Assembly: GCF_003018255.1 (NCBI RefSeq)
Contig: NZ_CP027440.1
Strand: one strand, 5' to 3'
Length of the DNA: 64,000 bases
Source: Escherichia coli
GTDB taxonomy: Bacteria > Pseudomonadota > Gammaproteobacteria > Enterobacterales > Enterobacteriaceae
The position numbers were made by a program, and so were the translations under genes. This document shows positions 1 through 64,000 of the stretch, piece by piece. The notes beneath the pieces are model-generated. The model saw only the letters and a list, made by a program, of their open reading frames with translations. It did no database searches and was not told the DNA's origin. Numbering within the stretch: the first letter of the stretch is position 1; each line of letters opens with the position of its first letter.

Positions 1-296
1 GCTGCCTGCTAATCGTCGATCTAAAAGTGGGCAAATTCAGCTATAGCGATGCCGGACAGATGAATATGTATCTCAACTACGCCAAAGAGCACTGGACACT
101 ACCGGATGAAAATCCGCCCATCGGTCTGGTTCTCTGTGCAGAGAAAGGAGCCGGCGAAGCGCATTATGCACTGGCTGGTTTGCCTAACACCGTTCTGGCG
201 AGTGAATATAAGATGCAACTACCTGATGAAAAACGACTCGCGGATGAACTCGTTCGAACACAGGCGGTGTTAGAGGAAGGCTATAGACGCCGTTAA
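1..296 (+). CDS. yhcG: 3' fragment of YhcG-like protein (DUF1016 / PDDEXK nuclease-like family); 5' end lies outside the window
   Basis: Track ORF 27..296 is open to the window edge; C-terminal sequence recognised as E. coli YhcG; sits immediately upstream of yhcH-nan as in K-12. Confidence 0.6.
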   Translation, partial: CLLIVDLKVGKFSYSDAGQMNMYLNYAKEHWTLPDENPPIGLVLCAEKGAGEAHYALAGLPNTVLASEYKMQLPDEKRLADELVRTQAVLEEGYRRR

Positions 297-355
297 TTTC
301 AGCGGTTTCGAATTCTCCAGACACTGTCTGGAGAATCTTTAAAACGAACTAAGTT

Positions 356-1688
<1,333 letters not shown>

Positions 1689-1692
<4 letters not shown>

Positions 1693-2378
1693 AGCACCGC
1701 CTTTTTCATCGCTGTGTTGTACCACTGACAAATGTGTTCAAGACGCGTAATGGCAGAACCGACCGTCACCGCCCACGCGCCGTGGCGCATCGCATCTGCC
1801 GCCTGAGCAGGCGTGTTGTAACGCCCTTCGGCAATCACCCGACATCCGGCGTCGCTCAACGTTTTCACCAGCGCCAGATCCGGCTCTTCTGGCGTTTCAG
1901 GCGTGGTATAGCCAGAAAGCGTAGTGCCAATAATTTCGGCTCCCAGCTTTTGGCATGCCAGGCCGTCTTCCGGCGTTGAGCAGTCGGTCATCGCCAGTAA
2001 ACCGTGATGGTGAATACGTGCCAGCAGCGTTTCAACAGGCACCGGACGCGGTCGGTCGGTGCCGTCAATGGCGATAATGTCCGCGCCCGCCTGCGCCAGC
2101 GCATCAACATCTTCAATATAGGCCGTGATGCGTACCGGAGAATCCTCCAGATCGCGTTTCACAATCCCGATAATTGGCACGCTCACCACCGCACGCGTGG
2201 CTTGCAGATTTGCCACACCTTCAATGCGAATGGCAACCGCGCCCGCCTGTTCTGCCGCTAATGCCATGGCGGCGACGATTTCGGGTTTATCGAGCGGGCT
2301 GTCCGGAACCGGCTGGCAGGAGACAATCAGGCCACCGTTAGCAGCGATTTTTTGATCCAGTTGTGCAAGTAACGACAT
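1689..2378 (-). CDS. nanE: N-acetylmannosamine-6-phosphate 2-epimerase
   Basis: Trimmed to [12 protein letters not shown]... (229 aa); matches E. coli NanE. Confidence 0.9.
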
Positions 2379-2425
2379 ACATCTTCCCTTAGCGAAAGGC
2401 CCGGTACAGAGACCGGGCAACAGGA

Positions 2426-3916
2426 TTAACTTTTGGTTTTGACTAAATCGTTTTTGGCGCGGCCAAATGGCACGGCACCGCTAAATGGTTTGCCGTCGAT
2501 AGCGTCATGAGTACGCAATGCTTCCGGGCGCAGCCAACGCTGAACGCGGGAAGGCATATCCAGACCAATCAGCAGGATCACCACAAATGTCAGACTGAAC
2601 GAGAGCGATGCCAGCGCAGTACCCAGATCCAGACGTTGAGCGATCAACGCGCCGATGATTGGGGCCAGTGCACCGCCCAATGCGCCGACGTTGTAGGTAA
2701 AGCCCAGGCCCGCTGCACGCTGGTCGGTATCGAAATAACCGCCAATCAGTTTCGGTAAGATCCCGGCGATCCCTTGTCCAAGCATTTGCTGGAAGAACAG
2801 TAACAGACCGAGCACCCAGACGTTTGCGCCGCCAATCGCAAATACCGGAATAATCAGCAGCTGCGAGGCCAGCAGACTACAAACGTACGCTTTGCGGGTT
2901 CCCAGCCAGTCACCGAGGAAGCCACCGACGCAGCACCCCACCGCCGCGCCAAAGCCACTAAAGAACAGCACATTGGCGACAGTATGCGGGTCATAAGCCA
3001 GATCGGTTTTCAGATACGTTGGCAGCAGCGCCTGAATCGGCCATGAGTAGAGGAAAGCAAACAACACGACCACCATCAGCATTACGCCCGTTGGCCAGCG
3101 TTTGCCCGTACTCTGCACCATAAAGCTGATAAAGATTGCGGCGCATAACAGCCCGAGTACAGCGACGATTGCGGCATTTTGCAGGTTACCGGCGAAGCAG
3201 AACCACAGCGCAGTAGCCGCCGCCAGCGTCATTACGATATTGGCAATGCGATGTTCACCACGGTAAAGAATGTCTACCATCGTGCGTACTGGTGCTTTAC
3301 CCCCGTGTTTCTCTTTCCAGTCTTCCGCTTCCGGGATGTTTTTACGCAGCCAGAGAGCAAAGATGATTGGCAAAATGCCGATAAAGAACAGCGCTCTCCA
3401 GCCCCAGACCGGAACCACCAGACTATAGACCTGAGCGGCAACGACGGCCCCCACAGAGAAGCCTGAAATCAAAAAACCACTGGCTTTGTTACGCAGATGT
3501 TTTGGCCAGCTTTCAATGACATAGGTGGCGCTGGAACCGTATTCACCCGCCATCCCCATGCCGATGACCAGACGCGCGATAAACATGGTGATGTAGCCTG
3601 GCGCAAAGCCGCAGGCCAGCGTCCCGGCCGAGAAGAGAACGATGCTGGTGACCATTGCCAGACGACGCCCGTAGCGGTCACCCATAGCGCCGAGCATCAG
3701 GCCGCCGAACCAGCGAGAGATAAAGGCTGCGGAGATCAGACTTGCCGCCTGCACCGTCGTCAGCCCGAATTCACCCTGTACTTCGGTGAGTACCAGGGCG
3801 ATTAAAACGAAATCAAAACCGTCAAGCAGATATCCCAACCAGGCAGCGGAAAATGCGCGCCATTGTGCACGGTTGAGATGGCGATACCACGGGATATTCT
3901 GGGTTGTAGTACTCAT
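2426..3916 (-). CDS. nanT: Sialic acid transporter (MFS)
   Basis: Trimmed to [14 protein letters not shown]... (496 aa); matches E. coli NanT. Confidence 0.9.
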
Positions 3917-3986
3917 TGTGAGTCTCCCGCGGTGGGCGATGCCCACACGCTTTGGTATGAAAATTGTAGGGTACAGATGCGTTTAT

Positions 3987-4018
3987 TTCCCCTCACCCGG
4001 TAGGGGCGAGCGAGGGGA
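3987..4018. repeat. GC-rich imperfect palindrome TTCCCCTCACCC...GAGCGAGGGGA between nanA and nanT (copy 1 of 2)
   Basis: Inverted arms CCCCTC / GAGGGG read directly; near-identical ends to the element at 21836..21869. Confidence 0.6.
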
Positions 4019-4025
4019 AAACAAC

Positions 4026-4919
4026 TCACCCGCGCTCTTGCATCAACTGCTGGGCCAGCGCCTTCAGTTCTGGCAGATATTTTTCATCTACCGGTCCAAA
4101 CGGTTTGCGGCACAGCGGCACAGAAACGACATCCATATAATGCAGGACAGTTTTCAGGCCGCGGAATACGCCCGTTTTGATCAGTAAATCAATGACTTTG
4201 TTGCACTCAGTTTGCAGTTTCTGCGCGGTCTGGATATCGCCTTCTTTCAGCGCCTTCACGATCCCCTGATATCGCCAGCCCATGATGTTGTAAGTACTGC
4301 CGATACCACCATCAGCGCCTGCCAGCAAGCCGGAAGCGAAGATTTCGTCGTAACCGTTATAGAGCACCAGATCAGGATGTTCACGACGGATCTGTTCCAT
4401 CTGATAGAGATCGCCAGAAGTCTGTTTCAGCGCACCGACGCCAGGCAACGTAACCAGGGTGTTGATCTGATCCAGGGTCAGTTTTACCCCACTCAGGGCT
4501 GGAATGTTGTACACCACCATCGGCAAACCATCCGCCGAATCAATAATTGCCCGATAGTGATCGCAGTGTTCTTCAAAGCTGAAAGGATAGTAGAACGGCG
4601 TGACGGCGGAGACGGCATCGAAGCCATAACGTTTAGCCGATGCCGCAAGTTGTTGGCTTTCGGCGGTGCTGACGCAACCGACGTGGGCGATGAGTTTAAT
4701 CTTACCTTTCGCCTCTTCAGCGACGATTTCCAGTACCTGTTCACGCTCGGAAAGGCTTTGTACAAAGGCTTCGCCGGTAGAACCACCCACGTATAAACCG
4801 TCGATGCCCTGCTGAATATTGAACTGAACCAGGCGACGCAGACTCGCTTTATCCAGTGCTTGTTGTTGATCAAAAGGAGTCAGGAGTGCGGCCATTACGC
4901 CACGTAAATTCGTTGCCAT
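4026..4919 (-). CDS. nanA: N-acetylneuraminate lyase
   Basis: 297-aa ORF matches E. coli NanA ([16 protein letters not shown]...). Confidence 0.95.
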
Positions 4920-4954
4920 AAATACCTCTGAAGTGATGCTTATCTGATAAACGA

Positions 4955-4978
4955 TATACCTTTATACCTGTTATACCA
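4955..4978 (-). promoter_or_regulatory. NanR operator: three GGTATA repeats in the nanA promoter
   Basis: Plus strand reads TATACCtttTATACCtgtTATACC, i.e. GGTATA x3 on the nanA-sense strand; upstream of nanA start. Confidence 0.65.
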
Positions 4979-5040
4979 GATCAATTAAGCAACACCCCAT
5001 ACAGAAAGCTTATAATGCGATCTGCTTCACTAAAGTGGCA

Positions 5041-5832
5041 TTATTTCTTTTTGTTGGTGGTCTGACCGAAGGCGTGCCAGGTAGCAGAGACGCTGTTGAG
5101 ATGCGATTGCAACGCACGATCGGCTTCATCGGGATCGTGGCGGCGGATCGCGTCAACGATCGCAATATGCTGTTGATAGCTAACGTTGTTATGCTCGTGC
5201 AGAGCCTGATCAGCCACGGTTGGACGTGCGGCGATCAGCCAGTCGAGCAAGGCAACGTGGATCGCCATGAAGATTGGGTTACCGGGGATCTCCGCCAGCA
5301 CGCGGTGGAAATCAACGTCTGAACGAATGAATGCCGCGTTGTTATCCAGCGACTGACTGTTGATTTCCAGTGCTTTTGCCAGCAAATCGATTTGCTCATC
5401 GGTGGCGTGTTCAGCCGCATAGCGCACCAGGCTGGATTCAAAGAACAGACGTAATTGTTCGAAATGGGCAATCCCGCCAGGATGAGAAAGGAAATCTTTC
5501 GCCATGCCGGAAAGCTCGCCGATGATGGTGTCCGCAGAAGGACGTGAGACGCGAGCGCGTTCGCCGTTGTTTATCTGCACCAGACCTTTGCGTTTTAACG
5601 CTGCCAGCGCTTCGCGCACCGAAGGACGCCCGACGTTAAAGAACGCCATCAGTTCGCGTTCAGACGGTAATTGTTCACCTTCGCCAAATTCACGACGGCG
5701 GATCATCTGTTCCAGCTCTTCTTCCACCATTTCGGAGAGTTTTTTACGCGCCAGCGGGCGGCTGCGTAAGTTGCGGCCAATTGCAGGTGAAGAATCTTCG
5801 GTTTGCGAATCAAATGCGTTCATAAGGCCCAT
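5041..5832 (-). CDS. nanR: GntR/FadR-family transcriptional repressor of the nan regulon
   Basis: 263-aa ORF matches E. coli NanR. Confidence 0.9.
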
Positions 5833-6211
5833 TCTGTAAGGTCAGTGTGATTAACATCATCAGTGACATCCTATCACAGGATTGAAAGTAGGGGGAAATG
5901 GCGGGGTTTTCTCTTTGTGCCTCATCATTACTATAATTAACTGAATAATTAACTATTGCGAAAAATTAATGTAACGCAGATAAAAACATCCCGATTGAAT
6001 TATTCATAAGACTATTAACAAGTATTATGAATATTATGAATGTGTTCTTACAAAATAATCATAAGCGCATATTTTTTAATGAAAAATCACCTCATCTACA
6101 ATTAAAAACACGACATCCGCACCATAAATAGCCTTGCAAAAAATATAACATCATTGTTTTCAATCTGCCGTTTATGGGATTGACCATTTTCTTTTGACAC
6201 GGAGTTCAACA

Positions 6212-7579
6212 ATGTTCGGCATAATTATATCTGTCATCGTATTAATTACGATGGGCTATTTGATCCTGAAAAACTACAAACCTCAGGTGGTGCTGGCTGC
6301 CGCAGGTATCTTCCTGATGATGTGCGGTGTCTGGTTAGGGTTCGGTGGTGTGCTCGATCCCGCCAAAAGCAGCGGCTACTTGATCGTCGATATTTATAAT
6401 GAAATCCTGCGCATGCTGTCCAACCGCATTGCTGGATTGGGGCTGTCGATTATGGCAGTGGGCGGTTATGCCCGCTATATGGAGCGCATAGGGGCAAGTC
6501 GCGCGATGGTGAGCTTGTTAAGCCGCCCGTTAAAACTCATTCGCTCGCCGTATATTATTCTGTCGGCAACTTACGTCATCGGCCAAATCATGGCGCAGTT
6601 TATTACCAGCGCCTCCGGTCTGGGTATGTTGCTGATGGTCACCTTATTTCCGACGCTGGTGAGTCTGGGAGTAAGTCGTCTCTCTGCGGTGGCGGTTATC
6701 GCAACCACCATGTCCATTGAGTGGGGGATTCTGGAAACGAACTCCATTTTTGCTGCCCAGGTCGCAGGAATGAAAATTGCCACTTACTTCTTCCACTACC
6801 AGCTTCCGGTCGCCTCTTGCATCATTATCTCGGTGGCGATCTCCCACTTTTTCGTGCAATGCGCTTTCGACAAAAAAGATAAAAATATCAATCACGAACA
6901 GGCAGAGCAAAAAGCTCTCGATAATGTCCCGCCGCTCTATTACGCCATTTTACCGGTGATGCCGTTAATCCTGATGCTCGGCTCGCTGTTCCTTGCCCAC
7001 GTCGGGCTGATGCAGTCAGAACTGCATCTGGTGGTGGTGATGTTACTGAGTTTGACGGTGACGCTGTTTGTTGAGTTCTTCCGCAAGCATAACTTGCGCG
7101 AAACAATGGACGATGTGCAGGCGTTTTTTGACGGCATGGGTACGCAGTTTGCCAACGTGGTAACGCTGGTGGTCGCGGGTGAAATATTTGCGAAAGGCTT
7201 AACGACGATTGGCACTGTCGATGCGGTTATCAGGGGGGCGGAGCATTCTGGTCTGGGCGGTATTGGCGTGATGATTATTATGGCGCTGGTCATTGCCATT
7301 GGTGCCATTGTGATGGGCTCAGGCAATGCGCCGTTTATGTCATTTGCCAGTCTTATTCCGAATATCGCAGCCGGACTACATGTACCAGCGGTTGTAATGA
7401 TTATGCCGATGCATTTTGCCACGACGCTAGCGCGCGCTGTTTCGCCGATTACTGCGGTGGTGGTCGTTACGTCAGGAATTGCAGGCGTTTCGCCTTTTGC
7501 GGTAGTGAAGCGGACAGCGATCCCCATGGCAGTCGGTTTCGTGGTGAATATGATTGCCACTATCACGCTATTTTATTAA
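6212..7579 (+). CDS. dcuD: Putative anaerobic C4-dicarboxylate transporter (DcuC family)
   Basis: Trimmed to ATG at 6212 (GGAG 7 nt upstream) giving [10 protein letters not shown]...; matches E. coli DcuD. Confidence 0.85.
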
Positions 7580-7595
7580 GCGATTAAAAAGACAA

Positions 7596-7618
7596 AACAG
7601 GCCGCCAGGGCCTGTTTT
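7596..7618. terminator. Hairpin (CAGGCC/GGCCTG) flanked by A-run and T-run; likely bidirectional terminator for dcuD and sspB
   Basis: Stem-loop plus flanking runs read in sequence between convergent genes. Confidence 0.5.
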
Positions 7619-7622
7619 CATT

Positions 7623-8120
7623 TTACTTCACAACGCGTAATGCCGGTCGACCACCGCGTGGTGGCTGCGGAGGTTCATCGTCAGGATGAGTGTCATCATC
7701 GTGATCTGGCTTGTCGCCATCAATAACCGACATAACGGTTTCGTTGTCTGCCGATGCCTCTTCATCATTCATGATGCTGGCATCTTCATCGTAGGCAGCT
7801 TCAGGTTCAAACATCGTGCCTGCGCCATTTTCACGGGCGTAGATAGCCAGCACGGCAGCCAGCGGCACAGAAACCTGACGCGGAATGCCACCAAAGCGCG
7901 CGTTAAAGCGCACCTCATCATTCGCCAGTTCCAGATTGCCGACAGCTCGCGGCGCAATGTTGAGTACGATTTGCCCGTCACGCGCATATTCCATAGGAAC
8001 CTGCACGCCAGGGAGCGTCACATCCACCACCAGGTGCGGCGTGAGCTGGTTATCCAGCAACCACTCATAGAATGCACGCAGCAGATAGGGACGACGTGGT
8101 GTTAGCTGTGACAAATCCAT
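7623..8120 (-). CDS. sspB: Stringent starvation protein B (ClpXP adaptor)
   Basis: 165-aa ORF matches E. coli SspB. Confidence 0.9.
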   Translation of the reverse strand: MDLSQLTPRRPYLLRAFYEWLLDNQLTPHLVVDVTLPGVQVPMEYARDGQIVLNIAPRAVGNLELANDEVRFNARFGGIPRQVSVPLAAVLAIYARENGAGTMFEPEAAYDEDASIMNDEEASADNETVMSVIDGDKPDHDDDTHPDDEPPQPPRGGRPALRVVK

Positions 8121-8125
8121 ACAGA

Positions 8126-8764
8126 TTAACTCCGGCCCAGACGCATTTCACGTTCAGCTTCAGTTAAAGAAGCAAGGAAAGAGTCACGCTCAAAGACGCG
8201 GGTCATATAGCCTTTCAGCTCTTTCGCACCCGGGCCGCTGAACTCGATGCCCAGTTGCGGCAGACGCCACAGCAGAGGAGCAAGGTAGCAATCGACCAGG
8301 CTGAACTCATCGCTCAGGAAGTACGGCTTCTGACCGAAGACCGGCGCAATCGCCAGCAGTTCTTCGCGCAGTTGCTTACGTGCGGCATCGGCTTCAGAAG
8401 CTGAACCGTTGATGATGGTGTTCATCAGCGTGTACCAGTCTTTTTCGATGCGATGCATGTACAGACGGCTTTCACCGCGAGCTACCGGGTAAACAGGCAT
8501 CAGTGGCGGATGCGGGAAACGCTCATCCAGATATTCCATAATGATGCGAGATTCCCACAGGGTCAGCTCACGATCCACCAGGGTCGGAACGCTCTGATTC
8601 GGGTTGAGGTCAATCAGATCCTGAGGCGGATTGTCCTTTTCCACGTGTTCGATCTCGAAACTTACACCTTTCTCAGCCAGCACAATGCGGACCTGATGGC
8701 TATAGATGTCAGTAGGACCGGAAAACAGCGTCATTACCGAACGTTTGTTGGCAGCGACAGCCAT
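8126..8764 (-). CDS. sspA: Stringent starvation protein A (GST-like, RNA polymerase-associated)
   Basis: 212-aa ORF matches E. coli SspA. Confidence 0.95.
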   Translation of the reverse strand: MAVAANKRSVMTLFSGPTDIYSHQVRIVLAEKGVSFEIEHVEKDNPPQDLIDLNPNQSVPTLVDRELTLWESRIIMEYLDERFPHPPLMPVYPVARGESRLYMHRIEKDWYTLMNTIINGSASEADAARKQLREELLAIAPVFGQKPYFLSDEFSLVDCYLAPLLWRLPQLGIEFSGPGAKELKGYMTRVFERDSFLASLTEAEREMRLGRS

Positions 8765-9100
8765 GAAAACCTCCAGGTATAGTCAGAATTTTTACTGCTA
8801 CCAGCCACCAGGTGGCCAGTCAGAAGTTGTGTTACCCAGTAAGGAACGACTCTCTTTGTTCGAAAATCAAACAAAAAATGAGCAATACCCGACATTTGGG
8901 CAGAAAATTGGATGATAGTTTACCAGATTTTGCGACCTTTGTGGTGAGTCGATGCCGGAAATGGGGAAAAAGAGATGCGCTTTAGTCTGAAATAGTTGAC
9001 TTAGTCCCTTATTGGCGATGTGGTTTTTGTTTTACCTGTCTGTCAGGTGGCAGCAAAAAGCAACTTCCCATTTTTTACGCTGATGCAGATTTTAGCCATA

Positions 9101-9126
9101 AAAAAACCCGCCGAAGCGGGTTTTTT
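9101..9126 (-). terminator. Intrinsic terminator downstream of rpsI
   Basis: CCCGCttcgGCGGG hairpin followed by a T-run on the minus strand. Confidence 0.6.
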
Positions 9127-9158
9127 CGCAAATTGTTTTCTGCCGGAGCAGAAGCCAA

Positions 9159-9554
<396 letters not shown>

Positions 9555-9566
9555 CTATAATCCCGA

Positions 9567-10082
<516 letters not shown>

Positions 10083-10213
10083 CTACCCCTTCGAATAGCC
10101 TATGCCAGCACACAAAAAGTTTTGGGAAAAAAACTTTCTTGTAACGTGGGGTCGCAGGATTATAGAGAAGTCGGGGTCAAAGATCGACCCCTTTTTGTGA
10201 TTTGTGGCAGGTT

Positions 10214-11341
10214 TTAACCCGCCAAATGCTCGCGCTTCAGATACTCTTCGCTTTGCATCTCTTGCAGACGTGACAGGCAACGCTGGAACTCAAATTTCAG
10301 CCGCTCGCCCTGATAAATGTCATATAGCGGCACTTCTGCACTCACCACTAATTTGACATGGCGCTCGTAAAACTCATCCACCAGCGCAATAAAACGTCGC
10401 GCTTCGCTCTCCATCAACCGCGTCATAACTGGTACATCAAACAACATGACTGTGTGAAAGAGGCGTGAGAGCGCAATATAGTCATGCTGACTGCGGGCGT
10501 CGACGCACAGCGTAGTAAAAGAGACCGCCAGCGTCTGGTTCTCGACGCCCATTGTCGCCAGCGGCCGATGGTTGATTTCTAATGTCGGTGAATTTTCTCG
10601 TTTCGCCCCCGCCAGCGCCAACCATAGTTTATCCATTTGCGCCCGGGTTTCATCGTTGAGGGGCGAAAGCCACAGATGCGCCTGAGTGAGTGTACGCAGT
10701 CGATAATCAACACCAGCGTCCACGTTCATTACATCACAATGCTGTTTAATGGCATCGATTGCAGGCAAAAAACGCGCACGTTGTAGGCCATTTCGATAAA
10801 GTTCGTCCGGCGGAATATTTGACGTCGCTACCAGGGTAATACCGCGGGCGAACAGGGCTTTCATCAGACCGCCAAGTAGCATGGCATCGGTAATATCAGA
10901 AACAAAAAATTCGTCAAAACAGAGCACGTCAGTTTCTGCTTTAAAGCGATCGGCAATAATTTCCAGCGGATCGGTCTGCCCCTGCAAAGCAGTTAGCTCT
11001 TCATGTACCCGCAGCATAAAACGGTGAAAGTGCAGACGCTGTTTCCGCTCTCCCGGCAGGCTTTGATAGAAAAGGTCCATCAGCCAGGTTTTCCCGCGTC
11101 CTACACCGCCCCACATATATAAGCCACGCACTGGCGTATGCTTTGTGTCTTCGCGTTTACCCCACAGCTTACCGACCCGCGCCATTAGCCCACTCGTCCT
11201 GGGGGCTGGAGGCGTGCTATTGATGAGTTCCTGATAAATAATTTCCAGGCGGCTGACGGCCTCTTTTTGAACGTCGTCGGGTTGATGGCTGCCTTCATTG
11301 AGCGCCTTCAGGTATTGCGATGTTGGGGTAACGCTTTGCAT
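10214..11341 (-). CDS. zapE: Cell division ATPase ZapE (AFG1-like, formerly YhcM)
   Basis: 375-aa ORF with Walker A GVGRGKT; matches E. coli ZapE. Confidence 0.9.
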   Translation of the reverse strand: MQSVTPTSQYLKALNEGSHQPDDVQKEAVSRLEIIYQELINSTPPAPRTSGLMARVGKLWGKREDTKHTPVRGLYMWGGVGRGKTWLMDLFYQSLPGERKQRLHFHRFMLRVHEELTALQGQTDPLEIIADRFKAETDVLCFDEFFVSDITDAMLLGGLMKALFARGITLVATSNIPPDELYRNGLQRARFLPAIDAIKQHCDVMNVDAGVDYRLRTLTQAHLWLSPLNDETRAQMDKLWLALAGAKRENSPTLEINHRPLATMGVENQTLAVSFTTLCVDARSQHDYIALSRLFHTVMLFDVPVMTRLMESEARRFIALVDEFYERHVKLVVSAEVPLYDIYQGERLKFEFQRCLSRLQEMQSEEYLKREHLAG

Positions 11342-11534
11342 GATCTTATTGTTATTCCTTGAATAATCGGTGCGCCGTTGTTCACGGTTGACGAAAAAAA
11401 GGCCGTTCTACACTACGCGATATGCAGTCGGGATTCCACTTCTGTGGAATTAACGGTTATAGTGGCATAATCAGCCGCAGGCATGGAGCCTGAAGCCAAC
11501 ACCCTACGGAAACAAAAGACAACGGGAGATGTTC

Positions 11535-11933
11535 ATGACCTGGGAATATGCGCTAATTGGGTTAGTCGTCGGCATCATTATTGGTGCTGTGGCCATGCGT
11601 TTTGGTAATCGTAAACTACGCCAGCAACAGGCGTTGCAGTACGAACTGGAAAAGAATAAAGCTGAACTGGACGAGTATCGCGAAGAGCTGGTTAGCCACT
11701 TTGCCCGCAGCGCGGAATTACTGGATACCATGGCGCACGACTATCGCCAGCTGTATCAACACATGGCGAAAAGCTCCAGCAGCCTGCTGCCGGAACTGTC
11801 TGCTGAAGCAAACCCGTTCCGTAATCGTCTGGCAGAGTCTGAAGCCAGCAACGATCAGGCACCGGTGCAAATGCCTCGCGACTATTCTGAAGGCGCATCC
11901 GGCCTACTGCGTACTGGCGCGAAGCGCGACTAA
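11535..11933 (+). CDS. zapG: Inner-membrane cell-shape/division protein ZapG (formerly YhcB)
   Basis: Trimmed to ATG at 11535 (GGGAG 6 nt upstream) giving MTWEYALIGLVVG... Confidence 0.85.
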   Translation: MTWEYALIGLVVGIIIGAVAMRFGNRKLRQQQALQYELEKNKAELDEYREELVSHFARSAELLDTMAHDYRQLYQHMAKSSSSLLPELSAEANPFRNRLAESEASNDQAPVQMPRDYSEGASGLLRTGAKRD

Positions 11934-12086
11934 TTTATTTTTCGGGCGCAGCCATTGCGCCCTCCTCTTCTCTCCCTCCCCGACTATCATTTAATCTGGT
12001 GTCTCATTGTTAGCCGTCTGAAAATTCAATAACATCAAACTGTTTTGAATCTCTTTTCTTATCATTCAGGTACGAGAGTAGGAATA

Positions 12087-13454
12087 ATGAAAAAACAAAC
12101 CCAGCTGTTGAGTGCATTAGCGTTAAGTGTCGGGTTAACTCTCTCGGCGTCATTTCAGGCCGTTGCGTCGATTCCAGGCCAGGTTGCCGATCAGGCCCCT
12201 CTCCCCAGTCTGGCCCCAATGCTGGAAAAAGTGCTTCCGGCAGTGGTGAGCGTACGGGTGGAAGGAACGGCCAGTCAGGGACAGAAAATCCCGGAAGAAT
12301 TCAAAAAGTTTTTTGGTGATGATTTACCGGATCAACCGGCACAACCCTTCGAAGGTTTAGGCTCCGGTGTCATCATCAACGCCAGTAAAGGCTATGTGCT
12401 GACTAACAACCATGTGATTAATCAGGCACAGAAAATCAGTATTCAGCTCAATGATGGGCGCGAGTTTGATGCAAAACTGATTGGTAGCGATGACCAGAGC
12501 GATATCGCCCTGTTGCAAATTCAAAACCCGAGCAAATTAACGCAAATCGCTATTGCCGACTCCGATAAATTGCGCGTCGGTGATTTTGCCGTGGCGGTCG
12601 GTAACCCATTTGGCCTTGGGCAAACCGCCACCTCTGGCATTGTTTCCGCATTAGGCCGCAGTGGGTTGAATCTTGAAGGTCTGGAAAACTTTATCCAGAC
12701 AGATGCTTCCATTAACCGCGGTAACTCCGGCGGTGCACTGTTAAATCTTAACGGTGAGTTAATTGGCATCAACACGGCAATCCTTGCGCCTGGTGGCGGG
12801 AGCGTCGGGATTGGATTTGCCATCCCCAGTAATATGGCGCGAACACTGGCGCAGCAGCTTATCGACTTTGGTGAAATCAAACGCGGTCTGTTAGGCATCA
12901 AAGGCACAGAGATGAGTGCCGATATCGCCAAAGCCTTCAACCTTGACGTGCAGCGTGGCGCGTTTGTCAGCGAAGTGTTGCCAGGTTCTGGCTCGGCAAA
13001 AGCGGGCGTCAAAGCGGGCGATATTATTACCAGCCTCAACGGCAAACCGCTGAATAGCTTTGCTGAGTTGCGCTCTCGTATCGCAACCACCGAGCCGGGC
13101 ACGAAAGTGAAGCTTGGCCTGCTGCGTAACGGCAAACCACTGGAAGTAGAAGTGACGCTCGATACCAGCACCTCTTCGTCGGCCAGCGCTGAAATGATCA
13201 CGCCAGCGCTTGAAGGTGCAACGTTGAGCGATGGTCAGCTAAAAGATGGCGGCAAAGGTATTAAGATCGATGAGGTTGTCAAAGGAAGCCCAGCTGCTCA
13301 GGCAGGCTTGCAAAAAGACGATGTGATCATTGGCGTCAACCGCGATCGGGTGAACTCGATTGCTGAAATGCGTAAAGTGCTGGCGGCAAAACCGGCCATC
13401 ATCGCCCTGCAAATTGTACGCGGCAATGAAAGCATCTATCTGCTGATGCGTTAA
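12087..13454 (+). CDS. degQ: Periplasmic serine endoprotease DegQ (HtrA family, two PDZ domains)
   Basis: Trimmed to MKKQTQLLSALALS...; GNSGGAL catalytic motif. Confidence 0.9.
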   Translation: MKKQTQLLSALALSVGLTLSASFQAVASIPGQVADQAPLPSLAPMLEKVLPAVVSVRVEGTASQGQKIPEEFKKFFGDDLPDQPAQPFEGLGSGVIINASKGYVLTNNHVINQAQKISIQLNDGREFDAKLIGSDDQSDIALLQIQNPSKLTQIAIADSDKLRVGDFAVAVGNPFGLGQTATSGIVSALGRSGLNLEGLENFIQTDASINRGNSGGALLNLNGELIGINTAILAPGGGSVGIGFAIPSNMARTLAQQLIDFGEIKRGLLGIKGTEMSADIAKAFNLDVQRGAFVSEVLPGSGSAKAGVKAGDIITSLNGKPLNSFAELRSRIATTEPGTKVKLGLLRNGKPLEVEVTLDTSTSSSASAEMITPALEGATLSDGQLKDGGKGIKIDEVVKGSPAAQAGLQKDDVIIGVNRDRVNSIAEMRKVLAAKPAIIALQIVRGNESIYLLMR

Positions 13455-13543
13455 TGTCGTAAACCGGGCATCAGGCTGACGTGTGATGTCCGGTTAACTC
13501 GTGGTATGCTGCTGCCGTTCCCTTTTTTAATGACGCCTCCATC

Positions 13544-14611
13544 ATGTTTGTGAAGCTCTTACGTTCCGTTGCGATTGGATTAATTGTCGGCGCTATTCTG
13601 CTGGTTGCCATGCCTTCGCTGCGCAGCCTTAACCCGCTTTCCACTCCGCAATTTGACAGTACCGATGAGACGCCTGCCAGCTATAATCTGGCGGTTCGCC
13701 GCGCCGCGCCAGCGGTGGTTAACGTTTACAACCGTGGTTTGAACACCAACTCTCACAACCAGCTTGAGATCCGCACCCTGGGATCCGGTGTAATCATGGA
13801 TCAACGCGGTTATATCATCACCAATAAACACGTCATCAACGACGCCGATCAGATCATCGTCGCCTTACAGGATGGACGTGTTTTTGAAGCGTTACTGGTT
13901 GGCTCTGACTCTCTAACCGATCTGGCGGTGCTGAAAATTAACGCCACAGGCGGTTTACCAACGATTCCGATCAATCCACGCCGCGTACCGCACATTGGCG
14001 ATGTGGTTCTGGCGATCGGTAACCCGTACAACCTCGGGCAGACCATTACCCAGGGGATTATCAGTGCCACGGGTCGAATCGGTCTGAACCCGACCGGGCG
14101 GCAAAACTTCCTGCAAACCGATGCTTCCATTAACCACGGTAACTCTGGCGGCGCGCTGGTGAACTCGCTGGGCGAACTGATGGGCATTAACACGCTGTCG
14201 TTTGATAAGAGTAACGATGGCGAAACGCCGGAAGGTATCGGCTTTGCGATTCCTTTCCAGTTAGCGACCAAAATTATGGATAAACTGATCCGTGATGGCC
14301 GTGTGATCCGTGGCTACATTGGCATTGGTGGACGTGAGATCGCCCCATTACATGCGCAGAGTGGCGGCATGGATCAACTGCAAGGGATCGTGGTTAACGA
14401 AGTGTCGCCTGATGGCCCAGCGGCAAATGCAGGCATCCAGGTCAACGATCTGATTATCTCTGTGAATAACAAACCCGCTATTTCCGCCCTGGAGACAATG
14501 GATCAGGTCGCGGAAATTCGCCCTGGTTCGGTGATCCCGGTTGTCGTGATGCGTGACGATAAACAGTTAACATTGCAGGTCACCATTCAGGAATATCCGG
14601 CGACCAACTAA
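13544..14611 (+). CDS. degS: Serine endoprotease DegS (sigma-E stress sensor)
   Basis: 355-aa ORF matches E. coli DegS; GNSGGAL motif. Confidence 0.9.
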   Translation: MFVKLLRSVAIGLIVGAILLVAMPSLRSLNPLSTPQFDSTDETPASYNLAVRRAAPAVVNVYNRGLNTNSHNQLEIRTLGSGVIMDQRGYIITNKHVINDADQIIVALQDGRVFEALLVGSDSLTDLAVLKINATGGLPTIPINPRRVPHIGDVVLAIGNPYNLGQTITQGIISATGRIGLNPTGRQNFLQTDASINHGNSGGALVNSLGELMGINTLSFDKSNDGETPEGIGFAIPFQLATKIMDKLIRDGRVIRGYIGIGGREIAPLHAQSGGMDQLQGIVVNEVSPDGPAANAGIQVNDLIISVNNKPAISALETMDQVAEIRPGSVIPVVVMRDDKQLTLQVTIQEYPATN

Positions 14612-14625
14612 GGTCAGCGTAAAAA

Positions 14626-14657
14626 AACAAAAACCGGAGTCTGTGCTCCGGTTTTTT
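14626..14657. terminator. Bidirectional intrinsic terminator between degS and mdh
   Basis: ACCGGAG/CTCCGGT hairpin with A-run upstream and T-run downstream. Confidence 0.6.
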
Positions 14658-14673
14658 ATTATCCGCTAATCAA

Positions 14674-15687
<1,014 letters not shown>

Positions 15688-15984
15688 TTACAATGACCAC
15701 ATCTCAAGAATGTGTAGTCACGCAAGTTTAGCGTTTATGCATTTAATTGCCGTAATCAGGAACCTAACTTACGTAATTAACAGTCGCTTATGCATTAGCG
15801 CAACATTCCAACAGGTGGTGACAATATACCCTACCGTTCAGCCAAAACAACATCAATTTGATAACAATTAATTTACTTTTAAGCAGAATTTGCATGCCGT
15901 GACGCAGGCATGTTTCTCAATAACGAAATTTGATAAAATCCCGCTCTTTCATAACATTATTTCAGCCTTCTTCAGGGCTGACTG

Positions 15985-16023
15985 TTTGCATAAAAATTCA
16001 TCTGTATGCACAATAATGTTGTA
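15985..16023 (+). promoter_or_regulatory. Tandem ARG boxes (ArgR autoregulatory operator) upstream of argR
   Basis: TTTGCATAAAAATTCATC tgt ATGCACAATAATGTTGTA resembles the TGAAT-N-ATTCA ARG-box consensus. Confidence 0.5.
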
Positions 16024-16043
16024 TCAACCACCATATCGGGTGA

Positions 16044-16517
<474 letters not shown>

Positions 16518-16882
16518 TCTCTGCCCCGTCGCTTCTGGCGGCGGGGAAAATGTTGCTTTTCCCTCTCACCCCCCCTGCTTTCTCCTGCGATTAATTTAAC
16601 GAATAGTGCGTTTTATCGCGACATATCATTCACATAATGAATACATGGGTTAAAAAAAGCACATTATGCAAAATTCATTATCTAATTGAAAAGAATAGAA
16701 TTAATAATAAATAATCGTGTTTTTAATTCTTTTTTGTTATTAAAACTCACATTTTTAACACTTAGTATCAACTGAAACAGTTAGCGTGGTATTAATTAGT
16801 TCAATAATTAGTGTATACTTGATTTTGTGATATGGGTCACGAAACAAAGGCCCAGCTAAAAGATTATGTCGAGGTAAAAATC

Positions 16883-17146
16883 ATGAAAATCAAAACCACT
16901 GTTACTGCATTAAGCGTACTTTCTGTTCTCTCTTTCGGTGCATTCGCTGCCGACTCCATTGATGCTGCACAAGCACAAAATCGTGAAGCAATCGGGACCG
17001 TATCCGTAAGTGGTGTGGCGTCTTCGCCAATGGATATGCGTGAAATGCTGAACAAAAAAGCGGAAGAGAAAGGCGCAACGGCCTACCAGATTACTGAAGC
17101 TCGTAGCGGTGACACCTGGCACGCTACGGCTGAACTGTACAAATAA
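16883..17146 (+). CDS. yhcN: Periplasmic stress-induced protein YhcN (DUF1471/YdgH-BhsA family), signal peptide
   Basis: Trimmed to ATG at 16883 (GAGG upstream) giving MKIKTTVTALSVLS... Confidence 0.85.
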   Translation: MKIKTTVTALSVLSVLSFGAFAADSIDAAQAQNREAIGTVSVSGVASSPMDMREMLNKKAEEKGATAYQITEARSGDTWHATAELYK

Positions 17147-17173
17147 ACCCTCATCGTCTTGTCCGACGATATT

Positions 17174-17197
17174 GCCCCCGGTTCGGGGGCTTTTTTT
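17174..17197 (+). terminator. Intrinsic terminator after yhcN
   Basis: GCCCCCGgttCGGGGGC hairpin followed by TTTTTTT. Confidence 0.65.
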
Positions 17198-17200
17198 GCG

Positions 17201-17473
17201 CTAATGACGAACATTAAAACGCAAATGCCCTTCCAGCTCTTCCTCTGCCTCATCAAACAGCAATATTAACGCGCCAAAACGGCGACGCGTTTTCTCTCCC
17301 AGATGAACAAATTCAATCTCAAGTGGTAGCGGCAGGACATCGTTCATTAACACATCCCATAGTGAGTCGAGATCGCGTACCTTATCTTTCGCCAGACCAA
17401 AGGCTTGGCTGAAGTCGCGATAAAAATCCTCCTGACTCTCAATCTCATCAAAATCAAAGGTATAAATATTCAT
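17201..17473 (-). CDS. yhcO: Barstar-like putative RNase inhibitor
   Basis: 90-aa acidic ORF matches E. coli YhcO. Confidence 0.8.
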
Positions 17474-17564
17474 CTGTTGCCACCGTCACGTTTCACGGCG
17501 AGTTCTGCCGTTCATCGCTAAGTATAGCCATGAAAAAACCGACGCTTCGGGCGTCGGTTTTGAC

Positions 17565-19532
17565 TTAACTATCGGTCAACGCATGTTGATACTTATGGAG
17601 CATCCCCGCCAGCCGATGAACCGGTTCCGTCACCTGCGGTGGCGCTTGCCAGATGCGTAGCTTTTCCTGGTAGATTTCAAGTTCTTCCAGCAACTGGCCA
17701 AAGTACCGACGACGTTTATCATCGCTACGGGCAGATATCACATGGTCTGCTGTGCGGCGCATTTGTCGGTGAAACGCCGATAAATCCTCGTTAACCGGGA
17801 TCGGCGCATCACGCAGGCGCTGGTGCGCGATAATCATCGTCAGCGCCAGGCGAAATTTCGGCAAATCCCCTGGGAACTTATTCATCAGCAAAAACAGCTG
17901 CTGATAAAGTGCCGGGAGGTGATTCTCTTTACGACGTGCCACATTGGTAGTCATCGCGGAAACAGCGGCAGAAACAAACTGATTAAGCAGTACACGTCCA
18001 GTCCTGTCGCGCGATTTATCCCGCACCAGCAAAATAACGGTGAACGCGAGCACACAGCCGACGATTTGCCCTAATGCGCTGTCGAGAAACTGACTGAAAT
18101 GGAAAGTCATCGGGTTATCCAGCACGATAATATTTATGGTGCTGGCCAGCGCCCCCATCGAGCCCAGTCGCCGTTTCTGTACTTCTATACCGAGGAAAAA
18201 TCCCAGCACTGCCAGGCTAATACACAGCAATAACATGCTTTGTTGGGTATTAGGGATAATCACCAAAAAGTAGAGCAGCCCTAACGGCAGCGCCGCCAGC
18301 GTCCCATAGATAAAGTCGATCGCCACCATGCGTGGATTCGGCAAACGCATTGCCAGTGACGTCACGACCGCAATCATCACCATTGCACCACTGCCGGAAG
18401 TCCAGCCCGTCCACAGCCAGAAAAGCGTCCCCAGAATGCAGGAAAGTGTGGTTCGCCAGAAGTTAACCATCGCATGATGACGTTCGGCTGACTCTACTTT
18501 GACTTCCGGTTCGCCTTGCAGGATCTCTTCTTCAGTAGCGTTGATTTTTGTGTTACTGATAACGCCGCGCTTGAGAAGCTGATAACGCGTTGCCGCCGCG
18601 ACCCAGCTATAAATGGTGACAGGCGTTTCCCGTTCCCCGGTCCAGGCGATAACTCTCCGCAGGCGTTTGAGCTGCTTGTGGACGTCCTGCGCGGTTTCTA
18701 CCGGCGTGTCAAAAAATTCGCGGAAAGTATCAGTGATCAATTCCGGGCGCGTATTCTGAATAAGATAAGTTTCGCAGGATTGGGTAATCAGCGTCAGCGA
18801 TAGCGTATTGATCGCTTTTAAACGTCGATTGGCCCGCGCCCAGCGGGAAGATTCCATATTCAGGTTGCTGCGCATACCTTGTAACGCCGTGGTGCGTCGC
18901 ACCAGATCGCCCCAGGCTTTATCGACAACTTCACCATCGCCATGTTTGATACAGAGTTGCATTAATTGATATTGCGCGACCAGCAAACTTTCCAGCTCTC
19001 GATCCACTTCTTGTTTGATCGATCGCGGAGAAAAGAGCAAATCCGCCATAATCGCACACACAATACCGATAACGATCTCGCTACAACGTTCGACGGCAAA
19101 CTGCGGCGTAAGCAATGGTTCCGGCTGAATGGTGATCACAATGATCAGCGCGGTATAACCGGCCAGCCCCCACGCATACGAGTTTTCTATTCGTACCAGC
19201 GAGGATATCCAGGTACAAAAACCGGCCCAGATACAGCACACCAGAATCATCAATAATGGTGCGCGGATCATCGCAATGATGATTACCAGTCCAGCAATAC
19301 AGCCAATAAATGTGCCGATGATGCGCAAAAAGCCACGATAGCGAATAGCGCCAGAATACGGTTCACCTCCCGCAGCAAAGGCCGGACCGGCGGCAACAAT
19401 CGCCGCTGTCAGTACCGCCCAGCGTGGCGTTTCCAGCTGGAAGTGAAAGCCAACAAACAGCGCCAGTACAATGGCGGTCGCCAGTTTTACCGCAAAGCGA
19501 ATATGTTGATTAGCAATGGAGAAAATACCCAT
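17565..19532 (-). CDS. aaeB: p-Hydroxybenzoic acid efflux pump subunit AaeB
   Basis: 655-aa membrane ORF matches E. coli AaeB. Confidence 0.9.
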
Positions 19533-19537
19533 CGTGA

Positions 19538-20470
19538 TTAACCAAACTCACGCAGGCGATGGGCCATTTTACGGAAGAACGAATCCTGGCTTTCGTCGCG
19601 ATCTTGTTTGCCAGTGACCACCACTGTAGCAGTGGTGCCCGCAGGCCAGATGTTCTCTTGCTGGTTGTCGAGACGAATACGTACCGGAACACGTTGCGCC
19701 AAACGTACCCATTCAAGGTTAGAGTCGATGGTCGCCATCCCTTTGTCGTCACGCGTGCTGCTGGCGTTGGTGACCCCTGCGGCAACACTATCAACAGTCC
19801 CTTTCAGCACTTTGTTACTGCCAAGCGGCGTGATCTCCGCACGATACCCAGGGCGCACCCCTTCCAGCTTAGTTTCTTCCATATAGGCCAGTACATAGAA
19901 GGAGTTCTGTTTCACCAGCGCAACCGCCGTTGATCCTCGAGTAATAAACTCACCGGTATAGACGTTGAGGTTGGTCACCCAGCCATCTGCTGGCGCGCGG
20001 ATGACTGTACGTTCAAGATCCAGTTTTGCCAGATCACGGGTCGCCTGCGCTTTCGCTAACTGATGCAGAACCGTTTGTAGTACGTTGTTGGCCTGATCGA
20101 TCTCTTCGCGAGACATCGCCTGCACACCGAGACGGTTACGACGTCCTGCCTCCTGGCGTTTCTCCTGTGCCAGTACCTGATAATAAGCAACATCGGCTTG
20201 CGCTTCCTCAAGCGCCTTTTGATAGCGCGGCTGGTCGATGGTGAACAGTACCTGTCCTTTTTTCACCAGCTGGTTATCATGAACATTCACCTGGGTAATG
20301 AGTCCAGAAACGTCCGGCGCGATCGCAACGACGTCAGCGCTAAAGCGCGCGTCACGCGTCCACGGGGATTCGGTGTAATAGACCCAGGCATTAAAAATTG
20401 CGATGAAGGCCAGAATGACTAATACGACCGTGATGGCCGTACGGGAGAATTTTCTTATTAGTGTTTTCAC
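19538..20470 (-). CDS. aaeA: Efflux pump membrane-fusion subunit AaeA
   Basis: 310-aa ORF matches E. coli AaeA. Confidence 0.9.
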
Positions 20471-20477
20471 TTCAACC

Positions 20478-20681
20478 TCAAACGAACAGTCGCGATATCA
20501 AATAAAACAAGCAGCAATAGAGCGCGGTGTTGAACAACGCCGGATGCCAGACAAAGTCGTAGATACCTGTTGGCACAAGTACCCGGCGCACCAGCCAGAA
20601 AATCGCCAGTGATAAAAGCAATTCAAAAAATATCGGTGGGAAGGACAGCCCAAACACCACGATAACGGGAAACAGACTCAT
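20478..20681 (-). CDS. aaeX: Small membrane protein AaeX
   Basis: Trimmed to [16 protein letters not shown]... (67 aa). Confidence 0.75.
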
Positions 20682-20863
20682 GTTGACCTTGGTTGTATAG
20701 AGAGAGCAGGCGTTATTATTTTCAGCATCTGTCGCCGCAGAGAAGGGCATGGAAAGCCGGGCGAGAGCAACATTGCTGTAGATTGATATTTAATATATTA
20801 GCGTAACTGTTATGCTGTTATCTATATTATGTGATCTAAATCACTTTTAAGTCAGAGTGAATA

Positions 20864-21793
20864 ATGGAACGACTAAAACGCATGTCGGTGTTTGCCAAAG
20901 TAGTTGAATTTGGCTCTTTTACCGCCGCCGCCAGACAGCTACAGATGAGCGTTTCGTCCATCAGTCAGACGGTGTCAAAACTGGAAGATGAGTTACAGGT
21001 AAAGCTGTTAAACCGTAGTACACGCAGCATTGGCCTGACTGAAGCCGGCAGAATTTACTACCAGGGCTGCCGTCGGATGCTCCATGAAGTGCAGGATGTT
21101 CATGAGCAACTGTATGCCTTCAATAACACCCCCATCGGGACGCTGCGCATTGGCTGTTCTTCAACTATGGCACAAAATGTTCTCGCCGGGCTGACAGCAA
21201 AAATGCTGAAAGAATACCCAGGTTTGAGCGTCAATCTGGTTACCGGAATTCCTGCCCCCGACCTGATTGCCGATGGTCTGGATGTGGTGATCCGCGTCGG
21301 CGCGTTGCAGGATTCCAGCCTGTTTTCCCGCCGTCTGGGCGCGATGCCGATGGTGGTGTGCGCCGCGAAAAGCTATCTCACACAATACGGCATACCGGAA
21401 AAACCCGCCGATTTGAGTAGTCATTCATGGCTTGAATACAGCGTGCGGCCCGACAATGAATTTGAACTGATCGCACCGGAAGGGATCTCGACTCGCCTGA
21501 TCCCACAAGGAAGATTTGTGACTAATGATCCGATGACGCTGGTGCGCTGGCTGACGGCGGGTGCCGGGATCGCCTACGTGCCGCTGATGTGGGTGATCAA
21601 CGAGATCAATCGTGGGGAACTGGAGATCCTGCTGCCGCGTTATCAGTCAGATCCACGCCCGGTTTATGCGTTATATACCGAAAAAGATAAGCTGCCGCTG
21701 AAGGTACAGGTCGTGATCAACTCGCTGACGGATTATTTTGTTGAGGTCGGTAAATTGTTTCAGGAGATGCACGGGCGCGGGAAAGAGAAGTAA
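20864..21793 (+). CDS. aaeR: LysR-family activator of aaeXAB
   Basis: 309-aa ORF, divergent from aaeX; matches E. coli AaeR. Confidence 0.9.
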   Translation: MERLKRMSVFAKVVEFGSFTAAARQLQMSVSSISQTVSKLEDELQVKLLNRSTRSIGLTEAGRIYYQGCRRMLHEVQDVHEQLYAFNNTPIGTLRIGCSSTMAQNVLAGLTAKMLKEYPGLSVNLVTGIPAPDLIADGLDVVIRVGALQDSSLFSRRLGAMPMVVCAAKSYLTQYGIPEKPADLSSHSWLEYSVRPDNEFELIAPEGISTRLIPQGRFVTNDPMTLVRWLTAGAGIAYVPLMWVINEINRGELEILLPRYQSDPRPVYALYTEKDKLPLKVQVVINSLTDYFVEVGKLFQEMHGRGKEK

Positions 21794-21835
21794 TTCATAT
21801 TGTACTGTTACGTTGTACAAACCTGTGCCAACGGG

Positions 21836-21869
21836 TTCCCCTCACCCTAACCCCAGAGGAGCGAGGGGA
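21836..21869. repeat. GC-rich imperfect palindrome TTCCCCTCACCC...AGCGAGGGGA between the convergent aaeR and tldD (copy 2 of 2)
   Basis: Shares both ends (TTCCCCTCACCC and AGCGAGGGGA) with the element at 3987..4018. Confidence 0.6.
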
Positions 21870-21920
21870 CCGTTCGTGCACGTAGAAAGATTAATTATCC
21901 TTCTGAAAATACTGAAATTA

Positions 21921-23381
<1,461 letters not shown>

Positions 23382-23413
23382 TTAGTTACTGCAGTAGAGG
23401 ATTTTTTACGGCT

Positions 23414-23447
23414 GCCGGATGCGGCGTGAACGCCCTGTCCGGCCTAC
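23414..23447. repeat. REP (palindromic unit) element between yhdP and tldD
   Basis: GCCGGATGCGGCGTGAACGCCCTGTCCGGCCTAC closely matches the REP/PU consensus. Confidence 0.75.
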
Positions 23448-23521
23448 GGTTATGTTCTGGCTCGTTGGCCTTTGGCAACGATTATCCTATGAGATTGGGG
23501 CAATTACGCGCCCTCGTCAAA

Positions 23522-26500
23522 TCATTGCGCTTTTTCTTTACGCGGTTGTCGCAACACTTCGTTGATTTGCGGATCGTCCAGCGGACCCGAAATGTGATAG
23601 CGCAAAATGGAGACTTTGCTCCACAGCGGTCCCAGCACTTTACTGGCGGCAAACACTGCCGCGCCAACAATGGGGTTAACCGCAAAGGCCGCAGCCACAC
23701 CCACCGTCGCAGAAATCTCTGGTGCGACAACCGCTTCCATATTCAGGTCGCGACGTACCAGATTTACCGACCCTTTCATAGCGATGTCCGCTTCCAGGCC
23801 ATCCACCAGCGTGTCGTCGGTGTGCATAACGCCGTCTTTAATCCACGCGGTGCTGCGAATGGAGTCAAAATAGAACCCTTCGCCAAAAGTGTCTCTGAAA
23901 TCAAAACGCAGCTTACGCATCAGGGCATCTACGCTCAATAAGCGCAGCAATTGCCCGGCATGTCCGGTATTGATTTCGGTAATTTCGCCTTTACCCAGTT
24001 GAGTATGAATGATGCCATTCAACGTCGCCTCATCTGGTTGCCAGGGTGCTTTGCGCCAGTGTAAATCGTAATCCACATTAAATGACGACTGGCGTATGGG
24101 CGTCGTGACACCAAAAAATTCTGCGGCGGCATCAATTTTCTGCCCACGCAGTTTTCCTTTCAGCGAGGTGCGTTCATTCCCCGGATTGTTAACCCATTCA
24201 CCATCGGCAGTGAGCCGCGAAAAACCAGTATCAATCAGTCCATTAGTCAGCGTTAATGTATTGCCAGAAATGGTGATATCACTGTCAATGCGCCCGAATT
24301 TTTGCCCCCAGAACCAGCACTCTGCGCATCGTATTTGTGCGTCCGGCCAGCCACGGAAGCTAATGCGCTCCGTTGTCGGGAAAGGTGATGAATTCGTTGA
24401 GTCACCATGAGTTTTCGCCACGCTTGGGTTGTAATAAAGATATTTGATATTCGCCAGCCACGGCGCGTTATTACGCATCGCCAGCGTGGCGTTGATTTCA
24501 CGCCCTTGCGCCTCAACCAGGGTGCCATTTGCCGTCGGTTGCGAAACAATGCTCAGGTTATTCCATTGCTGATTTCCCAGCGACAACATAGGCGTACGTA
24601 ACGTTATGTGTTGTGGGAAACTCGCTGCACCACCGACACTCTCCGCAGCGCCTTTCTGGAACAGGGCCAGCCACTCGGCACCATTCATCGGCGGCATATT
24701 GAGTTCAACGCCACTTTGTTCCGGCAACGGCGGGAGCGTTTTACTGTCTGCCGCCCAAATAGCACGGTCGAGCGTCAGCTTTTGACCGAGCAACCAGCGG
24801 CTATTGAAATGGTTATCTGCACCAGCCTGTCCGGTTAACTCAAAGCTGTTGAGATTGCCATCAACCTTAACGTTTACCGGCAGTGGTTCACCCGCAGGTT
24901 TGGCTAACGGTGAAGGTAAGTGACTGCTCACATTCTTCAGGTCGCCGTTCAGCTCTACGTTATAGGTCGCGCCAGCATGATAAGGCAGATCAATGCCCAC
25001 TTTACCATCCCACGCCACGCTGCCACTTAATGCTTCGTTCACCGCTTCAGGCAGAACGCCGGTTTTCGCTGGTTGCCAGTTACCGTTGAGATTCACCGCG
25101 ACCTGGTAGGCTTTTGCCCCTTCTTTGGTGGAAAAATCCACGTTCAACGGCTGATTAAACCAGCTTGCTGTCAGTGGTTCACTTTGCAGATCGCCATTGA
25201 TAAAGCTGAATTTACCGCTCAAATTTTTCAGGGTGCTGTCGAGTGGTTTGATAAACAGACTGTTATTACGCAGCGTCACATCACCTTTCGCGGTTACCAG
25301 TTCGCCGTTCAGCGGGATATCAAGATGTAAGCGAGCATTCACATCGCCGTCGAGCTGGAGTTCTTGCAGGGTCGCACCCAGAGAATCTTTCAGCGGTGTC
25401 TCATCAAAGTAAGGGCCAACGGCTTTACCCGGACCTTTAATGTCAGCGTCAATCAGCAGTTTTTCTTTTGAGTAGTCAGGGATCACTGCGGTGAGATTAC
25501 TTGCGCGCACGCCGCCCAGATTAACGCCATCGGTTTTCATCCATAAACCGTCGTTAATAAAGTCCAGTTCAATATCAAGGTTAGTTAATGCAGGCCAGTC
25601 CGGCTGGAAGGCAAACTTCGCGTTGCGCAGCGGTACCAGCACTTCAAACTGACCTTCGTTGTGTTTATAGGGGAAGAGTTGCGGATTGCCACCATAAACC
25701 AGCGTCGCGTTATCCGCTTCACCGCCCTGAATCGCGCCACTTAAGTAATCAACCAGGTCTTTACCCATCAAGTTTTCCGGGAAATAGCGCCAGGCTTGTG
25801 AACCATCATCGGTACTGATGCCAGCCAGAATACCCAGCCAGGGTTCATCGTTAGCTGGTTGCAGGTAACGAAAACCGCCGCGCGCATGGACGGCTTTGGC
25901 TTTAACGTCAATATTACGCCCATCCAGCTGGAAACCTTTGTCATTGTTCAGCCAGCTTATCGTTGCCTGGCCGTCGGCGATTTCCAGTGGCGCACGGAAT
26001 ACCGTTTCGTAAGGCATCTTTGCCTGCTTCATCGACGCAGTAAGCAAACCATTTTCTACGCTGCCGGAAAGCGTCCCGGAGAAGTGTTCCGCACCCGGTA
26101 ATAATTTCCATTGCTTCCAGGCCAGATCGCTCCACGATGCCTGAAAACGGGTCTTGTCTGCCGCCTGAAGCGGGATATCCAGCGCCAGCGTGTTAATCTT
26201 GCCGCTCGGTTGTGTGGAGCGCCAAACATCACCCAGTGCAGGTGAAAGTTTCGCGGCCAGCGGGCGTATGCCCTCCAGGCCTGCCAGCTCCAGATTACTG
26301 GCGCGAATCCGGAGTTCGTCACTGCGTTTATTGTCTTTGCCGCCAACGTCCTGTTCCGGTATCCAGGCCAGCGTCAATGCTCCGCTCGGCCAGGGTTTGC
26401 CGTCCATCGTGATCCGTGTATCGGGAATAGAGAACTGCCAGCCTGGATTTTCACGCGTAATATGCGCGGTCAGATTATCCACCGACAGCGTATGCGTTTG

Positions 26501-27322
26501 CTTCTCGCCCAACCAGCTGGCACCGCCCTGTTTCAGCCAGACGTCACCGCCGGTTACATCGCCTTTGTCGATCGTCATCCAGCCTTCAAGGGAGAACTGT
26601 GCCGTTTCCAGCGCAATATTGTCCTGCATCCATTTACCGAGCCACGGCTTCAGGTCGATGTCATCCGCCTGGAGCCAGACGCGACCATTGCTTAACAACC
26701 CCTCATCATCGCGCAAATCCATGCGCACCTGCATCACGCCGTGCTGTCCGGTAAGGCTGGAGAGGCTTACCTGGCCTTCTGCACGGTGTCGACGTGGATC
26801 GTTCAGCCAGGTGAGCTGTGGGATCGCCAGCTCGGCGCGCTGACCGGATGGCGTCAGGAAACTGACTTCACTGTCGCGGAGATCGAAATGGTCGAACTGA
26901 CGAAGAAACAGATCGCTGATGTGACTGGCTTCCAGACTATCATTACCACCGCCGCTGGTGATAGGAGTGTTGGTGCGAAAGCGCAGCTGCCAGAAAGTGA
27001 GGTCGCGAAACTGCCAGCGCATATGTAACAGGCTCTGCCAGACATCCAGCGCCAGAGTAACGCGTTTAACCGAAAATTCGCCGCCATCTTTTAGTTCTGC
27101 ACGGATGTCGTGCGCTTCAAGCGTCGGACCAAAATTCTGCCAGCTGGCTGAGAGCTGACTGGCTTCTACCGGCATGCCAGTCGCGGATTCTATTTTGTTG
27201 AGGATTTCCGGACGCCAGGCGTCAAGATGCGGTAAAGCAATACGCAGGCCGCTAACCAGCAGGGCAGCGATCACAACGAGCGCGGCTCCAGTAAGCAGTA
27301 AAATCCCCGGCAATCGCCTCAC
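23522..27322 (-). CDS. yhdP: AsmA-like envelope protein YhdP (phospholipid transport to the outer membrane)
   Basis: 1266-aa ORF with N-terminal membrane anchor; matches E. coli YhdP. Confidence 0.9.
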   Translation of the reverse strand: MRRLPGILLLTGAALVVIAALLVSGLRIALPHLDAWRPEILNKIESATGMPVEASQLSASWQNFGPTLEAHDIRAELKDGGEFSVKRVTLALDVWQSLLHMRWQFRDLTFWQLRFRTNTPITSGGGNDSLEASHISDLFLRQFDHFDLRDSEVSFLTPSGQRAELAIPQLTWLNDPRRHRAEGQVSLSSLTGQHGVMQVRMDLRDDEGLLSNGRVWLQADDIDLKPWLGKWMQDNIALETAQFSLEGWMTIDKGDVTGGDVWLKQGGASWLGEKQTHTLSVDNLTAHITRENPGWQFSIPDTRITMDGKPWPSGALTLAWIPEQDVGGKDNKRSDELRIRASNLELAGLEGIRPLAAKLSPALGDVWRSTQPSGKINTLALDIPLQAADKTRFQASWSDLAWKQWKLLPGAEHFSGTLSGSVENGLLTASMKQAKMPYETVFRAPLEIADGQATISWLNNDKGFQLDGRNIDVKAKAVHARGGFRYLQPANDEPWLGILAGISTDDGSQAWRYFPENLMGKDLVDYLSGAIQGGEADNATLVYGGNPQLFPYKHNEGQFEVLVPLRNAKFAFQPDWPALTNLDIELDFINDGLWMKTDGVNLGGVRASNLTAVIPDYSKEKLLIDADIKGPGKAVGPYFDETPLKDSLGATLQELQLDGDVNARLHLDIPLNGELVTAKGDVTLRNNSLFIKPLDSTLKNLSGKFSFINGDLQSEPLTASWFNQPLNVDFSTKEGAKAYQVAVNLNGNWQPAKTGVLPEAVNEALSGSVAWDGKVGIDLPYHAGATYNVELNGDLKNVSSHLPSPLAKPAGEPLPVNVKVDGNLNSFELTGQAGADNHFNSRWLLGQKLTLDRAIWAADSKTLPPLPEQSGVELNMPPMNGAEWLALFQKGAAESVGGAASFPQHITLRTPMLSLGNQQWNNLSIVSQPTANGTLVEAQGREINATLAMRNNAPWLANIKYLYYNPSVAKTHGDSTNSSPFPTTERISFRGWPDAQIRCAECWFWGQKFGRIDSDITISGNTLTLTNGLIDTGFSRLTADGEWVNNPGNERTSLKGKLRGQKIDAAAEFFGVTTPIRQSSFNVDYDLHWRKAPWQPDEATLNGIIHTQLGKGEITEINTGHAGQLLRLLSVDALMRKLRFDFRDTFGEGFYFDSIRSTAWIKDGVMHTDDTLVDGLEADIAMKGSVNLVRRDLNMEAVVAPEISATVGVAAAFAVNPIVGAAVFAASKVLGPLWSKVSILRYHISGPLDDPQINEVLRQPRKEKAQ

Positions 27323-27389
27323 CCGTCACTCCTTGTCTGCTAAAAATGTGACTCAAAAACCCTTTGCCGGATGGCGGCCCAGCATCTGT

Positions 27390-28859
27390 TTACATCATTA
27401 CGACGTCAAACTGCTCCTGGTTATAGAGCGGTTCAATTTGTACTTTAACCTGTTTACCAACGAAAATTTCCACTTCCGCCAGCGAGTGTGACTCTTCGCC
27501 TTTCAAGGCTTCAGCTACTGCCGGAGAAGCATAGACCAGGAAACGGTCGGAATCATAAGCATGGTGTACACGAACAATCTCGCGCATGATTTCATAGCAT
27601 ACCGTTTCCACGGTTTTCACCGTTCCGCGACCGTGGCAGGTTGGGCATTCGTTACATAGTACGTGCTCAATGCTTTCGCGGGTGCGTTTACGCGTCATCT
27701 CCACCAGCCCCAGCGCCGAAAAACCATTAACGCTGGTTTTCACCCGGTCTTTGCTCAACGCCTGCTCCAGCGAGTGCAGCACGCGGCGGCGGTGATCTTC
27801 ATTATTCATATCGATGAAATCAATAATGATAATCCCGCCCAGATTACGCAACCGTAACTGGCGAGCGATAGCCTGCGTCGCTTCAATATTGGTATTGAAA
27901 ATGGTGTCGTCCAGATTGCGATGACCGACAAACGCCCCGGTATTGATGTCTACGGTGGTCATCGCTTCGGTCTGGTCGATAATCAGATAGCCACCGGATT
28001 TCAGTTCTACTTTGCGTTCCAGCGCTCGCTGAATTTCGTTTTCGACATCAAAGAGATCGAAAATCGGCTGGCGTCCGGTGTAATGCTCCAGCTTGCTGGT
28101 CATCTCGGGAATGTACTCCGAGGTAAACTCCAGCAATGCTTCGTAAGTCAGGCGTGAGTCAACGCGAATGCGGTCGAGTTCGGCGTCGGCGAAATCACGC
28201 AGAACACGCTGCGCCAGCGCCAGTTCGCCGTACAGCTGATAACGGGTCTGTGGGCGCTTTTTACGCTCCATAACTTTGGTCCAGACGCGTTTCAGATAAG
28301 CGGCATCGGAGGCCAGTTCAGCCTCGCCAACCCCTTCAGCTGCGGTACGGATGATAAACCCGCCCTGCTCGTCGCAATACTCTGCGACCACTTTTTTCAG
28401 GCGTTCACGTTCTGATTCGCTTTCAATTCGTTGGGAAACCCCAACGTGAGAAGCCCCTGGCATAAATACCAGATAGCGAGAAGGCAGCGTGATATCGGTG
28501 GTCAGGCGCGCACCCTTAGTGCCAAGTGGATCTTTCACCACCTGCACCATCAGATCTTGCCCCTGACGGACCAGCTCCGAGATGTCGCGCACCGTGAATT
28601 GCTTTTGTTCTTCACCCGCCACACATTCGGTGTGCGGCATGATGTCAGATGCATGAAGAAACGCGGCTTTATCCAGCCCAATATCTACAAAAGCCGCCTG
28701 CATACCCGGAAGTACACGACTTACACGACCCTTGTAGATATTGCCTACTATTCCGCGTCGCGCCTCACGTTCAATATGAATTTCCTGCAGAATACCGCCA
28801 TCAATATACGCCACTCGCGTTTCCGAAGGCGTTACGTTTACTAACAATTCAGCCGTCAT
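27390..28859 (-). CDS. rng: Ribonuclease G
   Basis: Trimmed to [17 protein letters not shown]... (489 aa); a start 6 codons upstream is possible. Confidence 0.9.
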
Positions 28860-29442
28860 GTTTATCCCTTTTCTCACGCAGTGCGTTAAAATTACTTAAT
28901 AATTCATACGTTTCAACCAGCGGTAAGCCGACTACGGCGTGATAGCTGCCATTTATCTTCCTGACAAAACAGCCACCCAGCCCCTGAATACCGTATGCAC
29001 CTGCTTTATCTAACGGTTCACCGCTGGCGACATAGCCCGCGATGTCTTCGTCTGTTAACGTTCTGAAAGTCACATCGGTGACCACCAGGCAATCGAGAAT
29101 GTGCTGGCTGTCGGCCAACGCCACTGCCGTCATTACCTGATGGGTCTGACCCGATAATTTGCGCAACATCTGCGCCGCATGCTCTGCGTCGCGCGGTTTC
29201 TCCAGTACTTCTCCGTTCAGGATAACGATAGTATCCGCACCCAGCACCGGGAGATCCTGCGCCGTTTGCGCGACACCCGCCTGTGCTTTCTCGCGCGCCA
29301 GACGCACAACATACTGCTGCGCGCTCTCCTGCGGCTGACGCTGCTCCTCAATGCCCGTAACAATACGTTCAAAGGTTACGCCAAGTTGCGCAAGTAACTC
29401 CTGACGACGCGGAGAACCGGAAGCTAAATACAGAGAAGTCAT
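28849..29442 (-). CDS. yhdE: Maf-family nucleoside triphosphate pyrophosphatase
   Basis: 197-aa ORF matches E. coli YhdE; 11-bp overlap with rng start. Confidence 0.9.
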
Positions 29443-29450
29443 AGAAACCT

Positions 29451-31042
<1,592 letters not shown>

Positions 31043-31107
31043 AAGTTATGCGTATTCTCGTATCAGACCAGGCAGGGTAAACAGACACTTCCCCTGCCTG
31101 CATCCGA

Positions 31108-32277
<1,170 letters not shown>

Positions 32278-32455
32278 TTACAAATCTCTGCCTGAGTCCA
32301 GAAAGGCTTAATGCATCAGCAGCATTCCTCGCCTGTTTGCAACCGCGTAAGGTCATTCATCTGCATATGTGCTGCAACAATCTGGCGAGCAGACAAGCAC
32401 ACTCCCATGAGACGCAGCGCGCGTTATTCTACGTGAAAACGGATTAAACGGCAGG

Positions 32456-34396
32456 TTAAACCGAGTATCTTTGTGAATATTTTTTCACGTTAGTATCAAG
32501 TGGCTGTGAGGACGCGAAAAAATCCCCTTGCCCACCTGTAACACCGCGCTGAATCAGGGTCTGCCACTCGCTTCGCGAACGCACGCCGGTGGCGTAAACC
32601 TGGGTGCTGGTCCCGGAGCAGGCTTCCACCAGGCTTTGAACCAGCAGCTGATTCTCCGTTCGCTTCTCAATGTTTCTGACCAGCCCCGGATGGAGCTTGA
32701 GTAACTCAACATTAAGTTCTTTGATCCAACTGGTGCTTACCAGCGTCAAACCAGCCTGGTTGACGGCTACCCGTACCCCTAAAGCATTCACTAAACGAAT
32801 AACAGGTTGTAAGCGACTGATATGTTGACCAACATCGGCCTCTGCAAGTTCAATAATTATGCGTCTTCGTTGCGATTTTTCACATTGCATTAACGTATCG
32901 CGCAGCCAACGCTGAAAACGCGGGCGAATCAGCGACTCAACGGTAACCTGAATCGCCAGATTTTCCTCTGGCCAGTAACGCAATAGTGGAATAAGACGGC
33001 TGATTAGCAGGCGGTCATACTCTTCCGATAAACCAAACTGCAAGACCATCGGCATATACTCTGCCGAGCTAACCTCTTCATTACCATCGAAGATGCGGCA
33101 CATGAGTTCACGATGATGAACCCGGCCTTCGCGAGTAACCGCCGGTTTTTGATAAAGGCGCGGGCCGCCGCGACTGAGCATTTGCTCGATAAGCGTACGC
33201 CAGCGAACATTACCGCGTCCTTTTTCAGGCAACGAGTCATCGTAAATAGCCCAGCTATTGCCGCCCTGCAATCCCGCATTACGCGTGGCAGACTCTGCAT
33301 GTTCCATTACCTGCTCGGTATCCTGACCACTACGCCAGGCACAGATACCAATGTGGATCATATCGTCGCGATCGAGCATTTTATTGTTCGGCAAGGTATC
33401 GACGGCTTTGATTAACTGACTGGCGATGCTCTCTGCCTCTTTTAACGTCCGGTGCGGTAACAGCGCAGCAAAATCACTGCGGTGGTAACGCGCCAGCAGT
33501 GCGCCAGGGTAGCGCATCATAAATGTCGATAGCAGATTCGTCAGAGAGAAGAACTGTTCTTCAACCTGGCTGTGCCCCCAGGTATCACTCAACATATTGA
33601 AATCCGGCAGACGAATCATCATCACGATCCCGTGGGTACCTACTTTCTCTTGATCTTCCAGTAACGTTGCTAACTGATTATCGAAAAAGAGTCGGTTATT
33701 GAGGCCGGTTTTCATGTCCTGGGCGGCATAAGAGCGGATCAGCGTATCAAGACGGCTGTGTTGTTCGCGTGCGTTCTGAATTTCACAAAGCAGCGTATCC
33801 AGCGCACTGCTGGTTCTGGGCGGCCATTCATAGATGGTTCCCAACACATTAGAGCCACGCTCACCGTTTAAGATACGAGTAGCCCGGGTTTCCAGCAATT
33901 CTTGCCCGGCAAGTTGCCGTTGTAACCAGCGTACCGCCAGGAAGAGCATAAGAATGATAAAGCCAATCGCCCCCGTGAGCGGCGCGGTAGTCATTAAAGA
34001 ATGGAAATAGTTGCCCATCGGATCCTGATAAACCAGACGCAGCGACATCCCCGGATGCTTTATCAACGGAACGCTCAGTTCACGAAACAGATCGTTGGTG
34101 CCAACCGGACGATAACTACCATTTCTGGCCAGGGTATAAACCTGCTTATCACCATGGAGCAGGTCTACACGAACGATATCTGCCGACATCATTAATTCGG
34201 TAATTTGTGGCCTTAATGTGCTGAAGTCATTCGACACTAGGTGGGTATCAATCGCCGTCGCCACCGCCTGAACACGATGACTAAACTTATACTGAATGGC
34301 GTTGTAGAAACTTAGCGAACAGCCCAGCAAAGTCACAAAAATTGTTAACCCGGTGAGCAGCGTGACAAAGGCCGAAAATTTCGTCGTTAATCTCAT
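32456..34396 (-). CDS. csrD: CsrD, degenerate GGDEF-EAL protein targeting CsrB/CsrC for RNase E decay
   Basis: 646-aa ORF matches E. coli CsrD. Confidence 0.9.
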   Translation of the reverse strand: MRLTTKFSAFVTLLTGLTIFVTLLGCSLSFYNAIQYKFSHRVQAVATAIDTHLVSNDFSTLRPQITELMMSADIVRVDLLHGDKQVYTLARNGSYRPVGTNDLFRELSVPLIKHPGMSLRLVYQDPMGNYFHSLMTTAPLTGAIGFIILMLFLAVRWLQRQLAGQELLETRATRILNGERGSNVLGTIYEWPPRTSSALDTLLCEIQNAREQHSRLDTLIRSYAAQDMKTGLNNRLFFDNQLATLLEDQEKVGTHGIVMMIRLPDFNMLSDTWGHSQVEEQFFSLTNLLSTFMMRYPGALLARYHRSDFAALLPHRTLKEAESIASQLIKAVDTLPNNKMLDRDDMIHIGICAWRSGQDTEQVMEHAESATRNAGLQGGNSWAIYDDSLPEKGRGNVRWRTLIEQMLSRGGPRLYQKPAVTREGRVHHRELMCRIFDGNEEVSSAEYMPMVLQFGLSEEYDRLLISRLIPLLRYWPEENLAIQVTVESLIRPRFQRWLRDTLMQCEKSQRRRIIIELAEADVGQHISRLQPVIRLVNALGVRVAVNQAGLTLVSTSWIKELNVELLKLHPGLVRNIEKRTENQLLVQSLVEACSGTSTQVYATGVRSRSEWQTLIQRGVTGGQGDFFASSQPLDTNVKKYSQRYSV

Positions 34397-34547
34397 CCTT
34401 GTGTTAACTCCGATAGTGAGGAAGCGGGCATACTAGCAAATCAGATTTATCTCGCAATTTATTGCGCTTCATCGGCTTTGCTTTTCCATTAGCGAGTATA
34501 GTCTTCAGAAATTATTTTCCAATCCATCATGCACATGAGGACCACTT

Positions 34548-35522
34548 ATGCAGGCGTTACTTTTAGAACAGCAGGACGGCAAAACTCTCGCATCAGTACA
34601 GACTCTGGACGAAAGTCGCCTGCCGGAAGGCGATGTCACGGTTGATGTTCACTGGTCGAGCCTGAACTACAAAGATGCGCTGGCGATTACCGGTAAGGGA
34701 AAAATCATCCGAAATTTTCCGATGATTCCTGGGATTGATTTTGCCGGAACTGTACGCACCAGCGAAGATCCGCGTTTTCATGCCGGTCAGGAGGTGTTAC
34801 TCACTGGCTGGGGCGTTGGTGAAAACCACTGGGGTGGGCTGGCGGAACAGGCGCGAGTGAAAGGTGACTGGCTGGTTGCCATGCCGCAAGGGCTGGACGC
34901 GCGTAAAGCAATGATTATCGGTACTGCCGGTTTTACCGCCATGCTGTGTGTGATGGCGCTGGAAGATGCCGGTGTTCGCCCGCAGGATGGGGAGGTTGTC
35001 GTGACGGGTGCCAGTGGTGGCGTCGGCAGTACCGCCGTCACGCTGCTGCATAAGTTGGGTTATCAGGTCGTTGCCGTTTCCGGTCGCGAAAGTACCCATG
35101 AATATCTGAAAAGTTTAGGTGCCAGCCGTATTCTTCCTCGCGATGAGTTTGCTGAATCCCGTCCTCTGGAAAAACAAGTCTGGGCTGGGGCAATTGACAC
35201 CGTTGGCGACAAAGTGCTGGCAAAAGTGCTGGCGCAAATGAATTACGGCGGCTGCGTGGCGGCCTGTGGTCTGGCGGGTGGTTTTACTCTGCCAACCACG
35301 GTCATGCCATTTATTCTGCGTAATGTCCGTTTGCAAGGGGTGGATTCAGTAATGACGCCACCAGCACGCCGCGCACAAGCCTGGCAGCGACTGGTCGCCG
35401 ATTTACCGGAATCATTCTATACCCAAGCGGCAAAAGAGATATCTCTGGCAGAGGCACCGAAGTTTGCCGAGGCCATCATTAATAACCAGATCCAGGGTCG
35501 CACGCTGGTGAAGGTTAACTAA
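34548..35522 (+). CDS. acuI: Acrylyl-CoA reductase (MDR/quinone oxidoreductase family, formerly YhdH)
   Basis: 324-aa ORF matches E. coli AcuI. Confidence 0.9.
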   Translation: MQALLLEQQDGKTLASVQTLDESRLPEGDVTVDVHWSSLNYKDALAITGKGKIIRNFPMIPGIDFAGTVRTSEDPRFHAGQEVLLTGWGVGENHWGGLAEQARVKGDWLVAMPQGLDARKAMIIGTAGFTAMLCVMALEDAGVRPQDGEVVVTGASGGVGSTAVTLLHKLGYQVVAVSGRESTHEYLKSLGASRILPRDEFAESRPLEKQVWAGAIDTVGDKVLAKVLAQMNYGGCVAACGLAGGFTLPTTVMPFILRNVRLQGVDSVMTPPARRAQAWQRLVADLPESFYTQAAKEISLAEAPKFAEAIINNQIQGRTLVKVN

Positions 35523-36167
35523 CCATTTAGCAGGGAATAATAAGAGAGGGAACTCATTTTGAAATCATTATTCAATCGGTTAACGGGAAAAGCGGTTAGC
35601 CGGACAGCTTTCGTCGAACATCTTGGTCATGAAGTTGTACAACATCATCCAAACTGGAAAGTCATGATTTCGACTGACCATAAATTGATGCGCATTGATG
35701 CTCCACCAAACAGCCATTATTGATACGCCTCCGTCGCCTGTTAGGTTTATGGTGTTTTGCCTTGGCGACGCTACGCTTAATCTGTTACTGATTTCTGGTA
35801 CCATGGGGGGAATAATCTGATTTTATTTGATTGCAAATTAACCACTTAAACCTATTGAATGCGGAACATTGTCAGTCGGTTAATTTTGCGTGCTTTAGCA
35901 TTCACATCTTTCCGGACGATGCAGTGAAAATTGCGTAATCCTCAGCAACCGCTGCGTAATGTCGTCTATCTTGTCGCGATCCTGGCATCCCTACATTATT
36001 TGTGGTCTGTGAAGATTATCTCATTGCAGCCCCTCATCTTCGCAGGGCTGGCTTTACAGCTTTTCACCCTACGTTATAAGAAGTTCCGTCGATGATGGCG
36101 CTAATTTCGTGAATTGTGCGGCTTGTTGCAAATTACACGGTGTTGAAGGTTATTTACATGTTAGCTG

Positions 36168-36196
36168 TTGATTATCTTCCCTGATAAGACCAGTAT
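36168..36196 (+). promoter_or_regulatory. Candidate accBC promoter (TTGATT -17- CAGTAT), about 300 nt upstream of accB
   Basis: Hexamers read in sequence; position agrees with the long accBC leader known from the literature; exact start site not verifiable here. Confidence 0.3.
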
Positions 36197-36499
36197 TTAG
36201 CTGCCAATTGCTACGAAATCGTTATAATGTGCGACCTCGTCCTCCCTGACGCAGTTTTTGCGCTGCGGAAAAGGTGACATTGGCGCAACGAAGGTATATT
36301 TTGTTTTTTGCCGGAGGATAGCAGCAGATCGCTGCACAATGTCCGTCAAGTCTAACATTGACACTCTGGGGCAAAATAGACCGGCGTCCCGGCCTGCTGG
36401 AATTTATCGCTATGCATACAGCTGTCGGGGCATACGCTTTACAGACGGCGGTGAAACGCCTGTCACAATCACACTAAACAAAGAGTACGGAACCCACTC

Positions 36500-36970
36500 A
36501 TGGATATTCGTAAGATTAAAAAACTGATCGAGCTGGTTGAAGAATCAGGCATCTCCGAACTGGAAATTTCTGAAGGCGAAGAGTCAGTACGCATTAGCCG
36601 TGCAGCTCCTGCCGCAAGTTTCCCTGTGATGCAACAAGCTTACGCTGCACCAATGATGCAGCAGCCAGCTCAATCTAACGCAGCCGCTCCGGCGACCGTT
36701 CCTTCCATGGAAGCGCCAGCAGCAGCGGAAATCAGTGGTCACATCGTACGTTCCCCGATGGTTGGTACTTTCTACCGCACCCCAAGCCCGGACGCAAAAG
36801 CGTTCATCGAAGTGGGTCAGAAAGTCAACGTGGGCGATACCCTGTGCATCGTTGAAGCCATGAAAATGATGAACCAGATCGAAGCGGACAAATCCGGTAC
36901 CGTGAAAGCAATTCTGGTCGAAAGTGGACAACCGGTAGAATTTGACGAGCCGCTGGTCGTCATCGAGTAA
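36500..36970 (+). CDS. accB: Biotin carboxyl carrier protein of acetyl-CoA carboxylase
   Basis: 156-aa ORF with biotinylation motif [10 protein letters not shown]. Confidence 0.95.
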
Positions 36971-36980
36971 CGAGGCGAAC

Positions 36981-38330
36981 ATGCTGGATAAAATTGTTAT
37001 TGCCAACCGCGGCGAGATTGCATTGCGTATTCTTCGTGCCTGTAAAGAACTGGGCATCAAGACTGTCGCTGTGCACTCCAGCGCGGATCGCGATCTAAAA
37101 CACGTATTACTGGCAGATGAAACGGTCTGTATCGGCCCTGCTCCGTCAGTAAAAAGTTATCTGAACATCCCGGCAATCATCAGCGCCGCTGAAATCACCG
37201 GCGCAGTAGCAATCCATCCGGGTTACGGCTTCCTCTCCGAGAACGCCAACTTTGCCGAGCAGGTTGAACGCTCCGGCTTTATCTTCATCGGCCCGAAAGC
37301 AGAAACCATTCGCCTGATGGGCGACAAAGTATCCGCAATCGCGGCGATGAAAAAAGCGGGCGTTCCTTGCGTACCGGGTTCTGACGGCCCGCTGGGCGAC
37401 GATATGGATAAAAACCGCGCCATTGCTAAACGCATTGGTTATCCGGTAATTATCAAAGCCTCCGGCGGCGGCGGCGGTCGCGGTATGCGCGTAGTGCGCG
37501 GCGACGCTGAACTGGCACAATCCATCTCCATGACCCGTGCGGAAGCGAAAGCTGCTTTCAGCAACGATATGGTTTACATGGAGAAATACCTGGAAAATCC
37601 TCGCCACGTCGAGATTCAGGTACTGGCTGACGGTCAGGGCAACGCTATCTATCTGGCGGAACGTGACTGCTCCATGCAGCGCCGCCACCAGAAAGTGGTC
37701 GAAGAAGCACCAGCACCGGGCATTACCCCGGAACTGCGTCGCTACATCGGCGAACGTTGCGCTAAAGCATGTGTTGATATCGGCTATCGCGGTGCGGGTA
37801 CTTTCGAGTTCCTGTTCGAAAACGGCGAGTTCTATTTCATCGAAATGAACACCCGTATTCAGGTAGAACACCCGGTTACTGAAATGATCACCGGCGTTGA
37901 CCTGATCAAAGAACAGCTGCGTATCGCTGCCGGTCAACCGCTGTCGATCAAGCAAGAAGAAGTTCACGTTCGCGGCCATGCGGTGGAATGCCGTATCAAC
38001 GCCGAAGATCCGAACACCTTCCTGCCAAGCCCGGGCAAAATCACCCGTTTCCACGCACCAGGCGGTTTTGGCGTGCGTTGGGAGTCTCATATCTACGCGG
38101 GCTACACCGTACCGCCGTACTATGACTCAATGATCGGTAAGCTGATTTGCTACGGTGAAAACCGTGACGTGGCGATTGCCCGCATGAAGAATGCGCTGCA
38201 GGAGCTGATCATCGACGGTATCAAAACCAACGTTGATCTGCAGATCCGCATCATGAATGACGAGAACTTCCAGCATGGTGGCACTAACATCCACTATCTG
38301 GAGAAAAAACTCGGTCTTCAGGAAAAATAA
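36981..38330 (+). CDS. accC: Biotin carboxylase
   Basis: Trimmed to [20 protein letters not shown]... (449 aa). Confidence 0.95.
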
Positions 38331-38346
38331 GACTGCAAAAGCGTCA

Positions 38347-38370
38347 AAAGGCCGGATTTTCCGGCCTTTT
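38347..38370 (+). terminator. Intrinsic terminator after accC
   Basis: GGCCGGAttttCCGGCC hairpin followed by TTTTTT. Confidence 0.7.
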
Positions 38371-38438
38371 TTATTACTGGGGATCGACAACCCCCATAAG
38401 GTACAATCCCCGCTTTCTTCACCCATCAGGGACAAAAA

Positions 38439-38681
38439 ATGGACACTCGTTTTGTTCAGGCCCATAAAGAGGCGCGCTGGGCGCTGGGGCTGACCCTTTT
38501 GTATCTGGCGGTATGGTTAGTAGCCGCTTACTTACCTGGCGTTGCCCCCGGTTTTACCGGTTTTCCGCGCTGGTTTGAGATGGCCTGCATCCTGACGCCG
38601 CTGCTGTTTATTGGACTGTGCTGGGCGATGGTGAAATTTATCTATCGCGATATCCCACTGGAGGATGACGATGCAGCTTGA
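38439..38681 (+). CDS. yhdT: Small membrane protein YhdT (DUF997)
   Basis: 80-aa ORF; 11-bp overlap with panF. Confidence 0.85.
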   Translation: MDTRFVQAHKEARWALGLTLLYLAVWLVAAYLPGVAPGFTGFPRWFEMACILTPLLFIGLCWAMVKFIYRDIPLEDDDAA

Positions 38682-40122
38682 AGTAATTCTACCGCTGGTC
38701 GCCTATCTGGTGGTGGTGTTCGGTATCTCTGTTTATGCGATGCGTAAACGGAGCACTGGCACCTTCCTTAATGAGTATTTCCTCGGCAGCCGCTCTATGG
38801 GCGGTATTGTGCTGGCGATGACGCTCACCGCGACCTATATCAGTGCCAGTTCGTTTATCGGCGGGCCTGGAGCTGCTTATAAATACGGCCTGGGCTGGGT
38901 ATTGCTGGCGATGATTCAGCTTCCTGCAGTCTGGCTTTCGCTCGGTATTCTCGGCAAGAAGTTCGCAATTCTTGCGCGCCGCTACAATGCGGTGACACTG
39001 AACGACATGCTGTTTGCCCGCTACCAGAGTCGTCTTTTGGTGTGGCTGGCGAGTTTGAGTTTGCTGGTCGCGTTTATTGGCGCGATGACCGTGCAGTTTA
39101 TCGGCGGCGCGCGCCTGCTGGAAACCGCGGCGGGTATTCCTTATGAAACCGGGCTGCTGATTTTCGGTATCAGCATTGCGTTGTATACCGCCTTTGGTGG
39201 CTTTCGCGCCAGCGTGCTGAACGACACTATGCAAGGGCTGGTGATGCTGATTGGCACCATTGTGCTGCTTATTGGCGTGGTACATGCCGCAGGTGGCTTA
39301 AGCAACGCAGTAGAGACGTTGCAAACCATCGATCCGCAACTGGTTACGCCACAAGGCGCTGACGATATTCTGTCGCCTGCCTTTATGACGTCGTTCTGGG
39401 TACTGGTGTGCTTTGGCGTGATTGGCCTGCCGCATACTGCGGTGCGCTGTATCTCTTATAAAGACAGCAAAGCCGTACATCGGGGGATCATCATCGGTAC
39501 GATTGTGGTCGCAATCCTGATGTTCGGTATGCACCTGGCCGGAGCGTTAGGTCGGGCGGTGATCCCCGATCTCACCGTACCGGACCTGGTGATCCCGACG
39601 TTAATGGTAAAAGTGTTGCCACCGTTTGCTGCCGGGATCTTCCTGGCTGCACCTATGGCTGCGATCATGTCGACAATTAACGCCCAACTGCTGCAAAGTT
39701 CCGCTACGATCATTAAAGATCTCTATCTGAATATCCGTCCGGATCAAATGCAAAACGAGACGCGTCTGAAGCGGATGTCGGCGGTAATTACGTTAGTTCT
39801 CGGTGCGTTGCTGCTGCTTGCCGCCTGGAAGCCGCCAGAAATGATCATCTGGCTGAATTTGCTGGCCTTCGGTGGGCTGGAAGCCGTTTTCCTGTGGCCG
39901 CTGGTACTGGGTCTTTACTGGGAACGCGCCAACGCCAAAGGCGCGCTAAGTGCGATGATTGTTGGCGGCGTACTGTATGCCGTACTCGCGACGCTGAATA
40001 TTCAGTACCTGGGCTTCCACCCTATCGTGCCCTCGTTACTACTAAGTTTGCTGGCTTTCCTGGTCGGAAACCGTTTCGGTACATCCGTCCCGCAAGCTAC
40101 CGTTTTGACTACTGATAAATAA
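38671..40122 (+). CDS. panF: Sodium/pantothenate symporter
   Basis: Trimmed to [18 protein letters not shown]... (483 aa). Confidence 0.9.
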
Positions 40123-40133
40123 AGAGTTTTGCC

Positions 40134-41015
40134 ATGCCTTGGATCCAACTGAAACTGAACACCACCGGCGCGAACGCGGAAGATCTTAGCGATGCGCTGA
40201 TGGAAGCGGGTGCCGTTTCTATCACTTTTCAGGATACCCACGATACGCCTGTGTTTGAGCCGCTGCCGGGCGAAACGCGCCTGTGGGGCGACACCGATGT
40301 GATTGGTCTGTTCGACGCTGAAACCGATATGAACGACGTGGTGGCGATTCTGGAAAACCATCCGCTGCTCGGCGCGGGCTTCGCGCATAAAATCGAACAA
40401 CTGGAAGATAAAGACTGGGAGCGCGAATGGATGGATAATTTCCACCCGATGCGCTTTGGTGAACGGCTGTGGATCTGCCCAAGCTGGCGTGATGTGCCGG
40501 ACGAAAACGCCGTCAACGTGATGTTAGATCCAGGGCTGGCGTTTGGTACGGGTACCCATCCAACTACCTCTCTGTGCCTGCAGTGGCTCGACAGCCTCGA
40601 TTTAACCGGTAAAACAGTCATCGACTTTGGCTGCGGTTCCGGCATTCTGGCTATCGCGGCGCTGAAACTGGGTGCAGCAAAAGCCATTGGTATTGATATT
40701 GATCCGCAGGCGATTCAGGCCAGCCGCGACAACGCGGAACGTAATGGCGTCTCTGACCGTCTGGAACTCTACTTACCGAAAGATCAGCCAGAAGAAATGA
40801 AAGCCGACGTGGTGGTCGCTAACATCCTTGCAGGCCCATTACGTGAACTGGCACCGTTAATCAGCGTCCTGCCAGTTTCAGGCGGTTTGCTGGGCCTTTC
40901 CGGTATTCTGGCAAGCCAGGCAGAGAGCGTTTGCGAAGCTTATGCCGACAGCTTCGCTCTGGACCCGGTCGTGGAAAAAGAAGAGTGGTGCCGCATTACC
41001 GGTCGTAAGAATTAA
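40134..41015 (+). CDS. prmA: Ribosomal protein L11 methyltransferase
   Basis: 293-aa ORF matches E. coli PrmA. Confidence 0.9.
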
Positions 41016-41276
41016 CCTTCGCATCGCCGTAGGGTGACGCAGAGCGAAGTGCGAGCGATGTCACAAAAGGCACGTTAATTTGCCGATTATTTACGCAAAT
41101 TTGCGTGCCAAAATTTTCATTCATAAAGAAAAATTGAGAACTTACTCAAATTTCTTGGAGTGTAAATTTTAGTCACTATTTTCTAATATGATGATTTTTA
41201 TGAGTAATTATCGCGCCACGCTCATTTTAAATGCAATTCTTTGATCCATCTCAGAGGATTGGTCAAAGTTTGGCCT

Positions 41277-41304
41277 TTCATCTCGTGCAAAAAATGCGTA
41301 ATAT
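41277..41304 (+). promoter_or_regulatory. dusB-fis promoter (-35 TTCATC, -10 TAATAT, GC-rich discriminator)
   Basis: Hexamers and discriminator ACGCCGCC read in sequence; A/T-rich Fis/IHF-binding region lies upstream (41100..41270). Confidence 0.55.
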
Positions 41305-41343
41305 ACGCCGCCTTGCAGTCACAGTATGGTCATTTCTTAACTC

Positions 41344-42309
41344 ATGCGCATCGGACAATATCAGCTCAGAAATCGCCTGATCGCAGCGCCCATGGCTGGC
41401 ATTACAGACAGACCTTTTCGGACGTTGTGCTACGAGATGGGAGCCGGATTGACAGTATCCGAGATGATGTCTTCTAACCCTCAGGTTTGGGAAAGCGACA
41501 AATCTCGTTTACGGATGGTGCACATTGATGAACCCGGTATTCGCACCGTGCAAATTGCTGGTAGCGATCCGAAAGAAATGGCAGATGCAGCACGTATTAA
41601 CGTGGAAAGCGGTGCCCAGATTATTGATATCAATATGGGTTGCCCGGCTAAAAAAGTGAATCGCAAGCTCGCAGGTTCAGCCCTCTTGCAGTACCCGGAT
41701 GTCGTTAAATCGATCCTTACCGAGGTCGTCAATGCAGTGGACGTTCCTGTTACCCTGAAAATTCGCACTGGCTGGGCACCGGAACACCGTAACTGCGAAG
41801 AGATTGCCCAACTGGCTGAAGACTGTGGCATTCAGGCTCTGACCATTCATGGCCGTACACGCGCCTGTTTGTTCAATGGAGAAGCTGAGTACGACAGTAT
41901 TCGGGCAGTTAAGCAGAAAGTTTCCATTCCGGTTATCGCGAATGGCGACATTACTGACCCGCTTAAAGCCAGAGCTGTGCTCGACTATACAGGGGCGGAT
42001 GCCCTGATGATAGGCCGCGCAGCTCAGGGAAGACCCTGGATCTTTCGGGAAATCCAGCATTATCTGGACACTGGGGAGTTGCTGCCCCCGCTGCCTTTGG
42101 CAGAGGTTAAGCGCTTGCTTTGCGCGCACGTTCGGGAACTGCATGACTTTTATGGTCCGGCAAAAGGGTACCGAATTGCACGTAAACACGTTTCCTGGTA
42201 TCTCCAGGAACACGCTCCAAATGACCAGTTTCGGCGCACATTCAACGCTATTGAGGATGCCAGCGAACAGCTGGAGGCGTTGGAGGCATACTTCGAAAAT
42301 TTTGCGTAA
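41344..42309 (+). CDS. dusB: tRNA-dihydrouridine synthase B
   Basis: 321-aa ORF matches E. coli DusB. Confidence 0.9.
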
Positions 42310-42334
42310 ACAGAAATAAAGAGCTGACAGAACT

Positions 42335-42631
42335 ATGTTCGAACAACGCGTAAATTCTGACGTACTGACCGTTTCTACCGTTAACTCTCAGGATCAGGTA
42401 ACCCAAAAACCCCTGCGTGACTCGGTTAAACAGGCACTGAAGAACTATTTTGCTCAACTGAATGGTCAGGATGTGAATGACCTCTATGAGCTGGTACTGG
42501 CTGAAGTAGAACAGCCCCTGTTGGACATGGTGATGCAATACACCCGTGGTAACCAGACCCGTGCTGCGCTGATGATGGGCATCAACCGTGGTACGCTGCG
42601 TAAAAAATTGAAAAAATACGGCATGAACTAA
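42335..42631 (+). CDS. fis: Nucleoid-associated protein Fis
   Basis: 98-aa ORF identical in form to E. coli Fis. Confidence 0.97.
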
Positions 42632-42655
42632 TTCAGGTTAGCTAAATGCTTGATT

Positions 42656-42692
42656 AAAAAGGCGCTACTCGGCATGGGGAAGCGCCTTTTTT
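42656..42692 (+). terminator. Intrinsic terminator after fis
   Basis: GGCGCT...AGCGCC hairpin followed by TTTTTT. Confidence 0.7.
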
Positions 42693-42716
42693 ATAGGTGT
42701 CACAAAGGGAGTGACC

Positions 42717-43601
42717 ATGAGAACAGGATGTGAACCGACCCGATTTGGTAATGAAGCAAAGACCATCATCCAGGGTGATGCATTAACCGAACTTAAAAAG
42801 ATCCCCGCCGAAAGTGTAGATCTGATCTTTGCCGACCCACCGTATAACATCGGTAAAAATTTTGATGGTCTGATCGAAGCCTGGAAAGAAGATCTGTTTA
42901 TCGACTGGCTGTTTGAAGTGATTGCAGAGTGCCACCGCGTTCTGAAAAAGCAGGGCAGCATGTACATCATGAACAGCACGGAAAACATGCCCTTTATCGA
43001 TCTCCAGTGCCGCAAGCTTTTTACCATCAAAAGTCGCATCGTCTGGTCATATGACAGTTCTGGAGTGCAGGCGAAAAAACACTACGGCTCCATGTACGAA
43101 CCCATCCTGATGATGGTGAAAGACGCAAAGAACTACACGTTCAACGGTGATGCTATTCTGGTAGAAGCCAAAACCGGATCGCAGCGCGCGTTGATCGATT
43201 ATCGCAAAAATCCTCCACAGCCTTACAATCATCAAAAAGTACCGGGTAACGTCTGGGATTTTCCGCGCGTGCGTTATTTGATGGATGAATATGAGAATCA
43301 CCCGACGCAAAAACCGGAAGCCTTACTGAAACACATTATTCTCGCCTCTTCCAACCCAGGCGATATCGTTCTCGACCCGTTTGCCGGTAGCTTTACTACC
43401 GGTGCCGTAGCCGTCGCCAGTGGGCGAAAATTCATTGGTATTGAGATCAACAGCGAGTACATCAAAATGGGGCTTCGACGGCTGGATGTCGCGTCGCATT
43501 ACTCTGCGGAAGAACTGGCGAAAGTGAAAAAAAGAAAGACCGGCAACCTGTCAAAACGAAGCAGGTTAAGCGAAGTTGACCCCGATCTCATTGCAAAGTA
43601 A
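42717..43601 (+). CDS. yhdJ: Orphan DNA adenine (N6) methyltransferase YhdJ
   Basis: Trimmed to ATG at 42717 giving MRTGCEPTRFG...; DPPY motif (FADPPYNIG). Confidence 0.9.
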   Translation: MRTGCEPTRFGNEAKTIIQGDALTELKKIPAESVDLIFADPPYNIGKNFDGLIEAWKEDLFIDWLFEVIAECHRVLKKQGSMYIMNSTENMPFIDLQCRKLFTIKSRIVWSYDSSGVQAKKHYGSMYEPILMMVKDAKNYTFNGDAILVEAKTGSQRALIDYRKNPPQPYNHQKVPGNVWDFPRVRYLMDEYENHPTQKPEALLKHIILASSNPGDIVLDPFAGSFTTGAVAVASGRKFIGIEINSEYIKMGLRRLDVASHYSAEELAKVKKRKTGNLSKRSRLSEVDPDLIAK

Positions 43602-43684
43602 AGGAAGTGTAAGCCTGGTTTTCAGATTATTCATTTCGTGTATATTTCCTGCCAGACTTGGTTAAACATGCACAGGCTCAGGTA

Positions 43685-43864
43685 ATGATTCGCAAGTATT
43701 GGTGGCTCGTCGTTTTCGCTGTCTTCGTTTTTCTGTTTGATACTTTACTGATGCAGTGGATTGAACTGCTGGCAACAGAAACAGACAAATGCCGCAATAT
43801 GAACTCAGTTAATCCACTAAAACTGGTTAACTGTGACGAACTGAATTTTCACGACAGAATGTGA
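43685..43864 (+). CDS. yhdU: Small membrane protein YhdU
   Basis: Trimmed to MIRKYWWLVVFAVFVF... (59 aa). Confidence 0.65.
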   Translation: MIRKYWWLVVFAVFVFLFDTLLMQWIELLATETDKCRNMNSVNPLKLVNCDELNFHDRM

Positions 43865-43866
43865 AT

Positions 43867-44529
43867 TTATATGACACTTAATTCATTCGTTTGATGAATT
43901 AATTTCGTTATGTTTTCATCTGGCATGAACATTCTTAATACGTTATCGACCAGAGCGGGGGCTTGTTTATAAAGATCATAACCCGCCATATTCATTAACC
44001 AGTTTTGAACAATTCCGCTGAAGGCACCATCAATAATAATCATCACAACATCTAAATCGAGATTATTTGCTATACAACCTTGTTGCTGACACGCCTGCAA
44101 TACTTCGCGGAGAGTCTGCGGATTAAAGCCCATCTTTTCGCGTATCACTCCCTCGGCCAGCATCTCATCATTAAATTCACATTTGTGATATAAGATTTTC
44201 AGCAACGCCTGCTGGCGGGGAATTTTGGCAATATATTGCAAACCGACAATCAATTTTTCACGCAATTGCTGAAACGGGTCATGCTCTAACCCAGCGGTCA
44301 AGTGATCCTGGATTAACTCCCGCAATGAAGGCTGTTGCAACCACATCTCATTAAACAGTTGAGTCTTGTTCTCGAAGTGCCAGTAGATAGCGCCACGCGT
44401 AACGTTAGCAGCGTCGGCAATGTCGTTGAGCGTCGTCTTGCTTACGCCATGCTGCGCAAACTGGGCGATGGCAGTTTCAATCAGTTCTTGCCGGGTCTTC
44501 AGGGCTTCAGCTTTGGTTCTTTTTGCCAT
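43867..44529 (-). CDS. acrS: TetR-family repressor AcrS (EnvR)
   Basis: 220-aa ORF, divergent from acrEF. Confidence 0.9.
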   Translation of the reverse strand: MAKRTKAEALKTRQELIETAIAQFAQHGVSKTTLNDIADAANVTRGAIYWHFENKTQLFNEMWLQQPSLRELIQDHLTAGLEHDPFQQLREKLIVGLQYIAKIPRQQALLKILYHKCEFNDEMLAEGVIREKMGFNPQTLREVLQACQQQGCIANNLDLDVVMIIIDGAFSGIVQNWLMNMAGYDLYKQAPALVDNVLRMFMPDENITKLIHQTNELSVI

Positions 44530-44927
44530 GATTAATTATTCAGGAAATAAATATATTCGACACAGGATGAGAAAATAGAGAAGGTTAATCTATCACCTAA
44601 TGTGTATTTATACGAGAGGCTAATATTGCGTTGCTATAAATCGTCAAATAAATGATATGTATTATTTACATAAAATACATTCACTTGGCCTATACATATT
44701 TCAATTTACGAGATTTTAATTCTACCTCTTTCATTCCGCGTCAAAACAAAACAGTAGAATATTAATCTTTTTTTGTGTTTATGTGCCTTGAGTTGCCAGT
44801 ATTCATAACTATTCCTTACATCGACGAATGATAATTTGTAGGATAGCGAACTGTATTTTTCTTTCTGCGAGTTAACGCATTGCCTTTTTGGGCAAATAAC
44901 GCGCTTTTGGTTTTTTGAGGAATAGTA

Positions 44928-46085
44928 ATGACGAAACATGCCAGGTTTTTCCTCCTGCCCTCCTTTATTCTGATCTCCGCGGCTTTAATCGCCGGTTGTA
45001 ACGATAAGGGAGAAGAGAAAGCTCACGTCGGTGAACCGCAGGTTACCGTTCATATTGTGAAAACGGCCCCGTTAGAAGTTAAGACTGAATTACCAGGCCG
45101 CACCAATGCTTACCGTATAGCCGAAGTTCGCCCACAGGTTAGCGGGATCGTACTGAATCGCAATTTCACTGAAGGCAGCGATGTGCAAGCAGGCCAGTCC
45201 CTGTACCAGATCGATCCCGCGACCTATCAGGCAAGTTATGACAGCGCGAAAGGCGAACTGGCGAAAAGTGAAGCCGCCGCCGCCATCGCGCATTTGACGG
45301 TAAAACGTTACGTTCCGCTCGTGGGTACGAAATACATCAGTCAGCAGGAGTACGACCAGGCCATTGCTGATGCTCGCCAGGCCGATGCCGCCGTGATTGC
45401 CGCAAAAGCCACAGTCGAAAGCGCTCGCATCAATCTCGCTTATACCAAAGTGACTGCGCCAATTAGCGGACGTATCGGCAAATCGACTGTGACCGAAGGC
45501 GCTCTTGTCACTAATGGGCAAACGACCGAACTGGCGACTGTCCAGCAGCTCGATCCTATCTACGTTGATGTGACCCAATCCAGCAACGATTTTATGAGGC
45601 TGAAGCAATCCGTAGAGCAAGGAAATCTGCATAAGGAAAACGCCGCCAGCAACGTAGAGTTGGTCATGGAGAACGGTCAAACCTATCCCCTGAAAGGTAC
45701 GCTGCAATTCTCCGATGTTACCGTTGATGAAAGCACCGGCTCCATAACCCTACGTGCCGTCATCCCTAACCCGCAACATACGCTTTTGCCGGGTATGTTT
45801 GTGCGCGCACGGATTGATGAAGGCGTCCAACCTGACGCCATTCTTATCCCGCAACAAGGCGTTAGCCGCACACCACGTGGTGATGCAACCGTGCTGATTG
45901 TTAACAATAAAAGCCAGGTTGAAGCGCGCCCTGTCGTTGCCAGTCAGGCGATTGGCGATAAATGGTTGATTAGCGAAGGTCTGAAATCTGGCGATCAAGT
46001 CATTGTCAGCGGCCTGCAAAAAGCGCGTCCGGGAGAGCAGGTTAAAGCCACTACCGATACCCCCGCAGATACTGCATCGAAGTAA
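44928..46085 (+). CDS. acrE: RND efflux membrane-fusion lipoprotein AcrE
   Basis: 385-aa ORF with lipobox LIAGC. Confidence 0.9.
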
Positions 46086-46096
46086 GGCAATCTGAC

Positions 46097-49000
46097 ATGG
46101 CAAACTTTTTTATTCGACGACCGACATTTGCATGGGTGCTGGCCATTATTCTGATGATGGCGGGCGCACTGGCGATCCTACAATTGCCCGTCGCCCAGTA
46201 TCCAACCATTGCGCCGCCTGCGGTTTCTGTTTCGGCAAACTATCCGGGTGCTGATGCGCAGACCGTGCAGGATACGGTGACGCAGGTTATCGAACAGAAT
46301 ATGAACGGTATCGATAACCTGATGTATATGTCCTCCACCAGCGATTCCGCCGGTAGCGTGACAATTACCCTTACTTTCCAGTCCGGGACCGATCCTGATA
46401 TCGCGCAAGTGCAGGTGCAGAACAAACTCCAGCTCGCCACGCCGTTGCTGCCGCAGGAGGTTCAGCAGCAGGGGATCAGTGTTGAAAAGTCCAGTAGCAG
46501 CTATTTGATGGTGGCGGGCTTTGTCTCTGATAACCCAGGCACCACACAGGACGATATCTCGGACTATGTGGCCTCTAACGTTAAAGATACGCTTAGCCGT
46601 CTGAATGGCGTCGGTGACGTACAGCTTTTCGGCGCACAGTATGCGATGCGTATCTGGTTGGACGCCGATCTGCTAAACAAATATAAACTGACGCCGGTTG
46701 ATGTGATTAACCAGTTGAAGGTACAGAACGATCAGATCGCTGCCGGACAGTTGGGCGGAACGCCAGCGTTACCAGGGCAACAGTTGAACGCCTCGATTAT
46801 TGCTCAGACGCGGTTAAAAAATCCGGAAGAATTCGGCAAAGTGACCCTGCGCGTAAACAGTGACGGCTCGGTGGTGCGTCTGAAAGATGTCGCACGGGTT
46901 GAACTTGGCGGTGAAAACTATAACGTTATCGCTCGCATCAACGGAAAACCGGCGGCGGGCCTGGGTATTAAGCTGGCAACCGGCGCAAATGCTCTCGATA
47001 CCGCGAAAGCCATTAAGGCAAAACTGGCGGAATTACAGCCATTCTTCCCGCAGGGAATGAAGGTTCTCTACCCTTATGACACCACGCCATTCGTCCAGCT
47101 TTCTATTCACGAAGTGGTAAAAACGCTGTTCGAAGCTATTATCCTGGTATTCCTGGTGATGTATCTGTTCTTGCAGAATATGCGAGCAACGCTGATCCCC
47201 ACCATTGCGGTACCCGTGGTGTTGTTAGGGACGTTTGCCATCCTCGCCGCTTTTGGTTACTCCATCAATACACTAACGATGTTCGGGATGGTGCTTGCCA
47301 TCGGGCTGCTCGTCGATGATGCGATAGTAGTGGTGGAGAACGTCGAGCGCGTGATGATGGAGGATAAGCTCCCGCCAAAAGAAGCGACGGAAAAATCAAT
47401 GTCGCAAATCCAGGGCGCACTGGTGGGTATCGCGATGGTGCTGTCAGCGGTATTTATTCCAATGGCATTCTTCGGCGGTTCTACTGGGGCAATTTACCGC
47501 CAGTTCTCTATCACCATCGTTTCGGCAATGGCGCTTTCTGTTCTGGTGGCATTGATTCTTACCCCAGCGTTATGTGCAACACTGCTCAAACCCGTCTCTG
47601 CTGAGCATCACGAAAATAAGGGCGGTTTCTTCGGCTGGTTTAATACCACCTTCGATCATAGCGTTAACCACTACACCAACAGCGTCGGCAAAATCCTCGG
47701 TTCCACAGGACGATATTTACTGATCTATGCACTAATTGTTGCTGGAATGGTGGTGTTGTTTTTACGTCTTCCGTCTTCCTTCTTACCTGAAGAGGATCAG
47801 GGTGTCTTTCTGACTATGATTCAGTTACCCGCTGGCGCGACGCAAGAGCGGACGCAAAAAGTGTTGGATCAAGTGACGGATTACTATCTGAAGAACGAAA
47901 AAGCGAACGTTGAAAGTGTCTTTACGGTTAACGGTTTTAGCTTCAGCGGCCAGGCACAAAACGCCGGTATGGCCTTCGTCAGTCTGAAACCGTGGGAAGA
48001 GCGTAATGGTGACGAAAACAGTGCGGAAGCGGTAATCCATCGTGCCAAAATGGAGTTGGGCAAGATCCGCGACGGTTTTGTCATTCCATTCAATATGCCA
48101 GCCATTGTTGAACTGGGCACGGCAACGGGTTTCGACTTTGAGTTAATTGATCAGGCTGGGCTGGGTCATGATGCCCTGACCCAGGCCCGTAACCAGTTGC
48201 TTGGCATGGCGGCGCAACATCCTGCCAGCTTAGTCAGCGTGCGTCCTAATGGTCTGGAAGACACCGCGCAGTTTAAACTGGAAGTTGACCAGGAAAAGGC
48301 GCAGGCATTAGGTGTTTCACTTTCTGACATCAATCAGACCATTTCAACAGCGTTGGGTGGGACTTACGTTAACGACTTCATTGACCGTGGTCGCGTAAAA
48401 AAGGTGTATGTTCAGGCGGATGCCAAATTTCGTATGCTGCCAGAAGATGTCGATAAACTTTATGTCCGTAGCGCCAATGGCGAAATGGTGCCATTCTCTG
48501 CCTTTACCACTGCACATTGGGTGTATGGTTCTCCGCGACTGGAGCGCTACAACGGTCTGCCGTCAATGGAGATTCAGGGGGAAGCCGCGCCAGGAACCAG
48601 TTCCGGCGATGCCATGGCGTTGATGGAAAACCTTGCATCACAATTACCAGCTGGTATTGGTTATGACTGGACGGGTATGTCATATCAGGAACGCTTATCG
48701 GGAAACCAGGCTCCCGCTCTGGTAGCAATTTCCTTTGTGGTTGTTTTCCTGTGCCTTGCTGCACTCTATGAAAGCTGGTCAATTCCTGTCTCGGTTATGT
48801 TGGTCGTGCCGTTAGGGATTGTCGGCGTGCTCCTGGCGGCGACACTCTTTAATCAAAAAAATGACGTCTACTTTATGGTGGGCTTGCTAACGACAATTGG
48901 CTTGTCGGCTAAAAACGCTATATTGATTGTTGAGTTCGCTAAAGATCTCATGGAGAAAGAGGGTAAAGGTGTTGTTGAAGCGACACTAATGGCAGTACGT

Positions 49001-49201
49001 ATGCGTCTGCGTCCTATCCTGATGACCTCTCTCGCCTTTATTCTCGGCGTATTACCGCTAGCTATCAGTAACGGTGCCGGCAGTGGCGCGCAGAACGCAG
49101 TGGGTATCGGGGTAATGGGCGGGATGGTTTCTGCAACGTTGCTGGCAATCTTCTTCGTGCCGGTGTTCTTTGTGGTGATCCGCCGTTGCTTTAAAGGATA
49201 A
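46097..49201 (+). CDS. acrF: RND efflux transporter AcrF
   Basis: 1034-aa ORF matches E. coli AcrF. Confidence 0.95.
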
Positions 49202-49212
49202 ATCAGAAACAT

Positions 49213-49234
49213 AAAGGCACTTTCGGGTGCCTTT
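49213..49234 (+). terminator. Intrinsic terminator after acrF
   Basis: AAAGGCACtttcgGGTGCCTTT hairpin followed by a T-rich run. Confidence 0.6.
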
Positions 49235-49453
49235 ATTATTTCCAGTGAAACCCATAAAAATTAATAAGATATTCCTCTACTCACTCTTTAAAAACTTTCT
49301 ATAGTTCCCGCTCCCTTCACTATTTTTACAATTCACATAATTTGTCATTATTCATTCCGCAAGATTTATAACCTCCAGTGATAAAATGGCATTCAGCTCG
49401 TTAATAAGAGAGTTAACTTATTAAGCGTTAGCGTTTATTACTGAGGTAACACC

Positions 49454-49675
49454 ATGAAAAGATTAATTCCTGTGGCATTGCTCACCGCATTGCTGGCGGG
49501 CTGTGCTCACGATTCGCCCTGCGTTCCGGTTTATGACGATCAGGGTCGTCTGGTTCACACCAATACCTGTATGAAAGGCACGACTCAGGATAACTGGGAA
49601 ACGGCTGGGGCTATTGCTGGCGGGGCAGCGGCTGTTGCTGGCCTGACGATGGGGATCATCGCGCTGTCGAAATAA
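49454..49675 (+). CDS. yhdV: Small lipoprotein YhdV
   Basis: 73-aa ORF with lipobox LLAGC and Gly/Ala-rich C-terminus. Confidence 0.8.
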   Translation: MKRLIPVALLTALLAGCAHDSPCVPVYDDQGRLVHTNTCMKGTTQDNWETAGAIAGGAAAVAGLTMGIIALSK

Positions 49676-50105
49676 CTGCACAGGGCGCGGAGTACCGCGC
49701 TCTGTTTAACGATACAGTATCTCTCCATAAGATAAAATATTGCTATATTCTTCTGGGTAATTCCCTCCTGATTTAGCATGTTATATCGCGTTATTTCGCT
49801 GCTTTCGAAATAACGCATCGATTTAATTTTCACACTTCCCACCAGAATTATACTCACGCTAACAATCATTATTCTGCTTAGTAAAAAACGCGTAAATATT
49901 TTGCGCCAAAATGTGGCGCATGTTTCATTTTCGCACCATTGCGGGGCGCTGTTTTTATTATTTCCTGTCTACACTCAGCTTATTGCGACGCGAAATCGTG
50001 CGCAAAAGCTGGCACTACTTTTGCTTATAAGAGGATGGCCACAGACAGGTAAAAGACGTTTCCCAAACGTCCTATAACGATAATTTTCGCCTCACAGGAA
50101 GCATT

Positions 50106-51131
50106 ATGAAAAAGATGATGATAGCCACACTGGCTGCCGCCAGCGTGCTGCTTGCCGTTGCAAATCAGGCGCATGCTGGCGCGACGCTTGATGCCGTTCA
50201 GAAAAAAGGGGTTGTGCAATGCGGGATCAGTGATGGATTACCTGGGTTCTCTTATGCCGATGCTGACGGTAAGTTTTCAGGTATTGATGTAGATGTTTGT
50301 CGTGGTGTTGCGGCAGCTGTATTTGGTGACGACACGAAAGTGAAATATACCCCGCTCACTGCAAAAGAACGCTTCACCGCTTTACAGTCAGGGGAGGTGG
50401 ATTTGCTCTCCCGTAATACGACCTGGACTTCATCTCGCGATGCCGGGATGGGAATGGCATTTACCGGCGTCACTTATTACGACGGCATTGGCTTCCTGAC
50501 GCACGATAAAGCGGGACTAAAAAGCGCGAAAGAACTGGATGGCGCTACCGTCTGTATTCAGGCGGGTACTGATACCGAACTCAACGTTGCCGATTACTTT
50601 AAGGCAAACAATATGAAGTACACACCAGTGACTTTCGATCGCTCTGACGAATCAGCGAAGGCACTGGAATCTGGTCGCTGCGATACGCTGGCCTCGGATC
50701 AATCACAACTGTATGCCCTGCGCATCAAATTAAGCAACCCGGCTGAATGGATTGTCTTACCGGAAGTTATCTCTAAAGAACCACTTGGGCCGGTAGTTCG
50801 TCGTGGCGATGATGAATGGTTCTCGATTGTACGCTGGACGCTTTTCGCCATGCTGAATGCTGAAGAGATGGGCATCAATTCCCAGAACGTCGATGAAAAA
50901 GCGGCTAATCCAGCAACACCTGATATGGCACATCTGCTGGGTAAAGAAGGCGATTACGGCAAGGATCTGAAGCTGGATAATAAATGGGCCTTTAACATCA
51001 TCAAACAGGTGGGTAACTACTCGGAAATTTTCGAGCGTAACGTAGGTTCAGAAAGCCCGCTGAAAATTAAACGTGGGCAAAATAATCTCTGGAATAACGG
51101 CGGTATTCAGTACGCGCCGCCCGTGCGTTAA
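50106..51131 (+). CDS. yhdW: Periplasmic substrate-binding protein of a putative polar amino-acid ABC transporter
   Basis: 341-aa ORF with signal peptide; matches E. coli YhdW. Confidence 0.85.
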   Translation: MKKMMIATLAAASVLLAVANQAHAGATLDAVQKKGVVQCGISDGLPGFSYADADGKFSGIDVDVCRGVAAAVFGDDTKVKYTPLTAKERFTALQSGEVDLLSRNTTWTSSRDAGMGMAFTGVTYYDGIGFLTHDKAGLKSAKELDGATVCIQAGTDTELNVADYFKANNMKYTPVTFDRSDESAKALESGRCDTLASDQSQLYALRIKLSNPAEWIVLPEVISKEPLGPVVRRGDDEWFSIVRWTLFAMLNAEEMGINSQNVDEKAANPATPDMAHLLGKEGDYGKDLKLDNKWAFNIIKQVGNYSEIFERNVGSESPLKIKRGQNNLWNNGGIQYAPPVR

Positions 51132-51198
51132 GTCGGTGTGAGGTAACGAGCGTCGCTACGGCGGCGCTCTCTTCAGCGTTATACTTTCCGAGGTTTCT

Positions 51199-52380
51199 AT
51201 GTCTCATCGCCGCTCAACCGTTAAAGGCTCACTCTCCTTTGCCAACCCTACGGTTCGCGCCTGGTTATTCCAGATCTTTGCCGTTGTTGCTGTTGTCGGA
51301 ATTGTTGGTTGGCTATTTCACAACACTGTGACGAATCTCAGTAATCGTGGCATTACTTCAGGTTTTGCCTTTCTGGATCGCGGCGCTGGCTTCGGTATTG
51401 TCCAGCATTTGATCGATTACCAGCAGGGTGATACCTACGGACGCGTTTTCATTGTTGGCTTACTCAATACGCTACTGGTTTCTGCATTGTGTATTGTATT
51501 CGCTTCTGTTCTGGGCTTCTTTATCGGTCTGGCGCGACTTTCGGATAACTGGCTGCTACGAAAGCTTTCCACAATTTATATTGAGATCTTCCGTAATATT
51601 CCGCCGCTGCTGCAAATCTTCTTCTGGTACTTTGCCGTGTTGCGCAATTTGCCCGGACCACGCCAGGCAGTGAGTGCGTTTGATCTGGCCTTTTTGAGCA
51701 ATCGTGGGCTTTATATTCCATCTCCGCAGCTGGGAGACGGATTTATTGCGTTTATCGTGACTGTTGTTATTGCTATAGCCATTTCTGTTGGACTATTCCG
51801 TTTTAATAAAACGTACCAGATAAAGACCGGACAATTGCGCCGAACCTGGCCGGTCGCCGTTATGTTGATCATAGGTTTGCCTTTACTGGCGCAATGGCTT
51901 TTTGGCGCAGCACTACACTGGGATGTTCCAGCCCTACGAGGCTTTAACTTCCGTGGCGGGATGGTTTTAATTCCTGAACTGGCAGCCTTAACGCTGGCGC
52001 TTTCGGTTTATACCTCTGCATTTATCGCCGAGATTATCCGCGCTGGGATCCAGGCAGTGCCTTATGGTCAACATGAAGCGGCACGTTCGCTGGGATTGCC
52101 CAACCCGGTTACGCTACGCCAGGTCATTATTCCCCAGGCACTGCGAGTGATTATTCCGCCGTTAACCAGCCAGTATCTCAACATCGTCAAAAACTCCTCT
52201 CTTGCCGCCGCTATTGGCTATCCCGATATGGTTTCGCTGTTTGCTGGCACCGTGCTGAACCAGACTGGGCAAGCCATCGAGACGATAGCCATGACCATGT
52301 CGGTCTATCTGATTATCAGCCTGACTATCTCGCTGCTGATGAATATCTATAACCGCCGCATCGCGATCGTTGAACGCTAA
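51199..52380 (+). CDS. yhdX: ABC transporter permease
   Basis: 393-aa membrane ORF. Confidence 0.85.
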   Translation: MSHRRSTVKGSLSFANPTVRAWLFQIFAVVAVVGIVGWLFHNTVTNLSNRGITSGFAFLDRGAGFGIVQHLIDYQQGDTYGRVFIVGLLNTLLVSALCIVFASVLGFFIGLARLSDNWLLRKLSTIYIEIFRNIPPLLQIFFWYFAVLRNLPGPRQAVSAFDLAFLSNRGLYIPSPQLGDGFIAFIVTVVIAIAISVGLFRFNKTYQIKTGQLRRTWPVAVMLIIGLPLLAQWLFGAALHWDVPALRGFNFRGGMVLIPELAALTLALSVYTSAFIAEIIRAGIQAVPYGQHEAARSLGLPNPVTLRQVIIPQALRVIIPPLTSQYLNIVKNSSLAAAIGYPDMVSLFAGTVLNQTGQAIETIAMTMSVYLIISLTISLLMNIYNRRIAIVER

Positions 52381-52389
52381 GGAGTCATG

Positions 52390-53493
52390 ATGACAAAAGT
52401 ATTGCTGTCTCATCCCCCGCGCCCGGCGAGCCATAACTCAAGCCGCGCGATGGTGTGGGTGCGAAAAAATCTGTTCTCCAGCTTGAGCAATAGCCTACTG
52501 ACTATTGGCTGCATATGGTTGATGTGGGAACTGATCCCACCGTTGCTGAACTGGGCATTTTTGCAGGCTAACTGGGTTGGCTCAACGCGTGCCGACTGCA
52601 CAAAAGCCGGTGCCTGTTGGGTCTTCATCCACGAACGATTTGGTCAGTTTATGTATGGGCTTTACCCACACGACCAACGCTGGCGAATTAACCTCGCATT
52701 ACTGATTGGGCTTGTGTCGATCGCACCAATGTTCTGGAAAATACTCCCGCATCGCGGTCGCTATATTGCGGTCTGGGCAGTGATTTACCCACTGATTGTC
52801 TGGTGGCTGATGTATGGCGGTTTTTTTGGTCTTGAGCGGGTTGAAACCCGGCAATGGGGTGGGCTGACGCTAACTTTAATTATTGCATCAGTTGGGATTG
52901 CGGGGGCGTTACCGTGGGGGATCTTACTGGCGTTAGGTCGCCGCTCCCATATGCCGATTGTGCGTATCTTATCGGTCATTTTTATCGAGTTCTGGCGCGG
53001 CGTACCGCTGATTACCGTATTGTTTATGTCTTCGGTCATGCTGCCTTTGTTTATGGCAGAAGGCACCAGTATCGACAAACTGATCCGCGCGCTGGTTGGC
53101 GTGATCCTGTTTCAGTCAGCATATGTTGCGGAAGTCGTGCGAGGCGGATTACAGGCGCTGCCTAAAGGGCAATATGAAGCGGCAGAGTCGCTGGCGTTGG
53201 GTTACTGGAAAACCCAGGGGCTGGTTATTCTGCCACAGGCGTTGAAGCTGGTGATTCCTGGGCTGGTAAATACCATCATCGCACTTTTCAAAGATACCAG
53301 CCTGGTGATCATCATCGGGTTGTTCGATCTTTTCAGTAGCGTTCAGCAGGCAACCGTTGATCCCGCCTGGTTGGGTATGTCGACGGAAGGGTATGTTTTC
53401 GCCGCACTGATCTACTGGATCTTCTGTTTCAGCATGTCACGTTATAGCCAACATCTGGAAAAACGTTTTAACACCGGGCGTACACCGCATTGA
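52390..53493 (+). CDS. yhdY: ABC transporter permease
   Basis: Start set to the second ATG (52390), which has GGAG 5 nt upstream. Confidence 0.8.
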
Positions 53494-53500
53494 GGACACT

Positions 53501-54259
53501 ATGAGCCAAATTTTACTGCAACCTGCTAACGCGATGATTACGCTGGAAAACGTCAATAAATGGTATGGGCAATTCCATGTTTTGAAAAATATAAATTTAA
53601 CCGTGCAACCGGGAGAACGGATCGTTCTGTGTGGCCCTTCTGGTTCCGGTAAATCGACAACCATTCGTTGTATTAATCATCTGGAAGAACATCAACAGGG
53701 ACGGATCGTGGTGGATGGCATCGAACTTAATGAAGATATCCGCAATATTGAGCGCGTCAGGCAGGAAGTGGGAATGGTCTTTCAGCATTTCAATCTCTTC
53801 CCTCATCTGACCGTTCTACAGAACTGTACCCTGGCACCGATTTGGGTACGCAAGATGCCTAAGAAAGAGGCTGAAGATCTGGCGTTGCATTACCTTGAGC
53901 GGGTGAGAATTGCCGAACATGCCCAGAAGTTTCCCGGACAGATTTCTGGTGGTCAGCAGCAACGCGTTGCCATTGCGCGTTCGCTGTGTATGAAGCCGAA
54001 AATTATGTTATTTGATGAGCCAACGTCGGCGCTCGATCCTGAGATGGTGAAAGAGGTGCTGGATACGATGATTGGGCTGGCGCAGTCGGGTATGACAATG
54101 CTGTGTGTAACACATGAGATGGGGTTTGCACGAACCGTCGCTGACAGGGTGATTTTTATGGATCGTGGGGAGATAGTGGAACAAGCTGCACCGGATGAGT
54201 TTTTTGCGCATCCTAAATCAGAGCGTACGAGGGCATTTTTATCGCAGGTGATCCATTAA
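53501..54259 (+). CDS. yhdZ: ABC transporter ATP-binding subunit
   Basis: 252-aa ORF with Walker [10 protein letters not shown] and signature LSGGQQQRV. Confidence 0.9.
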
Positions 54260-54275
54260 TTGAATGTTAGTTCGA

Positions 54276-54306
54276 AAAGCAAAAAGGCCATCCTTTCGGA
54301 TGGCCT
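54276..54306 (-). terminator. rrnD operon terminator (also sits just downstream of yhdZ)
   Basis: AGGCCATCCgaaaGGATGGCCT hairpin followed by TTTTTGCTTTT on the minus strand. Confidence 0.55.
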
Positions 54307-54319
54307 TTCGCTTGATTTG

Positions 54320-54439
54320 ATGTCTGGCAGTTCCCTACTCTCGCATGGGGAGACCCCACACTACCATCGGCGCTACGGCGTTTCACTTCTGAGTTCGGCA
54401 TGGGGTCAGGTGGGACCACCGCGCTACTGCCGCCAGACA
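54320..54439 (-). rRNA. rrfF: 5S rRNA, distal copy of rrnD
   Basis: 120-nt reverse-complement match to E. coli 5S rRNA. Confidence 0.9.
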
Positions 54440-54476
54440 AATTCTTTTCTAATCTGCCGAACTTTAACCTAAAAAG

Positions 54477-54552
54477 TGGTGCTGATACCCAGAGTCGAAC
54501 TGGGGACCTCACCCTTACCAAGGGTGCGCTCTACCAACTGAGCCATATCAGC
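54477..54552 (-). tRNA. thrV: tRNA-Thr (anticodon GGU)
   Basis: 76-nt reverse-complement match to E. coli tRNA-Thr; CCA end present. Confidence 0.9.
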
Positions 54553-54564
54553 ACGCTAAATTTG

Positions 54565-54684
54565 ATGCCTGGCAGTTCCCTACTCTCGCATGGGGAGACC
54601 CCACACTACCATCGGCGCTACGGCGTTTCACTTCTGAGTTCGGCATGGGGTCAGGTGGGACCACCGCGCTAAGGCCGCCAGGCA
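54565..54684 (-). rRNA. rrfD: 5S rRNA, proximal copy of rrnD
   Basis: 120-nt reverse-complement match to E. coli 5S rRNA. Confidence 0.9.
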
Positions 54685-54781
54685 AATTCTGTTTTATCAA
54701 CACGTCTCGTTATGACATGTCGATTTAATCTGTATCAGGCTGAAAATCTTCTCTCATCCGCCAAAACATCTTCGGCGTTGT

Positions 54782-57686
<2,905 letters not shown>

Positions 57687-57860
57687 TCACAACCCGAAGA
57701 TGTTTCACTTCAGAGTTGCGAAAATTTGAGAGACTCACGAACAACTTTCGTTGTTCAGTGTTTCAATTTTCAGCTTGATCCAGATTTTTAAAGAGCAAAA
57801 CTTCGCAGTGAACCTTTGCAGGTACACTCTGAAGTATTTTTTATTTAATCACTACAGAGA

Positions 57861-57936
57861 TGGTGGAGCTATGCGGGATCGAACCGCAGACCTCCTGCGT
57901 GCAAAGCAGGCGCTCTCCCAGCTGAGCTATAGCCCC
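57861..57936 (-). tRNA. alaU: tRNA-Ala (anticodon UGC), spacer tRNA
   Basis: 76-nt reverse-complement match to E. coli tRNA-Ala. Confidence 0.9.
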
Positions 57937-57978
57937 ATAACATGTAGTTAAAACCTCTTCAAATTTGCCGTGCAAATT

Positions 57979-58055
<77 letters not shown>

Positions 58056-58123
58056 GTAGAGGTTTTACTGCTCATTTTCATCAGACAATCTGTGTGAGCA
58101 CTGCAAAGTACGCTTCTTTAAGG

Positions 58124-59665
<1,542 letters not shown>

Positions 59666-59789
59666 AAAAGTTTGATGCTCAAAGAATTAAACTTCGTAAT
59701 GAATTACGTGTTCACTCTTGAGACTTGGTATTCATTTTTCGTCTTGCGACGTTAAGAATCCGTACCTTCGAGTGCCCACACAGATTGTC

Positions 59790-59809
59790 TGATAAATTGT
59801 TAAAGAGCA
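59790..59809 (-). promoter_or_regulatory. rrn leader boxA antitermination element
   Basis: Reverse complement reads TGCTCTTTAACAATTTATCA. Confidence 0.65.
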
Positions 59810-59849
59810 GTTGCGACGCGGCTTTCAGCTCACTGTCGCGAGGTGGCGT

Positions 59850-59877
59850 ATATTACGCTTTCCTCTTTCAGAGTCAA
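59850..59877 (-). promoter_or_regulatory. rrnD P2 promoter (-35 TTGACT, -10 TAATAT)
   Basis: Hexamers read on the minus strand upstream of boxA. Confidence 0.55.
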
Positions 59878-59957
59878 CCCCGAATTTCAGGATTTTTTCT
59901 CTTTGTTGTTACGACCATCTTGTGAAGTGTTTCACGTTGTCGTCTCAACGGAGGCGC

Positions 59958-59985
59958 ATTATAGGGATCCCAATTTTTTGCACAA
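59958..59985 (-). promoter_or_regulatory. rrnD P1 promoter (-35 TTGTGC, -10 TATAAT, GC-rich discriminator)
   Basis: Hexamers read on the minus strand; A/T-rich UP-element-like tract lies just upstream (59986..60010). Confidence 0.55.
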
Positions 59986-60137
59986 GTACTTTTTTGATCT
60001 TTTTTTCTGTTTGTTGCTTTTTCACCCTTTTTGCTGCATTCGCACACAAAACGGTGCTTTTTTGCATGCTAAAAGACTTGCACAAGGCCAATAATGCACC
60101 CAAAGTCATTAGTAAATCATTTATTGTTGAGGTGAGT

Positions 60138-60692
60138 ATGTCTGATGTTTTACGCCCATACCGCGATCTTTTTCCACAAATCGGCCAGCGCGTAATGATC
60201 GACGATAGCAGCGTCGTGATTGGTGACGTTCGTCTGGCTGATGATGTGGGGATCTGGCCGCTCGTTGTGATTCGTGGAGATGTACATTATGTACAGATCG
60301 GAGCACGCACCAATATCCAGGATGGCAGTATGTTGCATGTCACTCATAAATCCTCGTACAACCCAGATGGCAACCCATTAACCATTGGCGAAGATGTCAC
60401 TGTTGGTCACAAGGTGATGCTCCACGGCTGCACCATTGGCAATCGAGTTTTGGTTGGGATGGGCTCAATTTTACTTGATGGCGCAATAGTAGAAGATGAT
60501 GTGATGATTGGTGCGGGTAGCCTGGTCCCACAAAATAAACGGCTGGAGAGCGGATATCTGTATCTCGGTAGCCCCGTCAAACAGATCCGCCCGTTAAGTG
60601 ATGAAGAGAAGGCTGGGTTACGCTATTCCGCGAAGAATTACGTGAAATGGAAGGACGAATATCTGGATCAGGGTAACCAGACCCAACCTTGA
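60138..60692 (+). CDS. yrdA: Gamma-carbonic-anhydrase-like hexapeptide-repeat protein YrdA
   Basis: Trimmed to ATG at 60138 giving MSDVLRPYRDLFPQIG... (184 aa). Confidence 0.85.
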   Translation: MSDVLRPYRDLFPQIGQRVMIDDSSVVIGDVRLADDVGIWPLVVIRGDVHYVQIGARTNIQDGSMLHVTHKSSYNPDGNPLTIGEDVTVGHKVMLHGCTIGNRVLVGMGSILLDGAIVEDDVMIGAGSLVPQNKRLESGYLYLGSPVKQIRPLSDEEKAGLRYSAKNYVKWKDEYLDQGNQTQP

Positions 60693-60925
60693 TCATCTTC
60701 ACTTTGTTCCTGAATTAAGTTTTCCGCTTCTTCTTCCAGGTCCCAGCGATGCTGACGAAAACTCGCTAACCACTGTTCTGGCGTATCTCCAGTAAAGCGA
60801 TACGCCAGACTCTCGCCAGAGATCGCACATGTCAGTTGCATACCATTCACGAGAGCGGGAAAACATACACATCTTTTATTCTCGTCCCACTCTTCCCTAT
60901 CCGGAAACTGGATGGCCTGATTCAC
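60668..60925 (-). CDS. yrdB: DUF1488-family protein YrdB
   Basis: 85-aa ORF; 3' end overlaps yrdA by 25 bp. Confidence 0.8.
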
Positions 60926-61740
60926 GCTGACAATTCCTGTTGCAATAGTTTGATGACCGGTTCTACATCAGGCAGAACGCCATGCCAAAGAAGGAAGGCA
61001 TGAGCCGCCTGTGCCACCAGCATTCCTAAACCATCAGCATTACGCTTTGAGCCTCGCTGCTCACACCATGCCAGAAAAGGAGTTTTTCCTTTCTGATAGA
61101 ACATGTCATAGCAATAAATGCCTGGATGAATAAGCGATGACGGGATCGCCGGAATATCACCACTGATGCCACTGGATGTTGCATTAATAATGAGATCAAA
61201 CTCATGACCTTCCAGTTCGTCCATACCCAACGCCTGAATACTGCCAGTGTGCGCAAACAATTTAGCCAACTCTTCCGCGCGGGATACCGTCCGATTAGTG
61301 ATTGTCACCGCACAGTCCAGGGAAAGAAGTGGCAGTAGTACGCCGCGAGAAGCTCCACCAGCGCCGATGAGCAGAATACGTAAACCAGGACGGATAAAAG
61401 ACAGACGTTCCAGATCGCTTAACAAACCTATACCATCGGTATTGTCACCCAGCAGGCGTCCATCTTCTAACCGCTTGAGGGTATTAACAGCACCAGCCAA
61501 CGCTGCCCGTTCAGTAAGCTCATCCGCTCTGGCAAAAGCCTCTTCTTTAAAAGGTACCGTCACATTCGCACCTTTACCACCAGCACTAAAGAAAGCGTTC
61601 AGTGTGTTGATGAAATCATTGATGGGTGCCAACACGCGCCCATAGGGATGTTCAATATTCAGTTGCTGAGCAAATTGCTGATGAATGAATGGCGATTTGC
61701 TGTGGGCTATCGGATTACCAAAAACAGCATAGGTTTCCAT
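60922..61740 (-). CDS. aroE: Shikimate dehydrogenase
   Basis: Trimmed to [17 protein letters not shown]... (272 aa). Confidence 0.9.
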
Positions 61741-61744
61741 TATG

Positions 61745-62317
61745 TTACCCCTGTCGAAACAGTTCACCCGTCAGGGCATCGCGGATTTCTGAAGGATTTA
61801 AACGCCCCCCCGTTTCACCAGGCACAACCGGGAACGCCGCGCCAAATTGTGCGCGAACTTCGTCTACTGTTCGACAAGGTGGCAATCCACTCAAGTTGGC
61901 ACTGGTAGAAACCAGCGGTTTACCATAAGCCTGGCACAAAGCAACCACCAACGGATGGTCGGTGACTCGTACAGCAAGCGAATCAAAGCGGCCCGTCAAC
62001 CAGCGCGGTGTTGTCGCAGGCGCGGGAAAGACAAAGGTGACAGGACCTGGCCAGCGGGAAAAAATGGTTTCACGCTGCGCATCAGTCAGCATGGTGTCAT
62101 CAATATAGGGTTTAAGCTGCTCGTAATTTGCCGCGATTAAAATCAGCCCCTTATCAACCGGACGCTGTTTTAACTCCAACAGTCGCATCACTGCTGTTTC
62201 GCTATCAGGATCGCACCCGACACCGAAAACGGCTTCCGTTGGATAGGCGATGACACGTTTTTCATTGAGGACATCTATCGCAGCTGCGATAGCGTCTCCT
62301 TGCAGGTTATTATTCAC
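61745..62317 (-). CDS. tsaC: L-threonylcarbamoyladenylate synthase TsaC (formerly YrdC)
   Basis: Start set to GTG at 62317, giving 190 aa and aligning with the known N-terminus. Confidence 0.8.
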
Positions 62318-62321
62318 GTTA

Positions 62322-62864
62322 TTATTCCGCCGAAACCGGCTTTCCACATTGTTTACTGGCACAAAAGTGTTTTACACCCTGCGCGGTTTTCTTTTCGATG
62401 AGTAGCGGATAATGACACTCAGGGCATTCTCCAGCTATGGGTTTGAAGTTAATGGCAAATTGACACTCCGGGTAGCGATCACAGGAGTGAAATGTTTTGC
62501 CATAACGGGAACGGCGCTGGACCAGATGGCCCGTCCGACATTGGGGACAGGTAATTGCTGTTTCGTCCGGTTTATCGATAAGTTCGGTATGTTCGCATTC
62601 AGGGTAGTTACTGCAACCAATAAACATACCAAAGCGTCCCTGGCGTAATACCAGATTTGCGCCACATGCAGGGCAAACCTGCCCCTCCAGAACTTTGACA
62701 ATATGTCCATCCGCTGAAGATTTCAGAGGACGGACGTAGTCACACGCCGGATACTGTGAGCATCCAAGAAACGGACCGTGTTTCCCGGATCGAATAACCA
62801 GTTCAGCCCCGCACTTTGGGCAGGACTCATTATTACGCACCGTGAACAGTGCTGATTTCGCCAT
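62322..62864 (-). CDS. yrdD: Zinc-ribbon (topoisomerase DNA-binding C4-type) protein YrdD
   Basis: 180-aa ORF with repeated C-x2-C...C-x2-C motifs. Confidence 0.85.
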
Positions 62865-62892
62865 AACAACTTATGCTGAATTAAAGAAATGA

Positions 62893-63366
62893 TTAATGCA
62901 GCATACCTTCATTCACTTCAAAGAGTAATTCTTCCATTTGCTGGTACGCATTTTCGCAGCCCGGAATATTGAACAACACCATCAGGATTACCCATTTCAG
63001 GTCTTCCAGGTCGAACTCTGCGGTATCCAGCGCGAGCACTCGCTCTATCACCATTTCACGGGTTTCAAGGTTAAGCACCTGAATTTGCTCAAGGAAAAGC
63101 AGAAAACCACGACAGCTGGCATCCAGCCTTTCACACTCTTCAGGGGTATAAATACGCATGGAGAGTGGATCAGAGGCCAGTTGCATCGGTTCTGCCAGTC
63201 CTTCCTGATAATCCGCAAGCTTTTCCAGCCAAAGCAGGGCATTGTAGATATCTTCTCGATCAAATCCTGCGTCGGTAAGATCCTGTTCAAGTTTGTCTTG
63301 ATCCACACGCAACTCAGCTTCTGTGTGAATATAGGTTTCAAACAAATACATTAGTACGTCGAACAT
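62893..63366 (-). CDS. smg: Smg (DUF494) protein
   Basis: 157-aa acidic ORF matches E. coli Smg. Confidence 0.85.
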
Positions 63367-64000
63367 GGCATGCCCTCCTCAATCGGACATAGCCGCCGGG
63401 TACAGCTGCGATCCATCCTGCTAACTCCAGTTCGAGTAGTTGAGTTACTACCTCTGGCACAGGTTGGCCGGCACGTTCAGCGACGACGTCAACAGGTGTT
63501 ACCTCATCTCCTACGTTAGCCAGGAGCTCAGGAAATGGCAATGCCACGTCTTCCTGATCTGGTGAATAAAATGAATTTTCAGGGGCGTCTGGCAACCAGT
63601 GCAATCCAAATTGCAAGTTTTCCAGAATTTCTTCCGGTTCCGTCACAAGAATCGCACCTTGTTTTATTAACCAGTGAGGCCCTTCGCTTCCCGGATTCCC
63701 TAATGGACCCGGCAAGGCAAAAACTTCACGCCCCTGCTCAAGCGCACAACGTGCTGTCACCAGCGAACCACTGCGCAAAGCCGCTTCCACCACCAGTACA
63801 CCTTTACTTAGACCACTGATAATGCGATTTCTTCGTGGGAAATTGTAAGCAAGGGGTGGAACATCGAGGGGAAATTCCGAGACAAGAGCACCACCATGTT
63901 CAAGCAAACTGGTAGCCAGTCGGGCATGGCGACGCGGATGAATGGTATTAAGTCCATTCCCCAATACAGCAATGCTGACGCCATTTACCTGTAAGGCCGC
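63338..64000 (-). CDS. dprA: DNA-processing protein DprA (Smf), C-terminal part; 5' end lies beyond the window
   Basis: Frame is open to the window edge; C-terminal sequence matches E. coli Smf; overlaps smg start. Confidence 0.8.

What the first reader, a model, noticed from the sequence alone, without database searches (positions are those of the whole stretch)
42717..43601. Orphan adenine methyltransferase yhdJ directly downstream of fis
A solitary N6-adenine methyltransferase with no adjacent restriction endonuclease, separated from fis only by the fis terminator (85 bp gap). Read-through from the very strong, growth-phase-regulated fis promoter could couple its expression to growth phase. 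From memory it methylates ATGCAT sites and is poorly expressed under laboratory conditions.
Basis: partly seen in the sequence, partly recalled or inferred. Interest (0 to 1): 0.3.

Follow-up and report, generated by a model that had tools for sequence, protein, structure and literature searches.

The report
Known orphan DNA methylase gene yhdJ
This is the well-known E. coli gene yhdJ, a stand-alone DNA adenine methylase next to fis; it is ordinary and already described, although it seems to be a promoterless leftover of a plasmid restriction-modification system and this strain's copy has a rare change at an invariant residue.

Summary
Window 42717-43601 (+) is yhdJ (M.EcoKII), a 294-aa beta-class N6-adenine DNA methyltransferase. 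It lies 85 bp after fis, and the gap holds the fis terminator hairpin. The locus is E. coli core genome, present in 5425 of 5426 complete genomes.

Published work already shows three things:
- It has ATGCA*T specificity.
- It is silent in E. coli K-12, E2348/69 and natural isolates.
- In Salmonella it is active but has no phenotype.

New here:
- **Origin.** YhdJ's closest relatives are M.EcoT22I of plasmid pEC22 (75% identity) and a cross-phylum family. In 49 of 58 of those loci the methylase sits beside a Type II endonuclease. No trace of that endonuclease is in the window.
- **Insertion.** Klebsiella has fis, the same hairpin, then convergent envR. So yhdJ-yhdU is an insertion behind an ancestral, probably bidirectional, terminator.
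- **No promoter.** Homology to the plasmid gene starts about 17 nt before the ATG. The plasmid promoter is replaced by the terminator.
- **Selection.** yhdJ is under purifying selection (dN/dS 0.04-0.12).
- **Rare variant.** This allele carries R206H at an invariant arginine.

Read-through coupling to fis fits the anatomy and two Salmonella data sets, but it is unproven and yields no detectable methylation in E. coli. Already known; low interest.

The parts
41276..41312 (+). Presumed fis-operon promoter: TTTCAT, 17 nt, TAATAT, then a GC-rich discriminator ACGCCGCC
   Evidence: Sequence read. The assignment rests on my recollection of the published fis promoter and was not tested here. The consensus scan does not detect it.
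41344..42309 (+). dusB, first gene of the dusB-fis operon
   Evidence: PF01207 Dus at E=4.4e-120; annotated as dusB in relatives.
42335..42631 (+). fis
   Evidence: NF001659 equivalog at 181 bits; 100% amino-acid identity in 23 of the 24 enteric species loci (97.9% over a partial match in the other).
42656..42694 (.). fis intrinsic terminator. A5, stem GGCGCU (42661-42666) pairing with AGCGCC (42681-42686), inner CUC/GGG pairs, then T6 plus AT. Ancestral and probably bidirectional.
   Evidence: Fold. The hairpin alone is -14.0 kcal/mol. The core is essentially invariant (two single-base variants) in 25 Escherichia, Citrobacter and Salmonella sequences while the flanks diverge. In Klebsiella it lies between convergent fis and envR.
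42695..42716 (+). yhdJ leader, with the conserved TCACA (42700-42704) and the Shine-Dalgarno AAGGGAG (42705-42711). It marks the left edge of the yhdJ-yhdU insertion.
   Evidence: Homology with Klebsiella ends at 42694. TCACA and its spacing to the ATG are shared with the plasmid M.EcoT22I genes. Upstream of TCACA the plasmids carry promoter-like TTGCAC-17-TAACAT instead.
42717..43601 (+). yhdJ coding sequence (M.EcoKII orthologue), an orphan beta-class N6-adenine DNA methyltransferase
   Evidence: Five amino-acid differences from K-12. Closest solved structure is CcrM 6PBD at E=1.8e-31.
42778..42783 (.). ATGCAT, the enzyme's own target site, inside yhdJ (codons 21-23)
42834..42845 (+). Catalytic motif IV, D40-P-P-Y43
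   Evidence: Read from the translation; aligned to the CcrM DPPY motif.
43332..43334 (+). Codon 206 is CAC (His) within HPTQKPEALLKHII. It replaces an Arg that is invariant in the family.
   Evidence: Arg in 37 of 37 other family members and in CcrM. G43333A is the only difference from strain E04 over 4001 nt. The allele occurs in 1 other strain of 5426 genomes.
43368..43403 (+). AdoMet-binding motif I, V218-LDPFAGSFTTG-229. It lies C-terminal to motif IV, which is the beta-class order.
   Evidence: Translation; alignments.
43685..43864 (+). yhdU (DUF2556, 59 aa). It co-occurs with yhdJ and is absent together with it in Klebsiella.
   Evidence: PF10831 at E=4.3e-36; synteny; Klebsiella loci.
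43867..44529 (-). acrS (envR), convergent with yhdJ-yhdU. No intrinsic terminator follows its stop codon.
   Evidence: No terminator-like site. The downstream minus-strand RNA does not fold better than shuffles (z=0.38).

Best explanation
The feature is yhdJ (M.EcoKII). It is a beta-class, AdoMet-dependent N6-adenine DNA methyltransferase that methylates the second adenine of ATGCAT and has no partner endonuclease.

It is most likely a domesticated remnant of an EcoT22I/AvaIII-type Type II restriction-modification system. The methylase gene arrived with about 17-20 nt of leader and its ribosome-binding site, and together with yhdU. It arrived without its own promoter, its controller (C) protein or its endonuclease. 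It was inserted between the ancestral fis/envR terminator and the envR (acrS) stop codon, in the common ancestor of Escherichia, Salmonella and Citrobacter.

Only 22 nt separate the end of the terminator (42694) from the start codon. Transcription of yhdJ must therefore come from polymerases that leak through the fis terminator, or from a weak start inside it. That keeps expression very low. In E. coli the result is no detectable ATGCAT methylation. In Salmonella it is partial, condition-dependent methylation.

Shown here: identity, orphan status, the relationship to M.EcoT22I, the insertion boundaries, absence of the plasmid promoter, and purifying selection. Inferred: that terminator read-through is the source of transcripts, and the direction of the evolutionary event. 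Taken from the literature: ATGCAT specificity and silence in E. coli.
For: **Identity**
- PF01555 at E=2.7e-63.
- NF008572 equivalog at 585 bits against a cut-off of 292.
- 289 of 294 residues identical to K-12 YhdJ, with an identical intergenic region.
- Present in 5425 of 5426 E. coli genomes.

**Specificity and silence (literature)**
- PMC4444293, PMC9150344, PMC8495745, PMC9911048.
- Salmonella activity: PMC9239280 and bioRxiv 10.64898/2026.01.27.702048.

**Origin from a restriction-modification system**
- 49 of 58 non-enteric homologue loci (58-71% identity) carry one conserved 345-395 aa gene immediately downstream. All other neighbours differ.
- That gene matches PADLOC PDLC03455, a Type II restriction enzyme, at E=1e-124 and 6.5e-70.
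- The closest relative is the pEC22 methylase, 75% identical over 267 aa. pEC22 encodes MR.EcoT22I, an AvaIII isoschizomer.
- On the plasmids the endonuclease is convergent and an HTH_3 C protein is present.
- In a neighbour-joining tree the chromosomal clade is sister to the plasmid clade.

**Orphan status**
- hmmsearch --max with the endonuclease profile finds nothing better than E=3 in the window or in the 24 enteric loci.

**Insertion**
- Klebsiella pneumoniae and K. aerogenes have fis, the same hairpin, then the envR stop about 25 nt later, with no yhdJ or yhdU.

**No promoter**
- Homology to the plasmid genes begins at TCACA. The plasmid TTGCAC-17-TAACAT is replaced by the terminator.
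- No sigma-70-like match lies in 42300-42716.

**Maintained by selection**
- dN/dS is 0.04-0.12 in every comparison where dS was not saturated.

**Low expression**
- Salmonella RNA-seq gives yhdJ at about 10% of fis per kb.
Against: - No transcript end or start was measured, so read-through is an inference from spacing.
- The promoter scan is insensitive. It does not detect the fis promoter either, so a non-consensus promoter overlapping the terminator (for example TCGGCA-17-TATAGG, 8 of 12) is not excluded.
- Deleting dusB-fis did not change yhdJ mRNA in K-12 CSH50. Both strains compared had a resistance cassette between fis and yhdJ.
- Salmonella methylation rises in SPI-2 medium and in a metJ mutant without a significant change in yhdJ mRNA. 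Enzyme or AdoMet supply and site accessibility therefore matter, not transcription alone.
- The terminator and the spacing are the same in E. coli and Salmonella. Read-through alone does not explain why one is silent and the other active.
- Loss of yhdJ-yhdU in Klebsiella, rather than gain in the other clade, is not formally excluded with two outgroup genera.
Confidence: 0.75

Rival explanations
1. yhdJ has its own conditionally active promoter or regulator and is independent of fis. It is switched on only in a natural condition not yet tried. The position next to fis is an accident of where the insertion landed.
For: - Strong purifying selection despite laboratory silence.
- Near-universal retention in E. 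coli and in Salmonella.
- yhdJ mRNA was unchanged when dusB-fis was deleted.
- Salmonella methylation is higher in SPI-2 minimal medium, where I would expect fis expression to be low from general knowledge.
Against: - Only 22 nt lie between the end of the terminator (42694) and the ATG.
- The best overlapping sigma-70 match is 8 of 12 and lacks the -7 T (sequence; scan).
- The region homologous to the plasmid gene's promoter is missing.
- No published condition activates the gene in E. coli.
Confidence: 0.2
2. YhdJ is kept as immunity against ATGCAT-specific restriction-modification systems. By pre-methylating ATGCAT it would blunt post-segregational killing or attack by EcoT22I-type plasmids, and would protect DNA exported to hosts that carry such systems. 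This would be analogous to the protection against EcoRII proposed for Dcm (my recollection of Takahashi et al. 2002, not checked here).
For: - The closest relatives of YhdJ are methylases of complete C-R-M modules on small mobilizable ColE1-type plasmids in E. coli, Klebsiella and Enterobacter.
- The gene is under purifying selection without any known regulatory role.
- The Salmonella authors also suggest a defence-related role.
Against: - No ATGCAT methylation is detectable in E. coli, so there would be no protection.
- Salmonella methylates only about 61% of sites.
- The endonuclease is rare, found in 3 of 5426 E. coli genomes.
- ATGCAT is not unusually depleted. It ranks 29th of 64 six-base palindromes in the window.
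Confidence: 0.2
3. In E. coli the gene is a decaying relic that drifts neutrally towards loss, and its conservation reflects only its recent common ancestry.
For: - No activity in E. coli.
- No phenotype on deletion.
- Synonymous divergence is 5-10 times that of dusB, as expected for a poorly expressed gene.
- R206H at an invariant residue in this strain and independently in strain C21.
- Occasional deletion, as in strain 58-3.
Against: - dN/dS within Escherichia is 0.05-0.12, far below 1.
- The locus (1.6-kb query spanning fis-yhdJ-yhdU) is covered at 80% or more of its length in 5388 of 5425 genomes.
- The K-12 allele is active when over-expressed.
Confidence: 0.08
4. Silence in E. coli is caused by convergent transcription. 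acrS lost its terminator when yhdJ-yhdU was inserted, so acrS transcripts run antisense through yhdU and yhdJ up to the bidirectional hairpin and interfere with yhdJ expression. In Salmonella other genes separate yhdU from envR.
For: - No terminator-like site follows the acrS stop on the minus strand.
- In Klebsiella the hairpin lies about 25 nt after envR.
- In Salmonella loci envR is 0.9-2.2 kb further away, or a co-directional GGDEF/EAL gene follows yhdU.
Against: - This is purely anatomical; no strand-specific RNA data were available.
- I recall that acrS and acrEF are themselves poorly expressed in the laboratory.
- Rho would probably stop an untranslated antisense RNA.
- Citrobacter has the E. 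coli arrangement, but its methylome was not examined.
Confidence: 0.07

Closest known systems
YhdJ / M.EcoKII of E. coli K-12 (b3262; Broadbent et al. 2007, J Bacteriol 189:4325, cited; the paper itself is not held)
   Same: This is the same gene at the same locus. 289 of 294 residues are identical, the fis-yhdJ intergenic region is identical, and the neighbours are the same. ATGCA*T specificity and laboratory silence are reported for it.
   Different: There are five substitutions: H19Q, A24T, R206H, I233V and T293A. R206H falls on a family-invariant arginine and is almost private to this strain.
M.EcoT22I of plasmid pEC22 (NC_025058; Elhai, Cai and Wolk 1994, cited) and the related C-R-M modules on small enterobacterial plasmids
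   Same: 75% amino-acid identity over 267 residues. Same Pfam domain. The recognition sequence ATGCAT is reported to be the same. The leader element TCACA and its spacing to the ATG are shared.
   Different: The plasmid gene has its own promoter-like sequence, a convergent overlapping endonuclease and an HTH controller protein. yhdJ has none of these. The C-terminal tail diverges after about residue 280.
CcrM of Caulobacter (PDB 6PBD)
   Same: It is the best solved-structure match (E=1.8e-31). It shares the beta-class motif order, the DPPY motif and the HPTQKPxxLLxR...DPFxGxGTTG motifs, and it is also an orphan.
   Different: It is not an orthologue: the NCBIfam CcrM equivalog scores 132 bits against a cut-off of 830. 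From general knowledge, CcrM recognises GANTC, is essential or cell-cycle regulated, and carries an extra C-terminal domain. YhdJ is 294 aa against 366.
Dam and Dcm, the other E. coli orphan methyltransferases
   Same: They are solitary chromosomal methylases conserved across enteric bacteria, with relatives in restriction-modification systems.
   Different: Dam and Dcm are expressed and methylate nearly all of their sites. YhdJ gives no detectable methylation in E. coli and partial methylation in Salmonella.

Membership tests
Beta-class N6/N4 amino-DNA methyltransferases (Pfam PF01555) | Significant match to the N6_N4_Mtase domain over its full length | tested here: met
   E=2.7e-63, 214 bits against a cut-off of 26.7, profile positions 1-218 of 221.
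Beta-class N6/N4 amino-DNA methyltransferases (Pfam PF01555) | Catalytic (D/S)PPY motif IV lies N-terminal to AdoMet motif I (FxGxG-type), which is the circular permutation IV...X-I | tested here: met
   D40PPY43 and 218-VLDPFAGSFTTG-229 in the translation, aligned to the same motifs of CcrM.
YhdJ / M.EcoKII orthologue group (NCBIfam NF008572) | Score above the curated equivalog cut-off over the whole protein | tested here: met
   585.4 bits against a cut-off of 292, positions 1-294 of 294.
YhdJ / M.EcoKII orthologue group (NCBIfam NF008572) | Conserved chromosomal position dusB-fis-yhdJ-yhdU | tested here: met
   Window genes, K-12, and the dusB-fis-yhdJ order in all 24 Escherichia, Citrobacter and Salmonella species loci where the contig allows (yhdU found in 23).
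YhdJ / M.EcoKII orthologue group (NCBIfam NF008572) | Methylation of the second A of ATGCAT (protection from NsiI) | not testable with these tools
   Reported for the K-12 and Salmonella orthologues. This allele has R206H at an invariant residue, so its activity is not assured.
CcrM (NCBIfam NF050803) | Score above the CcrM equivalog cut-off | tested here: not met
   132.5 bits against a cut-off of 830. The similarity is at the level of fold and motifs only.
Complete Type II restriction-modification system of EcoT22I/AvaIII type | Methylase homologous to M.EcoT22I | tested here: met
   75% identity, E=4e-160; sister clades in the tree.
Complete Type II restriction-modification system of EcoT22I/AvaIII type | Cognate endonuclease (PADLOC PDLC03455 family) adjacent to the methylase | tested here: not met
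   The endonuclease profile searched against six-frame translations of the whole window and of 24 enteric loci gives a best E of 3.3. The downstream genes are yhdU and acrS.
Complete Type II restriction-modification system of EcoT22I/AvaIII type | Controller (C) HTH protein next to the endonuclease | tested here: not met
   The only non-overlapping ORF between 42632 and 43866 is yhdU, a DUF2556 protein and not an HTH protein. I did not run a dedicated search of the window with the plasmid C protein.
Intrinsic (Rho-independent) terminator | GC-rich hairpin followed directly by a U-run | tested here: met
   Stem GGCGCU/AGCGCC plus an inner 3-bp stem, -14.0 kcal/mol, then U6.
Intrinsic (Rho-independent) terminator | Measured transcript 3' ends and termination efficiency at the site | not testable with these tools

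The most novel reading that the evidence does not exclude
yhdJ is a promoterless, domesticated M.EcoT22I-type methylase whose only transcripts are polymerases that escape the fis/envR bidirectional terminator. Genome-wide ATGCAT methylation would then be a passive, heritable read-out of fis-operon transcription, that is, of growth phase and supercoiling. This read-out would be visible in Salmonella and damped below detection in E. coli, possibly by convergent acrS transcription. The gene would be retained because low-level methylation gives partial immunity to EcoT22I-type plasmids.
Probability: 0.2. Interest if true: 0.45.

Novelty: already known. Interest (0 to 1): 0.2.

Why it matters
The gene, its specificity and its silence in E. 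coli have been known since 2007, so the finding itself adds nothing. What stays open is why a methylase with no detectable activity or phenotype is kept under purifying selection in nearly all E. coli, Salmonella and Citrobacter.

The comparative anatomy found here turns that question into simple experiments. The relevant features are capture from an EcoT22I-type system without its promoter, insertion directly behind a terminator that probably once served both fis and envR, and related restriction-modification plasmids still circulating in enteric bacteria. The experiments are terminator insertion, fis-promoter deletion and challenge with the EcoT22I endonuclease.

There is also a practical point. 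This strain's allele carries R206H at an invariant residue, so a negative methylome result in this strain would not be informative about expression.

Tried and rejected
- **ATGCAT depletion as a sign of restriction pressure.** There are 9 sites against 26 expected from dinucleotide shuffles. With tri- and penta-nucleotide Markov expectations the ratio is 0.56-0.71, and ATGCAT ranks only 29th of 64 six-base palindromes. This is general palindrome avoidance, so I rejected it.
- **A small RNA at the fis 3' end.** Rfam STnc40 matches 42625-42692 at 25.6 bits, below the gathering score of 45. It gives no match at the same place in two Salmonella and two Citrobacter loci. I treat it as a chance match to a terminator hairpin.
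- **A relic of the endonuclease in or antisense to yhdU.** The profile search was negative. The one weak hit (E=3.3, in Citrobacter gillenii) aligns the wrong end of the protein for a convergent gene.
- **Covariation support for the terminator.** This was impossible because the hairpin does not vary within the clade.
- **Published operon and Term-seq tables.** No supplement is held for PMC4161252. Broadbent 2007 (PMC1913422) is not held.
- **d'Aubenton-Carafa-type terminator score.** I computed it from a formula recalled from memory. My reference terminators did not calibrate sensibly, so I use only the hairpin energy and the U-run.
- **Faster protein evolution on the Escherichia branch.** With M.EcoT22I as outgroup the excess is only about 3%, so I make no claim.
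Full report
**1. What is there**

The ORF from ATG 42717 to stop 43601 (+ strand) encodes 294 aa.
- It matches Pfam PF01555 (N6_N4_Mtase) at E=2.7e-63.
- It matches the NCBIfam equivalog NF008572 at 585 bits against a cut-off of 292, end to end.
- The surrounding order is prmA-dusB-fis-yhdJ-yhdU-acrS(-)-acrEF, as in E. coli K-12.
- A 1.6-kb query across the locus matches 5425 of 5426 complete E. coli genomes, and RefSeq names the gene yhdJ.
- The protein differs from K-12 YhdJ at five residues. The fis-yhdJ intergenic region is identical to K-12.
- The motif order is beta-class: D40PPY43 lies N-terminal to 218-VLDPFAGSFTTG-229.
- The best solved relative is CcrM (6PBD, E=1.8e-31). The CcrM equivalog model is far from met (132 against 830 bits). 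'CcrM-like' therefore describes the fold, not orthology.

**2. What is already published**

- yhdJ encodes M.EcoKII. When over-expressed it methylates the second A of ATGCAT and protects against NsiI. No activity has been seen from the native gene in K-12. Strain ER2796 shows no m6A signature at its 1644 ATGCAT positions (PMC4444293).
- The motif serves as an unmethylated negative control in MG1655 (PMC9150344).
- It is unmethylated in E2348/69 by both PacBio and nanopore sequencing (PMC8495745). The window is 99.4% identical to an O127:H6 genome over this locus.
- It is not detected as methylated in three natural isolates (PMC9911048).
- In Salmonella Typhimurium 14028s, YhdJ methylates about 513 sites and is the most condition-dependent methylase. 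Its deletion has almost no transcriptional, growth or virulence effect (PMC9239280).
- In strain 4/74, 61% of sites are methylated in at least one phase, and more are methylated in mid-exponential than in late stationary phase (bioRxiv 10.64898/2026.01.27.702048).
- Deletions of yhdJ in E. coli have no phenotype in the assays reported.

**3. The junction with fis**

The gap folds into a hairpin at 42656-42691 followed by six T. Its parts are an A-run, the stem GGCGCU/AGCGCC, an inner 3-bp stem and a hexaloop. The hairpin alone is -14.0 kcal/mol. The consensus scan missed it because the loop exceeds 8 nt.

In the 24 species-representative loci of Escherichia, Citrobacter and Salmonella:
- the dusB-fis-yhdJ order is conserved in all 24 where the contig allows, and yhdU follows in 23;
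- the gap is 82-88 nt in 23 of the 24 (99 nt as extracted for the Citrobacter amalonaticus AUH locus, where the Fis match was incomplete);
- the 38-nt core AAAAGGCGCTACTCGGCATGGGGAAGCGCCTTTTTTAT is essentially invariant, loop included, with two single-base variants among the 25 sequences;
- the roughly 25 nt on each side diverge freely.

Because the core never varies, covariation cannot be used as evidence. The Rfam sRNA family STnc40 gives a sub-threshold hit here that is absent from the Salmonella loci. I treat it as chance.

**4. Klebsiella shows what the junction looked like before yhdJ**

Two Klebsiella chromosomes are filed in the plasmid collection. Their homology to the window runs from fis through the T-run and stops at window position 42694.

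In K. pneumoniae and K. aerogenes the next feature is the stop codon of convergent envR (acrS), about 25 nt after the same hairpin. The loop differs at two bases. There is no yhdJ and no yhdU.

So the hairpin, with its symmetric A-run and T-run, is ancestral to fis. It probably served as a bidirectional terminator for fis and envR. The segment at about 42695-43864 (yhdJ plus yhdU) is an insertion between it and envR.

Three observations fit this reading:
- Cedecea also lacks yhdJ after fis, and 57620 of 57705 Salmonella genomes have it (PMC10111431).
- A rare E. coli strain, 58-3, has a different segment (a DUF6602 gene plus IS1) starting at the same point.
- After the insertion, acrS has no recognisable intrinsic terminator. 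Its transcripts may therefore run antisense into yhdU and yhdJ. I did not test this.

Gain in the Escherichia-Salmonella-Citrobacter ancestor is the parsimonious reading. Loss in Klebsiella is not formally excluded.

**5. Where the methylase came from**

A scan of one genome per species found orthologues (77-98% identity) only in Escherichia, Citrobacter and Salmonella. Identity then drops to 58-71% in Pseudoalteromonas, Nostoc, Anabaena, Prochlorococcus, Pseudomonas, many Bacteroidota and some Clostridia.
- In 49 of those 58 loci one conserved 345-395 aa gene lies 0-77 bp downstream, or overlaps by a few bases. It is convergent in proteobacteria and cyanobacteria and co-directional in Bacteroidota. 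Every other neighbour differs, which is the signature of a mobile two-gene module.
- That gene has no Pfam or PDB sequence match. It matches the PADLOC model PDLC03455, 'Type II restriction enzyme', at E=1e-124 and 6.5e-70.

The closest relatives of all are on small mobilizable plasmids of E. coli, Klebsiella and Enterobacter.
- On pEC22 and p2017.15.02CC_2 the methylase is 75% identical to YhdJ over 267 aa.
- It is convergent with, and overlaps by 29 nt, the endonuclease. An HTH_3 controller protein lies beside the endonuclease.
- pEC22 is the plasmid 'coding for MR.EcoT22I' (Elhai et al. 1994, cited). M.EcoT22I is used as the isoschizomer methylase of AvaIII, that is, ATGCAT.
- A neighbour-joining tree puts the chromosomal enteric clade as sister to the plasmid M.EcoT22I clade, inside the endonuclease-linked family.
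- A profile of the endonuclease finds nothing in six-frame translations of the whole window or of the 24 enteric loci (best E=3.3).
- Only 3 of 5426 E. coli genomes carry the endonuclease, always on 4-6 kb plasmids.
- No paper in the held library mentions yhdJ and EcoT22I together. I expect REBASE curators know the relationship.

**6. The captured gene has no promoter of its own**

The five chromosomal leaders aligned (E. coli, Salmonella and three Citrobacter) and both plasmid leaders share TCACA at the same distance from the ATG; C. sedlakii and two C. amalonaticus leaders lack it. Upstream of TCACA the plasmids carry a promoter-like TTGCAC-17-TAACAT or TTGTAC-17-TAGCAT and a short palindrome. 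The chromosomes carry the fis terminator instead. Nucleotide similarity to pEC22 ends near window 43540, and the last 15 or so codons differ.

With 22 nt between the end of the terminator (42694) and the ATG, a sigma-70 promoter cannot fit downstream of the terminator. The best overlapping candidate is TCGGCA-17-TATAGG. It scores 8 of 12 and lacks the -7 T, so it is poor. The scan reports nothing between 42300 and 42716. One caveat applies: the same scan also fails to report the fis promoter, so this negative result is weak.

I infer that yhdJ transcripts arise mostly from polymerases that escape the fis terminator.

**7. Does read-through actually couple yhdJ to growth phase?**

Indirect support:
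- Salmonella has more ATGCAT methylation in mid-exponential than in late stationary phase.
- In 14028s RNA-seq, wild-type LB cultures gave normalised counts of 29, 36 and 22 for yhdJ and 88, 119 and 78 for fis. Per kb, yhdJ is about 10% of fis.
- dusB-fis cassettes moved elsewhere raise transcription of the gene downstream of them, in exponential phase only.

Against:
- E. coli shows no methylation even in growing cultures.
- yhdJ mRNA did not change when dusB-fis was deleted in K-12. Both strains had a cassette at the junction, so the native junction was not tested.
- Salmonella methylation rises in SPI-2 medium. It also rises in a metJ mutant whose yhdJ mRNA is not significantly changed (logFC 0.64, padj 1) while metK is up about 37-fold. 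That points to AdoMet supply rather than transcription.
- The terminator and spacing are the same in the silent and the active species.

So read-through is a reasonable source of a low basal level. It is not shown, and it cannot be the whole story.

**8. Selection**

- dN/dS for yhdJ is 0.04-0.12 in every comparison where dS was not saturated, including within Escherichia. The gene is maintained and is not decaying.
- Its synonymous divergence is 5-10 times that of the adjacent dusB and is saturated between genera. For window against E. whittamii, dS is 0.49 for yhdJ and 0.046 for dusB.
- The sharp change occurs at the terminator. This fits a long history of low expression, or recombination, on the yhdJ side.
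- GC content falls from about 47% in yhdJ to 37-39% over yhdU and acrS, and to 31% in the acrS-acrE spacer.

**9. A feature specific to this window**

- Residue 206 is His (CAC; A at 43333) within HPTQKPEALLKHII.
- All 37 other family members I aligned, from enteric chromosomes to Bacteroidota, have Arg there. So does CcrM.
- The closest genome, strain E04, differs from the window over 41000-45000 at this single base.
- A 41-mer carrying CAC occurs in one other strain of 5426 genomes (C21, two records). The CGC 41-mer occurs in 5388.
- C21 carries the change on a different yhdJ background (18 nt differences), so it arose independently.
- Whether R206H lowers activity is untested. It does mean that a negative methylome result in this strain could not be read as lack of expression.

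**10. Verdict**

The feature is an already known gene. The additions here are its origin from an EcoT22I-type system, the insertion behind a probably bidirectional terminator, the missing promoter, purifying selection, and the R206H allele. They sharpen an old question, namely why this silent methylase is kept, but do not answer it. Interest is low.

Noticed in passing
window 43332-43334 (nt 43333): yhdJ codon 206 is His where 37 of 37 family members and CcrM have Arg. This is the only difference from strain E04 over 4 kb. It recurs independently in one other strain (C21) of 5426 genomes. It may be a hypomorphic allele.
   Followed up: partly
window 42656-42694; L086 4298-4381; L088 3298-3380: The 38-nt fis terminator core, loop included, is essentially invariant (two single-base variants) across Escherichia, Citrobacter and Salmonella while both flanks diverge. 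In Klebsiella the same hairpin sits between convergent fis and envR, which suggests an ancestral bidirectional terminator. I cannot explain why the loop is conserved.
   Followed up: partly
window 43601-43866, minus strand: acrS has no recognisable intrinsic terminator after its stop codon. Its transcripts could run antisense through yhdU and yhdJ to the fis hairpin. In Salmonella other genes separate yhdU from envR.
   Followed up: partly
L084 2074-4209; L085 5483-7618: Complete C-R-M modules of EcoT22I type, with a methylase 74-75% identical to YhdJ, sit on 4-12 kb mobilizable plasmids of E. coli, Klebsiella and Enterobacter. They occur in only 3 of 5426 complete E. coli genomes.
   Followed up: yes
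window 41344-43601 against L004-L025: Synonymous divergence jumps 5-10 fold at the fis terminator. dS for dusB and fis is 0.02-0.32 between genera, while yhdJ is saturated.
   Followed up: partly
L002 6333-9134 (E. coli strain 58-3): In this strain yhdJ, yhdU, acrS and acrEF are replaced by a DUF6602 gene and IS1. The replacement starts right after the fis terminator, at the same breakpoint as the Klebsiella homology boundary.
   Followed up: partly
whole window: GGCGCC occurs 0 times against about 28 expected, and several other six-base palindromes are strongly depleted. ATGCAT (9 observed, 13-16 expected) is unremarkable among them.
   Followed up: yes
window 42625-42692: There is a sub-threshold Rfam match to the Salmonella sRNA family STnc40 (25.6 bits against 45) over the fis 3' end and terminator. 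It is not reproduced in Salmonella or Citrobacter loci, so it is probably chance.
   Followed up: yes
window 54322-59665, minus strand: This is a ribosomal RNA operon with two 5S genes separated by a tRNA (54322-54437, 54480-54552, 54567-54682). A StyR-44 Rfam match lies at 57694-57793, next to the 23S gene.
   Followed up: no
window about 35708-36095 (from L001 13409-13796): The closest annotated relative marks a truncated pseudogene of a YedZ/MsrQ-like heme-binding subunit between yhdH and accB. I did not check it in the window.
   Followed up: no
Salmonella 4/74 coordinates 3578263-3578269 (supplement of bioRxiv 10.64898/2026.01.27.702048): The ATGCAT site inside Salmonella yhdJ itself is classed as unmethylated (0-12% of reads) in both growth phases.
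   Followed up: no

Follow-up and report, generated by a model that had tools for sequence, protein, structure and literature searches.

The yhdWXYZ Operon of Escherichia coli: A Conserved ABC Importer Beside rrnD With L-Asparagine as Its Probable Ligand

Introduction

In the window analyzed here (the whole stretch of DNA, 64 kb in length, from a non-K-12 Escherichia coli), yhdWXYZ is an ordinary, well-conserved, and already known E. coli amino-acid uptake operon. Judged from its sequence, it belongs among the polar-amino-acid type I ABC importers, in the branch of AapJQMP and BztABCD ("general L-amino-acid"). The reading that we consider probable is that of an NtrC/sigma-54-driven polar-amino-acid importer, with L-asparagine as the most likely high-affinity ligand. 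In what follows, we describe the components of this system and its nearest known relatives, the region that controls its expression, the case for asparagine as opposed to other ligands or functions, and the junction with the ribosomal RNA operon rrnD, which lies directly downstream.

Table 1. Features of the yhdWXYZ operon and of the adjoining end of rrnD (positions are those of the window).
Feature	Position	Strand	Remarks
Upstream block A	49899-49924	+	Imperfect palindrome TGCGCCAAAATGTGGCGCA at 49902-49920, ~125 nt upstream of the predicted start
Upstream block B	49929-49951	+	TTTCGCACCATTGCGGGGCGCTG; ~97 nt upstream of the predicted start; conserved across genera
Block C	49963-49978	+	TCCTGTCTACACTCAG; between the putative enhancer sites and the promoter
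Predicted sigma-54 (-24/-12) promoter	50010-50025	+	TGGCAC-N5-TTGCT, TGGCACTACTTTTGCT; predicted transcription start ~50036
Predicted 5' UTR	50036-50105	+	~70 nt; conserved GCCACAGACAGGT, hairpin, invariant ATAACGATAA, and Shine-Dalgarno
yhdW	50106-51131	+	Periplasmic substrate-binding protein, 341 aa; Pfam SBP_bac_3 at 2.6e-16
Intercistronic stem-loop	51148-51169	+	GAGCGTCGC-TACG-GCGGCGCTC; 16 nt past the yhdW stop; without a U-tract
yhdX	51199-52380	+	Permease 1, 393 aa, AapQ-like; Pfam BPD_transp_1
yhdY	52387-53493	+	Permease 2, 368 aa, AapM-like; Pfam BPD_transp_1; RefSeq start at 52390
yhdZ	53501-54259	+	ABC ATPase, 252 aa; ABC_tran at 1.4e-39
rrnD terminator hairpin	54277-54313	-	Homologue of K-12 rrnD T2; core 54283-54308, 11-12 bp, loop TTTC
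rrfF	54320-54439	-	Distal 5S rRNA of rrnD; Rfam 5S_rRNA match 54322-54437; ends read from the sequence

Gene Content and Protein Family

The operon comprises four co-directional genes on the + strand (50106-54259), whose products are a binding protein, two permeases, and an ATPase (Table 1), with Pfam E-values ranging from 1e-16 to 1e-39 across the four proteins. A first-pass annotation of this DNA had described them as a complete polar-amino-acid-type ABC importer, a description borne out by Pfam, TIGR01726, and PDB matches to all component types. Of 5426 complete E. coli genomes, 5414 carry the operon, and the gene order is retained across the Enterobacteriaceae, with W-X-Y-Z kept in 79 of 81 loci. 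Downstream of yhdZ, the - strand carries genes for 5S, tRNA-Thr(GGT), 5S, 23S, tRNA-Ala, tRNA-Ile, and 16S, an order that identifies the layout of rrnD; the two operons thus lie tail-to-tail (convergent), and adjacency to an rrn operon is conserved across the family in the related loci. Open reading frames on the - strand within the operon (52162-52434, 52785-53078, and others) were taken as spurious, since nothing speaks for them independently and the genes that they overlap are well supported, and an Rfam search of 49200-54330 at relaxed thresholds returned only chance-level matches (E of at least 0.1).

The signal peptide of YhdW, read from the translation, is MKKMMIATLAAASVLLAVANQAHA, ending in AHA. 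This protein matched 34 amino-acid-binding proteins in the PDB, the best of which is 4z9n, a BztA-type binding protein from Brucella ovis (5e-121, residues 22-341), with the next PDB entry reaching only 7e-21; among the best 80 loci, identity to YhdW is 90-99% across 80 species. The gene is intact in the window, while the K-12 copy is frameshifted by a 1-nt deletion at nt 68. Both permeases combine the HEQRo 3-TM domain (TIGR01726; 63.7 bits for YhdX and 69.6 bits for YhdY, against a cut-off of 42.2) with the BPD_transp_1 fold, and each has an EAA loop (HEAARSLGL...VIIPQA in YhdX and YEAAESLAL...VILPQA in YhdY). Their homology to permeases of 220 aa is limited to the C-terminal core: by comparison with these, YhdX has an N-terminal extension and an internal insertion, and YhdY has 157 additional N-terminal residues. 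The Art(QN)2 permease 4yms_D, which is the sole PDB relative of YhdX, accordingly covers only the core of that protein, and its alignment with YhdY is restricted to residues 158-364. The motifs of YhdZ, likewise read from the translation, are Walker A, Walker B, the signature ISGGQ, and the H-loop VTHEM, and the protein matches 4u00_A at 2e-102 and the Art(QN)2 ATPase 4yms_J at 4e-91.

Among described systems, AapJQMP of Rhizobium leguminosarum and BztABCD of Rhodobacter capsulatus resemble yhdWXYZ in the length of the binding protein (~340 aa) and of the ATPase (~250 aa), in the enlargement of the permeases, in gene order (J-Q-M-P), and in being expressed under nitrogen control. YhdX (393 aa) and YhdY (368 aa) compare in size with AapQ and AapM, which are ~370-400 aa long. 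Close homologues are named "general L-amino acid transport system" or AapJ in their source annotations, and none of the NCBIfam equivalog models reaches its own cut-off with the yhdWXYZ proteins. Importers of the Art(QN)2/HisQMP2/GlnPQ type (PDB 4yms and others) share the permease core, the EAA loop, and the ATPase, but offer no solved counterpart to the N-terminal extensions of YhdX and YhdY (~80-160 residues) or to the insertion in YhdX; moreover, YhdX and YhdY form a heterodimeric membrane component, as opposed to the homodimer of the Art(QN)2-type comparison. The system of Citrobacter rodentium has the same operon, gene order, and rrnD adjacency together with an intact binding-protein gene (Borde et al., bioRxiv 10.64898/2026.05.04.722672); the binding measurements were made with the YhdW of C. 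rodentium, and the window locus is the E. coli orthologue.

Promoter and Upstream Region

The predicted sigma-54 promoter, which lies 81 nt upstream of yhdW, is the one exact match to this element in the 64-kb window, where 0.15 would be expected by chance, and in 79 of the best 80 related loci TGGCAY-N5-TTGCT occurs 91-115 nt ahead of the yhdW ATG. Farther upstream, blocks A and B (at about -125 and -97) are strongly conserved and match the NtrC consensus only in part. Block A, which hardly varies among 25 aligned Enterobacteriaceae loci, is a candidate site for an enhancer-binding protein (NtrC or ZraR); a scan had flagged 49902-49920 as terminator-like, but the position and conservation of this segment would better fit an upstream activator site. 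Block B reads as NtrC-like when set against the NtrC consensus TGCACCA-N3-TGGTGCA, in that its GCACCA half is a good match and its second half a partial one. Within block C, CCTGTCTACACTC is almost invariant, again across 25 Enterobacteriaceae loci, and ACTCAGCTTATTG (49973-49985) fits WATCARNNNNTTR with one mismatch; this block may serve as a bending region for IHF.

Published work bears directly on this promoter. An NtrC ChIP-seq peak was assigned to yhdWXYZ in K-12 and was accompanied by nitrogen-starvation expression (PMC4066584, 2014), and a gSELEX peak for RpoN was located between yhdV and yhdX (PMC8743547, 2021). With both NtrC and RpoN thereby placed at the operon, yhdWXYZ is expressed under nitrogen limitation, in keeping with its description in the literature as an NtrC-regulated amino-acid transporter. 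The operon is also regulated by ZraSR, and lux fusions show its expression (bioRxiv 10.64898/2026.05.04.722672). The first-pass annotation had listed a lack of expression among the findings that would count against its reading; the ChIP-seq and nitrogen-starvation data, the gSELEX peak, and the lux fusions all contradict this.

Leader and Intercistronic Stem-Loop

Within the predicted 5' UTR, a small hairpin (GACGTTT-CCC-AAACGTC, 50055-50071) is followed by the invariant ATAACGATAA (50074-50083) and by the Shine-Dalgarno sequence AGGA (50096-50099). When 67 distinct orthologous UTRs were folded separately, most of them contained the hairpin, with stem sequences that differ from one another; RNAalifold, applied to a MAFFT alignment of the 5' UTRs, returned no consensus hairpin, because indels misalign the two arms. 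Regulation of the CA-rich leader by the small RNA GcvB was also considered and set aside, as duplex energies with the 5' UTR were no better than those of shuffles in what is a crude test: the R1 region of K-12 GcvB gave -14.6 with the predicted 5' UTR against a shuffle mean of -19.5, and the whole sRNA performed no better than 71% of shuffles. A literature search for a link between GcvB and yhdWXYZ found none.

The stem-loop between yhdW and yhdX was found in essentially all related loci. In a 28-locus alignment, 99.6% of the cells are paired and compensatory double changes occur in six of the nine pairs; none of 500 shuffles reached these values, and slid registers were only 34-49% paired. 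The element is probably a protector of the mRNA 3' end or a partial terminator, in either case keeping the binding protein above the membrane complex.

Substrate and Function

The first-pass annotation regarded the importer as having no assigned substrate. This agrees with the RefSeq and NCBIfam names, but not with a preprint of May 2026 in which YhdW of C. rodentium was found by ITC to bind L-asparagine with a Kd of 0.37 uM (bioRxiv 10.64898/2026.05.04.722672). In the same study, asparagine was the top thermal-shift ligand among the 20 amino acids that made up the screen, valine did not bind, and cysteine gave weak, non-specific binding; C. rodentium yhdWXYZ mutants also colonized mice less well. 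On 1 mM asparagine, an asnA asnB yhdWXYZ triple mutant of C. rodentium grew equally to the asnA asnB double mutant, indicating that yhdWXYZ is not the main asparagine importer in vitro (bioRxiv 10.64898/2026.05.04.722672). By orthology with the C. rodentium protein, asparagine is most likely the ligand of E. coli YhdW as well, and we infer that yhdWXYZ actually carries out import. Our literature search found no transport assay for any enterobacterial YhdWXYZ, and C. rodentium YhdW was neither among the best 80 loci (all at least 90% identical) nor among the members listed of three clusters.

Asparagine might be merely the tightest in-vitro binder of a broad-range general L-amino-acid permease resembling R. 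leguminosarum AapJQMP and working in uptake, perhaps also in efflux. The subfamily, gene order, and enlarged permeases shared with AapJQMP, as well as the names given to homologues, would be consistent with such a permease, and the absent asparagine growth phenotype suits a redundant generalist; the preprint itself cites Aap as broad in specificity and bidirectional, and Bzt as taking Glu, Gln, Asp, and Asn (bioRxiv 10.64898/2026.05.04.722672). In contrast to AapJQMP and BztABCD, however, the enterobacterial YhdW has been reported to have a narrow range (asparagine) and not a broad one: amino acids other than asparagine gave little or no signal with C. rodentium YhdW in thermal shift or ITC, and the 90-99% conservation of YhdW across the Enterobacteriaceae argues for a conserved, specific pocket, so that a generalist role appears rather unlikely, if still worth bearing in mind. 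The physiological ligand could alternatively be glutathione or another gamma-glutamyl compound instead of a free amino acid, given that the closest solved structure, 4z9n, was co-crystallized with glutathione and not with an amino acid, that a Bordetella homologue has been discussed in that light (PMC6191719), and that the preprint screen was limited to the 20 amino acids. We regard this as very doubtful, since the submicromolar Kd for asparagine is typical of a cognate ligand and the glutathione in 4z9n may derive from crystallization or purification conditions. A dedicated glutathione importer, GsiABCD, moreover already exists in E. coli.

For K-12, the main role has been proposed to be drug efflux or "antibiotic homeostasis." Deletion of yhdWXYZ in K-12 raises sensitivity to lomefloxacin and mecillinam and leads to ~2x the accumulation of lomefloxacin, both promoters respond to lomefloxacin, and antibiotic phenotypes have appeared in knock-out screens too. 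This phenotype, however, was confined to a background in which yhdW is a pseudogene, unlike the intact gene of the window, and a C. rodentium mutant in a background with an intact binding protein had no antibiotic phenotype. Type I importer folds are not known to act as drug exporters, and a primary role in efflux seems to us scarcely credible.

For the preferred reading, that of an importer with asparagine as its likeliest ligand, the following course of events is proposed. Periplasmic YhdW would capture a polar amino acid, most likely L-asparagine, and the loaded protein would dock onto the YhdX-YhdY heterodimer, with import powered by ATP hydrolysis at a YhdZ dimer. Under nitrogen limitation, NtrC would activate the sigma-54 promoter from the conserved upstream sites, as ZraR would according to the literature; a promoter activated by NtrC and ZraR suggests a system for nitrogen scavenging and for uptake in a host niche. 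The stem-loop after yhdW would hold the binding protein above the level of the membrane complex, and the single hairpin shared tail-to-tail with rrnD would end the rRNA transcript.

The Distal End of rrnD

The first-pass annotation had placed the last gene 17 bp from the rrnD terminator hairpin, and 54260-54276 indeed amounts to 17 nt between the yhdZ stop and the hairpin with its extension (23 nt to the core stem). The minimum-free-energy fold of 54277-54313 has a dG of -24.9 kcal/mol (z -5.9, with 0 of 200 shuffles as good) and is followed on the - strand by UUUUUGCUUUU (U5GCU4), giving a GC-rich hairpin and a U-tract on the rRNA strand. On the + strand, the tail of the hairpin, CGCUUGAUUU, is a short, interrupted U run, and the element did not classify as a bidirectional terminator; the hairpin may also end yhdWXYZ transcripts, which is doubtful because the + strand U-tract is poor.

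The mature 3' end of rrfF, at 54320, lies 60 nt past the yhdZ stop, and the T2-type hairpin comes directly after rrfF, with neither T1 nor rrF in between; a comparison of the K-12 rrF segment with the whole window gave no significant match anywhere. In the T1-rrF-T2 arrangement of K-12 rrnD (Stenum et al., 2021, PMC8144298), the second terminator is identical to the hairpin beside yhdZ, and a further 168 nt stand before rrfF is reached. T1 and the sRNA gene rrF make up most of this 168-nt segment, which is flanked by a direct repeat and absent from the window. The long form (the first rrnD terminator plus rrF) is missing from ~40% of E. coli genomes, the window strain included, and its loss leaves one hairpin only between rrfF and yhdZ.

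Read-through of the heavily transcribed rrnD past this single hairpin could yield antisense RNA, as the first-pass annotation suggested; lying over yhdZ, it would damp the transporter in fast growth. Such an effect would be favored by the convergent layout, with merely 60 nt separating the two ends, by the lack of K-12's first terminator in the window strain, by the read-through of T1 documented in K-12, where it yields RrF (PMC8144298), and by the retention of rrn adjacency across the family. Yet the hairpin, with the dG and the U5GCU4 tract given above, is a canonical strong intrinsic terminator, the E. coli genomes that lack the long form apparently manage with one terminator, the sequence carries no sign of selection for such a mechanism, and a literature search for a published yhdZ antisense RNA found nothing relevant. 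We consider antisense damping of this kind improbable, and it is very unlikely that, in strains with the short form of rrnD, residual antisense read-through into yhdZ couples transporter expression inversely to growth rate. If it did, this coupling would complement NtrC activation in slow, nitrogen-limited growth, and the long T1-rrF-T2 form would shield the strains that carry it.

Implications

The regulation of yhdWXYZ has been known for years, from NtrC ChIP-seq in 2014 and RpoN gSELEX in 2021, and a report of 2026 supplied its likely ligand; the operon belongs to the core E. coli gene set and has little significance beyond housekeeping. The covarying hairpin between yhdW and yhdX and the conserved leader offer handles for studying how the levels of the binding protein and the membrane components are set. 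E. coli strains differ at the distal end of rrnD in whether they carry rrF, a published sRNA gene, and this difference is relevant to the question of how far that copy of the sRNA can be essential. Finally, the broken binding-protein gene of K-12 makes that strain a poor model for the transporter, while the window strain, like the intact copies across the Enterobacteriaceae, has a working yhdW.

Operon architecture and protein family

The first-pass annotation described yhdWXYZ as a complete four-gene importer of the polar-amino-acid type, a description borne out by the open reading frames and their Pfam and TIGR01726 matches. The operon is genuine and complete and was recognised correctly; it is also an ordinary one, already known and characterised in outline. 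Judged by sequence, it is in every respect a polar-amino-acid importer of type I and belongs to the Aap/Bzt subfamily. The binding protein YhdW matches PDB 4z9n, a BztA-type binding protein from Brucella ovis, at 5e-121 (the next structure reaches only 7e-21), and close homologues are named AapJ or [quoted passage not shown] in the data sources. YhdZ carries the Walker A, signature, Walker B and H-loop motifs and matches polar-amino-acid ATPases in the PDB at 1e-91 to 1e-102. Both permeases exceed the curated cut-off for TIGR01726 (the polar-amino-acid permease domain), and their sole structure match, the Art(QN)2 permease 4yms_D, covers only their C-terminal cores; relative to this structure, YhdY has 157 additional N-terminal residues, and YhdX has both an N-terminal extension and an internal insertion. 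Permeases enlarged in this way typify the Aap/Bzt branch. No NCBIfam equivalog model scored at or above its cut-off on the operon proteins, hence their generic RefSeq name.

Features of the yhdWXYZ locus and its flanks in the window
Feature	Coordinates	Strand	Remarks
Hairpin	49211-49236	-	Just past the acrF stop; strand as scored by the scan
yhdV	49455-49676	+	Small lipoprotein gene (MKRLIPVALLTALLAGC...) between acrF and yhdW
yhdW regulatory region	49899-50105	+	Highly conserved as a whole
Block A	49899-49924	+	Conserved in 25-locus alignment
Block B	49929-49951	+	Conserved in 25-locus alignment
Block C	49963-49978	+	Conserved in 25-locus alignment; invariant CCTGTCTACACTC at 49964-49976
Sigma-54 element	50010-50025		TGGCAC-N5-TTGCW; 81 nt upstream of the yhdW ATG
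Leader hairpin	50055-50071		
Invariant leader segment	50074-50083		ATAACGATAA; leader conserved in 25-locus alignment
yhdW ORF	50106-51131	+	SBP_bac_3 match
Intercistronic stem-loop	51148-51169	+	9 bp, GC-rich, 16 nt past the yhdW stop, before yhdX
yhdX ORF	51199-52380	+	BPD_transp_1 match
yhdY ORF	52387-53493	+	BPD_transp_1 match
yhdZ ORF	53501-54259	+	ABC_tran match
rrnD terminator hairpin	54283-54308 (core); 54277-54313 (MFE fold)		Between yhdZ and rrfF; GC-rich, dG -24.9 kcal/mol, z -5.9
StyR-44 (Rfam)	57694-57793	-	106.9 bits; directly upstream of the 23S gene in rrnD; taken to be an rrn-associated element

Promoter, leader and expression

The sigma-54 motif upstream of yhdW is its single exact match in the 64 kb, and 79 of the 80 related enterobacterial loci carry such an element 91-115 nt upstream of the gene. 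Of the conserved segments preceding this promoter, blocks A and B are placed as NtrC-type enhancers usually are and, fitting the consensus in part, are candidate enhancer-like sites. Together, the element and the upstream blocks are consistent with published data: an NtrC ChIP-seq peak has been assigned to yhdWXYZ alongside expression evidence under nitrogen starvation (PMC4066584), an RpoN gSELEX peak lies between yhdV and yhdX (PMC8743547), and the operon is described in the literature as NtrC-regulated. ZraSR is reported to control the operon as well, and lux fusions to two promoter regions were active (10.64898/2026.05.04.722672). These reports indicate that the operon is expressed, under nitrogen limitation, and so contradict the absence of expression that the first-pass annotation had named as grounds for refuting its account.

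Within the leader, the small hairpin varies in stem sequence and appears to retain its pairing in most related loci. A separate idea, that GcvB pairs with the CA-rich yhdW leader, was unsupported by a pairing test.

The yhdW-yhdX stem-loop

The stem-loop between yhdW and yhdX occurs in essentially all related loci with differing stem sequences. In an alignment of 28 enterobacterial loci, 99.6% of cells are paired and compensatory double changes occur at six of the nine pairs; these values were not attained in any of 500 shuffles, and slid registers paired only 34-49%. The element matched no Rfam family, and an Rfam search over 49200-54330 found nothing further. Judging from other ABC operons, the stem-loop probably shields the yhdW message or partially terminates transcription, leaving the binding protein in excess.

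The convergent rrnD terminator

Directly 3' of yhdZ, the opposite strand carries 5S, tRNA-Thr, 5S, 23S, tRNA-Ala, tRNA-Ile and 16S genes, a series that gives the rrnD layout. The gap of 17 claimed between the end of yhdZ and the rrnD hairpin is exact, measured in nucleotides from the stop codon to the extended stem. With UUUUUGCUUUU after it on the rRNA strand, the hairpin is a canonical intrinsic terminator; its tail in the yhdZ direction is poor in U. The K-12 reference locus (L001) differs in having 168 additional nt between the T2-type hairpin and rrfF, the distal 5S gene (L001 5915-6083 versus window 54260-54320). This segment contains a second, stronger hairpin (dG -32), is flanked by the direct repeat TTTGATGTCTGGCAGTT, and consists mostly of the terminator T1 and the sRNA gene rrF (distinct from rrfF). 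In K-12, whose published layout is T1-rrF-T2, read-through of T1 produces the sRNA RrF, which ends at T2 (PMC8144298); rrF belongs to the TLR family of sRNA genes, reported to bind Hfq and CsrA. The window instead shows the short form: T1 and rrF are missing, the T2-type hairpin comes directly after rrfF, and a search for the rrF segment across the window gave no significant match. The long form is present in 3239 of 5425 complete E. coli genomes and absent from the remainder, and both forms occur in other genera, Citrobacter included.

Given the strength of rrn promoters and the single terminator, read-through into yhdZ is conceivable. Neither the sequence nor the literature searched yielded evidence of read-through into yhdZ or of yhdZ antisense RNA, and the proposal that such read-through generates antisense RNA over yhdZ is speculation.

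Substrate

The statement that the importer has no assigned substrate no longer holds for the binding protein of an orthologue, for which binding rather than transport is shown. When purified Citrobacter rodentium YhdW was tried against the 20 amino acids, in work posted as a preprint in May 2026 (10.64898/2026.05.04.722672), the largest thermal shift came with asparagine, which bound with an ITC Kd of 0.37 uM. A C. rodentium asnA asnB yhdWXYZ triple mutant grew on asparagine like the double mutant, indicating that yhdWXYZ is not the primary asparagine importer in vitro; loss of yhdW or of the whole operon reduced mouse colonisation early in infection (10.64898/2026.05.04.722672). In K-12, which lacks the binding protein, operon deletion increased sensitivity to lomefloxacin and mecillinam (10.64898/2026.05.04.722672). 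YhdW is 90-99% identical across the related loci (80 loci, C. rodentium not among them), and this conservation makes asparagine a plausible ligand of E. coli YhdW, with the caveat that the 4z9n crystals contained glutathione (PMC6191719), a compound outside the preprint's ligand screen.

Distribution and the K-12 copy

In a scan limited to one genome per species, the 80 best loci came from Escherichia, Citrobacter, Enterobacter, Kosakonia, Lelliottia, Cedecea and other genera. Contig ends interrupt two of the 81 loci; the remaining 79 all show the order W-X-Y-Z. Almost all draft contigs with the operon break off at the rrn repeat, 4.2-5 kb past the start of yhdW, which is an assembly side effect, and in about half of them a 5S 3' end lies 4202-4491 nt downstream; the convergent rrn neighbour is thus old and conserved across Enterobacteriaceae rather than strain-specific. 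One contig, CACSKA010000008.1 (L073), is labelled Chryseobacterium sp. 18061 and holds an enterobacterial yhdWXYZ locus whose yhdW leader is the same as in Citrobacter sp. 18056 (L072) from the same study; the L073 assembly is probably contaminated or mislabelled.

Of 5426 complete E. coli genomes, all but one (5425) have a match to the operon segment, with at least 80% of the segment covered in 5414. Only 76 reach at least 99% identity and K-12 derivatives are 97.5% identical, which places the window in a non-K-12 E. coli lineage. Its yhdW is intact, whereas the K-12 copy (L001 1707-2731) is a pseudogene, differing in alignment by a 1-base deletion at nt 68 (window 50173) and 19 substitutions. 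Because of this frameshift, K-12 is an atypical reference for the yhdWXYZ transporter.

What the first reader, a model, noticed from the sequence alone, without database searches (positions are those of the whole stretch)
54320..54684. The two 5S rRNA genes of rrnD differ in sequence, with a compensatory pair in helix I
The two 5S copies differ at four positions. In the distal copy (rrfF), a C-to-U change at rRNA position 3 is matched by a G-to-A change at the pairing 3' position, preserving helix I. The proximal copy (rrfD) instead carries AG-to-CU changes at positions 12-13. Maintained heterogeneity with compensation suggests both copies are functional rather than one decaying.
Basis: seen in the sequence. 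Interest (0 to 1): 0.2.

Follow-up and report, generated by a model that had tools for sequence, protein, structure and literature searches.

The report
Two differing 5S genes in rrnD
The two 5S ribosomal RNA genes at the end of the E. coli rrnD operon do differ at four bases, two of which are a matched change that keeps a stem paired; this is a known, near-fixed feature of E. coli, and the extra copy looks functional rather than decaying.

Summary
Observation confirmed. Window 54320-54684 (minus strand) holds rrfD (54684-54565), thrV (54552-54477) and rrfF (54439-54320), the 3' end of E. coli rrnD next to yhdZ.

The two 120-nt 5S genes differ at positions 3, 12, 13 and 117. C3-G117 in the proximal copy is U3-A117 in the distal copy, a compensatory change in helix I.

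It is not an assembly error. The distal allele is identical in K-12 MG1655 and matches exactly in about 90% of 5,400 complete E. coli genomes; the four inexact cases I opened keep it.

A12/C12 is a polymorphism split 4:4 among the eight K-12 copies. U13 is a common E. coli allele, present in at least one copy in about 75% of records. Only U3-A117 is specific to rrfF.

New detail: in 119 Enterobacterales species with a 5S gene after thrV, that copy has U3-A117 in 54, C-G in 60, U-G in 5 and never a mismatch. No proximal copy (0 of 95) has A117. RNase E-type flanks and a terminator are intact.

So both copies look functional. The heterogeneity is already catalogued for K-12. Why the pair persists is inferred, not shown: escape from gene conversion at the edge of homology, or selection. 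Low interest.

The parts
54565..54684 (-). Proximal 5S rRNA gene (rrfD), 120 nt; C3, C12, U13, G117
   Evidence: Rfam RF00001 93.2 bits. Boundaries come from alignment to the K-12 rrfD annotation. It differs from K-12 rrfD only by G13U.
54477..54552 (-). tRNA-Thr(GGU), thrV, between the two 5S genes
   Evidence: ARAGORN; Rfam tRNA 70.7 bits; identical to K-12 thrV in the alignment.
54320..54439 (-). Distal 5S rRNA gene (rrfF), 120 nt; U3, A12, G13, A117
   Evidence: Rfam RF00001 90.2 bits. Sequence is identical to K-12 rrfF.
54437..54437 (-). Position 3 of the distal 5S (U; C in the proximal copy at 54682)
54323..54323 (-). Position 117 of the distal 5S (A; G in the proximal copy at 54568); pairs with position 3 in helix I
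54672..54673 (-). Positions 12-13 of the proximal 5S (CU; AG in the distal copy at 54428-54427), unpaired loop A
   Evidence: Positions 12-14 vary between species.
54282..54309 (-). Intrinsic terminator hairpin of rrnD, right after the distal 5S
   Evidence: Terminator scan: 12-pair stem with 6 G-C pairs, followed by a T run. The same sequence follows the partial 5S 3'-end copy in K-12 rrnD.
54685..54781 (-). 23S-5S spacer; its last bases (ACAGAAUU) are shared with the stretch upstream of the distal copy
54782..57686 (-). 23S rRNA gene (rrlD), upstream in the same operon
   Evidence: Rfam RF02541, 2876 bits.
58124..59665 (-). 16S rRNA gene (rrsD); tRNA-Ile (57979-58055) and tRNA-Ala (57861-57936) lie in the spacer
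   Evidence: Rfam RF00177, 1577 bits; ARAGORN.

Best explanation
These are the two 5S rRNA genes of the E. coli rrnD operon (rrfD, thrV, rrfF). They are co-transcribed with 16S and 23S and both are released as working 5S rRNA.

The distal gene carries an old double substitution, C3-G117 to U3-A117. It keeps the third base pair of helix I intact, which means selection acts on the folded RNA.

The pair persists as a mark of the distal copy. The likely reason is that this copy is a short island of about 135 bp of homology between thrV and the terminator, and the two sites lie within about 10 nt of its edges. Gene conversion from the other 5S genes evens out its interior but rarely reaches the ends.

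The differences at positions 12-13 are ordinary standing polymorphisms in the unpaired, variable loop A. They are probably moved among operons by gene conversion.

Shown: the anatomy, the compensation, its near-fixation in E. coli, and its restriction to the distal copy across genera. Inferred: transcription and processing, incorporation into ribosomes, and the edge-of-homology reason for persistence.
For: Anatomy and identity:
- establish the genes. Window rrfF equals K-12 rrfF, and only rrfF among the eight K-12 copies has U3 and A117.

E. coli population:
- The U3+A12 junction matches exactly in 4,900 of 5,443 records and the A117 end in 4,944 of 5,462.
- The four inexact cases I opened still carry U3, A12 and A117.
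- C3 at rrfF was found in one record. Two G117-at-rrfF records were opened; both keep U3, i.e. a U-G wobble.

Across 119 Enterobacterales species:
- Distal pair 3:117 is C-G in 60, U-A in 54 and U-G in 5, with no mismatch.
- Proximal copies are C-G in 56 and U-G in 1; 38 further partial 3' ends all have G117.
- Formal count: CG 54, UA 22, UG 5 and none unpaired among 81 distinct sequences, and no shuffle reached the observed covariation.

Folding energy:
- U-A costs 2.1 kcal/mol against C-G and a C-A mismatch 3.7. Helix I is still predicted in the lowest-energy fold.

Processing and termination:
- Flanks are conserved in 117-120 of 120 distal copies, and a terminator follows.

Edge effect:
- Over 56 species pairs, proximal and distal copies differ at position 3 in 30 and at 117 in 29. 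They differ at 12-14 in 6-9 and at any site in positions 15-110 in 5 or fewer.
- Lineage-specific interior changes are more often shared by both copies than not, 29 against 23.
- The G3 2020 study (PMC8022953) documents frequent conversion between E. coli rrn operons and a sharp fall with reduced homology.

Loop A:
- The A12/C12 split is 4:4 in K-12 and U13 is common.
Against: - No expression or ribosome data were available, so function is inferred from conservation.
- The edge-of-homology idea does not explain everything. In K-12-type strains the 3' side of rrfF continues into a module homologous to rrnA and rrnB, so A117 is no longer at an edge there. Yet A117 with that module matches exactly in 2,761 records and G117 in only 15.
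- Half the sampled species have C-G in the distal copy, so the U-A state is not required.
- Most non-E. coli loci come from draft assemblies. Repeated rRNA can be collapsed there, which may make the interiors of the two copies look more alike than they are.
- No species tree was used, so the number of independent gains or losses is unknown.
Confidence: 0.8

Rival explanations
1. The U3-A117 pair is positively selected in the distal copy for a role of its own. One candidate role: it makes the helix I strands of the two tandem 5S units on one transcript non-interchangeable. Proximal C3 opposite distal A117 is a mismatch, and proximal G117 opposite distal U3 is only a wobble. That would favour correct folding of each unit. 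Another candidate is a specialised 5S variant.
For: - A117 occurs in the distal copy only: 54 of 119 against 0 of 95 proximal copies. It is seen in genera from five families by my own placement of the genera, which no tool checked.
- U3-A117 is near-fixed in E. coli, even where the 3' flank is homologous to other operons.
- In the nearest-neighbour energy model of the 365-nt rrfD-thrV-rrfF RNA, the real sequence favours the native topology by 1.6 kcal/mol. With identical ends the strand-swapped topology is favoured by 2.7, a shift of 4.3 kcal/mol.
- The partition function moves the same way.
Against: - 60 of 119 species have C-G in both copies, and 10 of 56 pairs are fully identical, so tandem identical 5S units are tolerated.
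- The proximal unit is transcribed first and would probably fold before the distal one exists.
- The energy model handles the loop A junction poorly. It predicts mostly swapped pairing even for the real sequence, so its absolute numbers cannot be trusted.
- The U-G forms seen in five species and 15 E. coli records give no discrimination in the model.
Confidence: 0.12
2. The distal copy is a redundant duplicate drifting toward a pseudogene, and the four differences are neutral noise.
For: - It is the only 5S gene in the operon set that is not needed for one-to-one stoichiometry with 23S.
- It has a slightly lower Rfam score (90.2 against 93.2 bits) and a helix I weaker by 2.1 kcal/mol.
Against: - 116 of 120 positions are identical to the proximal copy.
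- Pair 3:117 is never a mismatch in 119 species. A mismatch was found in one of about 5,400 E. coli records, a K-12-derived strain sampled from mouse gut.
- The processing flanks are conserved across the order.
- The arrangement occurs throughout Enterobacterales and in Aeromonas.
Confidence: 0.03
3. The differences are sequencing or assembly errors in this window.
For: None, beyond the general risk of error in repeated rRNA regions.
Against: - E. coli strain 104 has identical sequences of both copies, and K-12 has the identical distal copy.
- Thousands of complete genomes match exactly.
Confidence: 0.005

Closest known systems
E. coli K-12 rrnD distal end: rrfD-thrV-rrfF (b3274, b3273, b3272). 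From memory it was first sequenced by Duester and Holmes, Nucleic Acids Res 1980, 8:3793; that paper is not held in the library.
   Same: Same gene order and same neighbour, yhdZ. thrV and rrfF are identical in sequence, including U3, A12 and A117.
   Different: - The window's rrfD has U13 where K-12 has G13.
- The window lacks the 167-bp block that follows rrfF in K-12 (an rrnB-T1-like terminator plus a partial 5S 3' end).
- The window has a different segment in the 23S-5S spacer.
Catalogued rRNA variation within the E. coli K-12 genome (Kurylo et al. 2018, Cell Rep, PMC6312700)
   Same: That paper states that K-12 5S rRNAs vary at four positions. My comparison of the eight K-12 copies gives four positions: 3, 12, 92 and 117. 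Three of the window's four differences fall at these positions.
   Different: - The paper's functional work concerns the 16S variant rrsH, not 5S.
- U13 is not a K-12 variant.
- In the text I could read, conservation of a 5S variant across genera is not discussed.
Concerted evolution of rrn operons by gene conversion (PMC8022953, G3 2020)
   Same: Variants at positions 12 and 13 are shared among operons. The interiors of the two rrnD 5S genes are kept alike.
   Different: The U3-A117 pair has not been evened out. It stays on one copy across E. coli and many genera.
Compensatory base changes in rRNA helices (the classical covariation signal used to infer 5S helix I)
   Same: C-G to U-A, with U-G forms also seen and essentially no C-A.
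   Different: Here the covariation separates two gene copies within one genome and one operon, rather than species.

Membership tests
Bacterial 5S rRNA (Rfam RF00001) | Full-length match to the covariance model above the gathering score | tested here: met
   93.2 and 90.2 bits against a gathering score of 38. Both match model positions 1-120 and neither is truncated.
Bacterial 5S rRNA (Rfam RF00001) | Helix I formed by the 5' and 3' ends, all pairs standard | tested here: met
   Pairs 1:119 to 10:110 are standard in both copies. Pair 3:117 is C-G in the proximal and U-A in the distal copy.
Bacterial 5S rRNA (Rfam RF00001) | Location downstream of 23S in an rrn operon, before a terminator | tested here: met
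   Order is 16S, tRNA-Ile, tRNA-Ala, 23S, 5S, tRNA-Thr, 5S, terminator.
Bacterial 5S rRNA (Rfam RF00001) | Flanking sequences for release from the 9S precursor by RNase E | tested here: inconclusive
   Both copies have A(A/C)AGAAUU upstream and CAAAU downstream, and these are conserved in 117-120 of 120 distal copies. That these are RNase E sites rests on my recollection of the 9S RNA literature. Cleavage was not tested.
Bacterial 5S rRNA (Rfam RF00001) | Incorporation into 50S subunits | not testable with these tools
   Needs sequencing or mass spectrometry of 5S rRNA from purified ribosomes.
E. coli rrnD operon | Two 5S genes separated by thrV, next to yhdZ, with tRNA-Ile and tRNA-Ala in the 16S-23S spacer | tested here: met
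   In all, 5,301 of 5,426 E. coli genomes hold at least 80% of the 561-nt stretch in one place.
Decaying duplicate or pseudogene | Loss of pairing, truncation or relaxed conservation compared with functional copies | tested here: not met
   The distal copy is full length. The one paired-site change is compensated, the other two differences are in loop A, and there is no mismatch in 119 species.

The most novel reading that the evidence does not exclude
The U3-A117 pair is a selected identity mark of the post-thrV 5S gene, not a passively retained one. It would be kept across Enterobacterales because it makes the helix I strands of the two tandem 5S units on one transcript non-interchangeable, or gives the distal RNA some other distinct property. 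On this reading its patchy distribution across families reflects an ancient origin, with repeated erasure by gene conversion wherever selection lapsed.
Probability: 0.12. Interest if true: 0.45.

Novelty: already known. Interest (0 to 1): 0.18.

Why it matters
For E. coli this adds little. The second 5S gene of rrnD and its variant bases are in the K-12 annotation and in published catalogues of rRNA variation.

The modest value lies in the comparative result. One base pair at the very ends of the distal 5S gene has stayed different from every proximal copy sampled (and, in K-12, all seven other copies), in many genera, and is almost always compensated. That gives a clean natural marker of how far gene conversion reaches into a short island of homology. 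It is also a simple handle (U3/A117) for measuring whether, and how much, rrfF RNA enters ribosomes.

If the mark proved to be selected, it would be a small example of how tandem structured RNAs avoid mispairing with each other.

Tried and rejected
- Literature. The 1980 rrnD paper (by DOI) and Pei et al. 2012 on 5S diversity within genomes (PMC3439594) are not held. Statements about them rest on memory or on citations. Searches for rrfF-specific work gave only strain tables and operon diagrams.
- Parsing error. My first pass over the fetched loci produced false 'proximal' copies where the contig starts inside thrV, because of a negative slice. The position-117 index was also off by one; one search fixed the index and the false proximal copies. 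Only the corrected proximal counts are used.
- Structure string. The one derived from the Rfam alignment was shifted in helices IV and V after gap removal. I used the accepted E. coli 5S pairing instead.
- Whole-transcript folding predicts mostly strand-swapped pairing even for the real sequence. I treat it as a sign of the model's limits and use only the direction of the effect.
- All eight 5S copies of the window's own genome could not be aligned, because only 64 kb is available and no identical genome is in the collection (best 99.8%). K-12 served as a stand-in.
- Sequencing error and pseudogene readings were considered and rejected (see the rival explanations).

Full report
**What is there**

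Rfam and ARAGORN show a complete rRNA operon on the minus strand:
- 16S, 59665-58124
- tRNA-Ile, 58055-57979
- tRNA-Ala, 57936-57861
- 23S, 57686-54782
- a 5S gene, tRNA-Thr(GGU) at 54552-54477, and a second 5S gene

A terminator hairpin at 54309-54282 follows. The convergent gene yhdZ ends at about 54259. The stretch matches the rrnD end of nearly all complete E. coli genomes: 5,301 of 5,426 hold at least 80% of it in one place, annotated as two rrf genes, tRNA-Thr and yhdZ. A 10.8-kb piece reaching into acrEF-yhdWXYZ is 99.8% identical to the best E. coli record. By alignment to K-12 MG1655, the mature genes are rrfD at 54684-54565 and rrfF at 54439-54320.

**The observation**

The two 120-nt genes differ at exactly four positions:

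| Position | Proximal | Distal |
|---|---|---|
| 3 | C | U |
| 12 | C | A |
| 13 | U | G |
| 117 | G | A |

Positions 3 and 117 are partners in helix I in the Rfam consensus, and cmscan marks the distal pair as compensated. With the accepted 5S structure, U3-A117 costs 2.1 kcal/mol against C-G. The single-step forms cost 2.7 (U-G) and 3.7 (C-A). Helix I is predicted in every case.

**Polarity of the changes**

I fetched all eight 5S genes of K-12 and compared them.
- U3 and A117 occur only in rrfF, and K-12 rrfF is identical to the window's distal copy.
- Position 12 is A in rrfA, B, E and F and C in rrfC, D, G and H. The A/C difference is therefore a polymorphism shared among operons, not a change specific to either rrnD copy.
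- K-12 varies at positions 3, 12, 92 and 117. That agrees with the statement in Kurylo et al. 2018 that K-12 5S rRNAs vary at four positions (PMC6312700).
- The window's proximal copy differs from K-12 rrfD only by U13.
- A 5S 5' end with C12-U13 is present in at least one copy in 4,113 of 5,463 E. coli records. In O157:H7 PV15-279 the best match (position 233,288) lies far from that strain's rrnD (about 4.26 Mb), so it is another operon.

**Not an error, and near-fixed in E. coli**

- The thrV-to-rrfF junction with U3 and A12 matches exactly in 4,900 of 5,443 records.
- A 5S 3' end with A117 matches exactly in 4,944 of 5,462.
- I opened four inexact cases. All keep U3, A12 and A117. Their differences are spacer changes or an extra C97U, which turns G79-C97 into a wobble.
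- The reverse queries were nearly empty. C3 in the rrfF context matched exactly in one record, a K-12-derived strain sampled from mouse gut that has C3 opposite A117.
- G117 in the K-12-type rrfF context matched in 15 records. The two I opened, E. coli C and another K-12-derived strain from mouse gut, have U3 opposite G117.

**Beyond E. coli**

One scan of species-representative genomes looked for the 3' end of thrV followed by a 5S start, with any base allowed at position 3. After correcting a parsing error:

| Copy | n | C-G | U-A | U-G | Mismatch |
|---|---|---|---|---|---|
| Distal | 119 | 60 | 54 | 5 | 0 |
| Proximal, complete | 57 | 56 | 0 | 1 | 0 |
| Proximal, 3' end only | 38 | all G117 | | | |

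- A117 is therefore seen in 54 of 119 distal copies and 0 of 95 proximal copies.
- U-A distal copies occur in Escherichia, Salmonella, Citrobacter, Klebsiella, most Enterobacter, Kosakonia, Pluralibacter, Lelliottia and Silvania, among other Enterobacteriaceae. They also occur in Photorhabdus, Hafnia, Dickeya and Leminorella.
- Pantoea, Erwinia, Tatumella, Rahnella, Buttiauxella, Morganella and Budvicia have C-G.
- On 81 distinct sequences, pair 3:117 is CG 54, UA 22, UG 5 and never unpaired. It accounts for 22 of the 27 double-sided changes.
- Over 56 species with both copies, the copies differ at position 3 in 30 and at 117 in 29. They differ at 12-14 in 6-9 and at any site in positions 15-110 in 5 or fewer.
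- Lineage-specific interior changes are more often shared by both copies than not, 29 against 23.
- Upstream AAAGAAUU and downstream CAAAU are conserved in 117-120 of 120 distal copies and resemble the flanks of proximal copies.

**Most likely explanation**

Both genes make working 5S rRNA. The distal one carries an old compensated change in helix I, which is direct evidence that selection acts on its fold. The mismatch form is essentially absent, while the wobble form is tolerated.

I infer, but have not shown, why the mark stays on the distal copy. This copy is an island of about 135 bp of homology between thrV and the terminator, and the two sites lie within about 10 nt of its edges. Conversion from the other copies would even out the interior but seldom reach the ends. 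Gene conversion among E. coli rrn operons is frequent and falls off sharply with reduced homology (PMC8022953). Lineages with C-G in the distal copy would then be erasures, and the U-G cases partial ones.

**What does not fit neatly**

- In K-12-type strains, rrfF is followed by a 167-bp block homologous to the rrnA and rrnB terminator region. A117 is not at a homology edge there, yet it is retained: 2,761 exact records against 15 with G.
- The U-A state appears in five families of the order by my own placement of the genera, which no tool checked. That needs either an ancient origin with many losses or repeated gains.

These points leave room for direct selection on U-A. One concrete possibility is that the pair stops the helix I strands of the two tandem units from pairing with each other. 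For explicit structures of the 365-nt RNA, the real sequence favours the native topology by 1.6 kcal/mol. With identical ends the swapped topology is favoured by 2.7. The model is unreliable for this junction, and half the species manage with identical ends. I give this reading about 0.12.

**Comparison with what is known, and verdict**

The arrangement and the rrfF sequence are those of K-12. The variable positions are already catalogued, and reviews note the second 5S gene of rrnD (PMC11883441). The finding is therefore already known.

The restriction of U3-A117 to the distal copy across genera is a small addition, and I could not find it discussed in the papers available to me.

Limits:
- The species set is a truncated sample, mostly from draft assemblies.
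- No tree-based count of events was made.
- No expression data were available.

Noticed in passing
window 54310-54337 (junction of the rrfF 3' end and the terminator); K-12 locus L002 253-437: After rrfF, K-12 has an extra 167 bp: an rrnB-T1-like terminator block, then a second copy of the 18-nt 5S 3' end (AACTGCCAGACATCAAAT, with the A of position 117). The window and E. coli 104 lack it, as if it had been deleted between the direct repeats. rrnA and rrnB have the same layout, but with G in both repeats. The K-12-type junction matches exactly in 2,761 of about 5,400 records.
   Followed up: partly
window 54700-54725 (23S-5S spacer): The spacer carries the segment GACATGTCATAACGAGACGTGT where all seven K-12 operons have AGAACGCAGAAGCGGTC. 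E. coli 104 shares the window's version with one difference.
   Followed up: partly
window 57694-57793 (-): Rfam StyR-44 match (106.9 bits) immediately upstream of the 23S gene, in the 16S-23S spacer.
   Followed up: no
L125 668-787 and L126 668-787 (E. coli SCU-484 and muskdeer13-4, distal 5S): These strains carry an extra C97U in rrfF only, which turns G79-C97 of helix IV into a wobble. It probably accounts for part of the ~10% of E. coli records without an exact A117-end match; only two cases were opened. Across genera the same pair is GC in 56 and GU in 25 distinct sequences.
   Followed up: partly
L133 402-521 (E. coli K-12-derived strain PG20180060, sampled from mouse gut): This is the only record found with C3 opposite A117 in rrfF, a helix I mismatch. 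Related strains from mouse gut (PG20180170-172) and E. coli C have U3 opposite G117. These look like recent single-site changes or partial conversions.
   Followed up: partly
L046 267-936 (Erwinia rhapontici); L110 99-393 (Enterobacter ludwigii); L122 1-667 (Tatumella saanichensis): The arrangement varies. E. rhapontici has 5S-thrV-5S-thrV-5S. E. ludwigii has two thrV-to-5S junctions, one followed by only a truncated 5S. T. saanichensis has extra partial 5S fragments downstream.
   Followed up: no
L025 179-298 (Pseudocitrobacter faecalis, proximal 5S): This is the only proximal copy with U3 (opposite G117), next to a U3-A117 distal copy. It could be conversion in the reverse direction or an artefact of the draft assembly.
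   Followed up: no
L121 (CACSKA010000008.1, labelled Chryseobacterium sp. 18061): The contig carries an enterobacterial-type thrV-5S end with U3-A117. The assembly is probably contaminated or mislabelled.
   Followed up: no
PMC4696680 (PLoS One 2015), text read: The paper assigns tRNA-Ile and tRNA-Ala spacers to rrnA, rrnE and rrnH and a tRNA-Glu spacer to rrnD. The window's rrnD has tRNA-Ile and tRNA-Ala, which from memory is also the K-12 arrangement, so the paper's assignment looks mistaken.
   Followed up: no

What the first reader, a model, noticed from the sequence alone, without database searches (positions are those of the whole stretch)
60668..60692. Convergent 25-bp overlap of the yrdA and yrdB coding ends
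yrdA (plus strand) and yrdB (minus strand) overlap at their 3' ends, so their mRNAs are necessarily antisense over at least 25 nt and could interfere with each other. The whole yrdB-aroE-tsaC-yrdD-smg-dprA run on the minus strand is packed with overlaps or gaps of 5 bp or less, and tsaC appears to start on GTG.
Basis: seen in the sequence. Interest (0 to 1): 0.15.

Follow-up and report, generated by a model that had tools for sequence, protein, structure and literature searches.

The report
Conserved yrdA–yrdB tail-to-tail gene overlap
Two real E. coli genes on opposite strands share their last 25 bases, an old and already catalogued arrangement that makes their RNAs overlap but has no demonstrated regulatory role, so it is ordinary.

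Summary
yrdA (60138-60692, +) and yrdB (60668-60925, -) overlap by exactly 25 bp, as in RefSeq annotation of a 100% identical E. coli genome and of MG1655. Both ends are genuine: YrdB matches Pfam DUF1488 end to end, YrdA has a crystal structure, and the 25-bp overlap is kept in about 74 of 80 Enterobacteriaceae species. Outgroups from Vibrio to Pantoea keep the genes convergent, from an 11-bp gap to a 46-bp overlap. Every value is 1 modulo 3, so wobble position faces wobble position, which fits stop-codon drift of yrdA into the conserved YrdB C-terminal codons. No intrinsic terminator lies at or after either stop. Published MG1655 data place a plus-strand 3' end 122 nt past the yrdA stop and bicyclomycin-sensitive Rho termination regions on both strands. 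The plus-strand RNA therefore runs antisense through at least 147 nt of yrdB. The pair is already listed among 165 convergent E. coli "excludons". There is no evidence of actual interference, and p19 dsRNA data as held list no abundant duplex here. Side claims: tsaC does start on GTG (75 of 77 species), but the yrdD-smg gap is 28 bp, not 5 or less. Verdict: real, conserved, already known, low interest.

The parts
60138..60692 (+). yrdA CDS (184 aa, gamma-carbonic-anhydrase-like hexapeptide-repeat protein); stop TGA at 60690-60692
60668..60925 (-). yrdB CDS (85 aa, DUF1488); GTG start 60925-60923, stop TGA 60670-60668
60668..60692 (.). 25-bp dual-coding overlap. It holds YrdA residues Q178-P184 plus stop, and YrdB residues Q79-P85 plus stop. 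Third codon positions of the two genes coincide (60668, 60671, ... 60692).
60666..60694 (.). Imperfect inverted repeat GATCAGGGT-N11-ACCTTGATC whose arms contain the two facing TGA stops. It is a weak hairpin, not significant against shuffles and not conserved as a stem.
60693..60814 (+). Inferred yrdA 3' UTR, antisense to yrdB codons. It ends at the Term-seq 3' end mapped in MG1655 (3429912 = window 60814).
60777..60809 (+). 11-bp stem-loop (-17.9 kcal/mol) ending 5 nt before the mapped 3' end, with no U tract. It looks like an exonuclease stop rather than an intrinsic terminator.
60693..61074 (+). C-rich, G-poor untranslated plus-strand RNA reaching a bicyclomycin-sensitive Rho termination region (MG1655 3430172, Rho score 5.0), antisense to yrdB and aroE
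60138..60667 (-). Region downstream of the yrdB stop, antisense to yrdA. It is C-rich (C/G up to 2.1) and has no terminator-like site. Minus-strand read-through rises with bicyclomycin (Rho region reported at MG1655 3429916 = window 60818, score 2.5).
60922..60925 (-). GTGA junction where the yrdB GTG start overlaps the aroE TGA stop. An RTGA junction is kept in 83 of 86 loci.
60922..61740 (-). aroE CDS (shikimate dehydrogenase)
61745..62317 (-). tsaC CDS with GTG start at 62317-62315
62322..62864 (-). yrdD CDS, separated from smg by a 28-bp gap
62893..63366 (-). smg CDS, whose start overlaps the end of dprA by 29 bp
63338..64000 (-). 3' part of dprA (smf), cut by the window end

Best explanation
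This is a genuine, old tail-to-tail overlap of two real protein-coding genes. It is best read as a by-product of genome compaction and stop-codon drift, not as a dedicated regulatory device.

Shown:
- yrdA and the last gene of the dprA-smg-yrdD-tsaC-aroE-yrdB run have abutted stop-to-stop since before Vibrionales and Enterobacterales split.
- The relative reading frame has stayed fixed, with wobble position facing wobble position.
- The YrdB C-terminus (EDDQGW[VI]WL[SP]) is strongly conserved.
- The last 7-8 YrdA residues (xQ[DEG][NS]Q[TI][QH]P) are a lineage-specific extension whose sequence mirrors the YrdB codons opposite them.
- No intrinsic terminator exists for either gene.

Inferred:
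- In the ancestor of Enterobacteriaceae the yrdA stop moved so that YrdA gained a short, probably unstructured tail read from the antisense of the YrdB C-terminal codons.
- The overlap is then frozen because most changes would damage YrdB or destroy a stop codon.
- Each RNA polymerase runs on into the other gene. Once the ribosome has left at the stop, the C-rich untranslated antisense RNA is terminated by Rho and trimmed back to a stem-loop.
- The RNAs are therefore complementary over about 150-400 nt rather than 25 nt.
- At the low expression of both units this probably causes at most mild polymerase collision or RNA duplex formation.
For: - Exact annotation match in two genomes.
- Pfam and PDB support for both proteins.
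- The 25-bp overlap is kept in about 74 of 80 Enterobacteriaceae species. Exceptions are 19 bp (twice) and 40 bp, which are in-frame stop shifts, plus one locus with a disrupted yrdA.
- Outgroups give +4, +13, +25 and +46 bp overlaps and 11-bp gaps (twice), all 1 modulo 3.
- Variation inside the overlap is concentrated at shared third positions 60674, 60680, 60686 and 60689. Changes such as 60676 A>G are synonymous in yrdB but N>S in yrdA.
- More distant gamma-carbonic-anhydrase homologues in the PDB mostly align only to about residue 160-179 of YrdA.
- No terminator-like site lies downstream of either stop. The hairpin at the overlap has z = -0.5 and is not conserved.
- C/G exceeds 1 downstream of both stops.
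- Term-seq 3' end and bicyclomycin-sensitive regions come from Adams 2021.
- Lillo and Krakauer 2007 count 58 convergent CDS overlaps in E. coli and attribute convergent overlaps to stop-codon mutation.
- The pair is listed as a convergent excludon.
Against: - Strict retention of the 25-bp length across a whole family, and of tight convergence from Vibrio to E. coli, could also reflect selection for coupled expression.
- ExcludonFinder reports less single-cell co-expression for excludon pairs as a class.
- The origin of the plus-strand RNA ending at 60814 and near 61074 was not traced to the yrdA promoter specifically.
- Rho regions are defined with 800-nt windows, so their positions are approximate.
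- The stop-drift scenario rests on a handful of outgroups without a formal ancestral reconstruction.
Confidence: 0.72

Rival explanations
1. Functional convergent excludon. Read-through from yrdA into yrdB and aroE, and the reverse, reciprocally lowers expression by polymerase collision and/or RNase III cleavage of the RNA duplex. YrdA and the tsaC-aroE-yrdB end of the operon would then be expressed in a mutually exclusive or balanced way, and the missing terminator and the overlap would be maintained for that purpose.
For: - yrdA-yrdB is in the core E. coli 'excludome', found in at least 50% of 58 RNA-seq sets.
- Transcripts overlap by at least 147 nt.
- There is no intrinsic terminator.
- The convergent, near-abutting arrangement is conserved from Vibrio to E. 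coli.
- Excludon pairs as a class show less single-cell co-expression.
Against: - No locus-specific functional data exist.
- The p19 dsRNA tables as held list no abundant duplex between about 60265 and 61277.
- 3' overlaps are about 38-fold poorer in captured dsRNA than 5' overlaps.
- Both units are weakly expressed, with 160 and 98 reads per 800 nt.
- Mutating the internal antisense promoter in yrdA had no effect on yrdA::lacZ.
- Conservation is fully explained by dual-coding constraint.
Confidence: 0.2
2. The inverted repeat spanning the overlap (60666-60694) is a compact bidirectional intrinsic terminator embedded in both coding ends, so the transcripts overlap by only about 25-30 nt.
For: A 9-bp stem (GAUCAGGGU/ACCUUGAUC) is followed on the plus strand by a moderately U-rich stretch. 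Lillo and Krakauer found predicted rho-independent terminators at 21 of 58 E. coli convergent overlaps.
Against: - The consensus terminator scan does not call it.
- Folding energy is not better than shuffles (z = -0.5 and -1.2).
- The three invariant central pairs are simply the two facing TGA/TCA stops. Pair 24-38 is unpaired in 60 of 75 species, and only 74% of cells pair overall.
- No Term-seq 3' end is reported at the yrdA stop. The mapped plus-strand end is 122 nt further on, and read-through is bicyclomycin-sensitive.
Confidence: 0.04
3. Annotation artefact: one of the two stops or reading frames is miscalled and the true CDSs do not overlap.
For: Pallejà et al. 2008 show that many long (over 60 bp) convergent overlaps are 3'-extension misannotations.
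Against: - The overlap is only 25 bp.
- Stop positions need no start-codon choice.
- Both tails and both stops are conserved across about 80 species.
- The DUF1488 profile match runs to the last profile position, at YrdB residue 84 of 85.
- The YrdA structure construct includes residue 184.
Confidence: 0.02

Closest known systems
Conserved convergent (tail-to-tail) overlapping gene pairs of prokaryotes (Rogozin et al. 2002; Lillo and Krakauer 2007, PMC2174442)
   Same: Two real genes on opposite strands share their 3' coding ends. The overlap fits origin by stop-codon mutation. It is one of about 58 such pairs counted in E. coli. The phase is their class (123:213), the same as the common 4-bp overlaps.
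   Different: Among convergent overlaps of 5 nt or more, phase (123:213) is the least frequent class at 18%. Here the same relative frame persists from Vibrio (4 bp) to Pantoea (46 bp).
Excludons: overlapping transcription of neighbouring opposite-strand genes (ExcludonFinder, PMC12288877)
   Same: The transcripts overlap, and the pair is listed in the E. coli core set of 165 convergent excludons.
   Different: Classical excludons overlap through long UTRs and show demonstrated reciprocal expression. Here the CDSs themselves overlap and no reciprocal regulation has been shown.
Rho-dependent termination of untranslated or antisense RNA downstream of stop codons (Adams et al. 2021, PMC7815308)
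   Same: There is bicyclomycin-sensitive read-through on both strands and C-rich, G-poor RNA after each stop. The 3' end lies just after a stem-loop without a U tract, as expected for exonuclease-trimmed Rho products.
   Different: Nothing unusual. The Rho substrate is simply the antisense of the partner gene.
Bidirectional intrinsic terminators between convergent genes
   Same: An inverted repeat sits exactly between and within the two gene ends.
   Different: It lacks a GC-rich stable stem, flanking A and U tracts, conservation, and a mapped 3' end. It fails the defining tests.

Membership tests
Convergent overlapping CDS pair | Both reading frames encode real proteins | tested here: met
   Pfam Hexapep and DUF1488; PDB 3TIO/3TIS for YrdA and 2GPI as a homologue of YrdB; homologues with conserved length.
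Convergent overlapping CDS pair | Each stop codon lies inside the other gene's reading frame | tested here: met
   yrdA TGA at 60690-60692 lies opposite YrdB D78/Q79. yrdB TGA at 60670-60668 lies opposite YrdA D177/Q178.
Convergent overlapping CDS pair | Overlap conserved in two or more genomes (the criterion used to exclude misannotation) | tested here: met
   About 74 of 80 Enterobacteriaceae species keep exactly 25 bp. Outgroups range from +4 to +46 bp, or an 11-bp gap.
Excludon (convergent) | Transcripts of the two neighbouring genes overlap | tested here: met
   Taken from published data read here, not from new experiments: ExcludonFinder Table 1 and the Term-seq 3' end at window 60814.
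Excludon (convergent) | Reciprocal or mutually exclusive expression of the pair | not testable with these tools
   No locus-specific expression data were accessible. Only class-level single-cell statistics are reported.
Excludon (convergent) | RNase III processing of the sense/antisense duplex | tested here: inconclusive
   The p19 tables list no duplex in window 60265-61277, but the tables were cut when stored and use abundance thresholds.
Bidirectional intrinsic terminator | Stable GC-rich hairpin followed by a U tract on both strands | tested here: not met
   The scan does not call it. Energy is -11.7 kcal/mol with z = -0.5 on the plus strand, and z = -1.2 on the minus strand.
Bidirectional intrinsic terminator | Stem conserved or covarying in relatives, with RNA 3' ends mapped just after it | tested here: not met
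   74% of cells pair, and the invariant pairs are forced by the stop codons. No reported 3' end lies at the stops.
Rho-dependent terminator region | Read-through increases when Rho is inhibited by bicyclomycin | tested here: met
   Published DirectRNA-seq gives Rho score 5.0 at window 61074 (+) and 2.5 at 60818 (-).
Rho-dependent terminator region | C-rich, G-poor untranslated RNA upstream of the termination zone | tested here: met
   C/G is 1.2-1.8 on the plus-strand RNA at 60693-61092 and 1.2-2.1 on the minus-strand RNA at 60667-60368.

The most novel reading that the evidence does not exclude
The terminator-less, frame-locked yrdA/yrdB convergence, kept from Vibrio to E. coli, is selected as an excludon. 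It would tie expression of the gamma-carbonic-anhydrase-like YrdA inversely to the distal end (aroE-yrdB, perhaps tsaC) of the dprA-smg-yrdD-tsaC-aroE-yrdB operon, through polymerase collision and Rho- or RNase III-dependent decay.
Probability: 0.1. Interest if true: 0.3.

Novelty: already known. Interest (0 to 1): 0.08.

Why it matters
It matters little beyond bookkeeping. The overlap is in the standard MG1655 annotation, and the transcript overlap is catalogued in a 2025 excludon map. The locus is a clean textbook-style example of three things. A convergent overlap can be frozen by dual-coding constraint. One partner's tail (YrdA) can become the antisense 'shadow' of the other's conserved C-terminus. 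Genes without room for a terminator rely on Rho acting on the partner's antisense RNA. If the excludon reading were true, it would add a regulatory link between an uncharacterised gamma-carbonic-anhydrase-like protein and an operon containing tsaC. That would still be one more member of a known class.

Tried and rejected
- Rfam scan of 59500-64000 at E<=1 found nothing at or near the overlap. The only hits were 16S and a sub-threshold Ysr197 match in the rrnD leader.
- The consensus terminator scan found no site downstream of either stop. The only nearby hit (61010-60996, minus strand) lies inside aroE, upstream of yrdB, and total counts match shuffled expectation.
- I rejected the overlap hairpin (60666-60694) as a terminator.
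- I tested conservation of the 60777-60809 stem-loop. 70% of cells pair, with some double changes, but the result is inconclusive. The structure was derived from the E. coli sequence, the region codes for YrdB, and the shuffle control is known to be exceeded by related sequences.
- TERMITe Term-seq supplements (PMC12207403) have no entry for yrdA, yrdB, b3279 or b3280.
- ExcludonFinder supplements are not held, so I could not obtain the overlap length, the Nanopore confirmation flag or the RNase III overlap for this pair.
- I considered counting all convergent overlaps in E. coli myself, but the annotation tool is limited to 50 kb per call. I used the published count of 58 instead.
- I rejected the misannotation explanation (see rivals).

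Full report
**What is in the sequence**

The 3' end of the window is the E. coli region rrnD (-) / yrdA (+) / yrdB-aroE-tsaC-yrdD-smg-dprA (-). A 901-bp query around the finding is 100% identical to E. coli DETEC-S792. It matches 5425 of 5426 complete E. coli genomes, and 5421 hold at least 80% of it.

RefSeq features of that genome transfer to the window as follows.

| Gene | Window coordinates | Strand |
|---|---|---|
| yrdA | 60138-60692 | + |
| yrdB | 60668-60925 | - |
| aroE | 60922-61740 | - |
| tsaC | 61745-62317 | - |
| yrdD | 62322-62864 | - |
| smg | 62893-63366 | - |
| dprA | 63338 to beyond 64000 | - |

MG1655 has the same layout, and genome coordinate = window coordinate + 3369098.

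**Are the two ends real?**

- Pfam assigns YrdA to the hexapeptide-repeat fold.
- YrdB matches DUF1488 over residues 5-84 of 85 and the whole profile, 1-82 of 82.
- YrdA has solved structures, 3TIO and 3TIS, whose construct reaches residue 184.
- YrdB has a solved homologue, 2GPI.
- YrdB homologues are almost all 85 aa, with an invariant or near-invariant C-terminus EDDQGW[VI]WL[SP].

**Conservation**

A scan of one genome per GTDB species returned 80 loci, all Enterobacteriaceae. yrdA is convergent with yrdB in every one. About 74 have exactly the 25-bp overlap.

The exceptions are these.

- Two loci, L066 and L071, have 19 bp, with YrdA ending two codons earlier.
- Siccibacter turicensis has 40 bp.
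- One locus has a disrupted yrdA.
- One locus uses TAA for the yrdA stop, with YrdB Q79 changed to Y to match.

More distant YrdB relatives were found with the representative search, named through cluster members and placed on contigs. All keep the aroE-yrdB and yrdA convergence.

| Taxon | Overlap or gap |
|---|---|
| Vibrio fortis | 4-bp overlap |
| Plesiomonas | 11-bp gap |
| Limnobaculum-like Budviciaceae | 11-bp gap |
| Edaphovirga-like | 13-bp overlap |
| Rouxiella | 25-bp overlap |
| Pantoea stewartii | 46-bp overlap |

Every value is 1 modulo 3. The relative reading frame is therefore fixed, and all differences are whole-codon stop shifts.

**Anatomy of the dual-coding stretch**

Third codon positions of yrdA and yrdB coincide at 60668, 60671, ... 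60692. This is phase (123:213) of Lillo and Krakauer.

Across 79 species, variation is concentrated at shared wobble sites 60674, 60680, 60686 and 60689. Wobble sites opposite the two YrdB Trp codons (60677, 60683) are 100% and 89% conserved.

Non-wobble changes are synonymous or conservative in YrdB but change YrdA. For example, 60676 A>G is Leu to Leu in YrdB and Asn to Ser in YrdA. 60682 C>T is Val to Ile in YrdB and Thr to Ile in YrdA.

More distant gamma-carbonic-anhydrase homologues in the PDB mostly align only to about residue 160-179 of YrdA. Outgroup YrdA proteins are 178-181 aa, except Pantoea at 188 aa. The simplest reading is that YrdB is the constrained partner and the YrdA tail is a lineage-specific extension gained by stop-codon drift. 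Lillo and Krakauer favour the same mechanism for convergent overlaps in general. They count 58 convergent overlaps in E. coli, and (123:213) makes up 18% of convergent overlaps of 5 nt or more.

**Termination and the real extent of RNA overlap**

No terminator-like site lies downstream of either stop.

The inverted repeat across the overlap (60666-60694) folds weakly, at -11.7 kcal/mol with z = -0.5. Its invariant central pairs are just the two facing TGA stops, and one pair is unpaired in 60 of 75 species. It is not a terminator.

Published MG1655 data from Adams et al. 2021 add the following.

- A single plus-strand Term-seq 3' end (LB, OD 0.4) lies at 3429912, which is window 60814. It is 122 nt past the yrdA stop and antisense to yrdB.
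- That end lies 5 nt after an 11-bp stem-loop (60777-60809, -17.9 kcal/mol) with no U tract.
- A plus-strand Rho termination region lies at 3430172, window 61074, antisense to aroE. Its Rho score is 5.0, with downstream reads rising from 22 to 107 under bicyclomycin.
- A minus-strand Rho region lies at 3429916, window 60818. Its score is 2.5, with downstream reads rising from 79 to 408.
- No 3' end is assigned to yrdA itself.

RNA downstream of both stops is C-rich and G-poor, as expected for Rho substrates. The plus-strand RNA therefore runs antisense through at least 147 nt of yrdB (60668-60814), and probably about 400 nt, rather than 25 nt. I did not trace this plus-strand RNA to the yrdA promoter specifically.

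ExcludonFinder already lists yrdA-yrdB among 165 convergent E. coli excludons present in at least half of 58 RNA-seq sets.

**Does the overlap do anything?**

I found no locus-specific evidence that it does.

- The p19 dsRNA study (Huang et al. 2020) lists a cluster and duplexes at about 60232-60268 in the 5' part of yrdA. They come from an internal antisense promoter with TSS 60279.
- It also lists a duplex antisense to aroE at about 61277. It lists none between about 60265 and 61277 in the tables as held.
- In general it found about 38-fold less captured dsRNA in 3'-overlap regions than in 5'-overlap regions.
- Dornenburg et al. 2010 mutated that internal antisense promoter (-10 CATAAT, window 60291-60286) and saw no change in yrdA::lacZ.
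- Both units are weakly expressed in the DirectRNA-seq windows.

I therefore rate a neutral, compaction-driven architecture as most likely (0.72) and a functional excludon as a minority possibility (0.2).

**Side claims**

tsaC starts on GTG at 62317-62315. No upstream in-frame ATG exists, the first downstream ATG lies inside the conserved domain, and GTG is conserved in 75 of 77 loci.

yrdB also starts on GTG here, within a GTGA junction with the aroE stop. An RTGA junction occurs in 83 of 86 loci.

Four of the five junctions are an overlap or a gap of 5 bp or less. The 28-bp yrdD-smg gap is the exception.

**Verdict**

The feature is real, conserved and already known, both in the annotation and in the excludon catalogue. 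The only mildly new descriptive points are the frame lock from Vibrio to E. coli and the 'mirror' nature of the YrdA tail. Interest is low.

Noticed in passing
window 60279-60291 (- strand) and 60232-60268: A known internal antisense promoter lies inside yrdA, with -10 CATAAT at 60291-60286 and TSS at 60279. It produces an RNA that overlaps the yrdA 5' end. p19-captured RNase III duplexes map at about 60232-60268. Mutating the promoter did not change yrdA::lacZ (Dornenburg 2010; Huang 2020).
   Followed up: partly
L083-L090 compared with window 60668-60692: The distance between the yrdA and yrdB stops varies among Vibrio, Plesiomonas, Budviciaceae, Yersiniaceae-like taxa, Erwiniaceae and Enterobacteriaceae. 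The values are an 11-bp gap and overlaps of 4, 13, 19, 25, 40 and 46 bp. All are 1 modulo 3, so the relative reading frame has been locked since before the Vibrionales/Enterobacterales split.
   Followed up: yes
window 61826, 62213, 62700, 63158 (- strand) and 63190 (+ strand): Published MG1655 data show RNA 3' ends or Rho regions inside the operon. Term-seq ends lie within tsaC (86 nt upstream of aroE), within yrdD and within smg. Rho regions lie within tsaC and antisense to smg. This hints at internal attenuation or processing of the tightly packed operon.
   Followed up: no
window 60922-60925: yrdB starts on GTG inside a GTGA junction with the aroE stop, an arrangement associated with translational coupling. 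Across relatives the start is GTG in 37 loci and ATG in 51, and the 4-bp RTGA overlap is kept in 83 of 86.
   Followed up: yes
window 59787-60028 (- strand): A sub-threshold Rfam match to Yersinia sRNA Ysr197 (87 bits against a gathering score of 167, E = 3e-20) lies in the rrnD promoter and leader region, just upstream of yrdA. Ysr197 may simply be an rrn leader fragment.
   Followed up: no
L048 (CACSKA010000021.1): A contig labelled Chryseobacterium sp. 18061 carries a typical Enterobacteriaceae yrdB/yrdA locus (YrdB 70% identical, 25-bp overlap). The assembly is probably contaminated or mislabelled.
   Followed up: no
window 61277-61299: A p19-captured RNase III duplex antisense to aroE lies beyond the plus-strand Rho region at about 61074. 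Some plus-strand RNA therefore exists still further into aroE, from read-through or from a separate antisense start.
   Followed up: no
window 60666-60669 and 60691-60694: Two GATC (Dam) sites sit symmetrically in the arms of the inverted repeat that carries the two stop codons. Only the second is fairly conserved across species (76-97% per base). No function is suggested.
   Followed up: partly
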